A stretch of 64,000 nt of DNA from an uncultured Actinomycetes bacterium. GTDB lineage: Bacteria > Actinomycetota > Thermoleophilia > Gaiellales > Gaiellaceae. The stretch lies in assembly GCA_963755155.1 (NCBI GenBank), contig CAVWIV010000004.1, forward strand, positions 24,386 to 88,385. Reading direction: 5' to 3'. Positions 1-64,000 of the stretch are shown one piece after another. Made by a program: the position numbers and the translations under genes. Under the pieces are notes generated by a model. That model saw only the letters and a list, made by a program, of their open reading frames with translations. It was not told the origin of the DNA and ran no database searches. How positions within the stretch are numbered: position 1 is the first letter of the stretch; each line of letters opens with the position of its first letter.

Positions 1-262
1 GCTGATCGGGTTCGTGAACGTCGCCTGGGACGGTTGTGACCACGCGTTCCTGATCGACACGAAGGTTCGCCCCGATCACCAACGGCGGGGGATCGGCACC
101 GAGCTCGTCCGCATCGCCGCATGGCACGCAAAGGAGGCCGGATGCGAGTGGCTGGAGGTCGACTTCGACGAGCCCCTCGCCCCGTTCTACTACGACGCCT
201 GCGGGTTCGTCCCGACACCGGCCGGGCTCGTACATCTTCCTGACGTCGAGAAGCCCTCCTAG
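1..262 (+). CDS. GNAT-family N-acetyltransferase, C-terminal part (5' end outside window)
   Basis: The frame of ORF 14..262 is open to the window edge. It carries the acetyl-CoA pocket signature (HQRRGIGTELV) and a C-terminal FYYDACGF typical of GNAT folds. Confidence 0.75.
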   Translation, partial: LIGFVNVAWDGCDHAFLIDTKVRPDHQRRGIGTELVRIAAWHAKEAGCEWLEVDFDEPLAPFYYDACGFVPTPAGLVHLPDVEKPS

Positions 263-273
263 CGGCGCTCGAA

Positions 274-302
274 GACAGATGCGGGCTCTGCCCGCGTCTG
301 TC
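274..302. terminator. GC-rich hairpin downstream of the GNAT fragment
   Basis: gacagaTgcgggc-tct-gcccgcGtctgtc: 12 paired positions plus one T.G wobble, starting 12 nt after the stop at 262. Confidence 0.4.
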
Positions 303-332
303 ACGCTCGCGTCCGACTCCGATGTAGTCACC

Positions 333-361
333 CGCCCGAAAGTGCGCAGCACTTTCGGGCG
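333..361. terminator. Perfect 13-bp stem hairpin between the GNAT gene and the 3' end of tRNA-Leu
   Basis: cgcccgaaagtgc-gca-gcactttcgggcg. It lies 7 nt beyond the tRNA 3' end on the minus strand and is symmetric, so it could terminate both convergent transcripts. Confidence 0.55.
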
Positions 362-367
362 CGAACA

Positions 368-453
368 TGCGCTGGAGAGGACTTGAACCTCCACGACCTT
401 TTACGGTCACCAGGCCCTCAACCTGGCGCGTCTACCAATTCCGCCACCAGCGC
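368..453 (-). tRNA. tRNA-Leu, anticodon GAG
   Basis: Reverse complement reads GCGCTGG-TG-GCGGAATTGGTAGACGC-G-CCAGG-TTGAGGG-CCTGG-(long variable arm TGACCGTAAAAGGTCG)-TGGAGGTTCAAGTCCTCT-CCAGCGC-A. It has a 7-bp acceptor stem, a 7-nt anticodon loop with U33-GAG-G37, a class II variable arm and a GGTTCAAGTCC T-loop. CCA is not encoded. Confidence 0.93.
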
Positions 454-480
454 GCGAAGCGCAGTTTACCGAGCCGGGTC

Positions 481-702
481 TTACTCCAGAGCCTGGAAGA
501 GCGCGATCGAGTTCAGGAAGAACAGCGTGCCAACAACGACCGTTAGCCGCGTGAGATTGCGCTCGACGATGTGCGTTCCACCCTGCGAGGCGGGCGTGAA
601 GCCCATGCCGCCGAAGCCCGTGTCACGCCCCGAGTGCATGAGGATGAGCGTGATCAGGCCAGCGGAGAGCAGCACCTGGGTGACAGCAAGGAGGGCGACC
701 AC
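481..702 (-). CDS. secG: Preprotein translocase subunit SecG
   Basis: 73 aa with two hydrophobic helices flanking a Gly-rich loop (MHSGRDTGFGGMGFTPASQGG), the typical SecG layout. It sits immediately upstream of a tRNA-Leu on the same strand, a common secG-tRNA-Leu arrangement. Confidence 0.85.
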   Translation of the reverse strand: MVALLAVTQVLLSAGLITLILMHSGRDTGFGGMGFTPASQGGTHIVERNLTRLTVVVGTLFFLNSIALFQALE

Positions 703-723
703 AGCGCCTCTAGACTAGCCGAC

Positions 724-921
724 GTGGAGCCGGCAGAGGCGCGCGAACGGATCCAGAAGCTCCTCGTGACGGGCGACAACCGGCTGAAGCAAGGGGTCGC
801 TCACGAGAAGGTGCGCGAGACATATGAAGAGGCCTTGCGCGTGGCGACCGAGGCCGGGCTCGAGGAGCAGGTGCGGCCGCTCGTGGAGATCCGGTTGTCA
901 GATCTCGACCAGCTGGTTTAG
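724..921 (+). CDS. Hypothetical small helical protein (about 65 aa)
   Basis: GTG at 724 is the first start in the ORF 571..921 frame that clears secG. Third-codon positions are strongly G/C-rich. No recognisable motif and no obvious Shine-Dalgarno. Confidence 0.4.
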   Translation: MEPAEARERIQKLLVTGDNRLKQGVAHEKVRETYEEALRVATEAGLEEQVRPLVEIRLSDLDQLV

Positions 922-948
922 CCTCCTCCAAACTCTACGGAGGGAGCC

Positions 949-1653
949 ATGACCGATTCACTGCAGAAGTACCTGGCCGAGCTGCTCGGCACGTTCACGC
1001 TCGTCTTCGTCGGCACGATGGGGATCCTCGCCGTGCGAGGCGAGGTCAGCAGCACCAACATCGCCATCGCGTTCACGTTCGGCCTCGCGCTGCTGGCTGG
1101 GCTCTACGCCTTCGCGGATGTCTCCGGAGGGCACTTCAACCCCGGCGTCTCGCTCGCGATGTTCCTCGACAAGCGGCTCGACCTGCCGCACATGATCGGC
1201 TACTGGATCTCCCAGCTGGCCGGAGCGGTGCTGGGCTCGCTCTGCGTGCTCATCGCGTTCAACCAGGACGCCGTGGCGCTGACCGCGACGTTGCCTGGCC
1301 CATCTGGCACCGGAACGGCGTTGTTCCTCGAGTTGCTCGCAACGGCGATCTTCGTGCTCGTCATCCTCAACTCGTCGGCCCTCGAACGGCACGCGGGCAC
1401 CGCCCTCGTCGCGATCCCGCTGACGCTCGTAGCGGCACACCTGGCGCTCATTCCGTTCAGCGGCTCCTCGCTCAACACGGCGCGGAGCTTCGGGCCGGCG
1501 CTCATCGGTTCCGAGTGGACGGACTTCTGGGTCTACATCGTCGGCCCGATCGGCGGAGCGATCGTCGGGTGGCTCGTGTACTCGGTCGTCGTCAAGGGGC
1601 CCAAGACGGCGGAGGTCCCGCCGCCGCCGCCACCCCCGCCGGCTAGCGCGTAA
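949..1653 (+). CDS. MIP-family channel (aquaporin/glycerol-facilitator type) with non-canonical NPG / NTA boxes and a poly-Pro tail
   Basis: Six predicted TM segments. The first box is SGGHFNPGVSLA and the second is SGSSLNTARSFGPAL, where MIPs normally carry NPA. The C-terminus is EVPPPPPPPPASA. RBS ggaggga lies 5 nt upstream of the ATG. Confidence 0.85.
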   Translation: MTDSLQKYLAELLGTFTLVFVGTMGILAVRGEVSSTNIAIAFTFGLALLAGLYAFADVSGGHFNPGVSLAMFLDKRLDLPHMIGYWISQLAGAVLGSLCVLIAFNQDAVALTATLPGPSGTGTALFLELLATAIFVLVILNSSALERHAGTALVAIPLTLVAAHLALIPFSGSSLNTARSFGPALIGSEWTDFWVYIVGPIGGAIVGWLVYSVVVKGPKTAEVPPPPPPPPASA

Positions 1654-2633
1654 CCCGCTCGAGGATCGTCTCGATCCGCTCGGCCTGGCGGCGCACGTCG
1701 TGGCTCTCGGCCGCGGCGCGCGCCGCCGGGTTCGGGCACGGGAGGGCAGCTGGCAGCGCTGAGCCCGCGGGCGATGTCGTCGACGTCGAGCGGATCGACG
1801 AGGACGCCCGACTCCTCGCTGACGAACTCGGGCGGCCCGCCGACGTTCGTCGCGACGACCGAGCGGCCCATGGCCATCGCCTCGAGCAGCGCCTGGCCCA
1901 GCGGCTCGACGAGGCTCGGCTGGCAGACGACGCGTGCGGCGGCGATGTGCTCTCGGACCTCGTCGTGCGGAATGGCGCCGACGAGCTGCACGCCGCGCCG
2001 GCCGGAGAGCGCAGGCCGTAGCGGCCCGTCGCCGACGAGCGTCAGCATCGCGGCCTGGTCGTCCAACCGCTCGAAGGCCTCCGCGAGCCGCACGACGTTC
2101 TTGCGCTCGGTCAGCGTGCCGACGAAGAGGTACGACGTCGGGCCGGCCGGCGCCGGAGCGACGGCGAACCGCTCGACGTCGACTCCGCAGTCGACCACCT
2201 CGGTCTTGCCGCGCGCCTCCGGAACGGCGCGCTCGAGCTCGCCCCGGAGATAGCCGGACACGGCGACGACGGCCGCCGCCCTGCGACAGACCCAGCGAGT
2301 CGCCCGGCGAACTACGGCTCTCGAAGCAGCGTTCGCGACGTCCTGGCCGTGGGCGGTGACGACGAGCGGCGCCCGCGACGCGAGAGCGGCCACGAGACCC
2401 GCGGGCACGAGAAAGTGCGCGTAGACGACGTCCGGCCGGAACGCCCGCGCGGCCCGCCTCGCGTCGCGGGCGAGCGCGACGTAACGCCCTCTCCCGCCCT
2501 TGCGCCGGTCGACGACCGCGCGCCCGATCTCGTGCCCGCGCTCCCGAAGCGTTGCCTCGATGCCCTGAACGAAGACTCCGAAGTCCGGGTCATCAGGCCC
2601 CGGGTACATCTGCGAAACGAGGAGGATTCGCAA
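1643..2633 (-). CDS. GT4-family (GT-B) glycosyltransferase; one inferred frame break near 1750
   Basis: Starts MRILLVSQMYPGPDDPDFGVFV and contains PSLVEPLGQALLEAMAMGRSVVATNVGGPPEFV (E-x7-E region). After DIARGLSAA the called frame (ORF 1533..2633) becomes Arg/Gly/Pro junk and runs 120 nt into the MIP gene. The neighbouring frame reads AALPCPNPAARAAAESHDVRRQAERIETILERVTR and stops at 1643. Confidence 0.8.
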
Positions 2634-2642
2634 CGCGGCGGA

Positions 2643-4072
2643 TCAGCCGCGAACGACCTGGACGATGCCGAGGCACATCTCGTCGGTCGTCCCCTCGCCC
2701 CAGAGCACGTACCTCGGCGTCTTCGGGATGCCGTGGCCGCCGTGGTGCCGCCGCATGGGATCGAAGCGGCACGTCACGCGAACGACGTCGCCGGGCTTCG
2801 CCTCGACCGGATCTGCGAGCTCGTATGCGTTCTGCCAGTGGAAGTCCCAGCGCGGGATGTCGAGCAGCACCTTGCTGTCGGCGCGGCCGGGGTTGAGCTC
2901 GATGCGAATCGACTTGCCGAGCAGGTGCATGTGCCCCGCGACCATGTGAATCGTCGTCGCGACCGGAACGTTGCGGTCGCACGTGGAGACCGTCGATGCC
3001 TTCGGCTTCGCGGCGTCCTTGCCGCAGAAGAACAGCAACGCGCCCGGCACGACCGCGGCGAGCGAGCCGTACTTGCGGCCGAGGTCGGCGAGCGCCGCGT
3101 CACGGTTGCACAGGCGCCCCTTCTCCCCCTTGACGCAGGCGAGCTCGACCGGCGCGGGCAGCAGCACCGTCTCCAGCGAGTCGAGCCCCGCGGGCTGTGC
3201 GAGCGCAAACACCGCGCGGGAGCGGTCGGGCGCTCCGCCGTTCACGAGGTTGTAGTGCACCTGCATCACGACGAGGCTGCCCTTCGGCAGGGAGACGCCG
3301 GTGCCGTCGGGAAGGCGGCCCGATCCCCAGCCCGGCGCCCAAGCGGAGATCCATGGCGCGTCGTCGAGCGCCGGCTGTCCGGAGTTGACGCCGATGCCGC
3401 CGAAGCACGACCAGCCGGCGCCGGCGGACGCGGCATCGAGTTGCTTCGCGCCGGCCGTCGCAGTCGCGGGGATGCGGAAGAGGATCACGTGGTGCACGAC
3501 CGAGCGGGCGCCCGGCCGGATGCTCGCCGACGTCGCGTAGGCGTCCTCCGTGAGCTTCGGGTCGAGCAGGAAGCAGCGGTAGTCGTCGGTGACGCCGGCC
3601 TTCGCCTTCGGGTTGTACGTCGCCGGCATCGCGAGCGTGAGCAGGCGCTCGCCGGAGCGAACCTCGGTCGTCACAGCGGCCGGCTTGCCAACCGTGCCCG
3701 ACGCCTTCCCGCCCGCCTTCGCCCAGCGCACGAGCGTCGATCGCTCGGGCGCCGTCAGCTGCCTCGTGTCCTCACCGACGTACTCCGGCGACGCCGGGCC
3801 AGGCGGCCACGGCGGCATGACCTTCGCATCCACGGCCGCCCCGATCGCCTGCGCCCACTTCGTGGCCTGTTTCGCCGTCTGGAGCGAGAACGGCGCGATC
3901 CCGCCGAGCTGGTGGCAACCCGTGCACTTCTCGCGGAGGATCGGGGCAACGTCTCGCTGGAAGCTCGGCGCAGCGGCGGGCGCGCGATCGTTCCGGTCGC
4001 CGCGCGAGGCGGCGACGGCGACGATCGGCACGAGCAGCGCGGCGGTGACAGCGACTGCGACGGGAGCTCGCC

Positions 4073-4076
<4 letters not shown>
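2643..4076 (-). CDS. Secreted copper type II (PHM/DBH-like) monooxygenase homologue with an N-terminal CxxCH heme-c-type motif
   Basis: Signal peptide MRRAPVAVAVTAALLVPIVAVAAS. The motif CTGCH sits in FQRDVAPILREKCTGCHQLGGIAPFSL. All six PHM-type copper ligand positions are recognisable: SVVHHVILF, MQVHYN, AGHMHLLG and TTDEMC. The start overlaps the mutase stop (ATGA). Confidence 0.75.
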
Positions 4077-5642
<1,566 letters not shown>

Positions 5643-5659
<17 letters not shown>

Positions 5660-6587
5660 GCTCCAATCGTACGTCCGCCGGGCCGCGCATCGTCAGTGTG
5701 CTCCGGCTCGGCTCGGGCCGGTAGCCGAGCTTGGCGTTCAGCGTCCGCATCGGGAGGTTTCGCTCCTCGCTGCCGGTGACGAGCCGCTCGAAGCCGGCAC
5801 GCTTCGCGGCGGCGATCTGCGTTCGCTTGAGCGCGGTGGCGACGCCGCGTCGGCGCCAGGCGCGCCGAACCGCCGTCAAGCCGTTGAGACCGTCACGGCC
5901 CTGGTCGTCCATCGAGACATACCCGACCGGCTCACCGTTGGCGACCGCGACGAAGAGCAGGTCGCGCCGCCGCGTCGGCCGATCGAGCTCGATCGCGCGC
6001 CACTGCTCGAAGCTCATGTCGCCCGGAGTGCCCGGAATGTCGGCCGCTGCCTCTACGCCCACTGCGTAGAGCGCGTCCGCCAGCTCCGGACGGTCGGCCA
6101 GGGACACGATCTCCACGTCCGGCGGGACGCGCACGGGCTCGGGCTCGAGCGCCGTGAGGTCCAGCGCGACGGCCTGCTCTCCGCCGACGACGCGGTAGCC
6201 ACGCCGGCCGAGGTACTCCTGCGACTCGACGTCGCTCTCGACGACCTCGCCTTCCAGCTCCGGCCGGCCGGCCTTCGCGGCTCGGCGTCCGAGATCCGCG
6301 AGCAGCGCCGAGCCGATGCCGCGCCGCCGTAAGGCGGGGACGACGACGAGATGGACCCGCGCGAGGTCGTCGGGCCACGGATCGACGAACCCGCAGCCTG
6401 CGGGGTCTCCGCCGAATCGCGCGATGACATAGACGAGCGTCTCGTTGGCGGCGAGGTTGTGCCGCAGATTCTCGAGCCGCGGCGGCGGCCGGTCGGGATC
6501 GGCGGCGGTGCGAACGGCGATCATCACTTCGAGGTCGGTGTCGCTCTGCGCGCGCACGACCGAGAGGCCGGGAACAGCCTGAGTCAT
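5643..6587 (-). CDS. Tandem-GNAT acetyltransferase (two GNAT domains)
   Basis: Two acetyl-CoA motifs (VVPALRRRGIGSALL and VRRAWRRRGVATALK) in one 314-aa ORF. Its stop overlaps the mutase start by 17 nt. Confidence 0.8.
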
Positions 6588-6711
6588 GGTGAGCTCTCCT
6601 TGGGGAGTCGGGAACGTCAGCCGGACGGCTGCGTCACGTGCGAACTGGGTTTGGCATAGCGCACCTCCCGACTGGAGAGCCTGCGAAGCGATCGTAGTGT
6701 CTACTTTCGTC

Positions 6712-7347
6712 GTGGTGCAAGTCCGTGTGAGGCTGTTCGCGGGGCTGCGGGAGCGGGCAGGCTGGTCGGAGCGAGAGCTCGACGGCGTCGAGCGCGTGGC
6801 CGACGTCTGGGCCGCGCTCGAGCTCGGAAACGAGCCGCCGGGCCTCCTCTACGCGGTCAACCGCGCGTACGCCGCACCCGACCGGGAGCTGGCAGACGGC
6901 GACGAGGTGGCGCTCATACCGCCCGTCTCGGGCGGCGCGTTCCGGCTCAGCTCTGAGCCTCTCGACGTGGCGGCGGTCGTCGCCGAGGTCGCGGACGAGC
7001 GCGCCGGCGGCACCGCGGTCTTCGTCGGCACGACGCGCGTCCAGTCTCGCGGCCGGACGGTTCTCCACCTCGACTACGAGGCTTACGAGGGCATGGCCGA
7101 GCAGGTCATGGCCGACCTGGCGGCCGAGCTCGAACGCGAGTACGACCTCTGCGCCGTGGCCATGGCCCACCGCGTCGGCCGCGTCGGGATCGGCGAGTCG
7201 TCGGTCGTGATCGCCGTGTCCGCACCCCACCGCGAGGACGCCCTCGCGGCGTGCAAGGACGCCATCGACCGCCTCAAGGAGACCGTGCCGCTCTGGAAGA
7301 AGGAGGTCTACGAAGGCGGCGAGGAGTGGATCGGCCGGGGCTCGTAA
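6712..7347 (+). CDS. Molybdopterin synthase MoaD-MoaE fusion protein
   Basis: The N-terminal roughly 75 aa is a MoaD/ThiS-like beta-grasp ending EVALIPPVSGG. It is directly followed by a MoaE domain (AVFVGTTRVQSRGRTVLHLDYEAYEGMAE...MAHRVGRVGIGESSVVIAVSAPHREDALAACKDAIDRLKETVPLWKKE). The start is placed at the in-frame GTG 6712/6715, because the upstream part of ORF 6586..7347 is not MoaD-like. Confidence 0.85.
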   Translation: MVQVRVRLFAGLRERAGWSERELDGVERVADVWAALELGNEPPGLLYAVNRAYAAPDRELADGDEVALIPPVSGGAFRLSSEPLDVAAVVAEVADERAGGTAVFVGTTRVQSRGRTVLHLDYEAYEGMAEQVMADLAAELEREYDLCAVAMAHRVGRVGIGESSVVIAVSAPHREDALAACKDAIDRLKETVPLWKKEVYEGGEEWIGRGS

Positions 7348-7369
7348 GCCTTGCGGCTACCGTAAGCAC

Positions 7370-8260
7370 GTGGATCCAGTCATCCGCAGAGAACCGAAGG
7401 AGCCCGAGGAGAACGGGCAGCTCGACGAGTACGGCTTCGAGCCGGTGGAGCGCGGCTACGAGCCGATCCACCCGGCCTCGCCGTGGCGCGACATGCTTAG
7501 GAAGTTCTGGGCGCCGATCGCGCTCATCGGCTTCGTGCTCTGGAAGTTCAAGGCCGCGTTCGCCGCGATCTTCAAGCTCAAGCTCTTCACGGTCGTCGGC
7601 TCGGCGTTCGTCTCCGTTGCCGCGTACGCGCTCATCTGGGGCTGGCAGTTCGGGCTCGGCTTCGTGCTCCTCCTCTTCGTCCACGAGCTCGGGCACGTGG
7701 CGGTCGCGAAGTACCAGGGCCTACCCGTCTCGGCGCCGGTCTTCATCCCGTTCATGGGTGCGCTCATCCTCATGAAGGAGATGCCGCAGAACGCCTGGAA
7801 GGAGGCGCAGATCGCTCTCGGGGGACCCATCGTCGGCGCTCTGGGGGCAGCCGCTTGCTGGGGGCTCGGCGAGGCGATGGGCTCGGATCTTCTGATCGCG
7901 CTCGCCTATGTCGGCTTCTTCCTCAATCTCTTCAACCTCATCCCCGTGCTGCCACTCGACGGTGGCCGCGCTATCGGCGCCGTGCACCCCGTCTTCTGGG
8001 TGCTCGGCGCCGCCGTCCTCGTCGTGGCCGCCGTCCTCTGGCTGAGCCCTGTCGTGCTGCTCCTCGTCGCCGTGCTCGGCGGCTTCGAGCTTTATGGGCG
8101 GGCGAAGGACTGGTGGCGTAACCGCGGCGTCGAGGGCGGCAACCGCTACTACGCGATCAAGCCGTGGCAGCGGCTCGCCGTCGGCGCCGTCTACGTAGGC
8201 CTGACCGCCGTGCTCGTCCTCGGCATGGCGGCGACGCAGATTCCCCAGGATCGCCTCTGA
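7370..8260 (+). CDS. Site-2 protease family (M50) membrane metalloprotease
   Basis: HELGHVAVAKYQG (HExxH) in a TM helix, plus LNLFNLIPVLPLDGGR (the second M50 motif). Multiple TM segments. Confidence 0.85.
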   Translation: MDPVIRREPKEPEENGQLDEYGFEPVERGYEPIHPASPWRDMLRKFWAPIALIGFVLWKFKAAFAAIFKLKLFTVVGSAFVSVAAYALIWGWQFGLGFVLLLFVHELGHVAVAKYQGLPVSAPVFIPFMGALILMKEMPQNAWKEAQIALGGPIVGALGAAACWGLGEAMGSDLLIALAYVGFFLNLFNLIPVLPLDGGRAIGAVHPVFWVLGAAVLVVAAVLWLSPVVLLLVAVLGGFELYGRAKDWWRNRGVEGGNRYYAIKPWQRLAVGAVYVGLTAVLVLGMAATQIPQDRL

Positions 8261-8928
8261 TGCCCACCGAGGACGTCCGGATCCTCGAGCGCTGCGATCC
8301 GGACCTCGACGAGCACGTGGCGATGATCGCCGACGAGTTCCGCAAGGGCTTCCTGGCCGTCGAGTCGATCGGCGTGCCGGGCGTAACGGTCTTCGGGTCG
8401 GCCCGCACGGCCGAGGGTGACCCGTGGTACGACAACGCGCGGAATTTCGGGCGACTTGTCGTCGACGCCGGCTTCGCCGTCGTGACCGGGGGCGGTCCGG
8501 GCGTCATGGAAGCAGCCAACCGGGGGGCCCAGGAGGCGGGCGGCGTGTCCGTCGGCTTCAACATCCTGCTGCCGCACGAGCAGGACCTGAACCCGTATTG
8601 CGACATCGGCATGACGTTCCACCACTTCTACGCGCGAAAGGTGATGCTCGTGAAGGCCGCCGAGGCACTCGTGCTCTTTCCCGGCGGCTTCGGCACGCTC
8701 GACGAGCTGTTCGAGTCGCTGACCCTTATCCAGACGGGGAAGGTCCAGAACTTCCCGGTGTGCCTGCTCGGCTGCCAGCACTGGCAGCCACTGGTCGAAT
8801 GGCTGGACGAGCTGTGCGAGCGCCGACTCATTTCGCGTGGGGACCTCGACCTCGTCAGCGTCACGGACGACCCGGCCGAGGCGATCACCGTGATCACCGC
8901 GCACTACACACGCAAGGTCACCGTCTAA
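8260..8928 (+). CDS. LOG-family (TIGR00730-type) Rossmann-fold nucleotide-binding protein
   Basis: VTGGGPGVMEAANRGA and LFPGGFGTLDELFE motifs. ATG 8260 overlaps the M50 stop (ATGA). The part of ORF 8164..8928 upstream of it is Arg-rich junk. Confidence 0.85.
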   Translation: MPTEDVRILERCDPDLDEHVAMIADEFRKGFLAVESIGVPGVTVFGSARTAEGDPWYDNARNFGRLVVDAGFAVVTGGGPGVMEAANRGAQEAGGVSVGFNILLPHEQDLNPYCDIGMTFHHFYARKVMLVKAAEALVLFPGGFGTLDELFESLTLIQTGKVQNFPVCLLGCQHWQPLVEWLDELCERRLISRGDLDLVSVTDDPAEAITVITAHYTRKVTV

Positions 8929-8929
8929 G

Positions 8930-9739
8930 TCAGCCGCGGCGGCGAAAGCCGTAGTCGAGCAGGTGAATCGTGTCGCGGTAGTGGTCGGGTGAGTCGAGGA
9001 CGACGGTGATGAGCCGAATGCCATGCCGCGTCGCCGACGCGACGAGGCACCGCCCGGCAGCACGCGTCCAGCCGGTCTTCACGCCGTCGGCGCCCGCGTA
9101 GCGCCCGAGGAGCTTGTTGTGGTTCTCGTAGAGCTTTGCCCGCACGGGCGGCTTCCACCACACGCGCTTCGCCTTCGTGGCCACGATCTTGCGGAAGCGC
9201 GGCACGCCCAGGGCGTACCGGGTGAGCAGCGCGAGGTCGTGGACGGTCGAGTAGTTCCCTTCGTCGATGAGCCCGCTCGCGGAGCGGTATTGCGTATTGC
9301 GCAGGCCGAGCGCGCGGGCTTTCTTGTTCATGAGCTTCAGGAATCGCTCCCGCGTGCCGCCGGCGGCCTCGGCAAGCGCGACCGCGGTGTCGTTGGCCGA
9401 GGCGAGCAGCAGGCCGTAGTAGAGCTTCCACGCGGGCACGCGCTCGCCGGCTCTCAGGCCCTCTCCATACGGGACGCGGGACGCCTTGCGCGTCACCCGG
9501 ACGATGTCATTGGGACGGAGGTGCTCCATCGCCACGAGCGCCGTCATGATCTTCGTCGTCGACGCGATCGGCCGGCGCATGTGCTCCCGCTTCGCCCAGA
9601 GCACGCGTCCCGTCCCTGCGTCGATGACGATCGCGGCCGGTGCCTTGACCTTCGGGACCTTCGCGGGCGGGGCGCCGCTGGCAGCTCCACCGGCGACAAG
9701 GGCCGCGAGACCAGCGACGACAACCCAACGCCAGGGCAC
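8930..9739 (-). CDS. D-alanyl-D-alanine carboxypeptidase (S11, PBP5/DacB-like)
   Basis: N-terminal signal/anchor, then SxxK (ASTTKIM), SxN (SANDTA) and KTG (VKTGWT). Confidence 0.88.
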   Translation of the reverse strand: MPWRWVVVAGLAALVAGGAASGAPPAKVPKVKAPAAIVIDAGTGRVLWAKREHMRRPIASTTKIMTALVAMEHLRPNDIVRVTRKASRVPYGEGLRAGERVPAWKLYYGLLLASANDTAVALAEAAGGTRERFLKLMNKKARALGLRNTQYRSASGLIDEGNYSTVHDLALLTRYALGVPRFRKIVATKAKRVWWKPPVRAKLYENHNKLLGRYAGADGVKTGWTRAAGRCLVASATRHGIRLITVVLDSPDHYRDTIHLLDYGFRRRG

Positions 9740-9763
9740 GGCGAACGAGTGTAGCGTCGGGTC

Positions 9764-10582
9764 ATGAAGGACGAGCTCGACGCTGCGGTCGCGGCCGTCC
9801 GTGCCCGCGCGGACGTCTCACCCGCGATCGGCGTCGTGCTCGGGAGCGGTCTCGGCGGGTTCGCAGACGCGCTCGACGACGCGGTCGAGGTCCCGTACGA
9901 GGACATCCCGGGCTGGCCGGTGGCCACGGCAATCGGCCACGCTGGCACGCTCGTCATCGGCTCCTTCGGCGGCGTACCGGTGGCGGTCATGCGCGGCCGC
10001 GCGCATCTCTACGAGGGACTGTCCCCAACGAAGGTCGTCTTCGGCATCCGCGTGCTCGGCTTGCTCGGCGTCCGCACGCTCGTGCTGACGAACGCCGTCG
10101 GCGCAATCGACGACAGGCTCAGGCCGGGGCAGCTCGCACTCATCTCCGATCACATCAACCTCCAGGGACAGTCCCCGCTCGTCGGTACGAACGACGAGAG
10201 CCTCGGGCCGCGCTTTCCGGACTTGTCCGACGCGTATGACGCCGGGCTACGCGCAGCGGCACGGGAGGCCGCCGGCCGGCTCGGCCTCGACCTCGGCGAG
10301 GGCGTGTACGCCGCGTGGCTCGGCCCCGCGTTCGAGACTCCGGCCGAGATCCGCATGCTCCGCACGCTCGGCGCCGACCTCGTCGGCATGTCGCTCGCGC
10401 CGGAAGTCCTCGCCGCGCGGCACATGGGCATCCGCTGCCTCGCGATCTCCTGCGTGACGAACCTCGCGGCCGGCGTGTCCCCGGAGCGCATCGACCACGA
10501 GCGGGTGCTCGAGGTCGGCGCTCAGGCTGCTGGCTCGCTCGTCGCGCTCTTACGGGAGCTGGTTCCTACACTTTCGGCGTGA
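9764..10582 (+). CDS. punA: Purine nucleoside phosphorylase (trimeric PNP/PunA type)
   Basis: IGVVLGSGLGGFAD, GHAGTLVIGSFGGVPVAVMRGRAHLYEG and GMSLAPEVLAARHMG are typical of PNP family 2. Confidence 0.88.
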   Translation: MKDELDAAVAAVRARADVSPAIGVVLGSGLGGFADALDDAVEVPYEDIPGWPVATAIGHAGTLVIGSFGGVPVAVMRGRAHLYEGLSPTKVVFGIRVLGLLGVRTLVLTNAVGAIDDRLRPGQLALISDHINLQGQSPLVGTNDESLGPRFPDLSDAYDAGLRAAAREAAGRLGLDLGEGVYAAWLGPAFETPAEIRMLRTLGADLVGMSLAPEVLAARHMGIRCLAISCVTNLAAGVSPERIDHERVLEVGAQAAGSLVALLRELVPTLSA

Positions 10583-11876
10583 AGCTCGCGGATCTCCCGT
10601 CGGTCGACGAGCTCCTGCGCGACCCGCTGCTCGCGGCGGCACCGCACGGGCTCGCTGTCGACGCCGCGCGCACCGTGCTCGACCGCGCACGCGATGAGAT
10701 CCGAGCCGGCCGCGAGCCGGGCGAGCTGGCCGCGATGGTCTCCGAGGAGATCGCGGCCGCCCACGCGTACCGCCTGCGCTCTGCCGTCAACGCCACGGGC
10801 GTCATCGCGCACACGAATCTCGGTCGCGCACCGCTCGCGGCGACTGCGCTCGACCGCGTGAACGAGGTCGGTCGCGGCTACTCGAACCTCGAGTACGACC
10901 TCGCCGAAGGGCGGCGCGGTTCACGCCAGGATCACGTCACGGAGATCCTGCGCCGGCTGACAGGCGCCGAGGCGGCGCTCGTCGTCAACAACAACGCGGC
11001 TGCCGTGCTCCTGGCCCTGGCCGCGCTTGCGGAAGGACGCGAGGTGCTCGTGTCCCGTGGCGAGCTGATCGAGATCGGCGACGGATTCCGCATCCCCGAC
11101 GTGCTCGCGCGCTCGGGCGCTCGGCTCGTCGAGGTCGGGACGACGAACCGAACCCGCGCCGCGGACTACGAGCGGGCCGCCGGTCCGGAGACCGCCCTCC
11201 TGCTCCGCGTGCACCAGTCGAACTTCCGCGTGCTCGGCTTCACCGACCGCCCGTCGCTGGCCGAGCTGGCCGCGGTCGCCACGGCACATGACCTCGCGCT
11301 CGTCGACGACCTCGGCTCCGGCGCGCTCGTGCCGCTCGGCGACGAGCCGCAGGCGCGCGAGAGCCTCGCGGCGGGCGCCGGCCTCGTCTGCTTCTCGGGG
11401 GACAAGCTTCTGGGCGGGCCGCAGGCGGGCATCGTCGTCGGTCGGGCAGACCTCGTCGAAAGACTGCGGCGCCATCCTCTCCAGCGGGCGCTGCGGGCCG
11501 ACAAGCTCACGCTCGCCGCGCTCGAAGGCACGCTGACGCTCTACCTCGACCCCGACCGCGCACGCCGCGAGATTCCCGTGCTGCGGATGCTCGAAGAGCC
11601 CCCGGACGCCGTGCGGGCCGGGCAGAGCGCCTGGCCGCGGCGGCCGGCGGCGAGGTCGAGGAGACCGTCGCGCGCGTCGGCGGCGGCGCGCTGCCGCTGG
11701 CGGAGCTGGCGAGCTACGCGTGCGCCGTCGAAGAGGAGCTCGCGACGCCGCTACGCCTCGGCGAGCCGCCGGTGGTCGGGGTCGTCCGTGACGGCCGCCT
11801 GCTCCTCGACTGCCGCACGGTGTCCGACGCGGAGATCGACGCCGTGGCGGCAGCCGTCCTTGCTGCCCGCGCATGA
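10579..11876 (+). CDS. selA: L-seryl-tRNA(Sec) selenium transferase SelA; one inferred frame break near 11618
   Basis: GTG 10579 overlaps the punA stop (GTGA). Contains NATGVIAHTNLGRAPL, YSNLEYDL..GRRGSR, LVVNNNAAAVLLAL and CFSGDKLLGGPQAGIVVG (PLP lysine). After EEPPDAVRA the called frame (ORF 10315..11955) turns Arg/Ser-rich. The next frame reads AERLAAAAGGEVEETVARVGGGALPLAELASYACAV...LLLDCRTVSDAEIDAVAAAVLAARA and stops at 11874-11876. Confidence 0.88.
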
Positions 11877-12824
11877 GCGAGCCCTCGCCTCAGGCGCAGC
11901 TGTGGGACCTCCTGCGCGGCGCACTTGGCACGCGCGCGCTAGGGATCGTCGCTGAGCTGCGGGTAGCAGAGATGCTCGCGGACGGCCCCAAAGCTGCCGC
12001 TGAGCTGGGGCGAGAGGCCGGCGCCGACGCCGACACGCTCCATCGCCTCTTACGAGCGCTGGCGAGCGACGGGGTCTTCGCCGAGAACGAGCCCGGCATC
12101 TTCCGCAACACGCCGGCGTCCGAGCTGTTGATAGGCGGCGGTTGGAGCGACTTCGCGAGGCTCTTTGGCGGAGTGTTCCACCAGGCGGTCGCCGGTTTGG
12201 ACACCACGGGCGAGACTGCTTTCTCGCGCGACTTTGGCACCGACCTCTGGTCGTGGTTCGCTCAGCACCCAGAGAAACGAGCTTCATTCGACCGCGCAAT
12301 GCAGCTCGGGGCGAGCCAGCGTGTGGAGCAGCTCACATCGTTGGAGTGGCGGGGCGACGAGACAGTCGTCGACGTAGGTGGCGGCAACGGGTCGCTGCTC
12401 GCCGAGCTGCTGCGTGTCGAGCCTGCTTTGCGCGGCATCGTGTTCGACCTTCCCGAGACGGTGCGCGACGAGGCCACGCTTGGCGAGCGAATCACATTCG
12501 TGGAGGGAAGCTTCTTCGAACGTGTGCCCGAGGGCGACGTCTACATCGTCTCCAAGATCCTCCACGACTGGGACGACGAGCCGGCGACGGCGATCCTGCG
12601 CACCATCAGAGCCGCCGCTCCGGTCGGCGCCCGCGTGCTCATCCTCGAGACGGTGCTCACCGACGGAAACGAGCCGGACGGCGCGAAGTGGCTCGACCTG
12701 CTGATGCTTGACGCTCGCCGGCGGGCGCGAGCGCAACGACGCCGAGTGGCGTGCGCTGCTCGCTGCCGGAGGCTTCGAGCCCGTGAGCATCGAGGATGGC
12801 CTGATCGAGGCTCGATGTCGCTAA
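11873..12824 (+). CDS. Class I SAM-dependent O-methyltransferase (Methyltransf_2/COMT-like, with N-terminal dimerisation/wHTH domain); one inferred frame break near 12709
   Basis: The ATG overlaps the selA stop (ATGA). Contains VVDVGGGNGSLLAELL (SAM motif I), GIVFDLPE and SKILHDWDDE (catalytic His region). The track fuses it to selB (ORF 11873..14476), but after KWLDLLML the neighbouring frame reads LAGGRERNDAEWRALLAAGGFEPVSIEDGLIEARCR and stops at 12822-12824. Confidence 0.85.
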
Positions 12825-14476
12825 CAGTCGGCACTGCGGGTCACATCGACCACGGCAAGACGGCGCTCGTGCGCGCGCTTACCGGCAAGGACACGGACCG
12901 GCTGCCCGAGGAGCAGGCGCGCGGCATCTCGATCGAGCTCGGCTATGCGCCGCTCGATCTGCCGGACGGACGGCGGCTCTCGCTCGTCGACGTCCCGGGC
13001 CACGAGCGTTTCGTGCGCACGATGGTCGCGGGCGCGACCGGCATCGACCTCTTCCTGCTCGTCGTCGACGCAGGCGAGGGCGCGCGGCCACAGACCCACG
13101 AGCACCTCGCCGTGCTGAAGCTGCTCGGCGTCGACCGCGGAGTCGTCGCCGTGACGAAGGCTGACGCGGTGGACGAAGACACGCTCGCACTTGCCGTCGA
13201 GGAGGCCCGGGGGCTCGTCCCCGGTGCGGCCGTCGTCGCCACGAGCGCAAAGACGGAGCAGGGGCTGGACGAGCTGCGCGCGGCACTCGCGGCAGCAACA
13301 GACGGGGCCGAGGCGACACACGTCTCCGGCGCGACCCGGCTGTTCGTCGACCGTGCGTTCACGCTCCACGGGATCGGCACCGTCGCTACCGGCACGCTCT
13401 GGTCGGGACGGATCGCCGCGGGCGACGAGCTGCGCGCGGAGCCCAGCGGCCTCGATGTCCGCGTGCGGAGTGTGGAGGTGCACGACCGCGCCGTCGACGC
13501 CGCAGAGGCCGGCCAGCGCGTTGCGGTCAGCCTCCCCGGGATCGAGCGAACGCAGCTGCGGCGCGGCGTCGCCCTCGTCGAGCCTGGTGCGTACCCGACG
13601 AGCTTCCGCCTGGACGTCGCGCTCGAGGAGCTCGAGCCCATCGCCGACGGCGCGCGCGTGCACGTCCACCACGGCACCGCAGAGATCCCGGCCGCGGTCA
13701 GGCGGATCGGCGAGCGGCACGCGCAGCTGCGCCTCACCGCGCCTGCCGTCGCCGCCCGCGGCGACCGCCTCGTGCTCCGCGCGGGCACGACCGTCGGCGG
13801 CGGCCGGGTCATCGACCCTGCTCCCCCGCGCCACGCGAGCCTCGAGCGCATCGAGTTGATCGAGCGGGGGGACATCGCCGCGACCGTCCATTCGCCTGTT
13901 CGAGCCGCAACGCTCGGTGCTGAGCCGGACGGACTGGAGCGCGCCGGCGACTGGGTCTTCTCCGGCGCGTGGCTCGCCGAATACCGCGCCGGCCTCGAGC
14001 AGAGGCTCGATGACGCCGATCCACTCGACCCGGGCGTCGCACTGCCTGCCGATCCGTGGGCCGCCGACGTGCTTCCTCTGCTCGGCCTCGAGCGGCGCGG
14101 CGCGAAGCTCTACCGTCCAGGAGCGACCGGCGAGCTGGGCGACAAGCAGGCCGCGGCCGACGAGCTGGAGGCGCGGCTCGGGTTGGAGCCCGTGAAGGTG
14201 GCCGACCGTGCGCTCGCCCGCTATCTCGAGGAGCGGGGCACGCTCGTGCGGGTCGGCGACGGCTACGCCGTCTCACGAGACGCCTACGACGGGGCGCGGG
14301 TGACCCTCGTCGAGGAGTGCGGCGCAGCGGGCAGCATCACGCTTGCCCGCTTCCGTGACCTGCTCGGCGTCGGCCGGCGCGCGGCCCAGCTGCTCCTCGA
14401 GCGGTTCGACGCGGACGGCGTCACCCGACGCGTCGGCGACGGGCGCGTGCTGCGACGCGCCGCAAAGGGCAGCTGA
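12815..14476 (+). CDS. selB: Selenocysteine-specific elongation factor SelB
   Basis: MSLTVGTAGHIDHGKTALV (G1), DVPGHERF (G3) and TKADAV (G4, NKxD-like), followed by beta-barrel domains and C-terminal winged-helix repeats (ITLARFRDLLGVGRRAAQLLLERFDADGVTRRVGD). The ATG lies 10 nt inside the methyltransferase 3' end. Confidence 0.9.
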   Translation: MSLTVGTAGHIDHGKTALVRALTGKDTDRLPEEQARGISIELGYAPLDLPDGRRLSLVDVPGHERFVRTMVAGATGIDLFLLVVDAGEGARPQTHEHLAVLKLLGVDRGVVAVTKADAVDEDTLALAVEEARGLVPGAAVVATSAKTEQGLDELRAALAAATDGAEATHVSGATRLFVDRAFTLHGIGTVATGTLWSGRIAAGDELRAEPSGLDVRVRSVEVHDRAVDAAEAGQRVAVSLPGIERTQLRRGVALVEPGAYPTSFRLDVALEELEPIADGARVHVHHGTAEIPAAVRRIGERHAQLRLTAPAVAARGDRLVLRAGTTVGGGRVIDPAPPRHASLERIELIERGDIAATVHSPVRAATLGAEPDGLERAGDWVFSGAWLAEYRAGLEQRLDDADPLDPGVALPADPWAADVLPLLGLERRGAKLYRPGATGELGDKQAAADELEARLGLEPVKVADRALARYLEERGTLVRVGDGYAVSRDAYDGARVTLVEECGAAGSITLARFRDLLGVGRRAAQLLLERFDADGVTRRVGDGRVLRRAAKGS

Positions 14477-14477
14477 C

Positions 14478-15029
14478 GTGCGCGGGTGGATCCCCGGCTT
14501 GCTGATCGCGTTCGGCGCCGCCCTGTTCCTCGTGTGGGGCTCACTGGCCGGGCCGGACTCGCCGCCGAAGCTCGATACACGCTCGGCGACGGTCCTCGCC
14601 TCCGGCATCGTCGCGAGCGTGACCGACGGCGACACGATCCGCCTGGCCGACAACCGCCGCATCCGGCTCGTCCAGATCGACGCGCCGGAGCGTCCGTCGG
14701 GCGAGTGCTACGCCGAGCGGGCGACGATGGCGCTCAACCGCCTCGCGCCGGTCGGCACCATCGTCTCGATCCGCCTCGACCGAAGGCTCGACGCAAAGGA
14801 TGAGAACGGAAGAGTCCTCGCGTACGTGATCTCCGGCAAGAGGAACTTCAACGTCGAGCTCGTGGAGCAGGGCGCCGCCGCTCCGTACTTCTTCCGCGGT
14901 AGGCGCGGCCAGTATGCGGAAGACCTCATGCGGGCTGCAGTACGAGCCCAGACGGGCCGAAAAGGGCTCTGGGGCACGTGTCCCGGGACGAACCTCGATC
15001 CGACCCGTCCGGTGAACGCGCGCAAGTAA
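14478..15029 (+). CDS. Membrane-anchored/secreted thermonuclease (SNase-like) family protein
   Basis: GTG 14478 lies 2 nt after the selB stop. An N-terminal hydrophobic helix (IPGLLIAFGAALFLVWG) is followed by VTDGDTIRLADNRRIRLVQIDAPE...GRVLAYV..NFNVELVEQGAA..GLWG, the staphylococcal-nuclease pattern. Confidence 0.8.
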   Translation: MRGWIPGLLIAFGAALFLVWGSLAGPDSPPKLDTRSATVLASGIVASVTDGDTIRLADNRRIRLVQIDAPERPSGECYAERATMALNRLAPVGTIVSIRLDRRLDAKDENGRVLAYVISGKRNFNVELVEQGAAAPYFFRGRRGQYAEDLMRAAVRAQTGRKGLWGTCPGTNLDPTRPVNARK

Positions 15030-15066
15030 CGGTTTAGGGGGTCCCCGATGGGGGGATGCCCTAGGC

Positions 15067-15378
15067 ATGGAGACAGTCGTGTTCGTTCCAGAGTGCCAAG
15101 AGCTCGAGCAGGCGGAGACGGATGACGCGTCCGCGATGATCGTCGACGTGAGCACGTCCGACTCTACGAGCACGCGGGCACTCAACGCCCTGCTTGCGAC
15201 ACGCAACCGGTTGCTGGCGCACGGTGGCCGCATGGCCGTGGTGGTTTCGCCAAGGAATCGGAGGCGCCTCGGCTTGCTCGGTCTCGACCGCCGCTTCATC
15301 CTCGCTGCCGACCGGCGTCAGGCACTCGAGCGACTCGGGCTCGTCGACGTCGGCAGGCATCTGTCGCGCGCCGCCTGA
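15067..15378 (+). CDS. STAS-domain protein (anti-sigma-factor-antagonist-like)
   Basis: 103 aa. IVDVSTSDSTSTRALNALL resembles the phosphorylatable DS-loop of SpoIIAA/RsbV-type STAS proteins, followed by GGRMAVVV...LLGLDRRFILA. Confidence 0.6.
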   Translation: METVVFVPECQELEQAETDDASAMIVDVSTSDSTSTRALNALLATRNRLLAHGGRMAVVVSPRNRRRLGLLGLDRRFILAADRRQALERLGLVDVGRHLSRAA

Positions 15379-15398
15379 TTCGGCGCCTTGACTGACAC

Positions 15399-15424
15399 GC
15401 CCGCCGTTGTCATCATCGGCGGGC
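15399..15424. terminator. Hairpin after the STAS gene
   Basis: gcccgccg-ttgtcatcat-cggcgggc: perfect 8-bp GC stem, 21 nt after the stop at 15378. Confidence 0.45.
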
Positions 15425-15459
15425 TGCGGCATGTTCGTCGAACCTGCGGAGGTGGGTAA

Positions 15460-16875
15460 TTGGCGAAGCCGGCAGTCCTCCTTCTACTGACGATCGCGCT
15501 TGTCGCCGCGTGCGGTGGGGGCGGCGGCGGCACGGCGACGATCGTCACGCAGACGACACCACAGCCGCCGCCCGCGCCAGGGCCGCTGACGAAGAAGCTC
15601 AAGGTTCTCTTCGAAGCCGGTGGGCCGTACGCCGAGGACTCGATGTACGCCTGTCTCGCCGACGCGCTCGCCCAGGGGATCCCGTACGAGCAGGCGCTCG
15701 AGCTCTGCGAGACGAAGCTCCTGGAGACGGCGCTCGAGGAGTTCGGCGAGGCGCCGTTCGACCCCATCGGCTCGCAGCCCGGCATGAGAACACGGCGGCC
15801 GTTCGATCCCGCCAAGGTCACGGCGGCTTGCTCGAGCGGCGACCCGGCCATCGCGGCCGACGGCGGATCACGAGTCTACGAAGACCCGCAGGGTCGCCAA
15901 TGGGGGAGCTATTCGTGGGGCTCCGGCGAGGGCCAGAAGGGGCTCACCGAGGCCGAGTCGAGAGCGGCGAAGGAAGCCGCGGTACAGGAGGCTCTCGCGG
16001 CCGACGCCGTGCTCGATGCAGTCGAGGCGGCGAGACGTGCCGTCTTTGACAAGATCGCCACAGAGAAGGTCAAGAACGCCCAGGCGCTCACGAACGCGGT
16101 CTACCACCTCACGTCCGCAGCGCTCGCGGCGGCCGCCGCCGCAGCCGTGAAGGCGACGAAGGACCCGAATGCGAGCCCTCCGCCGCCCCCTCAACCTCCA
16201 CCGACGCCGACGACGACGCCGGCTCCGACGACCGAGCCCGCTCCGACGAGCCCGGCACCCACGTCGCCTCAACCAACAGGACCTGCGCCGGAGCCGACGG
16301 CCCCGACGCCGACGAGCCCGCAGAGCCGTAGCGACAGCTCAGAGTGCGACGAGGCGCTGCAGGCAGCACGCGAGTACCTCTACGAGTGCAACCGAAACGG
16401 CTGGAGCACGTTCGGGTGCAAGCAGCTCGAGGCGAAGGCGCATCGCTGCCCAGATCCGGCGCTGATCCTCGTCGATCCGGAGCAGGGCTACACGTGCGGC
16501 GACACCCCCGATCCGCTCGCCCTCGTCTCCGCCTGGAAGACGCGGTGCCAGCAGCTGAAGCGCGGCGTCGACGGGGAGGATCCATGTTCCCTGCCCAGAC
16601 TGGACGAGAGCTTCCGGAAGGTGTCGGGTACGGGAGGATTCGATCCGTGCACGGACCCGGCCGCGCGCGTCGATCCGGATAGCGGGGCCTGCGCGGGCAC
16701 GCTCGTGCTCCCAGACCTCGGCACCGTGGACATCCATGAGATCTACGTCTTCGCCCTCAACCACTTCGGCGGCCCGATCTTCGTGCTCCCCAAGGACCCG
16801 AAGCCGCCGGGTGGCTGGTCACCCGGCCCCGAGCCCCGGCCTCCGCCGCCCACCGCCACGGTCCCCGAGCCCTAG
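15460..16875 (+). CDS. Putative lipoprotein with Pro/Thr-rich linker and Cys-rich C-terminal domain (function unknown)
   Basis: TTG start preceded by ggaggtggg. Lipobox LVAAC followed by GGGGGG. The central linker is PPPPPQPPPTPTTTPAPTTEPAPTSPAPTSPQPTGPAPEPTAPTPTSP. The C-terminal roughly 170 aa holds 10 Cys. Confidence 0.65.
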   Translation: MAKPAVLLLLTIALVAACGGGGGGTATIVTQTTPQPPPAPGPLTKKLKVLFEAGGPYAEDSMYACLADALAQGIPYEQALELCETKLLETALEEFGEAPFDPIGSQPGMRTRRPFDPAKVTAACSSGDPAIAADGGSRVYEDPQGRQWGSYSWGSGEGQKGLTEAESRAAKEAAVQEALAADAVLDAVEAARRAVFDKIATEKVKNAQALTNAVYHLTSAALAAAAAAAVKATKDPNASPPPPPQPPPTPTTTPAPTTEPAPTSPAPTSPQPTGPAPEPTAPTPTSPQSRSDSSECDEALQAAREYLYECNRNGWSTFGCKQLEAKAHRCPDPALILVDPEQGYTCGDTPDPLALVSAWKTRCQQLKRGVDGEDPCSLPRLDESFRKVSGTGGFDPCTDPAARVDPDSGACAGTLVLPDLGTVDIHEIYVFALNHFGGPIFVLPKDPKPPGGWSPGPEPRPPPPTATVPEP

Positions 16876-16923
16876 CTCCCAGCACCGCGTTTTGCATGGC
16901 CACGGCCGGGGAAACCTGTCGGT

Positions 16924-18303
16924 ATGGCGAGCGTGCGGCCGCGCGGCTTGCCCGCGCGTTACGAGGACCTGGAGCTTGTAGCCCAAGGGGGGATGGCCGA
17001 CGTCTACCGTGCGAGAGACTCGGTCCTAGGTCGCGTCGTCGCCGTGAAGATGCTGGCCGACCGCTACGCGGCGGACGACGACTTCCGCGCACGCTTCACC
17101 CGTGAGGCGCTGACCGCCGCCTCCCTGTCCCACCCCAACGTCGTGACGATCTTCGACGTCGGCGAGACTGACGAGGGAACGCCGTTCATCGTCATGGAGC
17201 ACCTCGCCGGCGGATCGCTGGCGGATCGGGCTCGGGGCGGGCGAATCCCGCACGCCACCGCGATCGCGTGGCTCGACCAGGCCGCCCGCGCGCTCGATGC
17301 CGCGCATGCCGCTGGCATCGTCCATCGGGACGTGAAACCCGGCAACCTCATGCTCGACGACGAGGGTGACGTGCACGTCACCGACTTCGGCATCGCCCGC
17401 GCAGCGGCGCACGATCCGCTGACGTCCGCAGGCACGATTCTCGGCAGCTCCGGGTACATGGCGCCCGAACAGGCCCGCGGCGAGCCCGCCACTGCCGCCA
17501 GCGACCGGTACGCGCTGGGCTGCGTCGCCTTCGAGCTGCTGACCGGGCGCCGCCCGTTCGAGGCCGACTCGCCGACGGCCGAGGCGGTGCTTCATGCCTC
17601 CGAACCGCCTCCCCAGCCGTCCGAGGTGGAGCCGAGCCTGCCGGCGGCGGTCGACACCGTGCTCCAGCGGGCTCTTGCCAAGAGCCCCGACGCCCGGCCG
17701 CAAAGCGCCGCTGCCCTCGTGAGCGGCTTGCGCCACGCGCTGCTGGAGGACGACTCCCCCACGCAGCTCATTGGCACGCCCGTGCACGACAAGCCGACGC
17801 GTGCGCCGCGCCGCAAGCGCCGTCCGCTCAGTCTCGCCGCCGCTCTCCTCGTGCTGGTGGGCGCCGGTACCGCAGCCGGCCTCGCGTTGACCGACGACTC
17901 CGGAGGCTCGGGGCAGACGGTCGTCGTAACCGAGACCGGGCCCGGCACGACGGTCACGGTCGGGAGCCGGCCCCCATCCCCGCCGTCCCGTTCTTTCGAG
18001 AGCGCCGCGGCCGCCAACGACAGCGCCTACGAGATGATGCTGAACGAAGACTTCGAGACGGCGCTGCCGCTCCTCGAGGGCGCCTACGAAAGGCTGACCG
18101 GCTCGGCGACGAAAGCGGAGGCGTTCACCGCCTACAACCTCGCCTTCACGCGCTTCGCGCTCGGCTCCTGCCAGGACGTCCTTCCGCTCCTGGATCGCTC
18201 CGAGGCGATCCAGGGCGAACGCCGGGAGATCTCGCGGCTACGTCACCGCGCCGAGCGGTCGTGCAACGGAGGCAATGGGTCGGACGAAGGCGACGACGAC
18301 TAG
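16924..18303 (+). CDS. Hanks-type Ser/Thr protein kinase with one TM helix and an extracytoplasmic TPR-like C-terminal domain
   Basis: VAVKML (catalytic Lys), HRDVKPGNLML, DFGIAR and GSSGYMAPEQ. TM helix LSLAAALLVLVGAGTAAGLAL. Confidence 0.9.
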   Translation: MASVRPRGLPARYEDLELVAQGGMADVYRARDSVLGRVVAVKMLADRYAADDDFRARFTREALTAASLSHPNVVTIFDVGETDEGTPFIVMEHLAGGSLADRARGGRIPHATAIAWLDQAARALDAAHAAGIVHRDVKPGNLMLDDEGDVHVTDFGIARAAAHDPLTSAGTILGSSGYMAPEQARGEPATAASDRYALGCVAFELLTGRRPFEADSPTAEAVLHASEPPPQPSEVEPSLPAAVDTVLQRALAKSPDARPQSAAALVSGLRHALLEDDSPTQLIGTPVHDKPTRAPRRKRRPLSLAAALLVLVGAGTAAGLALTDDSGGSGQTVVVTETGPGTTVTVGSRPPSPPSRSFESAAAANDSAYEMMLNEDFETALPLLEGAYERLTGSATKAEAFTAYNLAFTRFALGSCQDVLPLLDRSEAIQGERREISRLRHRAERSCNGGNGSDEGDDD

Positions 18304-19283
18304 AAACGGAGCGGCGCCCTTGGCCGGCCCAGCGCGCCGATCGCGAGCGAGCCAACGACGCCGGAGAGACCGACGACGAGCGCGCTCATTACGAGCAGGA
18401 GCCCGGAGGCAAGTGAGAAGTTGATGGCGATGTCCTTGCCGACGCCGAGCGCGAGCAAGATGGCGGCCGACGCGCCGGCATTGACGACCGCCCCGCCCGA
18501 GGTGATCGGGATCACGGCGGCAGCGGCGCCGAGGCAGATCAGCGACAGCGCGATCGTCGGCGAGAACGAGAGCCCGAGCGCTGCCAGCAGCGCGGCGCTG
18601 CCGAAGGCACGCGACGACCAGCAGGCGAAGAGGTAGAACCAGGCGACGGTGGCGCTGCGTCGTCCGTCGGGCGTAGCGTGGCGCGCGACCTGCTCGGTGA
18701 CGGTGCGGAGGCGGCGGCTGCGACGCAGGAGCGGCAGCCTCAGCAGGCGCACGCCGAAGACGAGCAGCGTGCAACAGCAGACGCCGAACGCGACGACGAT
18801 CAGCAGCGGCCCGCGCAGGGCAGTGTCAGTGGTCGCCGTCGCCGAGATCGCCAGCGGCAACATCGCGATCGCGTCGATCATCCCCAGGGAGATGATCGAC
18901 AGGACGATCGCCTCGAGCCCGATGCGGATGCCGCCGAGCTTCCGCAGGACCCCGACCTTGACCAGGTAGTCCAGCCGGAAGGGGAGTACGGCGCCGCTCG
19001 CAGCGGCTGCGCCGACCGAGGCAAGGCAGCGGGCCTGGTCGGGGCACTGCCCCGTCGGAAACAGCCGGTGCCAACCCCGCGCGCGGAAGACGAAACTGGC
19101 CATATACGCGAACCCGGCCGCCGCGGCGAACAGCGGCTGAACGTTCGCGAGCGGCCAACTCGAGTCGGTCAGCCTGCGTGCGACGAGGACGGAAGCCGCG
19201 ATGGCGAGCACGGCAAAGGCGACGCCGGTCACCAACCGCCGAGACTGCCCTGCCGCGGCAACGCGGAGGAGACCGCCGATCAC
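18300..19283 (-). CDS. Polytopic membrane protein, lysyl-PG-synthase-TM / flippase-like (UPF0104) type
   Basis: About 8 TM helices with the pattern RARGWHRLFP early and a G/A-rich helix near the end. The start is set at GTG 19283, which overlaps the XRE gene stop (GTGA). The longer ORF 18300..19469 would overlap that gene by 190 nt. Confidence 0.55.
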   Translation of the reverse strand: MIGGLLRVAAAGQSRRLVTGVAFAVLAIAASVLVARRLTDSSWPLANVQPLFAAAAGFAYMASFVFRARGWHRLFPTGQCPDQARCLASVGAAAASGAVLPFRLDYLVKVGVLRKLGGIRIGLEAIVLSIISLGMIDAIAMLPLAISATATTDTALRGPLLIVVAFGVCCCTLLVFGVRLLRLPLLRRSRRLRTVTEQVARHATPDGRRSATVAWFYLFACWSSRAFGSAALLAALGLSFSPTIALSLICLGAAAAVIPITSGGAVVNAGASAAILLALGVGKDIAINFSLASGLLLVMSALVVGLSGVVGSLAIGALGRPRAPLRF

Positions 19284-20140
19284 GCTCCGACCGGCCCCCC
19301 TCCACCGGCCGCTTCCAATGCGGACAGGTTGCGGACGACCTCGAATGCCTCCTCCGGGGTCTGGACGGACCCGAGGATCGCTCTCTCGGCCCGGAGCAGC
19401 GAGAGAGCCAGCTGCTCCTGGGAGAACTCGAGCACCTTCTTGCGTCGTTCGTGCCCAAGCTGACGCCACGACTCGAGCAACTGACGAAGCTCCGGATCGT
19501 CAGGCGTGATCTGATCTGAGTACTGCTGCCAGGCCTCGAGCACCTCGCCGGCGGCCGTGTCCAGGAAGAGGCGCCCGGCCAGGGCGCAATTCTCCTCGCT
19601 TGGAGCATCCTCGAGCTGCTCGAGCCGCCGGCGCTTCTCAGCGACCTCGACGGCGCGCCGTTGGGCAAGCACCCCCACCTCGCGCAACTGCTTGCGAGCC
19701 TCGCGCGGCGGCTCGGCTGACACCCGTTCGCGGGTCGCGTCCAGATCCTGCTGAATCCCTGCCAGCGCCCTCTCGGCATCGGCCAGCTCGTCCCGGAGCC
19801 GACGCTCACGCTCACTCTCGGCGTCGAGCCGCGAAAGAGCAGGGTCGTGCTCGGCTCTGCTCGGCTCGGGCAGCGCCTCGATCGCCTGTCGCAGGAGCTG
19901 CTGCGCTCTCGCCCCCCGAATGTGCCCCGTGAAGACAAGAAGCAGCTGCGCATCCCGACCGAGGGCCTTCGCGAGTCTCACGAGCGTCTCGGCAACGGGT
20001 CGTTCAACCTCGCCCGCCTCGATCCGGCTGATCTGCGCAGCCGAGAGGCCGCTCCGCCGCGCCAGTTCCCGCATCGATAGGCGCGCGCGCACCCTCGCAT
20101 CTCTGATCACCTCGGCCAGCGTCTGTACGTGTTCTTGCAT
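19280..20140 (-). CDS. XRE-family HTH transcriptional regulator with a long coiled-coil/helical C-terminal extension
   Basis: IRDARVRARLSMRELARRSGLSAAQISRIEAGEVERPVAETLVRLAKALG is a classical Cro/C1 HTH. The remaining roughly 210 aa are Glu/Arg/Leu-rich helices. Confidence 0.8.
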   Translation of the reverse strand: MQEHVQTLAEVIRDARVRARLSMRELARRSGLSAAQISRIEAGEVERPVAETLVRLAKALGRDAQLLLVFTGHIRGARAQQLLRQAIEALPEPSRAEHDPALSRLDAESERERRLRDELADAERALAGIQQDLDATRERVSAEPPREARKQLREVGVLAQRRAVEVAEKRRRLEQLEDAPSEENCALAGRLFLDTAAGEVLEAWQQYSDQITPDDPELRQLLESWRQLGHERRKKVLEFSQEQLALSLLRAERAILGSVQTPEEAFEVVRNLSALEAAGGGGPVGA

Positions 20141-20358
20141 CGCGCTTTCCTAAAGTCTACCCGCTATGTAACGTTGAGTAAATACTAGCGTTACCTGAAG
20201 CAACAAGGTCGTGCTATACTCGCCAAGCGCGTAGGCCAAGCGCGGCAGCCGCCGAGGCTCTTTGCTCTTCCTCTTCGTCTCTCACACCTGGCTTGAGTGC
20301 GCTCATGGAGCGCTCAGCCGAGCGTTCCATCCTGCAAGACGAAACAGAGGAGCACCAT
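20141..20358. promoter_or_regulatory. Divergent promoter/operator region; lowest-GC stretch of the window
   Basis: Plus strand: TTACCT (20191-96), 18 nt, TATACT (20215-20). Minus strand: TTACTC, 16 nt, TAGACT, ending about 16 nt before the XRE ATG. An inverted repeat GTAACG-n15-CGTTAC (20168-73 / 20189-94) overlaps both -35 elements. A direct repeat GCCAAGCGCG occurs twice (20222-31, 20235-44) in the roughly 135-nt leader of the downstream gene. Confidence 0.4.
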
Positions 20359-20673
20359 ATGTATGCCACTGTGAGACGCTACGAGGGAGTCGACAAGGCC
20401 CGCACGGACGAGCTGACAAAGAAGGTCGGCGAGAGCCTCATGCCGCGCATGAGCAAGCTGCCGGGCTTCGGCGGCTACTTCCTGATCGAGGCTGGTGAAG
20501 GCGTCATGACCTCCATCAACCTCTTCGAGACGTCGGACCAGGCCCACGAGTCGACCCGCGTCGCAGCCACGTGGATTCGCGAGGAGAACCTCGAGGCCGC
20601 GATCCCGAACACGCCGAAGATCACCGCCGGCGCAGTCGTCGCGCACGAGACGAACGGCGCCTTCAAGGCGTAA
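20359..20673 (+). CDS. ABM-like (antibiotic-biosynthesis-monooxygenase fold) small protein
   Basis: The ATG is preceded by gaggagcacc. MYATVRRYEGVD...LPGFGGYFLIEAGEGVMTSINLFETSDQAHES matches the ferredoxin-like ABM/Dabb pattern. The upstream part of ORF 20293..20673 is dropped. Confidence 0.6.
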   Translation: MYATVRRYEGVDKARTDELTKKVGESLMPRMSKLPGFGGYFLIEAGEGVMTSINLFETSDQAHESTRVAATWIREENLEAAIPNTPKITAGAVVAHETNGAFKA

Positions 20674-20699
20674 CAGCTTTCGAGCAGTTTCGTACAACG

Positions 20700-20725
20700 A
20701 GAGGGCCCGCTTCGGCGGGCCCTCT
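20700..20725 (+). terminator. Intrinsic-terminator-like hairpin
   Basis: a-gagggcccgc-ttcg-gcgggccctc-t: 11-bp stem with a tetraloop, 27 nt after the stop at 20673. Confidence 0.65.
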
Positions 20726-20757
20726 GTGTGCAGCGCGACGGTGAGCGAGGAGAAGCA

Positions 20758-21012
20758 ATGTCCACTGAGTTCGAGGCCATGACGGAGGCGCAAGTCCAGG
20801 CCCTGACTGCAAGGGAAGGAGGCGTGCAGCGAGGCAAGCCGCTGTACGCCGATCGCACCTGGACACAGGTGCACCACGAGATGATCGATAGCGACGCTCG
20901 AACCGTCGGGGACCTTCCTCGCGCTCGGATCAGGGCGCTACACGCCGCGACGAAAGCGCAGGCGGCCAGCCTGAAGGCCGGCCGGAATGGTTCGTCGGCT
21001 GGCTCTGGCTAG
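20758..21012 (+). CDS. Hypothetical small protein (84 aa)
   Basis: ATG 20758 is preceded by gagcgaggagaagca. No recognisable motif. Coding status rests on the RBS and G/C-rich third positions only. Confidence 0.4.
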   Translation: MSTEFEAMTEAQVQALTAREGGVQRGKPLYADRTWTQVHHEMIDSDARTVGDLPRARIRALHAATKAQAASLKAGRNGSSAGSG

Positions 21013-21023
21013 CCCGGCGAAGG

Positions 21024-21905
21024 TCAGTCCGCTACAACGATCCAGTCGGCAATCCAGCTGAAGAGTTCGAGCGGACGTTCCCCATCTCTGCGCAGACCGT
21101 GGTCGACGCCATGGATCGTGACGAGCCGCGTCTTCCGGTTTCCGGAATCGACAAGGACTCGCTCGAACGCCGCTGCGCTCGAACGCGCATCCACGAGCGC
21201 ATCGGCGGAGCCCCAGATCGCGAGCAGCGGACAGCGCAGACCGGCGAGAAATGGAAGCGGGTCGTAATCCCAGATCAGGCGTCCGTACGCGATCAGGTTC
21301 GGATCCCCGAACACGAAATAGCGTGCCCACGGCTCGTCGCGATGCGGCGCGAAGGCGCCGATCAACGTACGGTCGTCCGCTCCGCTTCGGAACAACGCGT
21401 CACATTCGTCCCATACCCGTAGCGCGGCATCGACCGAGTCCTGGGCGAAGCCGTCGCGCGCGAGCTCGTGTTCGATCCGAAATCGATCCTGCTCGCGTGG
21501 GCCAGTGGATGACCCGGAGAGAGCGACGACGTACGCAACATCCTCGGACGCCGACGCGGCTTGCGGCCCGATCCACGCGCCCTGGCTCATGCCGAGGACA
21601 CCAGTCGGAACGCCCTCGGCAAGGACGTCGCTTGCGAGGAACCGGTGCGCGGCGAGCGCCTCACTCGCGCGGTCGGCGAACGACTGCCGCGTCCAGTCTC
21701 CTTCCGAGCCGCCGACGCCGGGCTTGTCGTACGACAGGGAGGCCACCCCATGCTCGGCGAACACGTCGGCCCATTCCGACCAATGTCCGGAGTCGGCGGG
21801 GCCGGACCCGTGCAGGAACACGAGGCCCGCACGAACCTCGCCGTCCAGGGGCGACACAACCGTTCCGGACAGCGTCGCGCCGGCGTGCTGGAAGGTGACA
21901 TTCAT
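21024..21905 (-). CDS. Alpha/beta-fold hydrolase
   Basis: The start MNVTFQHAGATLSG (ATG 21905) overlaps the TetR stop (ATGA). Contains LVFLHGSGPAD, the nucleophile elbow GMSQGAW, and late IWGSADALVD and HGVDH motifs. The N-terminal 65 aa of ORF 21024..22100 are rejected because they lie out of frame across the TetR gene. Confidence 0.8.
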   Translation of the reverse strand: MNVTFQHAGATLSGTVVSPLDGEVRAGLVFLHGSGPADSGHWSEWADVFAEHGVASLSYDKPGVGGSEGDWTRQSFADRASEALAAHRFLASDVLAEGVPTGVLGMSQGAWIGPQAASASEDVAYVVALSGSSTGPREQDRFRIEHELARDGFAQDSVDAALRVWDECDALFRSGADDRTLIGAFAPHRDEPWARYFVFGDPNLIAYGRLIWDYDPLPFLAGLRCPLLAIWGSADALVDARSSAAAFERVLVDSGNRKTRLVTIHGVDHGLRRDGERPLELFSWIADWIVVAD

Positions 21906-22501
21906 GCCTGGGGCGCCAGGAGATCGAACGCGTCTCGGACGAGATCGGCGAGATCCGGACGTCCTCCCTCTGCGCGCCAGATCGCGATGGAGGCGCTCAG
22001 GGCGCCAACAGACAGCGCCGCGAGTAGACGTGCGCGCCGCCGCGCAGCGATCGAGCGCCCGAACCGCTTGCTTAGCTCGTTCGCGATCGCGTCCTCCCAT
22101 TCGCCCTGTTTCTCGCGTTCGCGTGCACGAACCGCCGGGGTGGTTTCGATCACCCTGGCGCCGGCGAGCGCATCCGCCGCTCGCTCCCGATATCCCTCGA
22201 CGAGCATCAGGACACTCGCGCGAACCGCATCGAGCGGAGGTTCCGAGCGAGGCCGCGCCGCGAGATACTCCGCGACGTCCTCGCCGACCTCGTCGAGCCA
22301 GCCCAGAAGGACGTCTTCCTTGTGATCGAAGTACCGAAAGAACGTCCGCCGGGAGACATCGGCCGCGCCGGCGATGTCATCGACCGTGGTCGCCGTGAAA
22401 CCCCGCTCAGCGAACAGACGTAGGGCCTCGCGGACGATCGTTTGGCGGAGCCTCGTCTTCTTACGTTCACGGAGACTCTCAACGACGGCGGGCACGTGCA
22501 C
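21902..22501 (-). CDS. TetR/AcrR-family transcriptional regulator
   Basis: RERKKTRLRQTIVREALRLFAERGFTATTVDDIAGAADVSRRTFFRYFDHKEDVLL is a canonical TetR N-terminal HTH. Confidence 0.9.
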   Translation of the reverse strand: MHVPAVVESLRERKKTRLRQTIVREALRLFAERGFTATTVDDIAGAADVSRRTFFRYFDHKEDVLLGWLDEVGEDVAEYLAARPRSEPPLDAVRASVLMLVEGYRERAADALAGARVIETTPAVRAREREKQGEWEDAIANELSKRFGRSIAARRRARLLAALSVGALSASIAIWRAEGGRPDLADLVRDAFDLLAPQA

Positions 22502-22505
22502 ATCA

Positions 22506-22533
22506 TGACACTTTTGTCACTCAGTGTCAAAAG
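22506..22533. promoter_or_regulatory. Candidate TetR operator
   Basis: TGACA-cttt-TGTCA (22506-19) plus a near-perfect inverted repeat CTTTTGTCA-ctcag-TGTCAAAAG (8 of 9 positions). It starts 5 nt upstream of the tetR start codon, in the divergent intergenic region. Confidence 0.45.
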
Positions 22534-22609
22534 CCTCTGAGTGCCCAATCACCGAGCCCCGTCTGCGTACAGGTGTGAAGACTCCGTCGGACGGGCACTC
22601 TGTGTCTCG

Positions 22610-23227
22610 ATGGACTCCGAGAATGAAGTCATCGACGAGAAGGCGGGCACGTCGCTCGTGGTTCCGCAGTCCGTGCAGCGAGCGGCGGGGGACGTGGTCC
22701 ACCAGGCCTTCGAGCGTCTCATCTCCGCTGACGTGCACGTGGCGACTGCCGCCGAGGGCAAGCGCCTCCTGGCGGAGGACGACAACACGGAGCAGAGGTC
22801 GGACGCGATCCAGCGATTCGTCGGGATCGCGACGCCAGTCGTGAGGATCGCGCTCCGCGGCGCACGGTTCACGCGCATCCCGTGGGTGCTCGTGGCGTCA
22901 ACGAGCGTCTCGATCGGTGTCACCGTGCGGACAGGTGTTCGGGAGCTCCAGGTGCTCGCCGCGTTGCTGGCTCACCGCTTCAAAGAGGAGACCGGCGCGC
23001 AGCCGGATGCGGCGCTCCTGCGGAAGCTGACGCTCGAGCTCTATCTCCACCCAGGCCGCACACCGAACGTCTCGGATGTCAGCCTGCCGCTCGCGCGGCT
23101 CGCCCGGCGGTGGATCGTCAGCGGCGCGCTGGGTCGGAACACGCGTGGAAAGGCGGATAAGGCGCTTGACGCCGCAGAGCGTCTTGACATGGCGGCGCTG
23201 GCGTCCCGATACCCGTGGCACAGTTAG
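22610..23227 (+). CDS. Hypothetical protein (205 aa), divergent from tetR
   Basis: ATG 22610 (MDSENEVIDEK). One central hydrophobic segment (IPWVLVASTSVSIGVTV). No motif I recognise. Confidence 0.5.
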   Translation: MDSENEVIDEKAGTSLVVPQSVQRAAGDVVHQAFERLISADVHVATAAEGKRLLAEDDNTEQRSDAIQRFVGIATPVVRIALRGARFTRIPWVLVASTSVSIGVTVRTGVRELQVLAALLAHRFKEETGAQPDAALLRKLTLELYLHPGRTPNVSDVSLPLARLARRWIVSGALGRNTRGKADKALDAAERLDMAALASRYPWHS

Positions 23228-23236
23228 TGCCGTACC

Positions 23237-23259
23237 GGAGGGTGGAGCGCCCTCCACTT
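23237..23259. terminator. Short GC hairpin between the hypothetical gene and the 3' end of tRNA-Sec
   Basis: ggaggg-tggagcg-ccctcc, or alternatively gtggag-cgcc-ctccac. Only 6-bp stems. Confidence 0.3.
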
Positions 23260-23267
23260 CTGGCTTA

Positions 23268-23360
23268 CGGAGCGGCGCAGGAGTCGAACCTACCCAGCCT
23301 GGGGTTACCAGACCTCACCGGTTTTGAAGACCGGCTGAGCCACCGGGCCCATGCCGCTCC
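23268..23360 (-). tRNA. selC: tRNA-Sec (selenocysteine), anticodon UCA
   Basis: Reverse complement: GGAGCGGC-A-TGGGCC-CGGT-GGCTCA-G-CCGGT-CTTCAAA-ACCGG-(24-nt variable arm TGAGGTCTGGTAACCCCAGGCTGG)-GTAGG-TTCGACT-CCTGC-GCCGCTCC-G. It has an 8-bp acceptor stem plus a 5-bp T stem, a 6-bp D stem with the 4-nt loop CGGU, anticodon TCA and discriminator G. These are the bacterial tRNA-Sec hallmarks. 93 nt; CCA is not encoded. Confidence 0.92.
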
Positions 23361-23432
23361 AACGAGGAGGGTACCGAGAGCCGTAGCGTCCTAAGAAGGG
23401 GTCGATGGGGACCGCGAACGGTAGCCACTCGC

Positions 23433-24629
23433 TCAATCGGGCAGCATCGGCATCACCAACCCCGCGTCGCGGCCGAGCAGTACGGCCCGGCTCATCGCAC
23501 TCACGCCGTAGCGGTCGCGGATCTCGTCGAGCGCGGCATCCAGGGCCGCACCGCGGCTGACTGCGAACGGGAGCATGAGCTGCCTCGGGAGGTCGTTCTC
23601 GAGGTTGGTGACCGCGATCCCGATGAGCGTGATGCCCCGGCGCTCGATCGTGGGCATGGCGGCCGCCAGCAGCCCTCGTGCCGTATCGAGGATCGTCCGC
23701 GTCTCGGCGGTCGTGCGTGGCAGCGTGGCGGAGCGCGTCGCTCGCGAGAAGTCGTCGAAGCGGAGCCGGAGCACCACCGTCCTGCCCACGCGATGAGCGG
23801 CGCGCATCCGGCGGGTGACCCGGTCGACAAGGCCGAGGAGGGCGGCGTCCAATTCGTCGGCGGACTTGCGCGAGCGCCCGAGCGCGCGTTGGGCGCCGAT
23901 CGATCCTCGGCGGCGGCGCGCCTCGACGCGGCGCGGATCCCGGTTCATGGCGAGCGCATGGATCTTGCGGCCCGCTGCTCGCCCGAGCATCGAGACGAGG
24001 TCGCCCTCCGTGAGCTCGGCCACCTGGCCGACGGTGGTGATCCCGACCTGGTGCAGCCTGTCGGCCGTGACGGCGCCTACGCCCCAGAGCCGCTCGACGG
24101 GGAGCGCATGGAGAAACGTAAGCTCGCCGTCGGGCTGCACGACGAGCAGCCCGTCGGGCTTCGCAACGCCGCTCGCCACCTTCGCGAGGAACTTCGTCCT
24201 CGCGACGCCGACGGTGATCGGCAACCCGACCTGCTCACGGACGGAGCGGCGCAGGCGCGTCGCCATCTGCGCGGGGCTTCCTCGAAGCCTTCGCATCCCA
24301 CGGACGTCGAGGAACGCCTCGTCGATCGACATGCCTTCGACCAGCGGCGTCGTGTCCTCGAAGACCTCGAAGATCGCCTTGCTCGCCTCGACGTACGCCG
24401 CCATTCGCGGCGAGACGACGACCGCAGACGGGCAGAGACGGCGAGCAGTCGCCCCACCCATCGCCGTTCGCACGCCGTAGGCCTTGGCCTCGTAGCTCGC
24501 CGCCAGCACGACTCCCGCGCCGACGATCACGGGCCGGCCGCGAAGACGTGGGTCATCTCGCTGCTCGACCGACGCGTAGAAGGAGTCGACGTCGGCGTGG
24601 AGGATCGTCGCCTCGGTTGACACGAACAT
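23433..24629 (-). CDS. dinB: DNA polymerase IV (Y-family)
   Basis: ILHADVDSFYASVEQRDDPRLRGRPVIVG, SIDEAFLDV and VGVARTKFLAKVAS are canonical DinB motifs. Confidence 0.92.
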   Translation of the reverse strand: MFVSTEATILHADVDSFYASVEQRDDPRLRGRPVIVGAGVVLAASYEAKAYGVRTAMGGATARRLCPSAVVVSPRMAAYVEASKAIFEVFEDTTPLVEGMSIDEAFLDVRGMRRLRGSPAQMATRLRRSVREQVGLPITVGVARTKFLAKVASGVAKPDGLLVVQPDGELTFLHALPVERLWGVGAVTADRLHQVGITTVGQVAELTEGDLVSMLGRAAGRKIHALAMNRDPRRVEARRRRGSIGAQRALGRSRKSADELDAALLGLVDRVTRRMRAAHRVGRTVVLRLRFDDFSRATRSATLPRTTAETRTILDTARGLLAAAMPTIERRGITLIGIAVTNLENDLPRQLMLPFAVSRGAALDAALDEIRDRYGVSAMSRAVLLGRDAGLVMPMLPD

Positions 24630-24651
24630 ATGTTCGGTGTTTCATAGCACA

Positions 24652-26289
24652 ATGCAGCTCGCGCTCGACGGGCTCGACCGCCTCGTGGATGTGCTCCACG
24701 AGCAGGGCGCCCTGTCGACGCCCGAGGCGGCCCGGCTGCTTTTTGCCACGGGGCCGATCTCCGACGGCCTCGCCTGCTCGCTGCTCGCGGACGTCACCGC
24801 GGGGGACAGCCGCATCGTGTGCACAGGCACGACGGTCTCACTGGCCGGCGCGCACGACGATCCGCTGCTCGAGGAAGCCGAGCTTGTCGTCTTCGACCTC
24901 GAGACAACCGGGCTCTCCGGAACGCGGGATCGAATCTGCGAGATCGGTGCGGCCCGCGTGCGAGCGCTCGAGCTCGTGGACTCCTTCGAGTCGCTCGTCA
25001 ACCCTCGGCTTCCGCTGCCCCGCCCGGTGGCGCGTTTGACCGGGCTGCGCGAGGAGGAGCTACAGCGCGCGCCGCCCGTCTCCAGCGTCATCAAGCGGTT
25101 CGTCCTCTTCGCGGGCGACGCGCCGCTCGTCGCACACAACGCCCGCTTCGACCAGCGCTTCCTCGAACGGCAGCTCCAGTGGCTCCACGGCCGCCGGCTC
25201 GCCGAGCCGCCGCTCTGCACCGCCGCGCTCGCGCGGCGCCTGCTAGAGGGACGCGCACGCCGGGTAGGCCTCGCTTCGCTCGCGGAGTTCTTCGGGGTCG
25301 CGACCCAACCCTGTCACCGTGCGCTGCCCGACGCCGAAGCGACCGCCCAGGTGCTCGTCTGCCTGATCGGGCTGGCCCAGGAGATCGGAGCGCGCCGCGT
25401 CTCCGATCTGCGCGCGCTCGCCGCTCCGCGCCAGCGGCGCGTGTACGGGAAGCGTCCGCTGCTCCGCGGCGCGCCGACGCGGCCGGGCGTCTACCTCTTT
25501 CGCGATCGCCACGACCAGGTGCTCTACGTCGGCCGCGCGCGCGACCTCCGCGCGCGGTTGCGCTCGTACTTCCGCAGCGAGGGGCAGCGGCCGTCTGTCG
25601 AGGCAGCCCTGCTCGCGCTCGAGCGGATCGAGTGGCGCGTGCTCGGCTCCGAGCTCGAGGCGGCGCTCGAGGAGCTGCGGCTGATCCGCGAGCTGCAACC
25701 CCCTGCCAACTCTCGGAGCCGCCGTCGCGAGCACGGCGTGTACCTGAAGCGTCGCGACGGCGAGTTCGTCGTCACGAAGAACGCCACCCAGCTGGGCCCG
25801 ATCCCGAGCCGCCGGCGCGCCGGTCTCGCCGCACGCGCGCTGGCCGGGGCGACCGTGGAGGAACGCGAGCGTCTCCTCGAAGGCGGTCCGCTGCCCCGTC
25901 TCCGCGGCCGGCTGGCGGAGCTCGCCGAGGACTTTCGCTACGAGGAGGCGGCACGGCTGCGTGATCGCATCGAGGCTCTCGAGCAGGTCGTCGAGCGCCT
26001 GCGCCGGCTCGAGCAGCTGCGCGCGGTCGACTGCTGCCTCGTTGCCCCCGCGGTCGAGCCCGGCTGGAGGAAAGCGTTCTACGTGTGTGGCGGCCGGATC
26101 TCCGCCGTTCGCTCATTGCCTCCCGGAGCGACGCCGGAGGCCGATGTCGCCTTCCGTCAGGCGGCCCGAAGGAGGCCGGGAGAGCCGATCACGCCCGAGG
26201 AGGCCGAGGATCTGCTGCTGCTCGGCGGGTTCATCAGGCGTCCGCCGCCTGAGCTCGCAGTGCTCCCACTACAGGCTGAAGCCGCGTGA
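24652..26289 (+). CDS. DEDDh 3'-5' exonuclease (DnaQ-like) fused to a GIY-YIG nuclease and UVR domain (Cho/UvrC-N-like)
   Basis: Exo motifs VVFDLETTGL, LVAHNARFDQRFL and HRALPDAEA. GIY-YIG is seen as PGVYLFRDRHDQVLYVGRARDLRARLRSYF. UVR is seen as FRYEEAARLRDRIEALEQV. Divergent from dinB, with 22 nt between start codons. Confidence 0.85.
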   Translation: MQLALDGLDRLVDVLHEQGALSTPEAARLLFATGPISDGLACSLLADVTAGDSRIVCTGTTVSLAGAHDDPLLEEAELVVFDLETTGLSGTRDRICEIGAARVRALELVDSFESLVNPRLPLPRPVARLTGLREEELQRAPPVSSVIKRFVLFAGDAPLVAHNARFDQRFLERQLQWLHGRRLAEPPLCTAALARRLLEGRARRVGLASLAEFFGVATQPCHRALPDAEATAQVLVCLIGLAQEIGARRVSDLRALAAPRQRRVYGKRPLLRGAPTRPGVYLFRDRHDQVLYVGRARDLRARLRSYFRSEGQRPSVEAALLALERIEWRVLGSELEAALEELRLIRELQPPANSRSRRREHGVYLKRRDGEFVVTKNATQLGPIPSRRRAGLAARALAGATVEERERLLEGGPLPRLRGRLAELAEDFRYEEAARLRDRIEALEQVVERLRRLEQLRAVDCCLVAPAVEPGWRKAFYVCGGRISAVRSLPPGATPEADVAFRQAARRRPGEPITPEEAEDLLLLGGFIRRPPPELAVLPLQAEAA

Positions 26290-26544
26290 CTACTCGGAGC
26301 TCGAGCCGCGCATCTCGTCGGTGGACGCTTGGGCCCGCTCGTGGACCTCGCGGCGCCTCGCGTCGAGATCGTCGCTCAACTCGGGCTCCGGCTCGTCGCG
26401 ACCGCGCGCCTCGTCGAGCTTGCGGCGGAGCTCCTCGGCCGGATCGACGCCGGTCTCGGCGCCCACGGCCGGCACCAGCCGGCGCTGAAGGAAGTACCCG
26501 ATGACGGCGGCAAGCCCCGTGATGAGCAGTAGACGCTTGAGCAT
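26290..26544 (-). CDS. Small membrane-anchored protein with acidic tail (hypothetical)
   Basis: N-terminal TM helix LLLITGLAAVIGYFL, then a charged helical tail. Convergent with and abutting the exonuclease gene. Confidence 0.5.
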   Translation of the reverse strand: MLKRLLLITGLAAVIGYFLQRRLVPAVGAETGVDPAEELRRKLDEARGRDEPEPELSDDLDARRREVHERAQASTDEMRGSSSE

Positions 26545-26658
26545 GCCCCGATGCTACAGTGCTCAGCCGAACTTCTCGCCACGCCCTGCGCCGACCCGCC
26601 CGGGACCGGCGCCGAAGGACAGCGGCCGCCTGAGACCAGGAGAAGGAGAGACCGGAGC

Positions 26659-27074
26659 TTGAACGACTACGAGATTCTGCTCATGCTCGACCCCGAGCTG
26701 CCCGAGGAGCGCGGCGGCGAGATCGTCACGCGCACGCGCGAGCTCGTCGAGAAGGACGGCGGCACGTGGGAGGACCACCAGCCGTGGGGCCGCCGGCGGC
26801 TCGCGTACGAGATCGACCACAAGCCGGAGGGCGTCTACCACCTCGTCACGTTCACGTGCGAGCCGACGGCGCTCGACGAGATCTCGCGCGTCCTGAAGAT
26901 CACGGACGGCGTCATGCGGCACCTGGCGACCCGCCGCCCGCGGCCGCACCGGCGCGGTGAGGCTGCCGCCGCTCCGTCCGAGCCGGCGGCGCCGAGTACG
27001 CTGAGCCCGCCGACCCGGAGACGCCGGAGTCACCCGCGTCAGAGCCCGCTTCAGAGCCAGAGGGAGAGGAGTAG
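26659..27074 (+). CDS. rpsF: 30S ribosomal protein S6; one inferred frame break near 26990
   Basis: TTG 26659 after aggagaaggagag. Reads NDYEILLMLDPELPEERGGEIVTRTRELVEKDGGTWEDHQPWGRRRLAYEIDHKPEGVYHLVTF. The called ORF (26551..27657) never stops and runs through ssb out of frame. The neighbouring frame gives the usual acidic tail AEYAEPADPETPESPASEPASEPEGEE and stops at 27072-74, 2 nt before ssb. Confidence 0.85.
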
Positions 27075-27076
27075 CC

Positions 27077-27517
27077 ATGGCCAACATCAACCGCGTCGTG
27101 CTCGTCGGGAACCTCACGAGGGACCCCGAGCTGCGGCACACGCCGAGCGGCACCGCCGTCTGCAGCCTCCGCCTCGCCGTCAACACGCGGCGCAAGGACG
27201 GCGCGACCGGCGAGTGGACCGAGAAGCCGAACTACTTCGACATCACCGTCTGGGGCAACCAGGGCGAGAACTGCGCACAGTACCTCGCCAAGGGCCGCCC
27301 CGTGGCGATCGACGGCCGCCTCGAGTGGCGCGAGTGGGAGGCCCAGGACGGCTCCAAGCGCCAGGCGGTCGAGGTGATCGCCGACTCCGTGCAGTTCCTC
27401 GGCGGACGCGGCGACGGCGGCGGCGAGGGCGGCGGCGAGCAGTCCTTCGCACCCGCCGGTGCGGAGAAGTCCGACGCCGACTTCCCGGCTGCGGCCGACG
27501 ACGACATCCCCTTCTGA
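27077..27517 (+). CDS. ssb: Single-stranded DNA-binding protein
   Basis: [36 protein letters not shown] (OB fold), a Gly-rich linker and the C-terminal acidic tip DDDIPF. Confidence 0.93.
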
Positions 27518-27806
27518 TGGCGAAGAAGAAGCGCGAAGCCGAGAGAAGAGCGCTTCGACGCAGCGACGGCGTCCCGGCCAGCGCGACGGCCAGATGCGCC
27601 GCCGCAACTGTGCGTTCTGCCGCGCGAAGATCGAGGACGTCGACTACAAGGACGTGAACATGCTCCGCCGCTTCATCTCCGAGCGGGGCAAGATCCGCTC
27701 GCGCCGCATCACGGGCGCCTGCCGCCGCCACCAGAACCAGGTGTCGGTCGCCGTCAAGCGGGCGCGCGAGATGGCGCTCCTGCCCTACGTCGGCGAGCGC
27801 CAGTAG
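27517..27806 (+). CDS. rpsR: 30S ribosomal protein S18; probable frame break near 27540 (conservative alternative start ATG 27593)
   Basis: The core [60 protein letters not shown] is unmistakable. The natural start MAKKKRE (ATG 27517, TGATG overlap with ssb) lies in a different frame from the core. Confidence 0.85.
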
Positions 27807-27811
27807 CGGCG

Positions 27812-28429
27812 ATGCAGCTCATCCTCCTCCAGGACGTCGACAACGTCGGTCTGCGCGGAGACGTCGTCGACGTCGCGCGCGGCTACGCCCGGAACTTCCT
27901 GCTGCCGAGGCGGCTGGCCGAGGAGGCGACGCCGGCCCGGTTGGGCGAGCTCGAGAAGCGCGAGTCGCACCGCGCGCGCCACGAGGCGGCGACGACCGAC
28001 CAGGCCGGCGAGATCCAGAAGGTGCTCGAGCAGGCGGAGCTGCGCTTCGAGATGAACGCCGGCCCCACGGGCTCGCTCTTCGGCTCGGTGACCGCCACGG
28101 ACATCGTCGACGAGCTCTGGGAGAAGCACAAGGTGCGCGTCGACCGCCGGAAGATCGAGCTGCCGCAGCCGATCAAGCGCGTCGGCCGCTACGCGGTGCC
28201 GGTCGAGCTCTTCGAGGACGTCCAGGCCGAGGTGGCGACGCTCGTGGTCGGCGTCCCCCGAGGGCGGCGAGCTGCTGCCGGAGGAGGTCACCGAGGAGGA
28301 GCCGACGGCGGAAGCGGAGCCGCGGCCGACGAGCCGGTCGAGGAATATCTCGAGGAGCCCGTCGAGGAAGTGCTCGAAGAACCGGTCGAGGCGGCCGCCG
28401 AGCCGCTCGACGAGCCCGCAGACGACTAG
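27812..28429 (+). CDS. rplI: 50S ribosomal protein L9 with acidic C-terminal extension; probable compensating pair of frame breaks (about 28257 and 28323)
   Basis: MQLILLQDVDNVGLRGDVVDVARGYARNFLLPRRLA is canonical. Between the two points the called frame reads PRGRRAAAGGGHRGGADGGSG, while the adjacent frame reads PEGGELLPEEVTEEEPTAEAEP, which matches the acidic tail that follows. Confidence 0.88.
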   Translation: MQLILLQDVDNVGLRGDVVDVARGYARNFLLPRRLAEEATPARLGELEKRESHRARHEAATTDQAGEIQKVLEQAELRFEMNAGPTGSLFGSVTATDIVDELWEKHKVRVDRRKIELPQPIKRVGRYAVPVELFEDVQAEVATLVVGVPRGRRAAAGGGHRGGADGGSGAAADEPVEEYLEEPVEEVLEEPVEAAAEPLDEPADD

Positions 28430-28430
28430 T

Positions 28431-28463
28431 CATTCCACAGCCCCTGTGGAGGGCTGTGGAATG
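28431..28463 (+). terminator. Strong hairpin directly after rplI
   Basis: cattccacagcc-cctgtggag-ggctgtggaatg: perfect 12-bp stem beginning 2 nt after the TAG at 28427-29. Confidence 0.6.
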
Positions 28464-28647
28464 TCGCACGAACTTCCCGCGTAGAGCGGCCTTTTCGTCC
28501 ACCGTGCCGTCCGGCCAGCCGTCGACAATGGTGGGAACGAATGTTCTGTTCAGCCTGCAAATGGGGCGTGCCGAACCGGGCAACGAGGCGTGGATTTCGC
28601 CGCTATCCACCCGTTGAAACTCCGCCCGCCGGGGGGGTTAATACCGC

Positions 28648-29997
28648 GTGGCCCATGTAGCAACCTCGCCCACGACCGCTCCGGTCCCGCCGCAGAACCT
28701 CGATGCCGAAGAGTCCGTCCTCGGCGCGATGATGCTCTCCCCCGGTGCGATCGGAGCGGTCAGCGAGGTGATGTCGGCCACCGACTTCTACCGGGAGAGC
28801 CACGCGAAGATCTACCGCGCGGCGCTGACGCTCTACGGCCGCGGCGAGCCCGTCGACGCGATCACGCTCGTCGACGAGCTCGACCAGCGAGGCGAGCTCG
28901 AGGACGCCGGCGGCAAGGTCCGTATCCACGAGCTGGCGGCGCTCGTTCCTGCCGCCGCGAACGCCTCGCACTACGCGCGCATCGTGCGCGAGATGGCGAC
29001 GCTCCGCGGCCTGATCAGGGCCGGTCAGGAGATCGCCCGGCTCGGCATGGAGCGGCCGGGAGAGACGGCGGAGCTCGTCGACCGCGCCGAGCAGGTCGTC
29101 TTCGACCTCGCGCAGGCGCGCGCTTCTCGCAGGACTTCAGCCACATCGAGGAGCTGCTGAAGGCGAGCTTCGAGCGGATCACGCTCGCTCTACGAGCAGG
29201 GCGCCGACGTCACGGGCGTCCCCTCGGGCTTCCGGGCGATCGACCAGCTCACGTCGGGCTTCCAGCCCGGCAACCTCGTCATCCTCGCGGCGCGGCCAGG
29301 CATGGGGAAGTCCGGCCTCGCGCTCTGCATGGCGGCGAACCTCGCCGTGCGCGCCGAGACACCCGTCGCGCTGTTCACGCCCGAGATGTCGAAGTCGGAG
29401 ATCACGCAGCGCCTCATGTGCTCGGAGGCGAAGGTCGAGTCGCAGCGGCTGCGCAACGGCAAGCTCGCGCCGGACGACTGGCCGCGGCTGACGGCTGCGT
29501 GCGACCGGCTGTCGAAAGCGCCGATCTACGTCGACGACACGGGGTCGATCACGATGATGGAGATCCGCTCGAAGGCGCGCCGGCTGAAGATGCGCGAGCC
29601 GGGGCTCGGCCTCATCATCGTCGACTACCTCCAGCTGATGACGTCCGGCGCGTCGGTCGAGAACCGCGTCCAGGAGGTCTCGGCCATCTCGCGCCAGCTG
29701 AAGGTGCTCGCGCGCGACCTCGAGGTGCCGATCCTCGCGCTCTCGCAGCTGTCGCGCGCCGTCGAGTCGCGCCACGACAAGCGGCCGATCCTCTCGGATC
29801 TTCGCGAGTCCGGCAGCCTCGAGCAGGACGCCGACCTCGTCTTCTTCATCTACCGCGACGACTACTACGACGCGGAGTCCGACCAGCAGGGCCTGGCCGA
29901 GGTGCACCTCGCGAAGCACCGCAACGGGCCCACCGACACCGTGAAGCTCTCGTTCCTCAAGCGATTCGCGAAGTTCGCCGACCTTGCTGGCGGATAA
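28648..29997 (+). CDS. dnaB: Replicative DNA helicase DnaB; two inferred frame breaks (about 29122 and 29187)
   Basis: N-terminal PPQNLDAEESVLGAMML...YRESHAKIYRA. The middle piece QDFSHIEELLKASFERIT is in a second frame. The C-terminal LYEQGADVTGVPSGFRAIDQLTSGFQPGNLVILAARPGMGKSGLAL (Walker A), IIVDYLQLM (Walker B) and SQLSRAVESR...LRESGSLEQDADLV are in a third frame (ORF 29302..29997). Confidence 0.9.
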
Positions 29998-30036
29998 CTG
30001 ACCAAGCCGCCGGATGACTGACCAAGCCGCCGCCTG
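29997..30036. repeat. 20-nt tandem duplication spanning the dnaB stop codon
   Basis: ACTGACCAAGCCGCCGgatg followed by ACTGACCAAGCCGCCGcctg. In context it reads ggaTAActgaccaagccgcc ggaTGActgaccaagccgcc, so each copy is preceded by gga plus a stop codon. Confidence 0.8.
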
Positions 30037-30079
30037 AACCGGAGTAGGAGGAGAGGAGGAACAGAGGACGGAGACGCAG

Positions 30080-30286
30080 ATCATCTGGATTCGCGACACC
30101 GCGACGGCATTCGCAGCCCAGTGCGAGGCCTGCCACCGCGACCGGGCGTGGCCGCCGGTCGCGATCCGTGGCGCGCTGTGCCCCGAGGCCGACGTCGGCT
30201 TCATCACGTGCTTCCGCGGGCATCGGATTCGCGTGCGGCGCTTCCCGCGCGTTCACGCGGAAGCCGTACGCAGCCAGCCCGCGTAG
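30080..30286 (+). CDS. Candidate unannotated small Cys/His-rich (zinc-ribbon-like) protein, about 68 aa; start codon unresolved
   Basis: Frame open from 30038 to TAG 30284-86. Reads IWIRDTATAFAAQCEACHRDRAWPPVAIRGALCPEADVGFITCFRGHRIRVRRFPRVHAEAVRSQPA, with strongly G/C-biased third positions. Purine-rich SD-like runs (ggaggagaggagga, ggacggagac) lie upstream. There is no in-frame ATG/GTG/TTG, only ATC/ATT at 30080-30091. It is absent from the ORF track for that reason. Confidence 0.35.
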   Translation: MIWIRDTATAFAAQCEACHRDRAWPPVAIRGALCPEADVGFITCFRGHRIRVRRFPRVHAEAVRSQPA

Positions 30287-30322
30287 GCGCAACCGGCGCC
30301 GTCCGGCTGTCAGACTGCGCGC

Positions 30323-31594
30323 GTGCCCGCGACGGTGATCATCGGCGCGCAGTGGGGAGACGAGGGCAAGGGCAAGATCGTCGACCTGCTCGCGCGCGAC
30401 TCGGACGTCGTCTGCCGCTACAACGGTGGGCCCGGGGCCGGGCACACGATCGTCGCCGACGGCGAGACGATCAAGCTCAGACACATGCCGTCGGGGATCC
30501 TCTGGGGGAAGGAGTGCGTAATCGGGTCGGGCTGCGTCGTCGACCCGGCGGTCTTCATCGACGAGCTCGACGACCTTGCCGGCCGAGGCGTCTCCGTCGA
30601 CGTCGTGCGCCTGTCGGCCGAGGCGCACATGGTGATGCCGTGGCATGTCGCCCTCGACCAGGCGTCGGAGCGGCGCCTCGGGAAGCTCCAGATCGGCACG
30701 ACGCGGCGGGGCAACGGGCCGGCGTACGCCGACAAGGCGTACCGCCTCGGCATCAGGCTCCAGGATCTCTTCGACCCGAAGATCCTCCGCCAGAAGATCG
30801 AGGTCGCGCTCGCCGAGAAGAACATGTGGCTCGAGCGCATCTACGGCGTCGAGCCGCTCGAGCTCGAGGAGCTCGCGGGGCGCTACGAGGGCTATGCGCA
30901 GCGGCTGCGTCCGTTCCTCGCCGACACGTCGCTGCTCGTCGACCGGGCGCTCCGTGACGGGAAGCGAGTGCTCTTCGAGGGCGCGCACGGAACGCTGCTC
31001 GACATCGACCACGGCACGTATCCCTTCGTCACGTCGTCGTCGACGGTCGCAGGCGGAGCGTGCACAGGGATCGGCATCGGGCCGACGCGGATCGACCGCG
31101 TGATCGGCATTGCGAAGGCGTACGTCACGCGCGTCGGCGAAGGCCCGTTCCCGACGGAGATCGAGGGTGCTGACCAGGAGCGCGTCCGCGAGCTCGGCGC
31201 GGAGTTCGGCACGGTCACCGGGCGCGAGCGGCGTTGCGGCTGGCTCGACCTCGTGGCGCTGCGCTACGCGGTGCGCCTGAACGGCCTGACGTCGCTCGCG
31301 CTCACGAAGCTCGACGTGCTCTCGTCGTTCTCCGAGCTGCCGGTGTGCGTTCGCTACCGGCTTCGCGACGGAACCGAGACCGCCGACTTCCCGGCGAACC
31401 AGAGCGACTTCCACCATGCCGAGCCGGTCTACGAGATCCTCGCCGGCTGGGACGAGCCGATCGACGGCGCGTCGGGCTTTGCCGACCTGCCCGGTTCGGC
31501 CCGCCGCTACACCGAGTTCGTCGAGCGTGAGCTGGACGTACCCGTGGAGCTCATCGGCACCGGCGCCGAGCGCGAGCGCGTCTTGACGCGATAG
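30323..31594 (+). CDS. purA: Adenylosuccinate synthetase
   Basis: VIIGAQWGDEGKGKIVD (P-loop), GTTRRGNGPAY, GAHGTLLDIDHGTYPFVTSS and TGRERRCGWLD. Confidence 0.93.
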   Translation: MPATVIIGAQWGDEGKGKIVDLLARDSDVVCRYNGGPGAGHTIVADGETIKLRHMPSGILWGKECVIGSGCVVDPAVFIDELDDLAGRGVSVDVVRLSAEAHMVMPWHVALDQASERRLGKLQIGTTRRGNGPAYADKAYRLGIRLQDLFDPKILRQKIEVALAEKNMWLERIYGVEPLELEELAGRYEGYAQRLRPFLADTSLLVDRALRDGKRVLFEGAHGTLLDIDHGTYPFVTSSSTVAGGACTGIGIGPTRIDRVIGIAKAYVTRVGEGPFPTEIEGADQERVRELGAEFGTVTGRERRCGWLDLVALRYAVRLNGLTSLALTKLDVLSSFSELPVCVRYRLRDGTETADFPANQSDFHHAEPVYEILAGWDEPIDGASGFADLPGSARRYTEFVERELDVPVELIGTGAERERVLTR

Positions 31595-31614
31595 GTAGTC
31601 CCGCAGTTATCGTA

Positions 31615-31638
31615 CGTGTCCGATGCTTGTCGGACACG
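31615..31638 (+). terminator. 9-bp hairpin after purA that also encloses the next gene's start codon
   Basis: cgtgtccga-tgcttg-tcggacacg. The ATG at 31623-25 lies at the stem/loop junction. Confidence 0.4.
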
Positions 31639-32627
31639 CGCAATCGGTCCTCGCGCCGCCTCGCGCCGACGTTGCCGCCGGTACGGCGTTCGATCTGCTC
31701 GTGGCGCTGGCCGGCGCGTCGGCGGCCGCGCGGGACACGCTCGATCCCGAGCTCCGTGAGGCACTCGATGCCGTGGGAGACACGGCGGGCGAGAGCTGGC
31801 TCAACCTCCTCGGCATCCCACTCGACATCGGGCCGCCGTATGACGCGGCCCGTCTGGGCGATGCCGTCGAGAAGATGGATCCCGTGGACATCCGTCGCCA
31901 CCTGCTCGGCGGCTACGCCTGGTCCTGGTGCACGCTCGCCGGAGCGGACACGATCGACGCGGCCGCGACGGGCGATCGAGCGGCCGGCCGAAAGCTCCTC
32001 GCGCACGAGCGCTACTACGGCGGCAGGGCGCGAGACTCGTTGTCGGTGCTGCTGCCGCTCGACCCGATGGAGACGCGCGATCGGCTCTCGCACGCGCTCG
32101 AGGTAGGCGGTCGGCTCCTGGTCGAGGCCACCGCTGACGGCCTTCAGGCCGCCGCGCGGGCTGCCGAAACGGCGCTCTCCTCCGCGCCGCTCGCAGAGGC
32201 GATCGAGCAGGTCACGGCCGGCTACCGCTACGTCCCCGAGCCGGAGGCCGAGCGCGTGCTGCTCATCCCCCACGTTCAGCGCGAGCCGTGGCTCGTGCTC
32301 GCCCAGCACCGCGCGGCGAGGCTCATCGTCTACCAGGCACGAGCGCAGCGCGGCGCCGAGGAGCGCGTGGCAGCGCTCGGCCGCGCGCTGGCCGACCCGA
32401 AGCGGGTCGAGATCCTCTCTCTCGTCGCGCGCGGCGCAGACCGTGTGTCCGAGCTCGTCGCCCAGACAGGACTCGCGCGATCCACCGTCCATCACCATCT
32501 CGCCGAGCTCCGCGATGCGCGCCTCATCGACCTCGAGGGCAACGCTCGGGCGTATCGCTATCTGCCGCGGCAGGAGGCGCTCGAGGAGACGGTCGCGCTG
32601 CTGTCGGAGGTAATCCCGCGGACGTGA
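31623..32627 (+). CDS. ArsR-family winged-HTH regulator with a roughly 230-aa N-terminal domain of unknown function
   Basis: The C-terminal [48 protein letters not shown] is a canonical ArsR/SmtB HTH. Confidence 0.75.
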
Positions 32628-33430
32628 GACCGATCCGCGTCGCCGTCCAGCTCCACCCGCAGCACGGCGCGTACGACGCGTTGCGCCGTGCCGTCGACCG
32701 CGTCGAGGAGCTCGGCGCCGACCTGCTCTACACGTGGGATCACTTCTTTCCGCTGTACGGAGAGCGCGACGGCGCGCACTTCGAGTGCTGGTCGCTGCTC
32801 GCCGCGTGGGCGGAGCAGACGTCACGCGTCGAGTTGGGGCCGCTCGTGACGTGCAACTCGTACCGCAACCCGCAGCTCCTCGCCGACATGGCGCGCACGG
32901 TCGATCACATCTCGGGCGGCCGCTTCGTGCTCGGCCTGGGCTCCGGATGGTTCCGCCGCGACTACGACGAGTACGGCTACGAGTTCGGGACACACGGGAC
33001 GCGCGGGCGAGCGCTGGCCGCGGCGCTGCCTCTGATCGAGCGCCGTCTCGGGGCTCTCAATCCGCCGCCGGTTCGCCGGATGCCCATCCTCATCGCCGGC
33101 CTGGGCGAACGGATCACGCTGCGGCTCGTGGCCGAGCACGCGGACACCTGGCACGCGTCCTTCCCGGAGGCCCCGGCGGAGCTGGAGCCGAAGGTTCGCG
33201 TGCTCGAGCGGTGGTGCGCGGAGGTCGGCCGCGACCCGGCCGAGATCGAGCGAGGGCTCGGCGTCGAGCCGGACGACCTCGAGCGGTTCGTCACCGAAGA
33301 CGCCGACGACTACGTGGCACTCGGCTTCACGCAGTTCACGCTGGGAGTCAACGGGCCGGCGTGGGAGATCGGCCCGGCTGTCGAAGAGTGGCTCTCCTGG
33401 CGCGACGAGCGCAAGCGTGTGCGGCGCTAG
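32624..33430 (+). CDS. LLM-class (luciferase-like) F420-dependent oxidoreductase, Rv1855c-like
   Basis: GTG 32624 overlaps the ArsR stop (GTGA). Reads [63 protein letters not shown]...[36 protein letters not shown]. The upstream part of ORF 32288..33430 is out-of-frame ArsR sequence. Confidence 0.85.
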
Positions 33431-33949
33431 CGAAGCTCCTGCAGCTCCTCCGGCGAGTTGACGTTCGCGAGCAGTCGGGGATCGCACTCGACGTCGGCGA
33501 CGTCCAGCGAGGCGAGGCGTTGCGCATCGCCAGCCTTCCGGCGTCGAGCGCCGGCGTCGAGCGCCCGCAGCGCGTCGTGCGGTAGGCGCCGGGGAGCGGG
33601 CCGGTCTGCGGAATCGCCGCGTCGATCTCGGGCACGCGTCCGCGAGCTAGCCGAGCAGCTCTGCCGTGACGAGCGGGCAGTCGACCGGCAGGACGACGCA
33701 CAGCTCGTACGACGCCGCCCGAAGCGCGGCGACGAGGCCCGGCGATCGATGCTCGCACCTCGGAGCCGTCGTCCAGCACGGGAAACGGGAGCTCGAGCCC
33801 GTCGGACTGCTTGCCGACGGCGAGCCGCTCCTCGCACAGCTCGCCGAGCACGCGCCAGCCGCGCTCCGCGAGCGTCTCGCCGTCGAGCTCCGCAAGGGCT
33901 TTCGGCGAGCCGAAGCGGGTCGACGCGCCGCCCACGAGCAGCACGCCGG

Positions 33950-33968
<19 letters not shown>
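33427..33968 (-). CDS. mobA: Molybdenum cofactor guanylyltransferase MobA; at least 3 inferred frame breaks (33560-33740)
   Basis: [22 protein letters not shown] (N-terminal LxGGxSxRMG-type motif) in one frame, [29 protein letters not shown] in a second, [12 protein letters not shown] back in the first, and [29 protein letters not shown] in a third. TTG 33968 overlaps the fdhD 3' end. Confidence 0.75.
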
Positions 33969-35945
<1,977 letters not shown>

Positions 35946-35953
<8 letters not shown>

Positions 35954-36356
35954 GAGCCCCCTCATCGGCATTCTCGTCGGGTCGGAGTCCGACCTCCCAC
36001 GGATGCAGCCCGGGCTCGACGACCTGAAGGAGCGCGGGATCTCGTTCGAGATCAACGTGCTCTCGGCGCACCGGCAGCCCGACGCGGTTGCGGAGTACGC
36101 GAAGCAGGCCCGCGAGCGAGGCCTACGGGTGCTCATCGCCGGCGCCGGCCTCGCCGCCGCGTTGCCCGGGGTCGTCGCCGCGCACACGACCCTGCCTGTG
36201 ATCGGTGTGCCCCTTCGCTCGTCGATGAGCGTGGGCGACGGGATGGACGCGCTGCTGTCGATCGTGCAGATGCCGCCGGGAGTCCCGGTGGCCTGCGTCG
36301 GCGTCGACAACGCACGGAACGCGGCCGCCCTGGCCGCGCGCATTCTCGACGCGTGA
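35946..36356 (+). CDS. purE: N5-carboxyaminoimidazole ribonucleotide mutase PurE
   Basis: IGILVGSESDLPRM, VLSAHRQPD and IAGAGLAAALPGVVAAHTTLPVIGVP. Overlaps the purD 3' end by 8 nt. Confidence 0.92.
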
Positions 36357-36401
36357 CGGCGCTCCGGTCGCTCCGCCAGGCCCTCACGCTAGGCTGATCT
36401 C

Positions 36402-37714
36402 GTGATCCCGCGCTACTCCCGACCGGCCATGGCCAGGGTCTGGTCGGAGGAGCACAAGCTCGAACGGTGGCTCGAGGTCGAGCTGGCGGCGCTCGACGCC
36501 TGGGCCGAGCTGGGCGTCGTCCCCGTTGACACTGCGCGGTCGGCCAGGGAGCAGGCTGTCGCGCCGACGCCGGAGCGCGTCCGCGAGCTCGAGGAGCGCA
36601 CGGGCCACGACCTGGCCGCCTTCGTCGATGCCGTCGGAGAGGGGCTCGACGCGGAGGGACGGCGCTGGCTCCACTACGGCCTCACCTCCTCGGACGTGCT
36701 CGACACCGCGCTCGCGCTGCAGGTGCGGGAGGCCGGAGCGCTGCTCGTGGAGGGCCTCGACCGCGCCTTCGAAGCGGTCGTCGCCCGGGCCGAGGAGCAC
36801 CGCCGGACGCTGATCATGGGCCGCACGCACGGCGTCCACGCCGAACCGACGACGTTCGGGCTGAAGCTCGCCGGCTGGGCGTTCGAGCTCGATCGCGGCG
36901 CGTGCGCGGCTCGATCGCGCGCTCGAGGGGATGCGGGTCGGCAAGCTCTCCGGCGCCGTCGGCACGTACTCGGCCACGGGCCCGGAGCTCGAGCGGCTTG
37001 CGTGCGAGCGTCTGGGTCTCGAGCCCGCGCCCCACTCCACGCAGATCATCCAGCGCGACCGGCACGCGGAGCTGCTGTCGGTGCTCGCGGTCGTGGCGTC
37101 CTCGCTCGACGCCTTCTGTCTCGAGATCCGGCACCTCGCCCGCACCGAAGTTCGCGAGGTCGAGGAGCCGTTCGCCGCCGGCCAGAAGGGCTCCTCGGCG
37201 ATGCCGCACAAGCGCAATCCGATCACCGCCGAGCGAGATCTGCGGCCTCGCCCGCGTCGTGCGCGGCGCGGCGCAGGTCGGCCTCGAGAACGTCGCACTC
37301 TGGCACGAGCGCGACATCTCGCACTCCTCCGCCGAGCGCGTCGTCATCCCCGACGCGTTCCTCGCCCTCGACTACATGCTCGACCGCTTCGCGTGGCTCG
37401 TCGACGGCCTCGTCGTTCACCCGCAGCGAATGCGCGACAACCTCGACGCGAGCCACGGCCTCTACTTCAGCCAGCGGCTGCTGCTGGCACTCGTCGAGTC
37501 GGGCCTCGAGCGGGAGGATGCCTACCGCGTCGTGCAGCGGCTGGCAATGGAGGCGTGGGACGGCGGGCGCGACTTCCGCGAGCTGGCCGCGGCCGACGAG
37601 GTGGCCGCGCGCGTCGACCTCGCAACCGTCTTCGACCTCGAGCCGTACACGCGGCACGTCGACGTCGTGTTCGACCGACTGGAGACTCTCAGAAAGGAGA
37701 CGATCGATGCCTGA
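36402..37714 (+). CDS. purB: Adenylosuccinate lyase PurB; two inferred frame breaks (about 36899 and 37237)
   Basis: [28 protein letters not shown]...[15 protein letters not shown]...[14 protein letters not shown] (frame 1); [11 protein letters not shown]...[12 protein letters not shown]...[18 protein letters not shown] (signature, frame 2); ICGLARV...[14 protein letters not shown]...TIDA (frame 3). Confidence 0.9.
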
Positions 37715-38562
37715 GCTCGTCGCGAGCGGCAAGGTTCGCGAGATCTACGCGCTCGACGACGAGCGCTTGCTCCTCGTCGCCTCCGACCGCGTCTCGACGT
37801 TCGACGTCGTGCTGCCCACGGAGGTGCCCGACAAGGGCCGCGTGCTGACCGGCCTCTCCGCCTTCTGGTTCGCGCAAACGGCGCACATCTGCCCCAACCA
37901 CCTGCTCGCGCTGCGGCCCGACGGACGCTCCACGGAGTGCCGCCGGTTGCAGATGCTGCCGCTCGAGTGCGTCGTCCGCGGCTACCTCGCCGGCTCCGGC
38001 TGGAAGGACTACCTCGCGGACGGCGCCGTGTGCGGCCACGAGCTGCCCGAAGGGCTGCGCGAGTCGGAGCGCCTGCCTGAGCCGATCTTCACCCCCGCCA
38101 CGAAGGCCGTGGAGGGCCACGACGAGAACATCGACGCCGAGCGGGCGATCGGGCTCGTCGGCGAAGAGCGCTTCCGCGAGCTCGAGCGGCTCTCGCTGGA
38201 GCTCTATTCGTTCGCCTCGAACTACGCAGCGGAGCGCGGGATCATCCTCGCGGACACGAAGCTCGAGCTGGGCCTCGACGGCGAAGAGCGCATCGTGCTC
38301 GCGGATGAGGCGTTCACGCCAGACTCGTCGCGCTTCTGGCCGGCGGACGAGTACGCGCCGGGCGGGCCGCAGCCGTCGTTCGACAAGCAGTTCGTGCGCG
38401 ACTACTGCGAGACGCTCGGCTGGGACAAGAACGCTCCCGGGCCGGAGCTGCCCGAGGACGTGGTGGCCGGCACGCGGGCGCGCTACGTCGAGGCGTTCGA
38501 GCGGCTCACGGGCATCTCCTTTCGACGACTACGTCGCCGACCCGGAGGTCGTGCTGCGATGA
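37707..38562 (+). CDS. purC: SAICAR synthetase PurC; one inferred frame break near 38520
   Basis: [41 protein letters not shown] and [11 protein letters not shown]. The terminal [12 protein letters not shown] is in the adjacent frame (ORF 38305..38562). The start overlaps the purB 3' end. Confidence 0.9.
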
Positions 38563-38798
38563 AGGCAACCGTTCTCGTGCGTCCGAAGGATGGCATCCTC
38601 GATCCGCAGGGCGAGGCAGTCCTCGGGGCGCTTCGTCATCTCGACTTCACCGTGGACGAGGTGCGCATCGGCCGCGTGATCGACATCGAGCTCGCCGCGG
38701 AGGACGCCGAGTCGGCGAGGGCCGAGATCGGCCGGATGTGCGACCAGCTGCTCGCGAACCCGCTCATCGAGTCGTTCGAGATCGAGGTGTCCGAGTGA
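38559..38798 (+). CDS. purS: FGAM synthase subunit PurS
   Basis: [30 protein letters not shown]...IELAAEDAESARAEIGRMCDQLLANPLIESFEIEV. The ATG overlaps the purC stop (ATGA). In the track it is hidden inside ORF 36402..38798. Confidence 0.9.
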   Translation: MKATVLVRPKDGILDPQGEAVLGALRHLDFTVDEVRIGRVIDIELAAEDAESARAEIGRMCDQLLANPLIESFEIEVSE

Positions 38799-39493
38799 TC
38801 GCCGTCGTCACCTTTCCGGGCTCGAACGACGACCGCGACGCAGTCGCCGCGTGCGAGCTGCTCGGCGCCGAGGCACGCCTTGTCTGGCATGCGGACGAGG
38901 AGCTACCGGAGGTGAGCGCTGTCGTGCTGCCCGGAGGCTTCTCGTACGGCGACTACCTTCGCTGCGGCTCCATCGCGCGGTTCGCTCCGGTCATGCGCGC
39001 CGTCGCGGAGTTCGCACGCGGCGGCGGCCTCGTGCTCGGGATCTGCAACGGCTTCCAGATCCTCTGCGAGGCCGGGCTCCTGCCCGGCGCGCTGCGGCCG
39101 AACACCTCGCTCTCCTTCGTTTGCCGGGACGTCGAGCTCGTCGTCGAGCGCGCGGACACGGCGTTCACGTCCCGCTGCGACCAAGGACAGCGGCTCGTGA
39201 TCCCCGTGAAGCACGGGGAGGGCTGTTACATCGCGCCGCCGGGCCTTCGCCCTGAGCAGGTCGTCCTTCGCTACGCAGCCGGCGCGAACCCGAACGGCTC
39301 TGTCGACGACATCGCCGGCGTCGTCTCGGAAGGGGGCAACGTCATGGGCCTCATGCCCCATCCGGAGCACGCCGTCGATCCTCTGCTCGGCTCCGCCGAT
39401 GGAGCGCTCCTTCTCGGCTCGCTCATCGACGCGGCTCGGTCACAGCAGCAAGACCTCGCTGAGCTCGGGACGCTCGCGCAGCGCCGCTCGTAG
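38795..39493 (+). CDS. purQ: FGAM synthase glutaminase subunit PurQ
   Basis: GTG overlaps the purS stop (GTGA). Contains VVTFPGSNDDRD, LPGGFSYGDYLR, GICNGFQILCE (nucleophile Cys) and GLMPHPEH. Confidence 0.92.
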   Translation: MIAVVTFPGSNDDRDAVAACELLGAEARLVWHADEELPEVSAVVLPGGFSYGDYLRCGSIARFAPVMRAVAEFARGGGLVLGICNGFQILCEAGLLPGALRPNTSLSFVCRDVELVVERADTAFTSRCDQGQRLVIPVKHGEGCYIAPPGLRPEQVVLRYAAGANPNGSVDDIAGVVSEGGNVMGLMPHPEHAVDPLLGSADGALLLGSLIDAARSQQQDLAELGTLAQRRS

Positions 39494-39701
39494 CCGCTCG
39501 AGGTCCCGCGCCCTCAGTGTGCACCGGGCCCCGCCGAGCGACACCGTCGGTCGCATAGGCGAACCGGACGAGAGCCTCTCCGTCCTGCGCCTGGAGCAGC
39601 TGGACGATCGAGGAGAAGCGCTTGTTCCCGGCACGCTGCTGGACGCGAACCTCGTCGACGAGCGTCGCCTTCCCCCACGGCGTGGAGATGTCACCGGGCA
39701 T
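39440..39701 (-). CDS. Hypothetical small protein (about 86 aa); one inferred frame break near 39511; 3' end overlaps purQ convergently
   Basis: MPGDISTPWGKATLVDEVRVQQRAGNKRFSSIVQLLQAQDGEALVRFAYATDGVARRGPV (ORF 39423..39701) continues naturally as TLRARDLERLRAALRERPELSEVLLL in ORF 39440..39742. Confidence 0.45.
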
Positions 39702-39754
39702 GCGTCGACGGTAGCCGCTCTCCCGTTACGTGTCTGTGCCAACTCTGTGCCGAA

Positions 39755-40297
39755 TCAGTGCGGGTGCTCGTGGGACTGCACTCCCGGCCCGGGGACCGCC
39801 TCAGTGCGCGGGCCAGACGGCACGCCGTGGAGCTCGGGAGGCGTGGTGAGACCTGGCGGGGGCGAGAGCGGCACCGTCTGAGGCGAGCTCGTCGGCGGGC
39901 CTGCCGCAGGCGTCGGGGCCGCGGGACGCGGAGGCGGCCTCAGGTCCGGCTCCTTCGGCACCTGCGGCCCGCGAGCACCGGCAACCGGTGACTCGGGCGT
40001 CACGGGCGTGGTGGCCGGCTCCGCCGCGGGCGGAGCTGACTGGCCGCCGCTCTTCTCCGGGAGCGGCTGGCGGGCCGCGACGAGCAGGCCGGCCGAGACG
40101 ACCACCGCGGGCTGCGAGCGGTGGACACGGCCCTTCGGGGTGGCGGCAGCGCCGGCGTCGTCCGTCGCGGGCAGCGAGAAGATCGGCGCGGGCAGGGGCA
40201 CGTCGTCCTGAAGCGCCATGCCCCAGAGCTGCACCGCAAGTGTCGTCACCACCACGGCCAGCGTGCAGCGGGCGGCCAGCACGAGCCCGCCCCTCAC
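39755..40297 (-). CDS. Membrane-anchored Pro-rich protein ending HEHPH (hypothetical)
   Basis: GTG 40297 overlaps the cyclase stop (GTGA). TM helix CTLAVVVTTLAVQLWGMAL, then about 140 aa of a Pro/Ala/Thr-rich extended region. It is the in-frame tail of the composite ORF 39755..41539. Confidence 0.5.
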   Translation of the reverse strand: MRGGLVLAARCTLAVVVTTLAVQLWGMALQDDVPLPAPIFSLPATDDAGAAATPKGRVHRSQPAVVVSAGLLVAARQPLPEKSGGQSAPPAAEPATTPVTPESPVAGARGPQVPKEPDLRPPPRPAAPTPAAGPPTSSPQTVPLSPPPGLTTPPELHGVPSGPRTEAVPGPGVQSHEHPH

Positions 40298-41916
40298 ACG
40301 ATCACCGCCTCGGCGACGCGGTTCTTGCCCTCGTGCTTGGCCCGGTACAGCGCCGAGTCGGCAGCGGCGAGCAAGTCCTCCGTGCTCTCGACCGGCGGGG
40401 ACGAGGCGAACCCGAAGCTCGCGGTCACGTTCAGGGCGCCGCCATCGGGCAGGCCGATCTCGAGACCGGCGAGCTGTGCCCGGAGCCGTCCGGCCAGCAC
40501 GGAGGCGCCGCCCGCGTCCGTCGCAGGCAGGAGGACGGCGAACTCCTCGCCGCCGAGCCGCGCGGCGAGGTCCGTCGCGCGCGCCGTCTCCATGAGCACG
40601 AAGGCGAACGCCTGGAGCACGGCGTCGCCCGTCTCGTGCCCGTGGCGGTCGTTCACGCGCTTGAAGTCGTCGAGGTCGGCGACGATCAGCGCCACCGGGT
40701 CGCCCGTGCGCGTCCTCCGCTTGGCCTCGACGGAAAGCTGTTCCATGAAGCGTCGCCGGTTGGCGAGGCCGGTCAGCGGATCGGTCACGGCCTGCCGCCG
40801 CGCGATCGCGCCCTGACGGGCGTTCTCGACCGCGACGGACGCCTGTCCCGCAAACCTCTCTGCACGCTCGCGCTCGGCCGCGCTGAAACCGCCGAAGGGC
40901 GGATAGAGCAGCGCGACGATCTGGAGCCCGTTCGTCCCGGCGAGCTCGAGGCGGAGCGGCTCGACGAGCGGCGGGATCTCTCCGGTCGTGGCGATCTCCG
41001 CGCCGCCCTCCTGAAGCACGCCCCCGACCGCTCCCGTGGCCTCGACGGCCGACTCGAGGACGACCGGCAGCAGCGCCGCGCGATCGTGTGCGGAGGCAAG
41101 GGCGCTCCCGACCAGCTCGATGGACTCCTGCTCGTCGGCGCCGCGGCGGCGGCCGGCGTGACGCCGGACGATCGGAACGAGCGCGTCGCCGGCGATCACG
41201 AGGGTAATGAGGGTCGCGAGACCGGCGGCGGCGACCAGCAGCACCTTTTTGCTGGGGAGGGTGTCCTGCGACGCAGCCGGTACGAGGGCGACGAGCCGGC
41301 CATGCTCCGGGCAGCGGCGTGGCGAACGCGCGGTAACGGCGCCCGCCGATCATGATCGTGTGCGGCGAGCGACCCGGCGCCGACCGAGTCGTTGTGGCTC
41401 TCCACACGGAGCGGGACGCCCGCGCGGCGCTGGAGCCGGCGAAGCAGCTCTCGGTCGAGCGTGACGGCGACGCCGACGCGACCGAGCCTCCTTTGGCCCG
41501 GGCCGAGGACGTCGACGGTGCGCTCGATGGCATCCACATCCCCCGCCCCGATCAGCCGCCGGCCGCCGGCGTAGACCACAAGCCCCGGCCAGGTGCGGGC
41601 GGTGCGCCTGGCGGCTGCGCGGTCTGCTCGGACGACGGCCCGCTGCACTGCCGGCGTGCGCGCGAGGCGACGAGCTTCCGCGTCAGCGACCGACATCTCG
41701 ATCGCCAGCTCCGCCCCTGCTGCCCTGAGCCCAGCGGCGAGACGCGAGTCGACTCGCTCGCGCTTCTGCGTCTTCGAGCTGCGTCGCGACGACCCAGCCC
41801 AGCGCGGCGAGGGGCACGGCAAGCACGGCAGCGATGACTGCGGCCTGCCGCAGTCGCGAGCGACGGCCGGGTGAGCGTTCAGCTCGGCGTACGCCCGGTT
41901 CCCGTTCCCTGTCCAT
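40294..41916 (-). CDS. Membrane-bound sensor diguanylate cyclase (TM - extracytoplasmic domain - TM - GAF-like - GGDEF); three inferred frame breaks (about 41760, 41372, 41310)
   Basis: Start MDREREPG... with TM helix AAVIAAVLAVPLAALGWVV. A sensor region is spread over ORFs 41683..42171, 41196..41963 and 39755..41539. The second TM helix is LLVAAAGLATLITLVIAG. The GGDEF domain carries DPLTGLANRR, DLDDFKRVNDRHGHETGD, I-site RATD and active site GGEEF (ORF 40294..41244). Confidence 0.82.
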
Positions 41917-42000
41917 GCTCCACCCCTGTAACTCGCCTCGGCTGCGGGGGATCGGCGCCGCATCCCTCCGGCGGGTGAAAGGTGCAGAGTTCACCCTTCG

Positions 42001-42634
42001 GTGGCACACGACCACGGACACAGCCACGGGCTCGTCGATCGCTCGATCGTGCGCAGCCGGGCGGGCGTGCGCGCAGTCGCCATCAGCCTGGGCGTGCTCG
42101 GAGTCACCGCGGTGCTCCAGGCGATCATCTTCGCTGGCGAGCGGCAGCGTCGCCCTGCTCGCGGATCTCATTCACAACGCCGGCGACGCGCTGACCGCGG
42201 TGCCGCTCGGCATCGCGTTCTTTCTGCGGAGCGCGCGGGGCGAGCAGATCGCGGGCTACTTCGTCGTCCTCGCGATCTTCGTGAGCGCGTGCGTCGCCCT
42301 CTACGAGACCATCGACCGGCTCATCCACCCGCAGGAGCTCTCGCACCTCGGCTTGCTCGCAGCGGCAGGCGCGATCGGCTTCGCGGGCAACGAGATCGCC
42401 GCGCAGGTGCGGCTACGCGCCGGCCGCCGTCTCGATAGCCCGGCGCTCGTCGCCGACGGCAACCACGCCCGGATCGACGGCTTCGTCTCCCTCGGCGTGG
42501 TGCTCAGCGCCGCCCTCGTCGCGCTCGGGCTCGACCGCGCCGATCCCATCGTCGGCATGGCGATCACGCTCGTCATCCTCAAGATCACCTGGGACTCGTG
42601 GCGGACGATCCGCCACGGCCTTCACGAGCATTGA
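42001..42634 (+). CDS. Cation diffusion facilitator (CDF) family metal efflux transporter; one inferred frame break near 42135
   Basis: His-rich start VAHDHGHSHG, TM1 VAISLGVLGVTAVLQAIIFA (ORF 42001..42438), then SGSVALLADLIHNAGDALTA...ADGNHARIDGFVSLGVVL (ORF 41834..42634). Confidence 0.82.
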
Positions 42635-42646
42635 TAGCTTCGCCGA

Positions 42647-44012
42647 GTGCCGAGCCCAGCCGCCGACAGGGGAGCCGAGTACGAGGCGAAGGCCGCCTCG
42701 TTCGTGAAGGAGAACCGGCTGCCCGGCGCGGCGGTCGGCATCGTCCACGAGGACAAGCTCGTCTGGTCGAAGGGCATCGGCTTCGCCGACGTCAAGAAGA
42801 AGCGGCGCGCCGACCCGAAGACGCTCTACCGCATTGCCTCGATCACGAAGACGTTCACGGCGACCGCGGTCATGCAGCTCCGCGACGAGGGCAAGCTCGC
42901 GCTCGACGATCCGCTCGTCAACTACCTGCCCGAGCTCGCCGCCGCCAAGAGCACGTTCGCGCCGATCGAGGGCCTCACGATTCGCCGGCTGCTCTCGCAC
43001 GAGTCGGGCCTGCAGAGCGAGCCGCCGGACGCCGACTTCTCGCTCGTCCTCTACGAGAGCGAGGCGGCCGCGAACCTAGCGCGCGCCGCGGACATCTCGC
43101 TGACGGTGCCGCCGAACACGCAGTGGAAGTACTCGAACCTCGGCTACCAGCTGCTCGGCGAGCTCGTCGCCCGTGTCTCCGGCATGGCATACGCGACGTA
43201 CATCCGATCGAAGATCCTCACGCCGCTGAAGATGACGTCGACCGCGCTCGACCCGCTCCCGCAGCGCCTGCGTGCGCGCAGGGCCGTCGGCTACGAGCCG
43301 CGCTTTCTCTCCGACGAGCTCGAGCCGGCGCCGCCCGACCCCGGCGTCTTCCAGGCCGAGGGTGGCCTGTGGTCGTGCGTCGAAGACCTCGCGCGCTGGC
43401 TCTCGTGCCAGTTCGATCCCGAGCCGGTGCTGTCGGAAGAGACGGCGGCGCGAGATGCACAAGCCCCGCTATCTCGTCGACCCCGAGTGGACGCGCGCCT
43501 GGGCGATCGGCTGGTACGCGCGACGCCAGGACGATCTCGTCTGGATGATGCACTCGGGCGGGCACTACGGCTTCATCACGAACGCCTGCTTCGACCCGAA
43601 GGAGAAGGTCGGTGCGATCGCGCTGCTGAACGGGTTCGGAAACGCGACCGGGCTCGCGATGGACCTCGGCAAGATCGCACGCGAGGCGGTGAAGGCAGCG
43701 GCGCCGAAGATCGAGGCGCCCGCGCCGTTGCCCAAGAAGTGGCGAGACCTGGTCGGCCTCTACGTCATGCAGCACTTCGGGTCGGTGATCAGCCTCGAGT
43801 GGCGGGACGGGAAGCTCACGTTCCTCGACCCCACCGACCCGACGTGGACGCCGACCATCGCGGCTACGGACGACCCGGACGTCTTCGTGATCGAGCCGGG
43901 CTTCCGCGAGTCGGGCGAGCTCGTCCGCTTCCGGCGCGGCAAGGATGGCCGAGTCGTCTCCGTCGTCGCCGCCGTGTCGACGATGGAACGCCTCGAGCCC
44001 GTCCAGGCGTGA
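42647..44012 (+). CDS. Serine hydrolase of the beta-lactamase/PBP (class C-like) family; one inferred frame break near 43445
   Basis: YRIASITKTFTA (SxxK) and WKYSNLGYQLLG (YxN) in ORF 42647..44689. EMHKPRYLVDPEWTRAWAIGWY...HSGGHYGF and a C-terminal beta-rich domain are in ORF 43272..44012. Confidence 0.82.
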
Positions 44013-44689
44013 CCGAAGACGTCCTGGAGCAGCTCTACGCGGTCGAGCCGGACGAGTTCGTCGCCGAGCGCAAGCGGCTCGAGAAGAGCCTGCGAGACGA
44101 AGGTCGAGCCGAGGAGGCGGCCGAGCTCGCGAAGCTCCGTAAGCCTTCGCAGCCCGTCTTCCTCGCCAACCGTCTTGCCCGCTGGCAGCCCGATCTCGTC
44201 GGGCAGCTCATCGACAACGGCGAGCAGCTGGCAGCCGCCCACGAGGCCGGCGATCCGGAGACGCTTCGCACCGCGCATCGCGACCTCGCAAGCCGCGTTG
44301 ACGCGCTCGTCCGAATTGCTCCCGGAGACCTGTCCGGGGCAATCGAACAGCGTCTCGCCACGCTGCTCAGGGCGGCGGCGACGAACTCGGCCACCGCGCC
44401 CCTGCTACGCCAGGGCGTGCTGTCGGAAGAGGTCGAGCCGGCTGCGTTCGATGCACTGGCGGGGATGACCCTGGCGACGCCGAAGGCGCGTCCGAAGCGG
44501 GATGCCAAGCGCGCGCCGGCTCGCGAACGCAAGCCCGGCCGAGCCGAGGAGCTCCAAGGCAAGCTCGCAGAGGCGAGGAAGGCGCTGCGCGAGGCGGAAC
44601 GGGCGCTCCGCAAGGCGGAGTCGGATCACGAGCGTGCGGCGCGCCGAGTCGCCCAGCTCGAGAAGCAGCTCGGCGACGCGTCGGGCTAG
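44009..44689 (+). CDS. Hypothetical helical protein (226 aa)
   Basis: GTG overlaps the preceding stop (GTGA). Reads LEQLYAVEPDEFVAERKRLEKSLRDEGRAEEAAELAKLRKPSQPVFLANRLAR, with a basic coiled-coil tail. No function is inferable from sequence. Confidence 0.55.
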   Translation: MTEDVLEQLYAVEPDEFVAERKRLEKSLRDEGRAEEAAELAKLRKPSQPVFLANRLARWQPDLVGQLIDNGEQLAAAHEAGDPETLRTAHRDLASRVDALVRIAPGDLSGAIEQRLATLLRAAATNSATAPLLRQGVLSEEVEPAAFDALAGMTLATPKARPKRDAKRAPARERKPGRAEELQGKLAEARKALREAERALRKAESDHERAARRVAQLEKQLGDASG

Positions 44690-45697
44690 GCGTCGAGCCG
44701 GTCCTCGAGGAAACGGCAGATCGGCCACGCGCCGCCCGTGGTGTTCGAGATCACGGTGTAGGTGACTTGAGCGCTCGGGCCGGAGACGCTGCGGAACGAG
44801 ACGCCCGCGTCACAGCCTTCCAGGATCACGGCGTCGGTCGTGGCGTGAAGCCAGAAGCCCAGCCCGTAGCGCCTGCCATCGGGGGAGACGCTCCGCGGCG
44901 ACACCATCTCCCGCACCCGGTCCGAGGACACGATCCGCCCGGCGAAGAGCGCCCTCCAGAACGTGCTGCACGTCGCCGACGGTCGTGTAGATGCCGCCGT
45001 CGCCGTTGCCGCGCACGGGGAGGTGGAAGACGTTCGTCCGCCACACGCCGTCGATCTCGAGGTAGCCGAGTGCGCACCGGCCGGGCAGGTCGTCCGAGCG
45101 GAAGAACTCCGTGTCGTGCATGCCCGCCGGCTCGCAGACCCTCGTCCGAACGAGCTCGTGGAACGGCGTGCCGCTCACGCGCTCGGCGATCAAGGCGAGC
45201 ACGACGTAGCCGCCGTTGCAGTAGGCGAACTCCGAGCCGGGAGCGAACTTCTGCGGATGGCCGTCGAGCACGGCGAGGAAGTCCTCGGTCGCCGCGAGCT
45301 CGTGCACGGGGACCGGCATCAGGTAGTCGCTCAGGGCGACGTCCTCGTTCTCGTCGAGGTAGTCACCGATCCCCGAGCGGTGCGAGAGCAAGTGCTCGAC
45401 CGTCACGTCGTCGTCGATCAGCGGCAGGTCCTTGCCCAGGACGGATCTCGCAGGCGTCGACAGCTCGAGCAGACCGTCCTCGATCAGGCCCACGACCGCG
45501 AGCGCCGTCAGGCTTTTCGTTCCGCTCGCGGTCCCGAACCGGGTGTCGACCTCGTTGGGGATCTCGAGGGCGCGGTGCGCGAGGCCATAGGCCTTCGCTA
45601 GCTCGACCTGGCCTGCCCGGTCGATGCGCACGACGCCCGAGAACGCCGTCTCGGACGCAAGCTTGTCGAGCTCGCTCTCCAGCTCGGCCATGCCCAA
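44686..45697 (-). CDS. Second beta-lactamase-family serine hydrolase; one inferred frame break near 44962
   Basis: FGTASGTKSLTA (SxxK), FAYCNGGYVVLA (YxN) and GNGDGGIYTTVGDVQH in ORF 44810..45697. It continues as FWRALFAGRIVSSDRVREMV...GLGFWL in ORF 44686..44931. Confidence 0.82.
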
Positions 45698-45701
45698 GCT
45701 G

Positions 45702-46176
45702 CTAACGCCGGCGGATCGGATCGCCCACGCGCACGCGGCCGGGCTCGACCACGCGGGCGTTCATGCCCCGCAGCCGCAGCCGGCGGCCATCCTTCGAGTT
45801 GACGAGTCGCGTTGCGTCAGAACCGAAACGCGCGGTGAACTTCCCGCAACCCGTGTGCGGCGCCTCGGTCACCTCGATCACCGCCGAGCCGATCTCGAGC
45901 CGTGTGCCCGCCGGAAGCGTCTCGTGCGCGAGGTCGAGATCGACGTACAGCTGGTCGCCGGCGAGCGGCCAGCGCGAACGGTCGGGCTCGATCTGCTCGA
46001 GCGCGCGCGACGCTCATCAGCGTGAGCTGCGCGCTCGTGTCGACGGGCTTGCCGTCCCACCAACGGTCGCCGACGAGCCCCTGCTCGAGGTCGAGCTCTG
46101 CCTCGTCGAGCACCTCGCGCTCGCCCTCGGCAGGCCGACGGACGATCAGCTCGACGACGCCCTCGGCCGCGCTCAC
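45702..46176 (-). CDS. MOSC-domain protein (YiiM-like); one inferred frame break near 46005
   Basis: VSAAEGVVELIVRRPAEGEREVLDEAELDLEQGLVGDRW in the frame of ORF 45817..46200. ALEQIEPDRSRWPLAGDQLYVDLDL...IEVTEAPHTGCGKFTARFG...GDPIRRR is in the adjacent frame. GTG 46176 overlaps the cupin stop. Confidence 0.75.
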
Positions 46177-46722
46177 GACGCCTGCGCTTCGGGCGGCCAC
46201 GGCAGGCGCACCGGCACGTACTCGCCCGGCCAGTCGGCGTACGCCTCATCGGGCTCGGCAGTCTCCTTCGCGGCAGAAGCGTCGTGCTTCGCCGCGACCT
46301 CGCTCACCGGGTAGAGAAGCGGCTCATCGGGCCGCTTGCCCAGCATGAGAATCGCGCACGGCCCGTCACCGCGCGCCGACGATCACGTGGCGCGTGCCGG
46401 CGGGGCAATGGAAGTAGTCCCACTGCCGCAGGGGCCGCTCCTCCTCTTCGACGATGAGCGTGCCCTCGCCCGAGAGCACGAGGAAACCCTCCTGCGCGCC
46501 CTCCGCGTGGTAGAGCGCGTTCGGCTGTCCTGGCCCGAGGACGGTGATCCTGACGCCAACATCTCGGAACGGCGCGTCCCGCGGCTCGAGCGGGTACGTC
46601 GCCCCGCCTTTCTCCTCGTTGTGCACCGCGAGCGCGTCGGCGAGGTTGAGGACGAACCAGCCGTCCGACGTGATGTAGCGGCCGTACGGCGTCTCTTCCG
46701 AGCTCGCTTCGTTCACCGGCAT
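46173..46722 (-). CDS. Cupin-domain protein; one inferred frame break near 46371
   Basis: GPGQPNALYHAEGAQEGFLVLSGEGTLIVEEEERPLRQWDYFHCPAGTRHVIVGA (ORF 46366..46722) continues as GDGPCAILMLGKRPDEPLLYPVSEVAAKHDAS... in the adjacent frame down to TGA 46173-75. Confidence 0.75.
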
Positions 46723-46726
46723 GCAG

Positions 46727-47092
46727 CTACCGCCGCTCGATGAGCTCGATGCGGTAGTCGTCCGGGTCGCGGACGAAGCAGATCCGGGAGCCGCCTTCGC
46801 TCACCTGGTACGGCGGGCGCTCGGGCTCGATGCCCTGGCCGGCGAGCTGCGCGAGCGTGCCGTCGAGGTCGTCGACGCCGATCGCGACGTGCCCGTACGC
46901 CGTGCCCAGGTCGTACGTGCGGCCGTCGTGGTTGAAGGTCAGCTCGAGGACGTTCTCGGCGTCGCCGATCGAGAAGAAGTAGTTCGTCGCCTCGAGCTCG
47001 CCGTTCCGGACGATGTCCATGTCGCGGCTGAAGCTGAAGCCGAGCGCCTCGTAGAACGCACGGCTCTTCTCGGGATCCGTGATGCGCACCAT
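46727..47092 (-). CDS. VOC-family protein, glyoxalase I-like
   Basis: HTMVRITDPEKSRAFYEALGF...LELTFNHDG..YDLGTAYGHVAIGVDDL...GSRICFVRDPDDYRIELIE. The true start may be a few codons upstream (ATG 47113) with another frame break. Confidence 0.82.
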   Translation of the reverse strand: MVRITDPEKSRAFYEALGFSFSRDMDIVRNGELEATNYFFSIGDAENVLELTFNHDGRTYDLGTAYGHVAIGVDDLDGTLAQLAGQGIEPERPPYQVSEGGSRICFVRDPDDYRIELIERR

Positions 47093-47135
47093 CGTGTGGA
47101 GGAAGTCGCCATCGCGGGATCGTACAGTTGGCTCA

Positions 47136-48065
47136 ATGCTCGAGCTGACGGCGGAGAACGCGGCCGACTACCTCGCTGCGCGAGGGATCATGCTGGCAGG
47201 GGAGGTGCAGGAGCTCGCCGGCGGTGTTGCGTGCACGGTGCTCGCGGTGCACGGCGGAGGCAGGCGCGTCGTCGTGAAGCAGGCACTCGAGCGTTTCAAG
47301 GTCGCCGACGAGTGGCTCGTGCCGCGCGAGCGCGTGCTAGCCGAGGCTCAGGCGCTCGAGCTCATGGGAGAGCTTGCTCCCGGGTCCGTGCCGCGCGTCC
47401 TCGATCTCGACCCGCAGTCGTTCACGCTCGTCATGGAGGCGGCGCCCGAGTCCTGGCGGCCGTGGAAGGCTCTACTGCTGGAGGGCGAAGCCGATCCCGC
47501 CGTTGCAACTCGACTCGGCGAGCTCCTCGCCGTTGTGCACGTCGGCCGATGCCGACATCGGCAGCGCCGAGTCGTTCGAGGCTCAGCGCGTCGATCCGTA
47601 CCTCCGGACGATTCAGCGCCGCCACCCGGATCTCGCCGGCACGATCGGGGCGTACATCGAACGGCTGCTGGCCGACGCGGCGTTTGTCTCGTGCACGGCG
47701 ACTACTCGCCGAAGAACGTCCTCGTCGGCGACGACGGGCTCTGGGTGATCGACTGGGAGGTCGTCCATCGCGGCGACCCGGCCTTCGACCTCGCCTTCCT
47801 CCTCAACCACCTGGCGCTGAAGACGATCCACCGACCGGACGCCCGTGAGGGATACGAGGCGTGCGGCGAGGCGTTCCTCGAAGCTTACGGTCGCGACGTG
47901 GACATGACGTACGTGCTCGGTCTCGTCGGGTGCCTGATGCTCGCGCGCGTCGACGGGAAGTCACCCGCGGAGTACCTCACGGAGGCGGAGCGCGATCGCG
48001 CTCGCTCGCAGGGCATCGCGCTGCTCAGCGATCCTCCGGGCTCGATTCGAGATCTTCGACCGTGA
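47136..48065 (+). CDS. APH/choline-kinase-fold phosphotransferase (methylthioribose-kinase-like); compensating frame breaks near 47541 and 47684
   Basis: VVVKQALERFKVADEW (Lys), CLVHGDYSPKNVLV (HGDxxxxN) and WVIDWEVVHRGDPAFDLAF. Between the break points the adjacent frame reads SADADIGSAESFEAQRVDPYLRTIQRRHPDLAGTIGAYIERLLADAA instead of Arg-rich junk. Confidence 0.75.
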   Translation: MLELTAENAADYLAARGIMLAGEVQELAGGVACTVLAVHGGGRRVVVKQALERFKVADEWLVPRERVLAEAQALELMGELAPGSVPRVLDLDPQSFTLVMEAAPESWRPWKALLLEGEADPAVATRLGELLAVVHVGRCRHRQRRVVRGSARRSVPPDDSAPPPGSRRHDRGVHRTAAGRRGVCLVHGDYSPKNVLVGDDGLWVIDWEVVHRGDPAFDLAFLLNHLALKTIHRPDAREGYEACGEAFLEAYGRDVDMTYVLGLVGCLMLARVDGKSPAEYLTEAERDRARSQGIALLSDPPGSIRDLRP

Positions 48066-48549
48066 GCCCGTAGATGACGCCGTCCACCCACTCGCCGTCG
48101 TGGAGGTACGCGCGCCGCTTGCGGCCCTCGAGCACGAAGCCCGAGCGCTCCGCATGCCGCATCCCGCGCTCGTTGAAGCCATAGACCTCGAGCTGGAGCC
48201 GGTGGAAGCCGAGCTCCTCGAAAAGGTGCTGCTGAAATAGGCGCGCCGCCTCGTCCGCGACCTTCCTGCCACGGAAGTCGGGGTGGACCGCCAGGCCGCC
48301 GAGATCGGCGATGCGGTTCTTGCCGCCCCGGCTCGTGAAGCGCATGATGCCAGCGCGCTCGCCGTCCACCTCGATCAGGAAGACGCCGAAGACGTCCGGC
48401 TCCGCCTCGGACCGCTCGATGTCGGCGCGGATGCTCTCACGGTCGCTCGGCCGCCCGGCGGCGAGAAACGGCTCGACGTCCTCGTGCGCGACGAGGCCGG
48501 CGACGTAGTCGAGATCGTCCGGCCGCGCGCGCCGGATGTCGACGCTCAC
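48025..48549 (-). CDS. GNAT-family (RimJ/RimL-like) N-acetyltransferase
   Basis: GTG 48549 overlaps the EamA stop. Contains GLAVHPDFRGRKVADEAARL and HRLQLEVYGFNERGMRHAERSGF. The 3' end overlaps the convergent kinase gene by 41 nt. Confidence 0.82.
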   Translation of the reverse strand: MSVDIRRARPDDLDYVAGLVAHEDVEPFLAAGRPSDRESIRADIERSEAEPDVFGVFLIEVDGERAGIMRFTSRGGKNRIADLGGLAVHPDFRGRKVADEAARLFQQHLFEELGFHRLQLEVYGFNERGMRHAERSGFVLEGRKRRAYLHDGEWVDGVIYGLTVEDLESSPEDR

Positions 48550-49457
48550 AGCACCTCCTCCGCCGTCTTCGGCTCGCGCGACGCCAGCAACAGTCCGGAG
48601 CCGAGCGCGACGCCGAAGAGGATCAGCCCGAGGCCGACGAGCATGCCGGCCGTCACCGGCTCCGAGAGGAAGAGCGCGCCGTAGGCGATCGCGAACACGG
48701 GCATGACGTACGCGACGAACGAGATCCTGCGGTTGCCGTACAGCGGCAGCATGTGGAAGAAGACGAGCTGGGCGATCGCGGTGCCGAGAATCGTGAGCGC
48801 CGCGACGGAGGCGACCGCCTCCCAGCCGGGCGCCTCCTCGGGCAGCTGGAACAGCGCGAACGGCAGGAGCAGCAGGCCGCCGACGAGCATCCCGCCGGTC
48901 GCCAGCACCGGCCCGGGCGTGTCGCGGACGCGGATCTGCGCATACGTCCCCGAAGACGCGTACGAAATCGACGAGAGCACGACCGCGAGCGTCCCCGCGA
49001 CGGCCCACCAGCCGCCGGGCAGGTCGATCCCCGTCAATACCGCCACACCGACTAGGCCGAGAGAGACGCCGACCCACCGGATCGGCGGCACGTGCTCGTG
49101 CGGGAGATAGCGCAGCCCGAGGACGAAGGCGAAGATCGGCACCGTCGCCTGCGCGATCCCGGCCACGCTCGACTCGATGTACTTCTCGCCCCAGGCGATG
49201 AGCCAGAACGGCAGCGCGGCGTTGAAGCATCCGAACACGAGGTGTGCGCGCCCGGCCGCCCGGAGCTCCGTCGTCGCCCAGGAGACGCCCTTCGTCACGA
49301 AGAGGAACGCGAGCAGCATCAGCCCGGCGACGAGGGCCCGCACGCACATCATCACGGAGGGCTCGAGGTCGTCGACAGCGACCTTGATCAAGAAGTACGA
49401 GCTGCCCCAGAGCGCGGAGAGGAGAAGCAGGAGCGGGAGGTAGCCGCGGGTCACCAT
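48546..49457 (-). CDS. EamA/DMT-superfamily transporter
   Basis: 303 aa with 10 TM helices in two EamA repeats. Starts LLLLLSALWGSSYFLIKVAV. Confidence 0.85.
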   Translation of the reverse strand: MVTRGYLPLLLLLSALWGSSYFLIKVAVDDLEPSVMMCVRALVAGLMLLAFLFVTKGVSWATTELRAAGRAHLVFGCFNAALPFWLIAWGEKYIESSVAGIAQATVPIFAFVLGLRYLPHEHVPPIRWVGVSLGLVGVAVLTGIDLPGGWWAVAGTLAVVLSSISYASSGTYAQIRVRDTPGPVLATGGMLVGGLLLLPFALFQLPEEAPGWEAVASVAALTILGTAIAQLVFFHMLPLYGNRRISFVAYVMPVFAIAYGALFLSEPVTAGMLVGLGLILFGVALGSGLLLASREPKTAEEVL

Positions 49458-49476
49458 CGGAGGCTATCCGCCGGCT

Positions 49477-51365
49477 ATGGCATCAACTCGCGGGGCTAGA
49501 CTGGACTAGCTCTGACGGCAGTCGCGGAACAGCCGCTGCACCGTGCCCTCGGCCTCACCGACGGGGAGCTGGAACGTATCCGCGGCCTGCTCGAGCGCGA
49601 CCCGAACCGCTTCGAGCTGGCCGTCTTCTCGTTGCTCTGGTCGGAGCACTGCGGCTACAAGCACTCGGCGCTGCTGCTGCGGCGGCTGCCCTCGTCCGGC
49701 GACCGCGTGCTCCAGGGGCCCGGCGAGAACGCCGGCGTGATCGACCTCGGCGACGGCGAGGCTGTCGCGTTCAAGGTCGAGAGCCACAACCATCCGTCGG
49801 CTGTCGAGCCTTTCCAGGGCGCGGCGACAGGCGTCGGCGGCATTCTCCGCGACGTCGTCGCCATGGGCGCGCGGCCGATCGCGCTGCTGGACGGGCTGCG
49901 CTTCGGCGCTCCGGACGCGCACTTCTGGCGCGCGGTGGCTGGGATCGGCGCGTACGGGAACTCGGTCGGCGTGCCCACGGTCGGCGGCGAGACGGTCTTC
50001 GACGCGGCCTACGCGGACAACTGTCTCGTCAACGCGATGTGCGTGGGTCTGCTGCCGGCGGAGCGCGTCACGCGCGCGCGGGCGACCACTCCGGGTCTCG
50101 CGCTCGTCCTCTTCGGCGCCACCACGGGCCGCGACGGCATCGGCGGCGCGAGCGTGCTCGCGAGCCAGGAGCTCGGCGACGACTCGCCGGAGAAGCGGCC
50201 GTCCGTACAGATCGGCGACCCCTTCACGGGCAAGCGCTTGATCGAGGTCTCGCTCGAGCTCGTGGAGCGCGGCCTCGTCGAGTCGCTCCAGGACTGTGGC
50301 GCGGCCGGGCTCGCGTCCTCCCTCGCCGAGATGGCCCGTGACGGCGCCGGCGTCGACGTCCACCTCGACCGCGTCCCGCTCCGCGAGGAGGGGCTCGAGC
50401 CGTGGGAGATCATGATCTCCGAGAGCCAGGAGCGGATGGTGGCGGCCGTGCGGCCGGACGCGCTCGAGGCCGTGGCGGAGGTGATCGACCGCTGGGAGCT
50501 GCACTGGGCCGAGATCGGCGTCGTCACCGACACGGGGCTGCTGCGCGCGTTCCACGACGGCGCGCTCGAGGGCGAGATCCGCGCCTGCGTTCCTCACCGA
50601 CGAGTGCCCGCGCTACGAGGTCGATCGGCACGCCCGGCGAGCTGGAACCCGTCGGTGCGGCCCAGGGCATCGACCCCGAGCGGGTGTACGAGCAGTACGA
50701 CCAGCTCGTGGGATCGCGGACCGTGCGGCGACCCGGCCTAGACGCCGCCGTCATGCGCCTGACGCCGTCCTACCGCGGTCTCGCGGTGTCGCTCGACGGC
50801 CCACCCGCCGGAGAGCGTGACCCGTTCCGCGCCGGCGCGCTGGCCGTGCTCGGCGCCGCCCGCAACGTCGCGTGCACCGGCGGCGAGCCCCTCGCGCTCA
50901 CCGACTGCCTGAACTTCGGCAACCCGGAGAAGCCCGAGATCGGCTGGGAGCTGGCCGAGTCGATCGAGGGCATCGCGCAGGCGGCCGAGGCGCTCGGCAT
51001 CCCCGTCGTGTCCGGCAACGTCTCGCTCTACAACGAGACCGCAGGACGCGCGATCCCGCCCACGCCGGTCGTCGGCTGCGTGGGGCTCGTTCCTGACGTC
51101 CGGCGCGTGCCACGCGGCTGGAACGAGGGCGACGTCGTCTTCGCCGTCTGCCGCAGCACAGACCTCGACCTGGAGTGGGAGGGATGCGCTCGTCCGGTTC
51201 CTCTGGAATGTCGCGCCGCACTGCTCGTTCGTTCACGACGTCGGCGCCAACGGCTTCGCCGAGATGGAGGCCCCGGCAGACGCGGCGGCGATCCTCGCCT
51301 GCGCCCCCGGCGACGTCGGCAAGCTGCAAGGCATGGAGCTGATCGAGATCGGGACGGTCGGCTGA
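49477..51365 (+). CDS. purL: FGAM synthase II, large subunit PurL; about 4 inferred frame breaks (about 49500, 50580, 50632, 51182)
   Basis: ATG 49477 after ggagg. The conserved N-terminus PLHRALGLTDGELERIRGLLERDPNRFELAVFSLLWSEHCGYKHS lies in a frame with no ATG/GTG/TTG before 49632 and an in-frame TAG at 49497. Then GENAGVIDLGDG..FKVESHNHPS, GDPF and SESQERM. FLTDECPRYE, PGELEPV...CLNFGNPEKPE...VSGNVSLYNE and DALVRFLWNVAP...IEIGTVG each fall in different frames. Confidence 0.88.
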
Positions 51366-52744
51366 TGTGCGGCGTCTTCGGCATCTACGCGCCGGACCGT
51401 GATGTCGCGCGTCTCACCCACTTCGCGCTGCACGCGCTCCAGCACCGGGGACAGGAGGCGGCGGGCATCGCCGTCTCGGACGACGGCCGCCTGACCGTCC
51501 TTCAGGAGCTCGGCCTGATCACGCACTTCTCGGAGCAGAAGCTGAAAGGACTGCGAGGCGAGGCCGCGATCGGTCACACGCGGTACTCGACGACCGGGTC
51601 GAGCACGTGGGCGAACGCCCAGCCGCTCCTTCCCCGCGGCAACCGCAGCGTCGCCCTCGCCCACAACGGCAACCTCGTGAACGCGAACGAGCTTCGCGAG
51701 GAGCTCGAGGCCGAGGGCGCGAAGCTCGGCTCGACGTCCGACTCCGAGCTGATCGCCGTCGCCATCGCCGGCGACCCGAAGCCGCTCGAAGAGGCAGTGC
51801 CGGCGGCCATGGCGCGGCTCGAGGGCGCGTACTCCGTCGCCGCTATCGCGGACGGCAAGCTCCTCGCCTTCCGCGATCCTCACGGCTTCCGGCCGCTCGC
51901 GCTCGGCCGGCTCGGCGAGGACTGGGTCATCGCCTCCGAGACGTGCGCCTTCGACCTGCTGGGCGCGGAGCTCGTGCGGGAGCTGGCGCCGGGCGAGCTC
52001 GTGGTCGCCAACGGAGACGGGCTGCGGTCGATCCAGGCCGTCCCGCCGGCCGGCGACGGCGCGCTCTGCATCTTCGAGTACTTCTACTTCTCGCGGCCGG
52101 ACTCGCATCTCGCGGGCGTCGAGGCGCATGCGGCCCGTGTGCGAATGGGCGAACGGCTGGCGGTGGAGTCACCGGCCGAGGCCGACCTCGTGATGCCGAT
52201 CCCGGACTCGGGCACGCCCGCTGCCGTCGGCTTCTCGCGCGCCTCCGGCATCCCGTTCAGCGAGGGGCTCATCAAGAACCGCTACGTCGGCCGGACGTTC
52301 ATCCAGCCCGACCAGGAGCTCCGCCAGCAGGGCATCCGGCTGAAATTCAACCCGCTCGACGAGGTGGCCGGCCAGCGCGTCGTCGTCGTGGACGACTCGA
52401 TCGTTCGCGGCAACACGACGCGCCAGCTCGTGGCGATGCTCTTCGACGCGGGCGCGGCCGAGGTGCATGTGCGCATCTCGTCGCCGCAGGTGGTCGGCCC
52501 GTGCTTCTACGGCATCGACCTGCCCGACGAGGACGAGCTGATCGCGGGCGCACGCTCGGTGGAGGAGGTCCGCGAGTTCATCGGCGCGACGAGCCTCGCG
52601 CACCTGTCGCTCGAAGGCCTCACCGAGGCGACGCGGCGGCCGGCGTCGTCGCTCTGTCGCGCATGCCTGACGCTCGACTATCCGACGCGCATACCCGAGG
52701 ACCGGCGGCTCGCGAAGCTCCGCTTCGAGCCGGCCCCCACCTAG
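51365..52744 (+). CDS. purF: Amidophosphoribosyltransferase PurF
   Basis: MCGVFGIYA (N-terminal nucleophile Cys), GHTRYSTTG, VVVVDDSIVRGNT (PRPP loop) and Cys residues for the 4Fe-4S type (CIFEY, PCFYGID). The ATG overlaps the purL stop. Intact. Confidence 0.93.
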   Translation: MCGVFGIYAPDRDVARLTHFALHALQHRGQEAAGIAVSDDGRLTVLQELGLITHFSEQKLKGLRGEAAIGHTRYSTTGSSTWANAQPLLPRGNRSVALAHNGNLVNANELREELEAEGAKLGSTSDSELIAVAIAGDPKPLEEAVPAAMARLEGAYSVAAIADGKLLAFRDPHGFRPLALGRLGEDWVIASETCAFDLLGAELVRELAPGELVVANGDGLRSIQAVPPAGDGALCIFEYFYFSRPDSHLAGVEAHAARVRMGERLAVESPAEADLVMPIPDSGTPAAVGFSRASGIPFSEGLIKNRYVGRTFIQPDQELRQQGIRLKFNPLDEVAGQRVVVVDDSIVRGNTTRQLVAMLFDAGAAEVHVRISSPQVVGPCFYGIDLPDEDELIAGARSVEEVREFIGATSLAHLSLEGLTEATRRPASSLCRACLTLDYPTRIPEDRRLAKLRFEPAPT

Positions 52745-53608
52745 CCGCGGCCGTAGCGGACGGCGCGGGCTGCGGCTTCCGCCTCCACGCCCTCCTCGAT
52801 CAGCTCCTGGCGCCGCTCGCTCTCGCCCGCGAGCTTGAGGAAGAGCCACGCGATCGCCGCGATCGTCACCACGGAGTCGACGACCATCATCACCGAGCCG
52901 GCGATGCCCTGATCCGCGCGAGCCGAGATGCCGAAGCGGGCGACAGCGTGGACGTACTCACCGTAGACCGGCTCGTCGGCCCAGGCGAGCACGTTCGCGA
53001 GCACCATGCTCGCGAAGCGCGCGGCGACGATGTAGAGGAGCTTCGTGCCCGTGCCGAACCACCGAGGGGCGGGCAGCGGCTCGAGCACAGGCGCCCAGAA
53101 GAGCGCGCCGGCCGTGAAGAACGCGACGTGCTCGAGCGCGTGCACGGCGTCGTTCCCGAGCGCCGCCTCGTAGAAGTAGGGCAGGTGCCAGAGGTAGAGG
53201 TTCACCGCCCACAGCGGCCAGGCCACGAGCGGGTGAGCGAGCACGCGGAGCCGGTGGATCCACTTGTAGGCGATGAGCGGCCGGAGCAGCGGGCCTGTCA
53301 GCCCGGCGACGATCGCGAGCGGCGCGAGCTCCCCGAGCAGCACGTGCTGCGCCATGTGCACGAAGAAGAACTGCTGCTCGCCCCACGCGTCGAGCGGCGA
53401 GAAGAGCGCGAGGGCAAGCAAGGCGAGCCCGACGCCGAACGACCAGCGGCGCCAGGCGGCGACGGGCGAGCCCGCGGCGCGCCAGCGTCCGCGCGCGGCG
53501 GTAGTAGAGGAACGCGCCGAGCGCGATGGCCACGACGGCGAGCGGATCGAACGTCCAGCTCGTCAGCAGCGAGAGGTCCTCGTGGGCGCCGCCGTGTCCG
53601 AGGATCAC
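52741..53608 (-). CDS. Cytochrome c oxidase assembly factor, caa3-CtaG-like membrane protein; one inferred frame break near 53472
   Basis: GTG 53608 (VILGHGGAHEDLSLLTSWTFDPLAVVAIALGAFLYY) in the frame of ORF 52958..55012. It then continues as SPVAAWRRWSFGVGLALLALALFSPLDAWGEQQFFFVHMAQHVLLGELAPL...LYLWHLP in ORF 52741..53421. Confidence 0.75.
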
Positions 53609-53632
53609 AGCGCTTGAGCATAGACTCGCCGC

Positions 53633-54523
53633 GTGAGCGGGCGGACGTACGACGAGGCCGGCGTCTCCATCGACAAGGGCGCCGACGTCGTCGAGCGGCT
53701 CCGCCGCGCGGTCGAATCGACGGGCGCCACCGGCTTCGGCGCCTTCGCCGGCCTCCATCCGCTCGACGACACGCGGCTGCTCGCGGCGTCGACCGACTCC
53801 GTGGGGACGAAGCTCGTGCTGGCGCGGGAGCGAGGCGCTCTGCGCAACTGCGGCGCCGACCTCGCCGCCCACTGCATCAACGACGTCTCGACGTGCGGCG
53901 CCGACCCGCTCGTGCTGCTCGACTACGTGGCCGCGAACGAGATCGACCCCGACCAGGTCGTGGAGCTCGTGGAGGGCGCCGCCGAGGTCTGTCGCGCGGC
54001 CGGCGTGGCGTTGATCGGCGGGGAGACGGCCGAGCTGCCGGGCATCTACCGGGAAGGGGAGCTCGACTTCGCGGGGACGTGCATCGGCGTCGTCGAGCGC
54101 GACCGCGTGATCGACGGCTCGGCGGTCGTGGCGGGTGACGTCGTCGTCGGGCTGCCGTCTGCCGGCGTCCACGCGAACGGCTTCACGCTCGTCCGCCGAG
54201 TGCTCCAGGACGAGGACTACGACGGCCCGGACCTCCTCGCTCCCACACGGCTCTACCTCGACGACGTCCGGCGGCTCCGCGAGACCGCTCACGCCTTCGC
54301 GCACGTCACGGGCGGCGGCATCCTCGGCAACCTCGAGCGCGTCCTGCCGAACGGGCTCCGCGCCGAGGTCGACTGGGGCGCCTGGGAGCGCCCGCCGGTC
54401 TTCGGCTGGCTTGCTCGCCACGTGGCAGAGGACGAGCTGCGGCGCGTGTTCAACCTCGGCATCGGCTTCCTCGCGGTCGTGCCGGAGCCCGGCGACGACC
54501 TCGTGATCGGGCGCATCGTGTGA
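53633..54523 (+). CDS. purM: AIR synthetase PurM
   Basis: [33 protein letters not shown] and [11 protein letters not shown]. Confidence 0.92.
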
Positions 54524-55051
54524 TCGGAGTGTTGGTATCCGGCGAGGGGACGAACCTCCAAGCGCTGATCGACGACGACTTGCCGATCGCTGCCGTCGCG
54601 TCGAACAGGACAGACGCGCGAGCGCTCGAGCGGGCGCGTGCAAGCGGCGATCCCGACAGCCGTATTCGACGCCGCCGACCATCCGTCGCGAGCACACCGC
54701 GACGCGGCTATGGCGGACTGGCTGGAGGCAAAGGGCGCGACGCTCGTCGTCTGCGCCGGCTTCATGGAGCTCCTGACGCCGTCGTTCCTCGAGCACTTTC
54801 CCGGACGGATCGTGAACATCCACCCGTCTCTGCTCCCCGCGTTCCCCGGCACGCATCCGATCGCGGACGCGATCGCCGCCGGCGTCGACAGGACGGGAGT
54901 GACCGTGCACTACGTGGACGAAGGCGTGGACACCGGACCGGTGCTCGCGCAGGAACCGGTCGCCGTCGAGCCTCGCGAGACGCTGGTCGAGCGAATCCAC
55001 GAGCTCGAGCACCGGCTGTTGCCCCGAGTCGTGAAAGGCCTTCTCGAGTGA
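54520..55051 (+). CDS. purN: GAR formyltransferase PurN; one inferred frame break near 54637
   Basis: [18 protein letters not shown] (frame 1, GTGA overlap with purM), then IPTAVFD...[36 protein letters not shown]...[20 protein letters not shown] in ORF 54638..55051. Confidence 0.9.
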
Positions 55052-56588
55052 TCGAGCGCGCGCTCCTTTCCGTCTACGACAAGACCGGCCTCGACGCGTT
55101 CGCGCGCGGCCTCGCGGACCTCGGCGTCGAGCTCGTCGCGAGCGGCGGCACGGCAGCGTTCATCGAGGAGCACGAGCTCGGCGTGACGCTCGTCGAGGAG
55201 CTGACGGGGGCGGGCGAGCTGCTCGGCGGACGCGTGAAGACGCTGCATCCCCAGGTGCACGCGGCGATCCTCGCGCAGGGCCGACTCAGAGGAGGACGCG
55301 TTCACGCTCGACGAGCTCGGCATCCGGCCGTTCCAGCTCGTGTGCGTGAACCTCTATCCGTTCGCGCAGGTCGCCTGGCGCTGGGGCGTGAGCGAGGACG
55401 ACGCCGTCGAGATGATCGACGTCGGCGGCCCCGCGATGCTGCGGGCGGCGGCGAAGAACTACGCGCGCGTGACGCCGGTCTGCCGCCCGGATCAATACGG
55501 CGCCGTGCTCGACGAACTGCGTGAGCACGGCGAGCTCTCGCTCGACACCCGTCGCAGCCTCGCCGCCGACGCCTTCGCGACAACGGCCGCCTACGAGTCC
55601 GCGATCGCCGCGTGGTTCGCCGGCGGCCAGGAGAGCCCCCGCACGGTCACGCCGACGTTCGACAAGGTGCTCGACCTCGCGTACGGCGAGAACCCGCATC
55701 AGCGCGCCGCCTTCTACGCGGAGGCGGGCGCGCGACGGCACGTCCTCTCGCGCGTCGACCAGCTGCAAGGCGACGCCCTGTCGTTCAACAACCTTGCCGA
55801 CCTGTCGGCCGCCCGGGCCCTCTCGGAGGAGTTCACGGTGCCCGCCTGCGTGATCGTGAAGCACAAGAATCCCTGTGGCGTCGCGCTCGGCAAGACGATC
55901 GAGGAGGCGTACGAGCGCGCACTCGCGGCCGACCCTGTCTCGGCATACGGAGGCGTCATCGTGTGCAATCGCGCGATCGACGGCGCGCTCGGCGGCCGAC
56001 TGGCCGAGCACTTCGTCGAGGTGCTCTTCGCCCCCGGCTTCGACGACGACGCGCGCGCGGCCCTGGCGGCGAAGCCGGCGATGCGCGTGCTGCTCGACGC
56101 GGAGCGCCGCCATGCGTCGCCGGGCGAGCGCGACTACCGGCGCGTGATGGGTGGCCTGCTCGTCCAGGACTCGGACGCCGACGTCGACTCGCGCGAGGCG
56201 ATGGAGGTCGTGTGCGGCGAGCCGACGGAGGACGACTGGGGCGAGCTGCTCTTCGCCTGGCGCATCTGCAAGCACGTGTCGTCGAACGCCATCGTCCTCG
56301 CGCGCGAGCTACAGACGCTCGGGGTGGGCGCGGGCCAGATGAGCCGCGTCGACGCGGTGCGCCTCGCCGTCGAGAGAGCCCGCGAGCTCGGTCACTCCTG
56401 CGAGGGCGCAGCGCTGGCGTCGGACGCGTTCTTCCCGTTCGCCGACGGGCCGCAGCTGGCGCTCGACGCGGGCGTGCGGGCGATCATCCAGCCCGGCGGC
56501 TCGAAGCGGGACGACGAAGTGATCGAGGCAGTGAGCTTCAGCCGGCGCGGTGATGGTCTTCACCCATCGCCGGCACTTCAGACACTAA
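55048..56588 (+). CDS. purH: Bifunctional AICAR transformylase / IMP cyclohydrolase PurH; two inferred frame breaks (55277 and about 56534)
   Basis: [20 protein letters not shown]...[17 protein letters not shown] (frame 1). Removing the a at 55277 restores [32 protein letters not shown]...[12 protein letters not shown]...SAYGGVI...SNAIVLA...QPGGSKRD (ORF 55340..57082). The end [13 protein letters not shown] with TAA 56586-88 is in a third frame. Confidence 0.9.
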
Positions 56589-56597
56589 GTCGGACTG

Positions 56598-59504
56598 CTA
56601 CGCAACCTCGAGGTACGCGCAGCGGCGGGTGTCCGCAGGCAGCGGCGAGCGGCCGATCCGCGCGACGAGGAAGCGCACGCCGTCGACGTCCTCGAATGCA
56701 CCGATGTCCGGCGACGGCCCGGACATCTCAGTCAGCCGGTAGACGCCCTCCACCGGCACGAACACGACGTGGCGATCCGGATCGTAGGTGCGCTCGCCGA
56801 GCCGTTCTTTCGCCGAGTCGAGACCTGCCGAGACCTCTTCGAGCAGCCTGGCGCAGCCTGAGAGCTCGACCTCGGTCGCCGCGAGCTTGTCCGTCAGCGG
56901 CTGAAGCTCGGCAAGATCCGCCTCCAGGCGGCCGAGCTCATGCCGTGTCGCAACGTGAGCAGCGCACTCCTCTTGCAGTCGCTGGTCGAGTGCGTCCGCG
57001 CTCGCGCCGAGCGAAGCGAACTGGAGCTCGACGGCAGCGCGTGCCTCCGCCTCACGGGCAAGTGCCTGCTCGCGCTCGCTGACCCGCTGCTCCAGGCCTG
57101 CGGCGCTGTCCTGGGCCTTCCTCAGCTCCTGCGCCAGCTCCCTGACCTTGGCCTTCCGCTTCTCGGAGACCTGCTCCAGACGAGTCGCGTCCCCCTGGAC
57201 AGTCGCCAGCACGCGTTCGAGCTCACTCACCCTTGGCACTTCGCGCCGCAGCTTCGTGGCCTCGGCCTCGAGGGCAGTGTGTGCCTCGGCCTCGCGTGCA
57301 AGAGCCTGCTCACGCTCGCTGACCCGCTGCTCCAAGCCGGCGGCCTTGTCCTTCGCGGCGGTCAGCTGCTGCTCGAGATCTGCCGCGGCGGCTGCGGATC
57401 CGACGCGCTCGTTCTCGAGCAGCGTCTGAAGCTCCTTGACTTTCGCCTTCCGCTGCTCGGAGACACGCTCCTGGCGAGCCATCTCGTCGCGGACGGCCGC
57501 CAGCTCCTGCTCCAACTCGCTCGCCTTCGGTGCCTGCCGGCGCAGCTCCAGCGCCTCGGCCTCGAGGGCCGTGCGTGACTCGACTTCGCGCACAAGGACG
57601 CGCTCGCGCTCGGCGACCAGCTGCTCGAGCCTCGAGGCCTCCGCCTGAGAGTTCCTCAACCCCTGCTCGAGATCAGCCGTCGCGGCGGCGGATCGCGCCC
57701 GCTCGTCCTCGAGCAGCGCCTGGAGCTCCTTCACCTTCGCCTGCCGCTGCTCGGAGACGCGCTCGTGGCGTGTCATCTCCTCGCGGACGGCCGCCAGCTC
57801 CTGTTCGAGCTCGCCTGCCTTCGACAGCTTGCGCCGCAGCTTCGCAGCCTCGGCCTCGACAGCGGCGCGTGACTCGGTCTCGCGTGCAAGAGCTTCCGCT
57901 CGCTCGCTGACGAGCAGCTCGAGCCCGGCGGCGCTCTCCTGAGCGTTCCTGAGCTCCTGCGCCAGCTCCTTCACCTTGGCCTTGCGCTCCTCGGAGGCCT
58001 GCTCGAGGCGCGCCACGTCCTCGCGGACGACCGACAGCTCCTGTTCGAGCTCCCCGGTGTCCCCGCGACTCGCGAGCTCCTCCCGGAGCTCTCCGACCGT
58101 AGCCTCGAACGCTGCAGCCTCGGCGCGAGCTTCGGTGAGCTTCCGCTCGAGCGCTTCACCCGAGGCGCGCTGCTCTTCGAGCTGCTCTGAGAGGGTCGTA
58201 ACGGCTGCATGCGCCTGGCTACCTTCCTTGCGAGCCTTGTCCAGCTCGGAACGGAGCTCGGCGAGCGCCGCGTCCAGGCCGGCGGCCTCGACGCGCGCCT
58301 CGTCCAGTAGGCGCTGCGAGTCCGCGACGCCGGCGCGCAGCTCGTCGACCTGCGCCGTGAGCGCTCCGATCGCATCCTTCGATCCGGCGTGTTCGTCGCG
58401 AAGGGCCTTCAGCTCGTTCTCGAGAGCCGCTCGTGCGTCGGCCTCGCCAGTAGATGTGGCTCGCTCGTCCTCGAGCAGCCCCTGCAGCTCCTTTACCTTG
58501 GACTTCCGCTTCTCCGAGCTCTGCTCCAGGCGAGCCAGCTCCTGGCGGACGGCTGCCAGCTCCTGCTCGAGCACGTCGGTGTCCCCACGACTCGCGAGCT
58601 CCTCCCGGAGCTCTCCGACCGTCGACTCGAACGCTGCAGCGTCGGCGCGAGCCTTGTCCAGCTCGGACCGAACCTCGTCGACCTGCGCGGTGAGCGCTGC
58701 GATCGCGTCCTTCGATCCGCCGTGCTCGTCGCGAAGCGCCTTCAGCTCCTTCTCGAGCCGGCCGGCCTCAGCCGCGAGCTGGGTCTGGACCTCGGCGCCC
58801 GCGGCGAGCTCGCCGTCGCGGACGTCGAGCTCAGCTCGAAGCTGGGCCTCCATTGCCTCGAGCTCGGCCAGCCGAGCCACAGCCTGCTCACTCTCGTCCG
58901 AGTCCTCAGCCCGCCCGGCGCGCTCCTGCCACTCGCCGACCTCCTGGGCCAGACGTTCGCGCTCCTTGCGGGACTCCTCGAGCAGGCGCAGCGTTCCCTT
59001 GTGTCCGGCGCGCTCCTCATCGAGTCTCGTCGACGCGAAGCGCAGCTGCTGGCGGAGGTTCTCGAGCTCGGCGGCGCCGTCGTCCAGCGCCGTCCAGTCG
59101 ACCTGCTCCTCGGGAGCGCCGCCGTCGAGGTCGTCGATGATTGCGAGACGTCGATCGTGCGGCGTGGACGGAGTGGGCGGCGCCACGGGCTCCAAAGGCT
59201 CTTCCGTGTCTTCGATGTCCTTCGTGCGCGGGTGGCGACGCTTGATCTCGGACCAGAGCCCGGCGCCGAATCCCTCCTGCTTCTCCATTTCGACCCCGAG
59301 TTGCTCGGCCAGCACCGTCGTCAGGGAAGGCCCGGAGACGAAGCCTTTCCTCACGAGGATCTGGCCGAGGCGCTTGCCGGTCTCCTTCTGTTCCGCCAGC
59401 GCTTCCGCCAGCTCCTCAGCCGTGATCAGGCCCTTCTCGACGAAGAGCTCTCCAAGCAGCTGCTGAGGGACGCGGGCCGCTTCCACGATCGAGCTAATCG
59501 GCAC
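56598..59504 (-). CDS. 968-aa protein: N-terminal tandem MshEN/T2SSE_N-type motifs, about 800 aa of repetitive coiled coil, small C-terminal beta-rich domain
   Basis: Single uninterrupted ORF. Residues 16-39 and 45-68 match the 24-residue MshEN motif, with a 5-residue spacer. Residues about 140-900 are Glu/Ala/Leu/Arg-rich heptad-like sequence with internal repeats. Residues about 905-968 read DPDRHVVFVPVEGVYRLTEMSGPSPDIGAFEDVDGVRFLVARIGRSPLPADTRRCAYLEVA. Confidence 0.8.
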   Translation of the reverse strand: MPISSIVEAARVPQQLLGELFVEKGLITAEELAEALAEQKETGKRLGQILVRKGFVSGPSLTTVLAEQLGVEMEKQEGFGAGLWSEIKRRHPRTKDIEDTEEPLEPVAPPTPSTPHDRRLAIIDDLDGGAPEEQVDWTALDDGAAELENLRQQLRFASTRLDEERAGHKGTLRLLEESRKERERLAQEVGEWQERAGRAEDSDESEQAVARLAELEAMEAQLRAELDVRDGELAAGAEVQTQLAAEAGRLEKELKALRDEHGGSKDAIAALTAQVDEVRSELDKARADAAAFESTVGELREELASRGDTDVLEQELAAVRQELARLEQSSEKRKSKVKELQGLLEDERATSTGEADARAALENELKALRDEHAGSKDAIGALTAQVDELRAGVADSQRLLDEARVEAAGLDAALAELRSELDKARKEGSQAHAAVTTLSEQLEEQRASGEALERKLTEARAEAAAFEATVGELREELASRGDTGELEQELSVVREDVARLEQASEERKAKVKELAQELRNAQESAAGLELLVSERAEALARETESRAAVEAEAAKLRRKLSKAGELEQELAAVREEMTRHERVSEQRQAKVKELQALLEDERARSAAATADLEQGLRNSQAEASRLEQLVAERERVLVREVESRTALEAEALELRRQAPKASELEQELAAVRDEMARQERVSEQRKAKVKELQTLLENERVGSAAAAADLEQQLTAAKDKAAGLEQRVSEREQALAREAEAHTALEAEATKLRREVPRVSELERVLATVQGDATRLEQVSEKRKAKVRELAQELRKAQDSAAGLEQRVSEREQALAREAEARAAVELQFASLGASADALDQRLQEECAAHVATRHELGRLEADLAELQPLTDKLAATEVELSGCARLLEEVSAGLDSAKERLGERTYDPDRHVVFVPVEGVYRLTEMSGPSPDIGAFEDVDGVRFLVARIGRSPLPADTRRCAYLEVA
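57017..58745. repeat. Intragenic mosaic of long imperfect direct repeats (units of about 240-330 nt) inside the coiled-coil gene
   Basis: Protein-level copies: LKALRDEHxGSKDAIxALTAQVDE (aa 254, 365); AAAFExTVGELREELASRGDT (aa 289, 464); ELEQELxxVR.E (aa 311, 485, 565, 662, 761); KAKVKEL (aa 509, 589, 686, 785); GLEQRVSEREQALAREAEA (aa 723, 803). Confidence 0.8.
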
Positions 59505-59540
59505 ATCCGAGGGCTGGCTTGAGCGTTACGCTTCGCGGCC

Positions 59541-60941
59541 GTGACGCGCGAGTACCCGACGCTGCTCGACCTCGTTGGCGGAACGCCCGTCGTTCGCCTG
59601 CTCAATGTCGGAGCCGAGCTCGGCTGCACGCTGCTCGCGAAGCTCGAATACATGACGCCCGGCGGGTCGAACAAGGACCGGATCGGGCTGCGCATGGTCG
59701 AGGCCGCGGAACGGGATGGAAAGCTCGAACCCGGGGGCACGATCGTCGAGCCGACCTCCGGCAACACCGGCGTCGGGCTCGCGCTCGCCGCCGCAGTCAA
59801 GGGCTACAAGCTCATCTGCGTCGTACCCGACAAGGTGGCGACGGAGAAGATCGCCCTGCTGCGCGCGTTCGGGGCCGAAGTCGTCATCTGCCCCACTGCC
59901 GTCGACCCGGACTCGCCGGAGAGCTACTACTCGGTGTCCGACCGGCTGGCCGAGGAGATCCCGGGCGCGTACAAGCCGGACCAGTATTCGAACCAGGCGA
60001 ACCCGGACGCGCACTACCACTCGACCGGGCCCGAGATCTGGGAGCAGGTCGGCGACGACCTCGATGCGATCGTCATCTCCGTCGGCACGGGCGGGTCGAT
60101 CAGCGGCATCGGTCGCTATCTCAAGGAGCAGAAACCCGAGCTCGTCGTCGTCGGGGCCGATCCCGAGGGCTCGGTCTTCACCGCAGAGGACGAGAGCGGC
60201 GTCCACCCGTATCTCGTGGAGGGCATCGGCAAGGACACGTTCCCCGAGACGTTCGACCCGTCGATCGTGGACGAGTACGTGCGCGTGTCCGACCGCGACT
60301 CGTTCCTCACCGCGCGCCGCCTCGCACGCGAGGAGGGCATTCTCGGCGGCGGCTCGGCCGGGACGTCGGTGTTCGCGATGCTCGAGACGGCGCGGCGCCA
60401 CGGCCCGGGCAAGACGATCCTCACGACGATCCCCGACGGCGGACGCGGCTACCTCTCGAAGCTCTTCGACGACAACTGGATGCTCGAGCACGGCCTGCTC
60501 GAGCGTCGCGGCCCGCTGCCGACGATCGACGAGGTGCTCGCGTTCAAGCACGCGGACGACGGCGCCACGCCCGACCTCGTCGTCTGCGAGGCGCACCAGA
60601 AGATCGGCGCCGCCATCGAGCTCATGCAGCGCTACGGGATCTCCCAGCTGCCCGTCGTCCGGCGCGACCCGCCGGCCTCGCTCACCGACGTCATCGGCTC
60701 GCTCAACGAGCGCGGGCTGCTCGACCGCGTGTTCCGCAATCCCGACTCGCTCGGCGAGGACGTCGCAGGCGCCATGGACCCGCCGCTGCACGCGGTGGAC
60801 GCCGGCGAGTCTGTCCGCGACGTCTACGGCAGCCTCGCCGGCACCGGCGCCGCCGTGCTCGTCGCCCGGTCGGGCGCTCCGGCCGCCGTGCTCACGCGCA
60901 GCGACCTCCTCGAGTACCTCGCGCACGGTCGCGCCGACTAG
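59541..60941 (+). CDS. cbs: Cystathionine beta-synthase (PLP fold type II domain plus C-terminal CBS pair)
   Basis: GGTPVVRL, YMTPGGSNKDRIG (PLP Lys), EPTSGNTGVGLA and GTGGSISG, then two CBS motifs (EAHQKIGAAIELMQRYGISQLPVV and AVLVARSGAPAAVLTRSDLL). Confidence 0.88.
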   Translation: MTREYPTLLDLVGGTPVVRLLNVGAELGCTLLAKLEYMTPGGSNKDRIGLRMVEAAERDGKLEPGGTIVEPTSGNTGVGLALAAAVKGYKLICVVPDKVATEKIALLRAFGAEVVICPTAVDPDSPESYYSVSDRLAEEIPGAYKPDQYSNQANPDAHYHSTGPEIWEQVGDDLDAIVISVGTGGSISGIGRYLKEQKPELVVVGADPEGSVFTAEDESGVHPYLVEGIGKDTFPETFDPSIVDEYVRVSDRDSFLTARRLAREEGILGGGSAGTSVFAMLETARRHGPGKTILTTIPDGGRGYLSKLFDDNWMLEHGLLERRGPLPTIDEVLAFKHADDGATPDLVVCEAHQKIGAAIELMQRYGISQLPVVRRDPPASLTDVIGSLNERGLLDRVFRNPDSLGEDVAGAMDPPLHAVDAGESVRDVYGSLAGTGAAVLVARSGAPAAVLTRSDLLEYLAHGRAD

Positions 60942-60942
60942 C

Positions 60943-61536
60943 GTGCTGCTCTACAACTCGCAGCCGTCGGGCAACTGTTACAAGGCCAGGCTCCTCCTGA
61001 GCCAGCTGGGCATGCCGTTCGAGCGGGTCGACGTGGACACGAGGACGAAGGATGGCCGCGGGCCGGTACTCGGCGGCAAGAATCCGGCCCTCCGCGTGCC
61101 GGTGCTCGAGCTCGACGACGGGCGGCACCTGCCCGAGTCGGGAGCGATCCTCTGGTACCTCGCCGAGGACACCGACTTCGTTCCCGACGACCGGTTCGAC
61201 CGCGCGCGGGTGCTCCAGTGGATGTTCTTCGAGCAATACGACCACGAGCCGTACATCGCGGTCATCCGGCATCGGACGATGCTCGGCCACCTCGACGACT
61301 ACGCCGACTCCGACGAGCGGCGCGAGCGCGGCTACAAGGCGCTCGCTGCGATGGAGGAGCATCTCGCCGGCCACGCGTGGTTCGTCGGCGACGGCTACAC
61401 GATCGCCGACATCGCGCTCTACGCGTACACGCACGTGGCGGACGAGGGCGGCTTCGATCTCTCCGGCTATCCCGGGATCAACGCGTGGCTCTCGCGCGTC
61501 GCCGCGGAGCCGGGCCACATCACGATCGACGATTGA
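60943..61536 (+). CDS. Glutathione S-transferase family protein
   Basis: GTG 60943 lies 2 nt after the cbs stop. Thioredoxin-like N-domain (LLYNSQPSGNCYKARLLL...VPVLELDDGRHLPESGAILWYLA) and helical C-domain (GYTIADIALYAY). Confidence 0.85.
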   Translation: MLLYNSQPSGNCYKARLLLSQLGMPFERVDVDTRTKDGRGPVLGGKNPALRVPVLELDDGRHLPESGAILWYLAEDTDFVPDDRFDRARVLQWMFFEQYDHEPYIAVIRHRTMLGHLDDYADSDERRERGYKALAAMEEHLAGHAWFVGDGYTIADIALYAYTHVADEGGFDLSGYPGINAWLSRVAAEPGHITIDD

Positions 61537-62668
61537 CCGTCTCGGTCGCGCAGCTCCGGCGATTCCTCGTCGCGCACCACGGATACGCGACGCGGGCACG
61601 GACGTCGAAGGCCGCGGACGTGGCGGGCGAGATCCGGCGGCTGTCGGCCGTGCAGCTCGACTCCATCTCGACGGTCGATCGCGCTCACAGGCTCACGCTC
61701 ACCTCGCGACTCGGCTGGTACAAGGCGGGCACCGTCTCGCAGCTGCTCGGCGAGGGCCGGATCTTCGAGTACTGGGCGCACGAGGCATGTCTCGTGCCCA
61801 TCGAGGACTACCCGCTCTTCAAGCGGCGCATGGTGCATCTCGCGGATGCGCACTGGTGGGGCCGCAAGCGCCAGGACCGCGAGACGGAGAAGCATGTGCT
61901 CGACGCGATTCGCGAGCGCGGCGCGCTGCCATCGCGTGCGTTCGAGGGCAAGAGCGATGCGAGCTCGATGTGGAGCTGGAAGCCGGCGAAGGGCGCGCTC
62001 GAGCATCTCTTCGCCGCCGGCGAGCTCGCCATCGCCGGACGCGACGGCTTCCAGCGCGTCTACGACCTGCCGGAGCGCGTCATCCCGCGGGAGCTCCTCG
62101 ACGCGCCGACGCCGTCGGAGGAGGAGTTCCGGCGCGGCTACGTGCTCCGCGCGGTCGAGGGTCGCGGCGCGATCACGGAGCGCGGCATCGCCGAGCACTG
62201 CCGGTTTCGCGGCGGGGCGACGGCGATCCGCCCGATCGTCGACGGGCTCGTCGAGGACGGTCTCGTGCGGCGCGTGGCCGTGGACGACGACGGGCCGCCG
62301 GTGGTCGTCGCGGCCGGAGTCGAGGTGGACGGGCGCGCGTCGCGCGGCGGCGTGCTCGTCTCACCCTTCGACAGCCTGCTCTGGGACAAGCCGTTCGTCG
62401 AGCGCGTCTTCGGCTTCCAGCCGCTGATCGAGGTGTACAAGAGAGAGCCCGACCGGATCTACGGCTACTACGTGCTGCCGTTCCTGCTCGGCGACCGCTT
62501 CGCCGGCCGCGCGGACCTCAAGGCCGACCGGCGCGAGGGCGTCCTCCGCGTGAAGGCGTTCCACGTCGAGCCCGGCGTCCGGCGCGTCGAAGCGGCTCGA
62601 CGAGGCGCTTCGACCGCGCGCTCGCGCGGCTGGCTCGCGGCATCGGCCTGGAGCGAGTGGAGCGATGA
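61533..62668 (+). CDS. YcaQ/AlkZ-like winged-helix (HTH_42/DUF1006) protein, copy 1; about two inferred frame breaks (about 62583, 62608)
   Basis: TTG overlaps the GST stop. Contains RLSAVQLDSISTVDRAHRLTLTSRL, FEYWAHEACLVP, LVSPFDSLLWDKPFVERVFGFQPLIEVYKREPDRIYGYYVLPFLLGDRFAGRADLKADR. The tail SKRLDEA / FDRALARLARGIGLERVER is in the other two frames. Confidence 0.82.
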
Positions 62669-63656
62669 GGCTCGTCTCGCCGGAGGAAGCACGGCGGATC
62701 GCAGTTCGCTCGCAGCTCCTCGACGGGTCGGCGTCATCTGTTCTCGACACCGTGCGGCGGCTCGGCTTCCTCCAGATCGACCCGATCTCGACGGTCGCGC
62801 CTCCTCAGCACCTCGTGCTCTTCAGTCGGCTCGGCTCGAGCTACGACCCCGCCGAGCTCGACCGGCTGCTCTGGGAGGAGAAGCAGCTCTTCGAGTACGT
62901 CGCCTACATCCGGCCGATGGAGGATCTGCCGCTGATCTACGCTCGGATGCAGCGGCGGCGAGGGAACAAGTACGCCCACGAGCGCCGCGGCAACGAGTTC
63001 CTGAAGGCGAACGCGCGCTACAAGCGCGCTGTGCTCCGCGAGCTCGAGCAGTCGGGGCCGCTGCTGTCGCGAGAGATCGCAGGCAGCGCCGTCAGGACCT
63101 GGACGTCGCACGGCTGGTACGGGAACCGCAACGTCGCCGTGCTGCTCGAGATGCTCCACGGGCGCGGTGTCGTAGCGGTCGTCGGCCGTCGTAACGGCCA
63201 GCGGCTCTGGGATCTCGCGGAGCGCTGGTATCCGGAGATCGAGCCCGTCCCGGGGCGCGAGGCGGAGCAGATCCTCGCCGAGCGCCGCTTCCGCGCGCAG
63301 GGCGTGCGGCTGACGAAGAAGGGCTGGGAGGCCCATCCCGACGCGACGGACGATCCGGTCCCTGACCGCGCGACGCTGCTCTCGCCGTTCGATCGCCTGA
63401 TCCACGACCGCGACCGCGCAGAGGCTCTGTGGGACTTCTTCTACCGCCTCGAGATGTACGTGCCGAAGGCGAAGCGCGAGTACGGCTACTACGTGCTGCC
63501 GCTGCTCGTCGGCGACCGACTCGTCGGCCGCGCCGAGCCGGTCTTCGACCGCAAGACGAAGACACTCGAGCTGCGCGGCGCCTGGGGCGACACGTCCCGC
63601 CTGGACGAGGCCCTGCGCGACCTCGGGTGTGGCTGGGCGCGGATACCATCCGCTGA
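62665..63656 (+). CDS. YcaQ/AlkZ-like winged-helix (HTH_42/DUF1006) protein, copy 2; one inferred frame break near 63625
   Basis: The ATG overlaps the copy-1 stop (ATGA). Contains LGFLQIDPISTVAPPQHLVLFSRL, LLSPFDRLIHDRDRAEALWDFFYRLEMYVPKAKREYGYYVLPLLVGDRLVGRAEPVFDR. The end VWLGADTIR is in the adjacent frame, stopping at 63654-56. Confidence 0.82.
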
Positions 63657-64000
63657 TGGACTTCGAGACGCGCGCCATCCACGAGGGCCAGGAGCCGGAT
63701 CCGGCGACCGGCTCGGTGACGGTGCCGATCTACCAGACGTCGACGTACGCGCAGGAGGAGGTCGGCGTCCACAAGGGCTACGACTACTCGCGCGTCGCGA
63801 ACCCGACGCGCACTGCCCTCCAGACCTGTCTCGCGTCGCTCGAGGGCGCCGACCACGGCATCGCGTTCTCGTCGGGCCTCGGCGCGACGACGACGATCAT
63901 GCATCTCGTCTCGCCGGGTGAGCGCGTCGTGTCGGTGAACGACGTCTACGGCGGCGTCTACCGGATGTTCTCGCAGGTGTACGAGCCGAAGGGCTACGCG
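63656..64000 (+). CDS. Cys/Met-metabolism PLP enzyme (cystathionine gamma-lyase/gamma-synthase family), N-terminal part; continues beyond window
   Basis: MDFETRAIHEGQEPDPATGSVTVPIYQTSTY...YDYSRVANPTR..L...LASLEG...AFSSGLGA. The ATG overlaps the preceding stop (TGATG). Confidence 0.85.
   Translation, partial: MDFETRAIHEGQEPDPATGSVTVPIYQTSTYAQEEVGVHKGYDYSRVANPTRTALQTCLASLEGADHGIAFSSGLGATTTIMHLVSPGERVVSVNDVYGGVYRMFSQVYEPKGYA

Follow-up and report, generated by a model that had tools for sequence, protein, structure and literature searches.

Animals make noradrenaline and amidated hormones with two-copper hydroxylases of the PHM/DBH type. These are textbook enzymes in which long-range electron transfer from the electron-accepting copper site (CuH) to the catalytic copper site (CuM) is still debated, and to our knowledge they have been studied almost only as ascorbate-dependent animal proteins. 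A gene from a soil actinobacterium (Gaiellaceae) combines a predicted enzyme of this type with an N-terminal CxxCH motif, and so raises the question of what the encoded protein is and how it would be supplied with electrons in a bacterium. We examined this gene, its neighbors, and its relatives, starting from a 64,000-nucleotide stretch of DNA (the window) and from a sequence-only reading of it. Full-text literature searches found no paper on bacterial PHM/DBH homologues, and a 2025 review of PHM/DBM chemistry (PMC12164859) has no passage on them. The predicted features of the gene, in window coordinates, are as follows.

2643..4076, minus strand: whole gene (477-aa ORF), predicted secreted fusion of a cytochrome c with a PHM/DBH-like two-copper monooxygenase
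4005..4076, minus strand: N-terminal signal peptide or membrane anchor, residues 1-24, MRRAPVAVAVTAALLVPIVAVAAS, read from the sequence
3702..3971, minus strand: module of cytochrome c type, residues ~36-125, running from a helix through CxxCH, central helices, and the MPPW loop to a C-terminal helix, from Pfam, PDB profile, and AlphaFold2
3912..3926, minus strand: CTGCH haem c attachment motif with C51, C54, and candidate proximal ligand H55, from alignments A1 and A4
3807..3818, minus strand: MPPW motif with candidate distal haem ligand M87, from alignments A1 and A4
3177..3659, minus strand: CuH (electron-accepting) beta-sandwich, residues ~140-300, with staple cysteines C168 and C224, from Pfam and PHM profile alignment
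3489..3494, minus strand: H195-H196, predicted CuH ligands equivalent to PHM H107 and H108, aligned with PHM VHHMLLF
3249..3263, minus strand: QVHYN, with predicted third CuH ligand H274 (PHM H172) and Q272 (PHM Q170), aligned with PHM LQVHYG
2979..3137, minus strand: helical insert specific to the family, residues 314-366, lying between the two sandwiches, from the AlphaFold2 model and alignments
2646..2999, minus strand: CuM (O2-binding, catalytic) beta-sandwich, residues ~360-477, with staple cysteines C436 and C468, from Pfam and DBH profile alignment
2925..2933, minus strand: H382-M-H384, predicted CuM ligands equivalent to PHM H242 and H244, aligned with DBH HTHLTG
2673..2687, minus strand: TDEMC, with predicted CuM methionine ligand M467 (PHM M314) and C468 (PHM C315), aligned with PHM SSDEMCNLY and DBH EEMC

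The predicted copper core and its relation to PHM and DBH

The sequence-only reading had described a signal peptide, a CxxCH module, and a PHM/DBH-fold core, and this overall observation was confirmed, with every motif it named in place: CTGCH (residues 51 to 55), SVVHHVILF (H195, H196), QVHYN (H274), GHMHLLG (H382, H384), and TDEMC (M467). Both Pfam families of the expected fold were matched, one of them above its cutoff. Cu2_monoox_C matched the whole protein above its cutoff (32.6 bits versus 23; residues 374 to 469), while Cu2_monooxygen fell just under (25.6 bits versus 30; residues 180 to 278) and is passed by relatives (P0144, 39.2 bits; P0210, 32.3 bits); none of the NCBIfam models matched the protein. 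Single-sequence searches of the PDB with the whole protein gave zero matches at E values up to 1, and with the CuM domain alone gave DBH only, nonsignificantly and with PHM absent. In PDB sequence searches, PHM and DBH were reached by the family profile only, with DBH (4ZEL) as the best match (E = 8.2e-9) and PHM at approximately 1e-8; the profile aligned to PHM over family positions 166 to 297 (CuH domain) and to DBH over positions 381 to 478 (CuM domain), with HH, QVHY, HxH, and DEMC all in register.

Structure prediction gave the same answer. The AlphaFold2 model of the whole protein was confident (pLDDT 87.1, pTM 0.86). Its 31 best Foldseek matches in the PDB were PHM and DBH structures without exception, with a probability of 1.00 and E values from 1.5e-15 to 3e-11; the matches after these started only at E = 8e-6. 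PHM, the catalytic core of PAM, led these matches (1PHM, 1OPM, 1SDW, and 3MLL; E of approximately 1e-15, TM by target 0.54 to 0.67), and DBH ranked second and third. The six copper ligands claimed from the sequence proved to be in register with those of both PHM and DBH and to be kept, invariantly or at no less than 90%, across homologues, including 150 diverse representatives and alignments reaching down to 31% identity. H195, H196, Q272, H274, Y275, E466, M467, and C468 are invariant in the family alignments; H382 and H384 are invariant in alignment A3 and at least 90% conserved in alignment A1 (27 sequences, 31 to 92% identity). Y166 and Q272, the equivalents of PHM Y79 and Q170, are likewise invariant, as are the pairs C168/C224 and C436/C468, which align with the disulfide cysteines beside each copper site of PHM and are predicted from the sequence to form disulfides here, C468 being the staple partner in the CuM domain. 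Together, profiles, alignments, and model confirm the predicted core as PHM/DBH type, with two tandem beta-sandwich domains.

This core is not simply PHM in a bacterium. Identity to PHM is only 18 to 20%, the Gaiellaceae protein is bacterial and predicted to be exported, with a cytochrome c module fused to it that would make ascorbate dispensable, and it carries the extra cysteine-rich helical insert (residues 314 to 366). In the model this insert forms helices at 325 to 336 and 338 to 350; its cysteines C314, C323, C351, and C366 never vary in A3, reach at least 90% conservation in A1, and would pair as disulfides. The insert is absent from some distant members among the 150 representatives. 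The carboxylate clamp of PHM is also not kept: where PHM reads DEMCNLY the Gaiellaceae protein reads DEMCLGI, replacing N316 by L469 and Y318 by I471, and R240 would presumably fall at A380. Because this substrate-carboxylate clamp (R240, N316, and Y318 in rat PHM) is not conserved, we do not file the protein as a PHM orthologue. Nor do we take its substrate to be a glycine-extended peptide bound as PHM binds it. With human DBH (4ZEL) and tyramine beta-monooxygenase (TBM) the protein shares the catalytic core and the ligand set. DBH, however, has a dimerization domain and, at the N-terminus, a DOMON domain where the Gaiellaceae protein has its c-type haem module (no Pfam match to DOMON at E values up to 0.1), uses ascorbate, and acts on phenylethylamines.

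The predicted N-terminal haem module and its distribution

The predicted signal or anchor MRRAPVAVAVTAALLVPIVAVAAS is a hydrophobic stretch of 24 residues that forms a helix (residues 7 to 22) at low pLDDT in the AlphaFold2 model. It lacks a lipobox cysteine, which the core-only forms of Actinomycetes do have. CTGCH begins approximately 27 residues after it. A chance origin of this motif can be excluded: 0.005 CxxCH motifs are expected from the protein's own composition, and the motif is invariant in the 27-sequence alignment (31 to 92% identity). It is kept in 118 of 120 close homologues, the other two being N-terminally truncated, and in ~115 to 124 of the ~129 representatives that cover the region. 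C51, C54, and H55 are invariant in A1 and A4 down to 31% identity, as are M87, P88, P89, and W90, and a Met occupies the MPPW site in 121 of the ~137 representatives covering it. MPPW lies approximately 32 residues beyond CxxCH; both this distance and the residues are those of a class I cytochrome c with His/Met ligation, and M87 is probably the distal axial ligand.

Profile searches point in the same direction. In Pfam, the whole protein matched Cytochrome_CBB3 at 18.3 bits (cutoff 27), and the isolated module matched haem c families only, all below their cutoffs (Cytochrome_CBB3, 3e-4, 21.5 bits versus 27; Haem_bd; Cytochrom_C). The modules of relatives pass the Cytochrome_CBB3 cutoff (P0198, 37.1 bits; P0230, 34.1 bits), and stand-alone modules from Thermaceae matched PccH below its cutoff. 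Against the PDB, the module profile found haem c sites: the C-terminal haem c domain of Kuenenia hydrazine synthase alpha (5C2V chain A, ~640 to 770; 5.9e-5), Geobacter PccH (4RLR; 5.3e-4), and an OmcF-like protein (2e-3). The first two share with the module the start F.RD..PIL..KC..CH, and hydrazine synthase alpha also shares the terminal LS..E...W...GA helix; these matches are short, mainly covering the haem-attachment segment, and the partners and functions of the two proteins are unrelated. The C-terminal haem of hydrazine synthase alpha is bis-His, unlike the probable Met ligation (MPPW) of the module. The sequence-only reading had likened the module's sequence context to cytochrome c modules of planctomycete type. 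This resemblance stands in part, in that the best PDB sequence match is from the planctomycete Kuenenia, whereas no PSCyt Pfam model matched the isolated module at E values up to 10, a search in which the HMMER filters may hide very weak matches.

The whole-protein model places module helices at residues 39 to 50, 68 to 83, and 109 to 120. Modeled alone (pLDDT 84.2), the module had no significant Foldseek match (E = 0.74 to 5.7, TM of approximately 0.35); cytochrome c551 and the c-domains of cd1 nitrite reductase were the best of these nonsignificant matches, and six of eight were cytochrome c domains. The genome has a CcmE gene and a CcmF-like ORF (664 aa) next to each other, two further Cytochrom_C_asm genes, and at least eight other cytochrome c domains above the Pfam cutoff. 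The CxxCH lies in a conserved, autonomous module of haem c type, plausibly a small class-I-like cytochrome c with a predicted covalent haem on C51 and C54.

That the module is a separable unit is seen in relatives. In two Thermaceae genomes (L050 and L060) it is encoded next to the core by a gene of its own, complete with a signal, and in L060 the module gene and the core gene lie in different reading frames. These split forms make up one clade in the tree (100/100), and 44 core-only forms make up another (100/99) nested among the fused forms; read from this tree, the module was lost once, in a clade of predicted lipoproteins of class Actinomycetes. Because a whole clade functions without the module, haem would not be intrinsically required by the core. 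Module-less forms occur in culturable Actinomycetes (Nocardioides, Actinoplanes, Terrabacter, and Humibacillus). Other members are longer: YceI-cytochrome c-core fusions account for 16 of the 46 longest representatives and are also found in Thermoflexus (T. hugenholtzii) and an Anaerolineae MAG, and one of the 46 (P0198) has AhpC/TSA peroxiredoxin and thioredoxin-like domains as its fusion partners. The family comprises 11,545 clusters at 50% identity, with at least 589 confirmed matches among species-representative genomes, spread over soil Actinomycetota, Deinococcota, Chloroflexota, and other phyla. Within the order of the source organism the gene has a patchy distribution, being present in 8 of 121 genomes, and its own genome holds no paralogue that we could find. 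A search for evidence of transcription returned soil and rhizosphere DNA runs only, at a low share, and no RNA.

The gene neighborhood

The gene overlaps the upstream methylmalonyl-CoA mutase (MCM) gene by 4 nt (ATGA) and is followed after 9 nt by the TTG start of a GT4 gene, the same junctions that had been given in the sequence-only reading. That reading had further proposed that the mutase, a GNAT, and the GT4 form an unusual set with the copper enzyme, a claim that did not hold up. The order MCM-CuMO-GT4, in which CuMO is the copper monooxygenase gene, recurs in 17 to 20 Gaiellaceae loci and is conserved in Gaiellaceae orthologues only; the linkage is gone below approximately 54% identity, and none of the related loci contains a match to the GNAT. 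MCM directly adjoins GT4 in five related genomes without the copper enzyme, and the relatives with this arrangement include one of the same genus whose genome is 98% complete. MCM and GT4 thus form the backbone, into which the copper gene was inserted or from which it was lost. Nor is the "B12-domain-less" mutase unusual: it is of the ordinary split-subunit type, and the genome codes for B12-binding domains at other loci. We read the copper gene as an accessory gene in the Gaiellaceae lineage, functionally unlinked to its neighbors.

We also rejected the wider neighborhood as a guide to function, since the Gaiellaceae synteny is limited to this lineage. Apparent CuMO-GT4 fusion proteins among database representatives are frameshifted contigs. 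The Nocardioidaceae-type locus is equally uninformative, as it sits between HIT and PhoH/YbeY in an hrcA-dnaJ-rsmE housekeeping region; we take these gene names from translations rather than from a profile search. A gatA-like gene near Thermoleophilia loci was discarded as housekeeping. The neighborhoods examined yielded neither a conserved functional partner nor a gene related to a substrate, and a PAL lyase partner is absent from the surroundings of the copper gene. Elsewhere in the family, a weak LolA-like neighbor and TetR neighbors were seen.

Proposed electron flow, alternative readings, and substrate

The conserved core, the haem module, its modularity, and the Ccm genes support the view that haem is built in to relay electrons to CuH. 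We consider it likely that the protein is an exported three-part redox enzyme, in which a signal or anchor and a cytochrome c module precede a noncoupled two-copper oxygenase of PHM/DBH type and haem feeds CuH. Haem c, attached to C51 and C54 and ligated axially by H55 and probably M87, would take up electrons on the outer side of the cytoplasmic membrane, either from the respiratory chain or from another of the organism's c-type cytochromes, and would pass them singly to CuH (H195, H196, and H274). From there electrons would reach CuM (H382, H384, and M467), where O2 would be activated and a substrate C-H bond hydroxylated, as in PHM and DBH. The fused haem would thereby take the place of ascorbate as the electron supply, so that a built-in haem probably replaces vitamin C. 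We infer haem and copper binding, the direction of electron flow, and the oxygenase chemistry from the likenesses described above.

A partial precedent is Cbp2D, in which a CjX183 cytochrome c is joined to a YceI-like X158 domain and which donates electrons to bacterial LPMOs (Branch et al. 2021, PMC8981238). There, and by prediction here, a small c-type cytochrome takes over the role of ascorbate and supplies a copper oxygenase outside the cytoplasm with electrons one at a time, and the YceI-like domain, which binds quinones or polyisoprenoids, recurs in relatives of the Gaiellaceae gene that fuse YceI, cytochrome c, and copper core. The acceptor of Cbp2D, in contrast, is a mono-copper histidine-brace LPMO of unrelated fold, donor and acceptor are separate proteins, and the Gaiellaceae protein itself has no YceI domain.

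The relay would fail if the N-terminal domain were a helical domain free of haem, in which CxxCH forms a disulfide or handles copper. The subthreshold cytochrome c scores of the query (18.3 to 21.5 bits against 27) and the nonsignificant fold search with the isolated module speak for this reading; against it count the invariant CxxCH and MPPW in the His/Met class I pattern, subthreshold matches that are without exception to haem c families or sites, relatives that exceed the Pfam cutoff, predicted export together with Ccm System I in the genome, and the cytochrome c domains that make up six of the eight weak structural matches; we judge it very improbable. We give just as little credit to a single pathway shared by copper enzyme, mutase, GNAT, and GT4. 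Four genes on one strand with a 4-nt overlap and 9-nt spacing are likely to be cotranscribed, and the MCM-CuMO-GT4 order is repeated in Gaiellaceae; against this stand the loss of linkage with distance, the unmatched GNAT, the five genomes in which MCM adjoins GT4 without the copper enzyme, the frameshifts behind the apparent fusions, and a difference of compartment, the mutase and GNAT being cytoplasmic and the copper enzyme exported by prediction.

Two further readings accept haem and copper and assign them another task. Respiratory electrons might pass via haem to the coppers to reduce O2 or H2O2. The protein would then be an oxidase, or a sink for electrons that scavenges peroxide, and would serve as a side branch for protection or respiration rather than as a hydroxylase of substrates. 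The AhpC/TSA and thioredoxin-like fusion of P0198, the lack of a conserved substrate-related neighbor, and the accessory, patchy occurrence of the gene all fit such a role, as does the readiness with which reduced copper oxygenases such as LPMOs make H2O2 from O2 when uncoupled, which is also discussed in PMC8981238. Yet the complete CuM site of PHM type (His-x-His plus Met, with staple cysteines) is strictly conserved, the AhpC fusion is rare, and dedicated oxidases and peroxidases use other metal sites; we therefore regard an electron sink as improbable. In PHM, the CuM site is tightly coupled to C-H hydroxylation. Electrons might also run the other way, from a substrate oxidized at the copper core through haem c to respiration, as in a dehydrogenase. 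Fused cytochrome c domains are often electron exits in periplasmic dehydrogenases, the PDB matches include cytochrome subunits of fructose and alcohol dehydrogenases, and sequence alone gives no direction of transfer. We know of no dehydrogenase among proteins of the PHM, DBH, or TBM fold, however, the His2Met site of CuM is specialized for O2 activation, and the ligand set is the same as in the animal enzymes, which makes this reverse flow quite improbable.

If haem does feed CuH, a bacterial version with a covalently tethered one-electron donor would let electrons be fed in at will and in a defined way for kinetics and spectroscopy, and the logic of c-type cytochrome to copper oxygenase, so far demonstrated for LPMOs alone, would extend to a second copper oxygenase fold. 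To this our analysis adds the natural split-gene forms of Thermaceae, the module-less forms of culturable Actinomycetes as experimental entry points, and the evidence against a functional tie to the neighboring genes. Given a family so large and widespread, a common extracytoplasmic oxidation reaction would be at stake.

As to the substrate, the recurrent YceI fusions, with the LolA-like and TetR neighbors, weakly suggest that the protein binds a lipophilic or isoprenoid molecule, which could be the substrate or a quinol that supplies the electrons. A bolder proposal is that the family is a self-sufficient, ascorbate-independent prokaryotic branch of PHM/DBH enzymes, wired from quinol (through YceI) to haem c, CuH, and CuM and acting on lipophilic or isoprenoid envelope molecules rather than peptides or amines. 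We offer this as speculation that is unlikely to hold in full; if true, it would define a new class of hydroxylases that act on lipids or quinones outside the cytoplasm.

A PHM/DBH-type copper core

The copper enzyme (CuMO) is encoded among the following genes of the window:

949-1653: aquaporin (MIP) gene, convergent with the GT4 gene
1533-2633: GT4 glycosyltransferase gene, downstream of CuMO and convergent with the aquaporin gene
2643-4076, minus strand: CuMO ORF, 477 residues
4073-5659: methylmalonyl-CoA mutase catalytic subunit gene (PF01642, 737 bits), directly upstream of CuMO
5643-6587, minus strand: tandem-GNAT gene, upstream of the mutase gene

The CuMO gene shares an ATGA overlap (4 nt) with the mutase gene and is separated by 9 nt from the TTG start of the GT4 gene. 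The protein has a hydrophobic N terminus (MRRAPVAVAVTAALLVPIVAVAAS), CTGCH at residues 51 to 55, the motifs SVVHHVILF (H195 and H196) and QVHYN (H274) of the electron-accepting site CuH, and GHMHLLG (H382 and H384) and TDEMC (M467) of the O2-binding catalytic site CuM. These results confirm the ORF, motifs, and junctions of the sequence-only reading, all of which were located exactly as described there.

That reading had also proposed a PHM/DBH-like fold with six copper ligands, a claim that was borne out. In Pfam, Cu2_monoox_C covers residues 374 to 469 (32.6 bits; cutoff, 23) and Cu2_monooxygen covers residues 180 to 278 (25.6 bits, slightly under the cutoff of 30). Single CuMO sequences returned no matches in the PDB; a profile of 27 family members matched human DBH (4ZEL; E = 8.2e-9) and rat PHM (E of about 1e-8). 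In the profile alignments, the CuH motifs "vHHvil" and "lQvHYn" pair with "VHHMLLF" and "LQVHYG" of PHM, and the CuM motifs "hMhelG" and "dEMC" pair with "HTHLTG" of DBH and with "DEMC." An AlphaFold2 model built from an alignment of 52 sequences is confident (pLDDT 87.1, pTM 0.86). When this model was searched against the PDB with Foldseek, PHM and DBH structures took the first 31 places (E = 1.5e-15 to 3e-11 at probability 1.00; for PHM, a TM by target of 0.54 to 0.67), and the match after them had an E value of 8e-6. At the six ligand positions there is little or no variation, both across 150 representatives of 50%-identity clusters and in alignments down to 31% identity. Also invariant are the cysteine pairs C168/C224 and C436/C468, at the positions of the PHM Cu-site disulfides, and the counterparts of PHM Y79 and Q170. 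Together, the Pfam, profile, structural, and ligand and cysteine conservation results make the assignment of fold and metal sites secure, as far as sequence and prediction permit.

CuMO falls outside the orthologues of PHM and DBH. The residues of the PHM peptide-carboxylate clamp that follow the Met ligand, N316 and Y318, are L469 and I471 in CuMO, and R240 of PHM, two residues before the first CuM His, corresponds to a nearly invariant Ala in the family. A Pfam scan found no DOMON domain in CuMO, and its two sandwiches are separated by a helical insert (residues 314 to 366) that is specific to the family and has four conserved cysteines.

CuMO belongs to a very large family, with 11,545 matches among 1.84 billion cluster representatives at E values up to 1e-3, of which 1,449 reach E values up to 1e-30. 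Source annotations consist only of "hypothetical protein" or domain labels (such as [quoted passage not shown] and "mono/diheme cytochrome c family protein"). No NCBIfam model matches CuMO, full-text literature searches yielded no paper on bacterial family members, and a 2025 review of PHM/DBM chemistry contains no passage on bacterial homologues. We read CuMO as a PHM/DBH-type copper oxygenase with a putative tethered haem c donor.

The probable haem module and a proposed electron route

Residues ~36 to 125 of CuMO form a module with an invariant C51xxC54H55, an invariant M87-P-P-W about 32 residues past it, and then a conserved helix, "R.L...E......W..AG." From the composition of CuMO itself, 0.005 CxxCH motifs would be expected by chance. 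The Pfam matches of the isolated module to c-type haem families (Cytochrome_CBB3 [3e-4], Haem_bd, and Cytochrom_C) and of its Thermaceae versions to PccH all fall under curated cutoffs; homologous modules of relatives exceed the Cytochrome_CBB3 cutoff, with 37.1 and 34.1 bits. A lone non-haem match, AroM (E = 0.14), was rejected as due to chance. Against the PDB, the module profile matched haem c sites: the haem c domain at the C terminus of hydrazine synthase alpha from Kuenenia (5.9e-5), in a match that takes in both the start and the terminal helix, PccH of Geobacter (5.3e-4), and OmcF-like cytochromes (about 2e-3). Modelled separately, the isolated module gave a confident structure (pLDDT 84.2); its fold search gave no significant match, with cytochrome c551 at the top (E = 0.74) and cytochrome c domains making up six of the eight matches listed.

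The source organism can make c-type cytochromes. Its genome encodes CcmE adjoining a CcmF-like ORF of 664 aa, two more Cytochrom_C_asm genes, and eight or more further cytochrome c domains over the Pfam cutoff; ResB was not found in this genome. The Ccm System I genes and cytochrome c domains lie on contig C15 (251746-252894) and contigs C3, C5, and C7, a cytochrome c repertoire unusually rich for an actinobacterium.

The invariant CxxCH and MPPW motifs, the profile matches to haem c sites only, and the modularity of the protein support the earlier proposal that the CxxCH module is of haem c type and would act as a built-in electron donor. The closest precedent in function comes from Cellvibrio japonicus, whose Cbp2D joins a YceI-like ubiquinone-binding domain to domains of c-type cytochromes; one of the latter, CjX183 (+193 mV), can stand in for ascorbate by reducing copper LPMOs of bacteria and sustaining their activity (PMC8981238). 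Unlike in Cbp2D, YceI, cytochrome c, and copper core share one chain in relatives of CuMO. From the analogy with Cbp2D and from PHM-type sites that are unchanged, we consider it most likely that the respiratory chain or another cytochrome c would reduce the haem c of CuMO, haem c would pass electrons to CuH and CuH to CuM, and O2 activation at CuM would lead to hydroxylation of a C-H bond. The fold, the ligands, their conservation, the modularity, and the capacity for haem c maturation are shown by the analysis, and from them we infer cofactor loading, the direction of electron flow, and the oxygenase chemistry; overall, CuMO is probably a haem c-fed, PHM-type two-copper oxygenase.

Fused, split, and core-only relatives

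Species-representative genomes contain at least 589 confirmed CuMO relatives. Among the matches listed, the module is carried by relatives from Gaiellaceae, other Thermoleophilia, one Pseudomonadota MAG, Deinococcales, and Chloroflexota. Module and core are separate neighbouring genes in two independent Thermaceae genomes, and other relatives carry an additional domain, as in the following loci:

L050, 7914-9545 (Meiothermus MAG): natural split form, with its own signal or membrane segment on each gene
L060, 514-2135 (Thermaceae MAG): natural split form, with its own signal/membrane segments and the genes in different reading frames
L056, 2931-5213 (Thermoflexus hugenholtzii): YceI-cytochrome c-core triple fusion, with a divergent TetR-family regulator gene directly upstream
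L068, 7158-9512 (Anaerolineae MAG): YceI-cytochrome c-core triple fusion, with a divergent TetR-family regulator gene directly upstream

Core-only forms, in which a lipoprotein signal and a His-rich linker precede the core, occur in many members of the class Actinomycetes (among them Nocardioides, Marmoricola, Terrabacter, Humibacillus, Actinoplanes, Micromonospora, and Plantactinospora). A possible role of the linker is to capture copper. Examples among related loci L031 to L084 are those of Nocardioides koreensis (L039), Humibacillus xanthopallidus (L044), and Actinoplanes regularis (L081); the signal reads ..AACG/SCG.., the linker is of low complexity, and all core-only Actinomycetes carriers are culturable.

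A maximum-likelihood tree built from the core places the 44 module-less forms in one clade (100/99) nested among fused forms, with the Gaiellaceae fused clade as its sister (98/91), and the two split forms in another (100/100). Given midpoint rooting, the tree reads as one apparent module loss and one apparent fission. This comparative evidence indicates that the haem module is an autonomous partner of the copper core.

Of the 46 longest representatives, 16 carry YceI, the extra domain seen most often, and the same set includes one AhpC/TSA-thioredoxin fusion and one EF-hand fusion. Three database representatives of 637 to 872 aa (P0159, P0182, and P0265) were rejected as CuMO-GT4 fusions; they come from frameshift-laden Gaiellaceae contigs with out-of-frame Arg/Ala/Pro-rich stretches. 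The start of the cytochrome c gene of Meiothermus is overlapped by a gene whose LolA-like match is weak and sub-threshold. These YceI, LolA-like, and TetR associations, seen in relatives and not in CuMO itself, give a weak hint that the ligand, whether substrate or quinol donor, may be lipophilic or isoprenoid.

In the Meiothermus locus (L050:4110-10281), a histidine kinase and response regulator pair, as read from the sequences, lies upstream, followed by three small secreted or lipoprotein ORFs directly before the cytochrome c and core genes; two of these ORFs have no Pfam match, the LolA_like match belonging to the other. The start and stop codons of the small ORFs and of the cytochrome c and core genes overlap, suggesting that they may form a dedicated operon.

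CuMO as an accessory gene

The sequence-only reading had joined the mutase, tandem-GNAT, and GT4 genes with CuMO into one enzyme set, a view that did not hold when relatives were searched for a conserved neighbourhood. The order mutase-CuMO-GT4 is found in 17 to 20 Gaiellaceae loci and in no relative under about 54% identity, the tandem GNAT has no match in any of 80 related loci, and the mutase and GT4 genes are directly adjacent in five of six examined genomes without CuMO (the sixth locus is too short to show). CuMO may be co-transcribed with its neighbours; a pathway shared with them is not supported. The CuMO gene is present in 8 of the 121 genomes of the organism's order (7 of 62 high-quality genomes; 5 of 36 genera), and it is absent from a same-genus genome that is 98% complete. 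Because of this patchy presence and the mutase-GT4 adjacency in its absence, we regard CuMO as an accessory gene gained or lost in a conserved backbone.

In same-genus genome L085, the interval from the mutase to the conserved gene that follows it likewise lacks the GNAT gene; this and the absence of matches in related loci mark it as a second variable insertion in the region. Other genes of the genome encode B12-binding domains, which makes the mutase an ordinary split-subunit enzyme.

At their 3' ends, the GT4 ORF and the convergent aquaporin gene share about 120 nt (window 1533-1653). The Pfam domains of GT4 stop near residue 295 of 366, and its tail holds a poly-Gly run that mirrors the poly-Pro C terminus of the aquaporin on the opposite strand, so the real end of GT4, or the relevance of its tail, is uncertain. 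On the other side of the region, a divergent 253-aa ORF (window 6586-7347, plus strand) resembles a MoaD-MoaE (molybdopterin synthase) fusion, with an "...IPPVSGG" motif in the middle and a MoaE-like half after it, and is kept beside the mutase in relatives.

Follow-up and report, generated by a model that had tools for sequence, protein, structure and literature searches.

The 968-aa protein described here belongs to an undescribed family, whose members combine an N-terminal MshEN_N module, a spacer of variable length and a C-terminal beta-domain. Judging from its sequence, this soluble, cytoplasmic, three-part protein may well work as a c-di-GMP-binding tether or scaffold with the C-terminal domain as its output, a reading to which we assign a probability of about 0.5. 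The type of sensor was already known; the family and its 59-aa beta-domain are new. The gene comes from an uncultured soil actinobacterium (Gaiellaceae-like, class Thermoleophilia) and was analysed within a stretch of 64,000 nucleotides, here called the window, where its setting is the following:

56598..59504, minus strand: the whole open reading frame, 968 aa, with a GTG start and the stop codon at 56598-56600
55048..56588, plus strand: purH (context), convergent with the gene
59541..60941, plus strand: a cystathionine beta-synthase-like gene (cbs, with PALP and CBS domains; context), divergent, with 36 intergenic nt
40294..41244, minus strand: a GGDEF-domain ORF of 316 aa (context), with GGEEF and an RxxD I-site

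A preliminary description of this DNA had called the gene monocistronic, and, judged by orientation, it does form its own transcription unit, as it converges with purH across a 9-nt gap between the stop codons and diverges from cbs in the way then described. An alternative GTG is found at codon 7 (59486), where several orthologues begin with Met. Orthologues with 37-53% identity sit in the same slot, between cbs and purH-purN-purM, and this conserved synteny, together with the pattern of domain conservation, rules out a spurious ORF. The purH of the window is split over three frames. A scan for sigma-70 promoters found no site, and terminator-like sites are no more frequent than chance would give, a common result in DNA of 70% GC. 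An exact look-up of the protein sequence in the public protein collection gave no entry, no paralogue of the protein was found in the window, and no membrane segment was found in the protein. The neighbourhood of the long family proteins consists of housekeeping genes and names no partner. The diguanylate cyclase that had been noticed at some 15 kb is also there: the GGDEF ORF lies about 15-16 kb from the gene and has RATD, its I-site, five residues ahead of GGEEF, so the genome probably makes c-di-GMP.

The N-terminal part of the protein consists of these elements:

59388..59459, minus strand: MshEN motif I, aa 16-39, LLGELFVEKGLITAEELAEALAEQ, with L at position 1, F at position 6 and intact G3, G10, L17, L21 and Q24
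59373..59387, minus strand: the 5-residue spacer KETGK, aa 40-44
59301..59372, minus strand: MshEN motif II, aa 45-68, RLGQILVRKGFVSGPSLTTVLAEQ, opening with R and carrying F at position 11
59226..59300, minus strand: aa 69-93, LGVEMEKQEGFGAGLWSEIKRRHPR, a nearly invariant extension peculiar to the subfamily with a single module

The sequence of this region identifies it as a genuine MshEN_N module that appears able to bind its ligand. Both 24-residue motifs that had been read from the letters are present, far beyond chance, and the spacing of exactly 5 residues makes them a 53-residue unit. Residues 17-68 are matched by positions 2-53 of the 53 in the NCBIfam model NF053729 (“c-di-GMP_motif, MshE-related”; E 1e-18); the score is 66.8 bits for the full protein and 73.3 bits for aa 1-80, the cutoff being 38. 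In phmmer searches of the PDB sequences, PilF GSPII-B (~1e-10) and MshE 5HTL (3.8e-9) were matched with alignments that stop at aa 71-78, and models of NfrB match aa 9-78 (E about 1e-8). The predicted structure is a four-helix bundle (helices at aa 13-23, 29-42, 46-53 and 58-68), which superimposes on c-di-GMP-bound MshE (5htl_B of 5HTL) with an rmsd of 0.8 Å over 54 aa at 46% identity, and on Thermus PilF GSPII-B with about 1.0 Å at 54-56% identity; confidence in this N-terminal model is moderate (mean pLDDT 62, core 75-85). The extension at aa 69-93, within which homology to PilF ends at about aa 78, contains a short predicted helix (aa 82-90) of low model confidence.

Against the consensus used, (R/K/L)LGxx(L/V/I)(L/V/I)xxG(L/V/I)(L/V/I)xxxxLxxxLxxQ, the ligand-contact positions 2, 3, 10, 17, 21 and 24 are canonical in both motifs. 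The Leu that had been pointed out in place of the first Arg of motif I is there, although it is no weakness, as it falls within the published consensus, now extended to (R/K/L)LG; a second deviation of this motif, the Phe at position 6, had been overlooked. The Phe reported at a hydrophobic position of motif II is at position 11, where it is allowed (I/F) in the motif as it occurs in V. cholerae, and both Phe residues are conservative changes of the core. It is known that Leu at position 1 raises the affinity of PilF, whose K167L variant binds c-di-GMP with a KD of 2 nM. The residues whose changes inactivate Xanthomonas XpsE (G11, I19, L29, R38, G40, L54, L58 and Q61) are all retained and, by our mapping, correspond to G18, L26, L36, R45, G47, L61, L65 and Q68. 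Within the family, L17, L21 and Q24 are conserved at 91-99% (158 motif pairs from 99 proteins).

A search with Pfam PF05157 (T2SSE_N), which had been suggested as the check on the sensor, gave no match at E <= 1, although the dedicated MshEN_N model matches strongly. The match is missing because the MshEN_N sub-domain is present alone: no MshEN_C (T2SSE_N1) alpha/beta sub-domain was found after it, and an acidic linker follows instead. The PF05157 test would thus have wrongly discarded the identity of the sensor, for which NF053729 is the fitting model. Otherwise, Pfam searches with the whole protein and with aa 1-80 returned just sub-threshold coiled-coil families and a weak match to DUF4388. 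Even when its C sub-domain is missing, the MshEN_N of V. cholerae MshE (VcMshE 1-62) binds c-di-GMP, at 0.35 µM. We consider it likely that the module described here binds c-di-GMP as well.

The rest of the chain is made up of a linker, a long rod and the C-terminal domain, with a tandem repeat visible at the DNA level:

59085..59225, minus strand: a linker rich in Asp, Pro, Glu and Thr, aa 94-140, probably disordered (pLDDT < 50 in the part that was modelled)
56796..59084, minus strand: the coiled-coil rod, aa 141-903, with 61% Ala/Glu/Leu/Arg and 5% Pro+Gly
57136..57927, no strand given: a DNA tandem repeat with a period of 294 nt, 2.7 copies and 74% matches
56601..56777, minus strand: the C-terminal beta-domain, 59 aa, aa 910-968, with five strands and no match in Pfam, NCBIfam, PADLOC or PDB

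The long coiled coil built of repeated modules was borne out by the analysis. Over the ~760 residues of the rod, heptad power is 20.7 SD above that of shuffled sequences (z = 20.7), and an offset scan of the protein found module A five times (aa 312, 486, 566, 664 and 762) and modules B (aa 254 and 365) and C (aa 289 and 463) twice each. The 294-nt repeat corresponds to 98-aa copies of module A at aa ~527-790, and the number of module copies differs between orthologues. As had been stated, no ATPase follows the MshEN motifs: neither Pfam nor NCBIfam finds a T2SSE ATPase domain, Walker A is absent, and the PilB model matches aa 17-72 only. The precomputed labels “PF24161” and “PF23649” that some homologues carry refer to the eukaryotic coiled-coil families CCDC39 and FKBP15 and are, consequently, compositional matches.

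The C-terminal domain of roughly 60 aa that could not be assigned at first sight is real and has no relative in the databases. Its model (pLDDT 91) has strands at aa 911-918, 921-928, 937-940, 943-952 and 961-967, and the members of the family end in the shared pattern F.P...GY.L....G..P..G....(5-9)..V.R.G.SPLP.D.R.C.YLE. Nine residues of the domain (Y, G, P, R, S, P, P, C and L) are invariant. Searches of the PDB by sequence and profile gave, at best, an integron cassette protein at an E value of about 0.5; with Foldseek, the best PDB matches (a glutamine-synthetase N-domain and ribosomal L25, E 0.2) were not significant, and those in BFVD (E >= 2e-3) were uncharacterised phage proteins of ~60 aa and, thus, uninformative. 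PilZ, whose barrel has six strands and whose motifs are RxxxR and D/NxSxxG, was rejected for the beta-domain, as there is no Pfam match, it is not among the Foldseek matches listed, and its motifs are absent from the alignment. The beta-domain is likely the output or anchoring module of the family and would bind a partner; because it is without a recognisable relative, the argument is limited to conservation and modularity.

The domain is carried by 1,515 clusters at 50% identity, found in Thermoleophilia only, and lies at the extreme C-terminus in essentially all matches listed. The genome collection was scanned with the N-terminal alignment. The window protein scores 108.9 bits against the family MshEN_N profile and 92.7 bits against the C-domain profile (A3). 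MshEN_N is carried by 90 of the 110 members of at least 400 aa, and the 20 long members in which it is not detectable look like truncated gene calls. The C-domain and the MshEN_N modules, of which there are one or two, are the constant parts, whereas the spacer ranges from about 50-80 (~80 aa in P0121) to about 1,400 residues. Lengths vary between 344 and 968 aa among the close relatives and between about 175 and 1,656 aa across the superfamily. The rod sequence is not conserved, short members have both ends but hardly any coil, or none, to separate them, and, in one member (P0101), an acidic disordered linker replaces the coiled coil. A c-di-GMP-responsive filament or scaffold had been proposed at the outset; as the spacer varies while sensor and beta-domain remain constant, a tether or adaptor fits better than a filament, the coiled coil not being a conserved feature, although the protein might still self-assemble. 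No paper describing the combination of MshEN_N, long coiled coil and beta-domain was found, in agreement with the earlier remark that no characterised example was known.

On the preferred reading, that of a tether or scaffold, each MshEN_N four-helix bundle (one here, two in some members) would bind one c-di-GMP. The contacts would be made by the LG dipeptides through their backbone amides, by the Leu clusters (L17/L21 in both motifs) and by Gln24, while the two guanines would stack against Leu16 and Arg45. The heptad rod, most likely dimeric, would be a spacer that grew longer through recent duplication of modules and that would set distance and valency, while the beta-domain would hold the other end of the protein on its target. 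Occupancy by c-di-GMP would then alter the binding of the N-terminal end, or the assembly or localisation of the protein; the ends would be about 100 nm apart, and simple co-localisation rather than allostery is assumed. We infer the scaffold role, the oligomeric state and the binding of a partner from the architecture. A bolder form of this proposal, which we consider rather doubtful, is that such proteins represent a new class of second-messenger effectors, c-di-GMP-gated tethers or rulers. Here the beta-domain, which would also serve as the free 59-aa partner of a sensor-less HisKA_3 kinase, would anchor one end to a signalling or structural target, the c-di-GMP-loaded MshEN_N head would control assembly or localisation at the other, and a rod of evolvable length (~80 to 1,400 residues) would tune reach.

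Several other explanations have to be weighed against a tether or scaffold. The great length of the coil, its low Pro/Gly content and strict heptad periodicity, the head-rod-tail architecture and a weak profile likeness to intermediate-filament, myosin-tail and SMC coiled coils would suit a c-di-GMP-regulated cytoskeletal filament, similar to Scy/FilP or of the crescentin type, whose polymerisation into filaments or networks of higher order would be controlled by the N-terminal heads. We regard such a filament as unlikely, since the coiled-coil profile matches are all far under their cutoffs, and a rod that varies in length and sequence, and is a disordered linker in one member, is unusual for a lattice former and typical of a spacer. 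Some of the homologues bear the database name “chromosome segregation ATPase” (JGI), and partial matches to SMC, Rad50, JetC and LmuB profiles were observed, but these are coil-only artefacts: with TIGR02168, whose cutoff is 567 bits, the protein reaches 66 bits, on the coiled-coil arms only, Walker A and LSGG are absent, and no SMC head or hinge domain was reported by Pfam, so an SMC-like identity has practically no chance of being correct.

Improbable, too, is that the N-terminal module has lost its binding of c-di-GMP and acts as a mere interaction or dimerisation head, like the non-binding N-domains of GspE/XpsE. Many MshEN domains have indeed lost binding (Wang et al.), motif I has neither the canonical Arg nor a typical residue at position 6, and Pfam T2SSE_N gives no match; however, changes of the type that inactivate XpsE are absent, PilF gains affinity from a Leu at position 1, and the conservation of the ligand contacts throughout the family would be hard to explain without a ligand. 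A further proposal concerns the output. The C-domain also occurs as a free-standing protein of 59 aa, 45% identical to that of the window protein. In every locus read, its gene follows, on the same strand and after 12-13 nt, those of a REC-GerE regulator and a HisKA_3/HATPase_c kinase of 216-248 aa; the kinase begins directly at its His box and has no sensor domain. The beta-domain might, consequently, be a two-component adaptor that binds a sensor-less HisKA_3 kinase and couples the c-di-GMP level to a phosphorelay, the free form being a constitutive partner. Yet the loci are all syntenic orthologues and represent one single association, no fusion of a kinase or regulator to the C-domain was found among the more than 300 proteins examined, no two-component genes flank the long family proteins, and no kinase/regulator pair resembling this operon was found in the window. 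We therefore hold this adaptor to be a long shot.

Many lineages make c-di-GMP, and few effectors are known in them; before ComFB, PilZ and MshEN were the only two widespread c-di-GMP receptor domains. Thermoleophilia (Gaiellales) are abundant actinobacteria of soil and subsurface, almost entirely uncultured, and no paper on their c-di-GMP signalling was found. The gene provides them with a concrete, cheaply testable candidate receptor, and the family exposes a misannotation, as the “chromosome segregation ATPase” labels on homologues are systematically wrong. A new signalling principle would follow only if the tether or the kinase-adaptor idea were true; the tether or ruler, if correct, would be a new route from c-di-GMP to spatial organisation in deep-branching Actinomycetota.

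Compared with known systems, the protein shares with MshE, PilB and Thermus PilF (GSPII-B) the 53-residue tandem-motif four-helix bundle (46-56% identity), the 5-residue spacer and the ligand contacts. By contrast, those proteins continue into MshEN_C/T2SSE_N1 and a hexameric secretion ATPase, and the window protein has neither. Among actinobacterial proteins, Scy, FilP and DivIVA are coiled-coil polarity proteins, Scy and FilP being without a nucleotide sensor, and Streptomyces RsiG reportedly binds c-di-GMP on a short coiled coil with ExxxSxxRxxxQxxxD motifs. The resemblance lies in c-di-GMP signalling (RsiG) or in long coils that organise development or cell architecture, but no sequence relationship of RsiG, Scy or FilP to the window protein was detected.

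The lack of a secretion ATPase had been presented as unusual. The ATPase is indeed absent, but non-ATPase fusions had already been catalogued (Wang et al. 2016, Supplementary Table 4), with REC, CheX, peptidase M23, AAA_31, CheA, TrxB and “UNK” as partners of MshEN_N, which makes its absence less surprising. The receptors with MshEN_N only that were listed there include Bd2402 (REC-MshEN_N-UNK), EpsG (MshEN_N-AAA_31), cce_1044 ((MshEN_N)2), Glov_2742 ((MshEN_N)2-CheX) and NlpD (MshEN_N-M23). These receptors and the family described here have in common a portable sensor, present once or twice, and outputs that are unrelated or uncharacterised; none of those listed has a long coiled coil or the beta-domain of this family, and the phyletic range differs as well, this family having been found in Thermoleophilia only. 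E. coli NfrB (GT2-MshEN), a c-di-GMP-activated glycosyltransferase that works with a dedicated local cyclase, is likewise a non-ATPase protein under MshEN control, although its MshEN lies at the C-terminus and controls an enzyme of the same chain, whereas the window protein has no enzymatic domain. In Myxococcus FrgA (MshEN-UNK-HEAT), as in the window protein, MshEN is followed by an uncharacterised, non-enzymatic and probably scaffolding sequence, but FrgA combines a full MshEN with HEAT repeats, while the protein described here joins MshEN_N only to a coiled coil and a beta-domain.

The N-terminus of the 968-aa protein is an MshEN-type c-di-GMP module by profile, PDB-sequence matches and structural model, and its two 24-residue motifs (motif I, aa 16-39; motif II, aa 45-68; 5-residue spacer) lie exactly where the preliminary description had placed them. 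The gene and its alternative start are as follows:

56598..59504, minus strand: 968-aa open reading frame with a GTG start, from the mechanical ORF list
59486, minus strand: alternative GTG at codon 7, matching the Met at which several orthologues begin

The NCBIfam model NF053729 (“cyclic di-GMP-binding domain, MshE-related”) covers aa 17-68 with profile positions 2-53 of 53, with a score of 66.8 bits (curated cutoff 38; E 1e-18), and the NfrB and PilB models match the same stretch. Among PDB sequences, the top match (E ~1e-10) is the GSPII-B domain of Thermus PilF, which binds c-di-GMP; MshE of V. cholerae (5HTL) is also matched, at E 3.8e-9. An AlphaFold model of moderate confidence, built from 13 family sequences (mean pLDDT 62, core 75-85), contains four helices; superposed on c-di-GMP-bound MshE, it deviates by 0.8 Å across 54 residues at 46% identity, and for PilF GSPII-B the fit is ~1 Å at 54-56% identity. 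In the PDB-sequence comparison, alignments to both proteins run out at ~aa 78. The Pfam family proposed earlier as a check, PF05157 (T2SSE_N), gives no match at E <= 1, because only the N-terminal sub-domain is present.

Binding of c-di-GMP is predicted for this protein with a probability that we put at roughly 0.8. The 53-residue MshEN_N unit was defined by Wang et al. (2016, PMC5013675), who found that binding by Xanthomonas XpsE is abolished by G11V, I19R, L29R, R38G, G40L, L54H, L58C and Q61V. With an offset of +7, a mapping of our own, all equivalent positions are kept (G18, L26, L36, R45, G47, L61, L65 and Q68). Additionally, isolated MshEN_N (residues 1-62), lacking the C sub-domain, binds c-di-GMP at 0.35 µM (PMC5013675). 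The conspicuous departure from the motif is Leu for Arg at position 1 of motif I, which had been recognised from the start; a conservative Phe at core position 6 of the same motif had been overlooked. In PilF GSPII-B, K167L binds c-di-GMP more tightly than the wild type (KD of 2 vs 6 nM), its structure with ligand has been solved (8PE0), and the consensus has been widened to (R/K/L)LG (PMC11731258). Among 158 tandem motif pairs, which come from 99 members of the wider family (proteins with the C-terminal domain described below and one or two MshEN_N modules), position 1 of motif I is L in 51% and P in 42%. The pattern used to collect these pairs left L17, L21 and Q24 free, and in motifs I and II they are conserved at 98% and 97%, 96% and 98%, and 99% and 91%, respectively, which argues that selection keeps the ligand site. 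Gly10 of motif II is replaced by Phe in 38% of all copies of this motif (in the two-module paralogue P0029, by eye, in the first module). The GGEEF cyclase with an I-site that had been noted in the window is indeed present, its N-terminal ~150 aa being without Pfam assignment:

40294-41244, minus strand: 316-aa GGDEF-domain protein (PF00990, E 3e-44) with GGEEF and a RATD I-site (RxxD) 5 residues upstream

Immediately after the motifs, aa 69-93 (LGVEMEKQEGFGAGLWSEIKRRHPR; window 59226-59300, minus strand) lie outside canonical MshEN_N and are close to invariant across the close family, with an invariant GFGxGLWSEIKRRHPR stretch; the segment is confined to the single-module subfamily (with a variant in P0172). 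Within it, aa 82-90 are modelled with low confidence as a short helix, basic and amphipathic-looking; the segment may touch a membrane or the ligand, or serve as a partner motif. A linker rich in Asp, Pro, Glu and Thr follows (aa 94-140).

The long coiled coil of repeated modules proposed in the preliminary description spans aa 141-903, shows heptad periodicity and contains modules in 2-5 copies. Of the residues of this rod, 61% are Ala, Glu, Leu or Arg and 5% Pro or Gly. The period-3.5 power of its core hydrophobics (local Fourier analysis) is 0.92, against 0.16 ± 0.04 in shuffled sequences (z = 20.7); nothing comparable appears at 3.0, 3.67, 4.0 or 5.0; at 3.6 there is a lower shoulder of 0.47. 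A module of ~98 aa occurs five times (aa 312, 486, 566, 664 and 762), which at the DNA level is a 294-nt repeat, and two further modules occur twice each; copies of the modules share up to 82% identity in 40-aa windows. In the close family, module copy number follows protein length, and the 968-aa protein is the richest (modules A, B and C five, two and two times vs 0-3, 0-1 and 0-1). As had been stated, no ATPase follows the sensor: the protein contains no Walker A motif, SMC signature or hydrophobic segment (maximum 19-aa hydropathy 0.83). An SMC annotation is consequently wrong, as SMC profiles match the coiled-coil part only; matches to SMC, Rad50, JetC and LmuB profiles are partial, restricted to coiled coil and far under their cutoffs.

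The last part of the protein (aa 910-968) is a distinct domain, confidently modelled (pLDDT 91) as five beta-strands into which the last coiled-coil helix leads. Nine positions (Y, G, P, R, S, P, P, C and L) are invariant in a 27-sequence alignment of the last 110 residues (29-78% identity). This domain had been left unassigned in the preliminary description, and Pfam, NCBIfam, PADLOC and PDB sequences likewise give no match; a structural search returned no significant neighbour. A profile search of 1.84 billion representatives retrieved 1,515 clusters at E <= 1e-3 (935 at E <= 1e-10) and, among the matches listed (the best 150), the domain sits at the C-terminus or a few tens of residues from it.

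A word-indexed profile search also found the domain free-standing, as a 59-aa protein of Gaiellaceae (e.g., P0214 and P0281), in many clusters, of which some span dozens of contigs and several lack the NCBI partial flag. In all loci read, its gene follows 12-13 nt downstream, in the same orientation, after those for a REC-GerE response regulator and a HisKA_3/HATPase_c kinase of 216-248 aa that starts at its His box, without a sensor domain; a radical-SAM gene precedes this pair. One example is:

L018 (Gaiellaceae contig) 6602-8180: mini-protein operon, with the same arrangement in L019-L025
L018 7338-7988: the sensor-less HisKA_3 kinase of this operon

Because all of these loci are syntenic, representing one conserved operon, they count as a single association. 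No kinase fused to the domain was found among more than 300 proteins, and the window contains no such operon; a two-component partner is put forward here as a hypothesis. In rare cases, the domain stands behind an enzyme resembling AMP-binding acyl-CoA synthetases (which may reflect a merged gene call) or behind a predicted membrane segment, or two domain-like stretches occur in one protein (P0133, P0150 and P0094/P0157).

The protein is absent from the public collection (exact look-up). A whole-protein search returned 41 relatives; every one comes from a metagenome or MAG, and the named ones are labelled Gaiellaceae or Gaiellales. Seventeen are co-linear orthologues (37-57% identity, 535-858 aa) and the rest (900-1,650 aa) have only the two ends in common. 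Source records call them “hypothetical protein” or “chromosome segregation ATPase”, from Thermoleophilia or Gaiellaceae. The close family was found in no more than about nine GTDB species representatives; these are all MAGs, one of them a closed 3.1-Mb chromosome. MshEN_N is present at the N-terminus of 90 of 110 members that reach 400 aa or more (one module in 32, two in 58); the other 20 start within helices and resemble truncated gene calls. A paralogous subfamily (P0019-P0041; 1,160-1,660 aa) combines two N-terminal modules and the same C-terminal domain with a helical rod of a different type, in unrelated, non-conserved neighbourhoods, for instance:

L004 10001-14035: two-module paralogue
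L005 10001-13648: two-module paralogue

Because short members keep both ends while the length and modules of the rod vary, sensor and C-terminal domain are the conserved unit and the rod is an evolvable spacer. For instance, P0121 (212 aa) retains both ends with ~80 residues between them, and in P0101 (364 aa), which has a pair of MshEN_N modules, an acidic Pro/Glu-rich linker takes the place of the coiled coil. Other short members are P0044 (344 aa) and P0006 (535 aa).

As the preliminary description correctly stated, the gene runs towards purH, with 9 nt separating the two stop codons, and away from a cbs-like gene; by orientation alone, it must therefore be its own transcription unit. The order cbs / gene / purH-purN-purM is repeated in orthologues at 53% and 37% identity; this synteny proves that the gene is real and vertically inherited, and points to no functional partner. 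Its G+C content (~70%) equals that of its surroundings, and the coding strand has strong purine and A-over-T biases, typical for a Glu/Ala/Arg-rich product. The start codons of the gene and cbs are 36 nt apart (59505-59540; 36 nt also in the related locus L001, 43 nt in L002) and the GTG at 59504 lacks a preceding Shine-Dalgarno-like sequence, which suggests leaderless transcripts or promoters within the neighbouring genes. The neighbouring purH is split:

55048-56588, plus strand: purH in three reading frames, corresponding to aa 1-76, 77-495 and 497-512 of an intact 512-aa orthologue

Relative to that orthologue, it carries two single-base insertions, near 55276 and 56534, reflecting either assembly indels or a pseudogene; purN and purM look intact. 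In the ENA orthologue P0005 (825 aa), an Arg/Gly/Pro-rich stretch at ~aa 520-690 breaks the coiled coil before the conserved C-terminus resumes, which looks like a compensating frameshift pair in that assembly. Given this out-of-frame stretch and the purH insertions, assemblies of the clade contain indels. The 968-aa frame is unbroken, periodic and conserved at both ends, but such indels may affect its exact repeat number.

The best-supported reading of these sequences is a putative c-di-GMP-binding tether or scaffold, in which the sensor head(s) would bind c-di-GMP, a spacer of adjustable length would dimerise and the beta-domain would bind a partner. A head that no longer binds the ligand is disfavoured by the conservation of the ligand-site residues. 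The preliminary description had suggested a filament or scaffold; the latter fits best. A filament is possible, but is harder to square with a rod that varies so extremely and that, in P0101, gives way to a disordered linker. The wider significance of the protein hinges on the binding partner of the C-terminal domain.

In the open-access literature, we found no paper that describes a protein joining MshEN to a coiled coil, the C-terminal domain seen here, or any c-di-GMP effector from Thermoleophilia. MshEN_N fusions to diverse and unknown outputs are on record (Wang et al. 2016, PMC5013675); the module is already established as a portable sensor on such outputs, and the 968-aa protein is not a new kind of receptor. 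With its N-terminal sub-domain alone, it represents the same situation as the “MshEN_N-only” class defined in that study.
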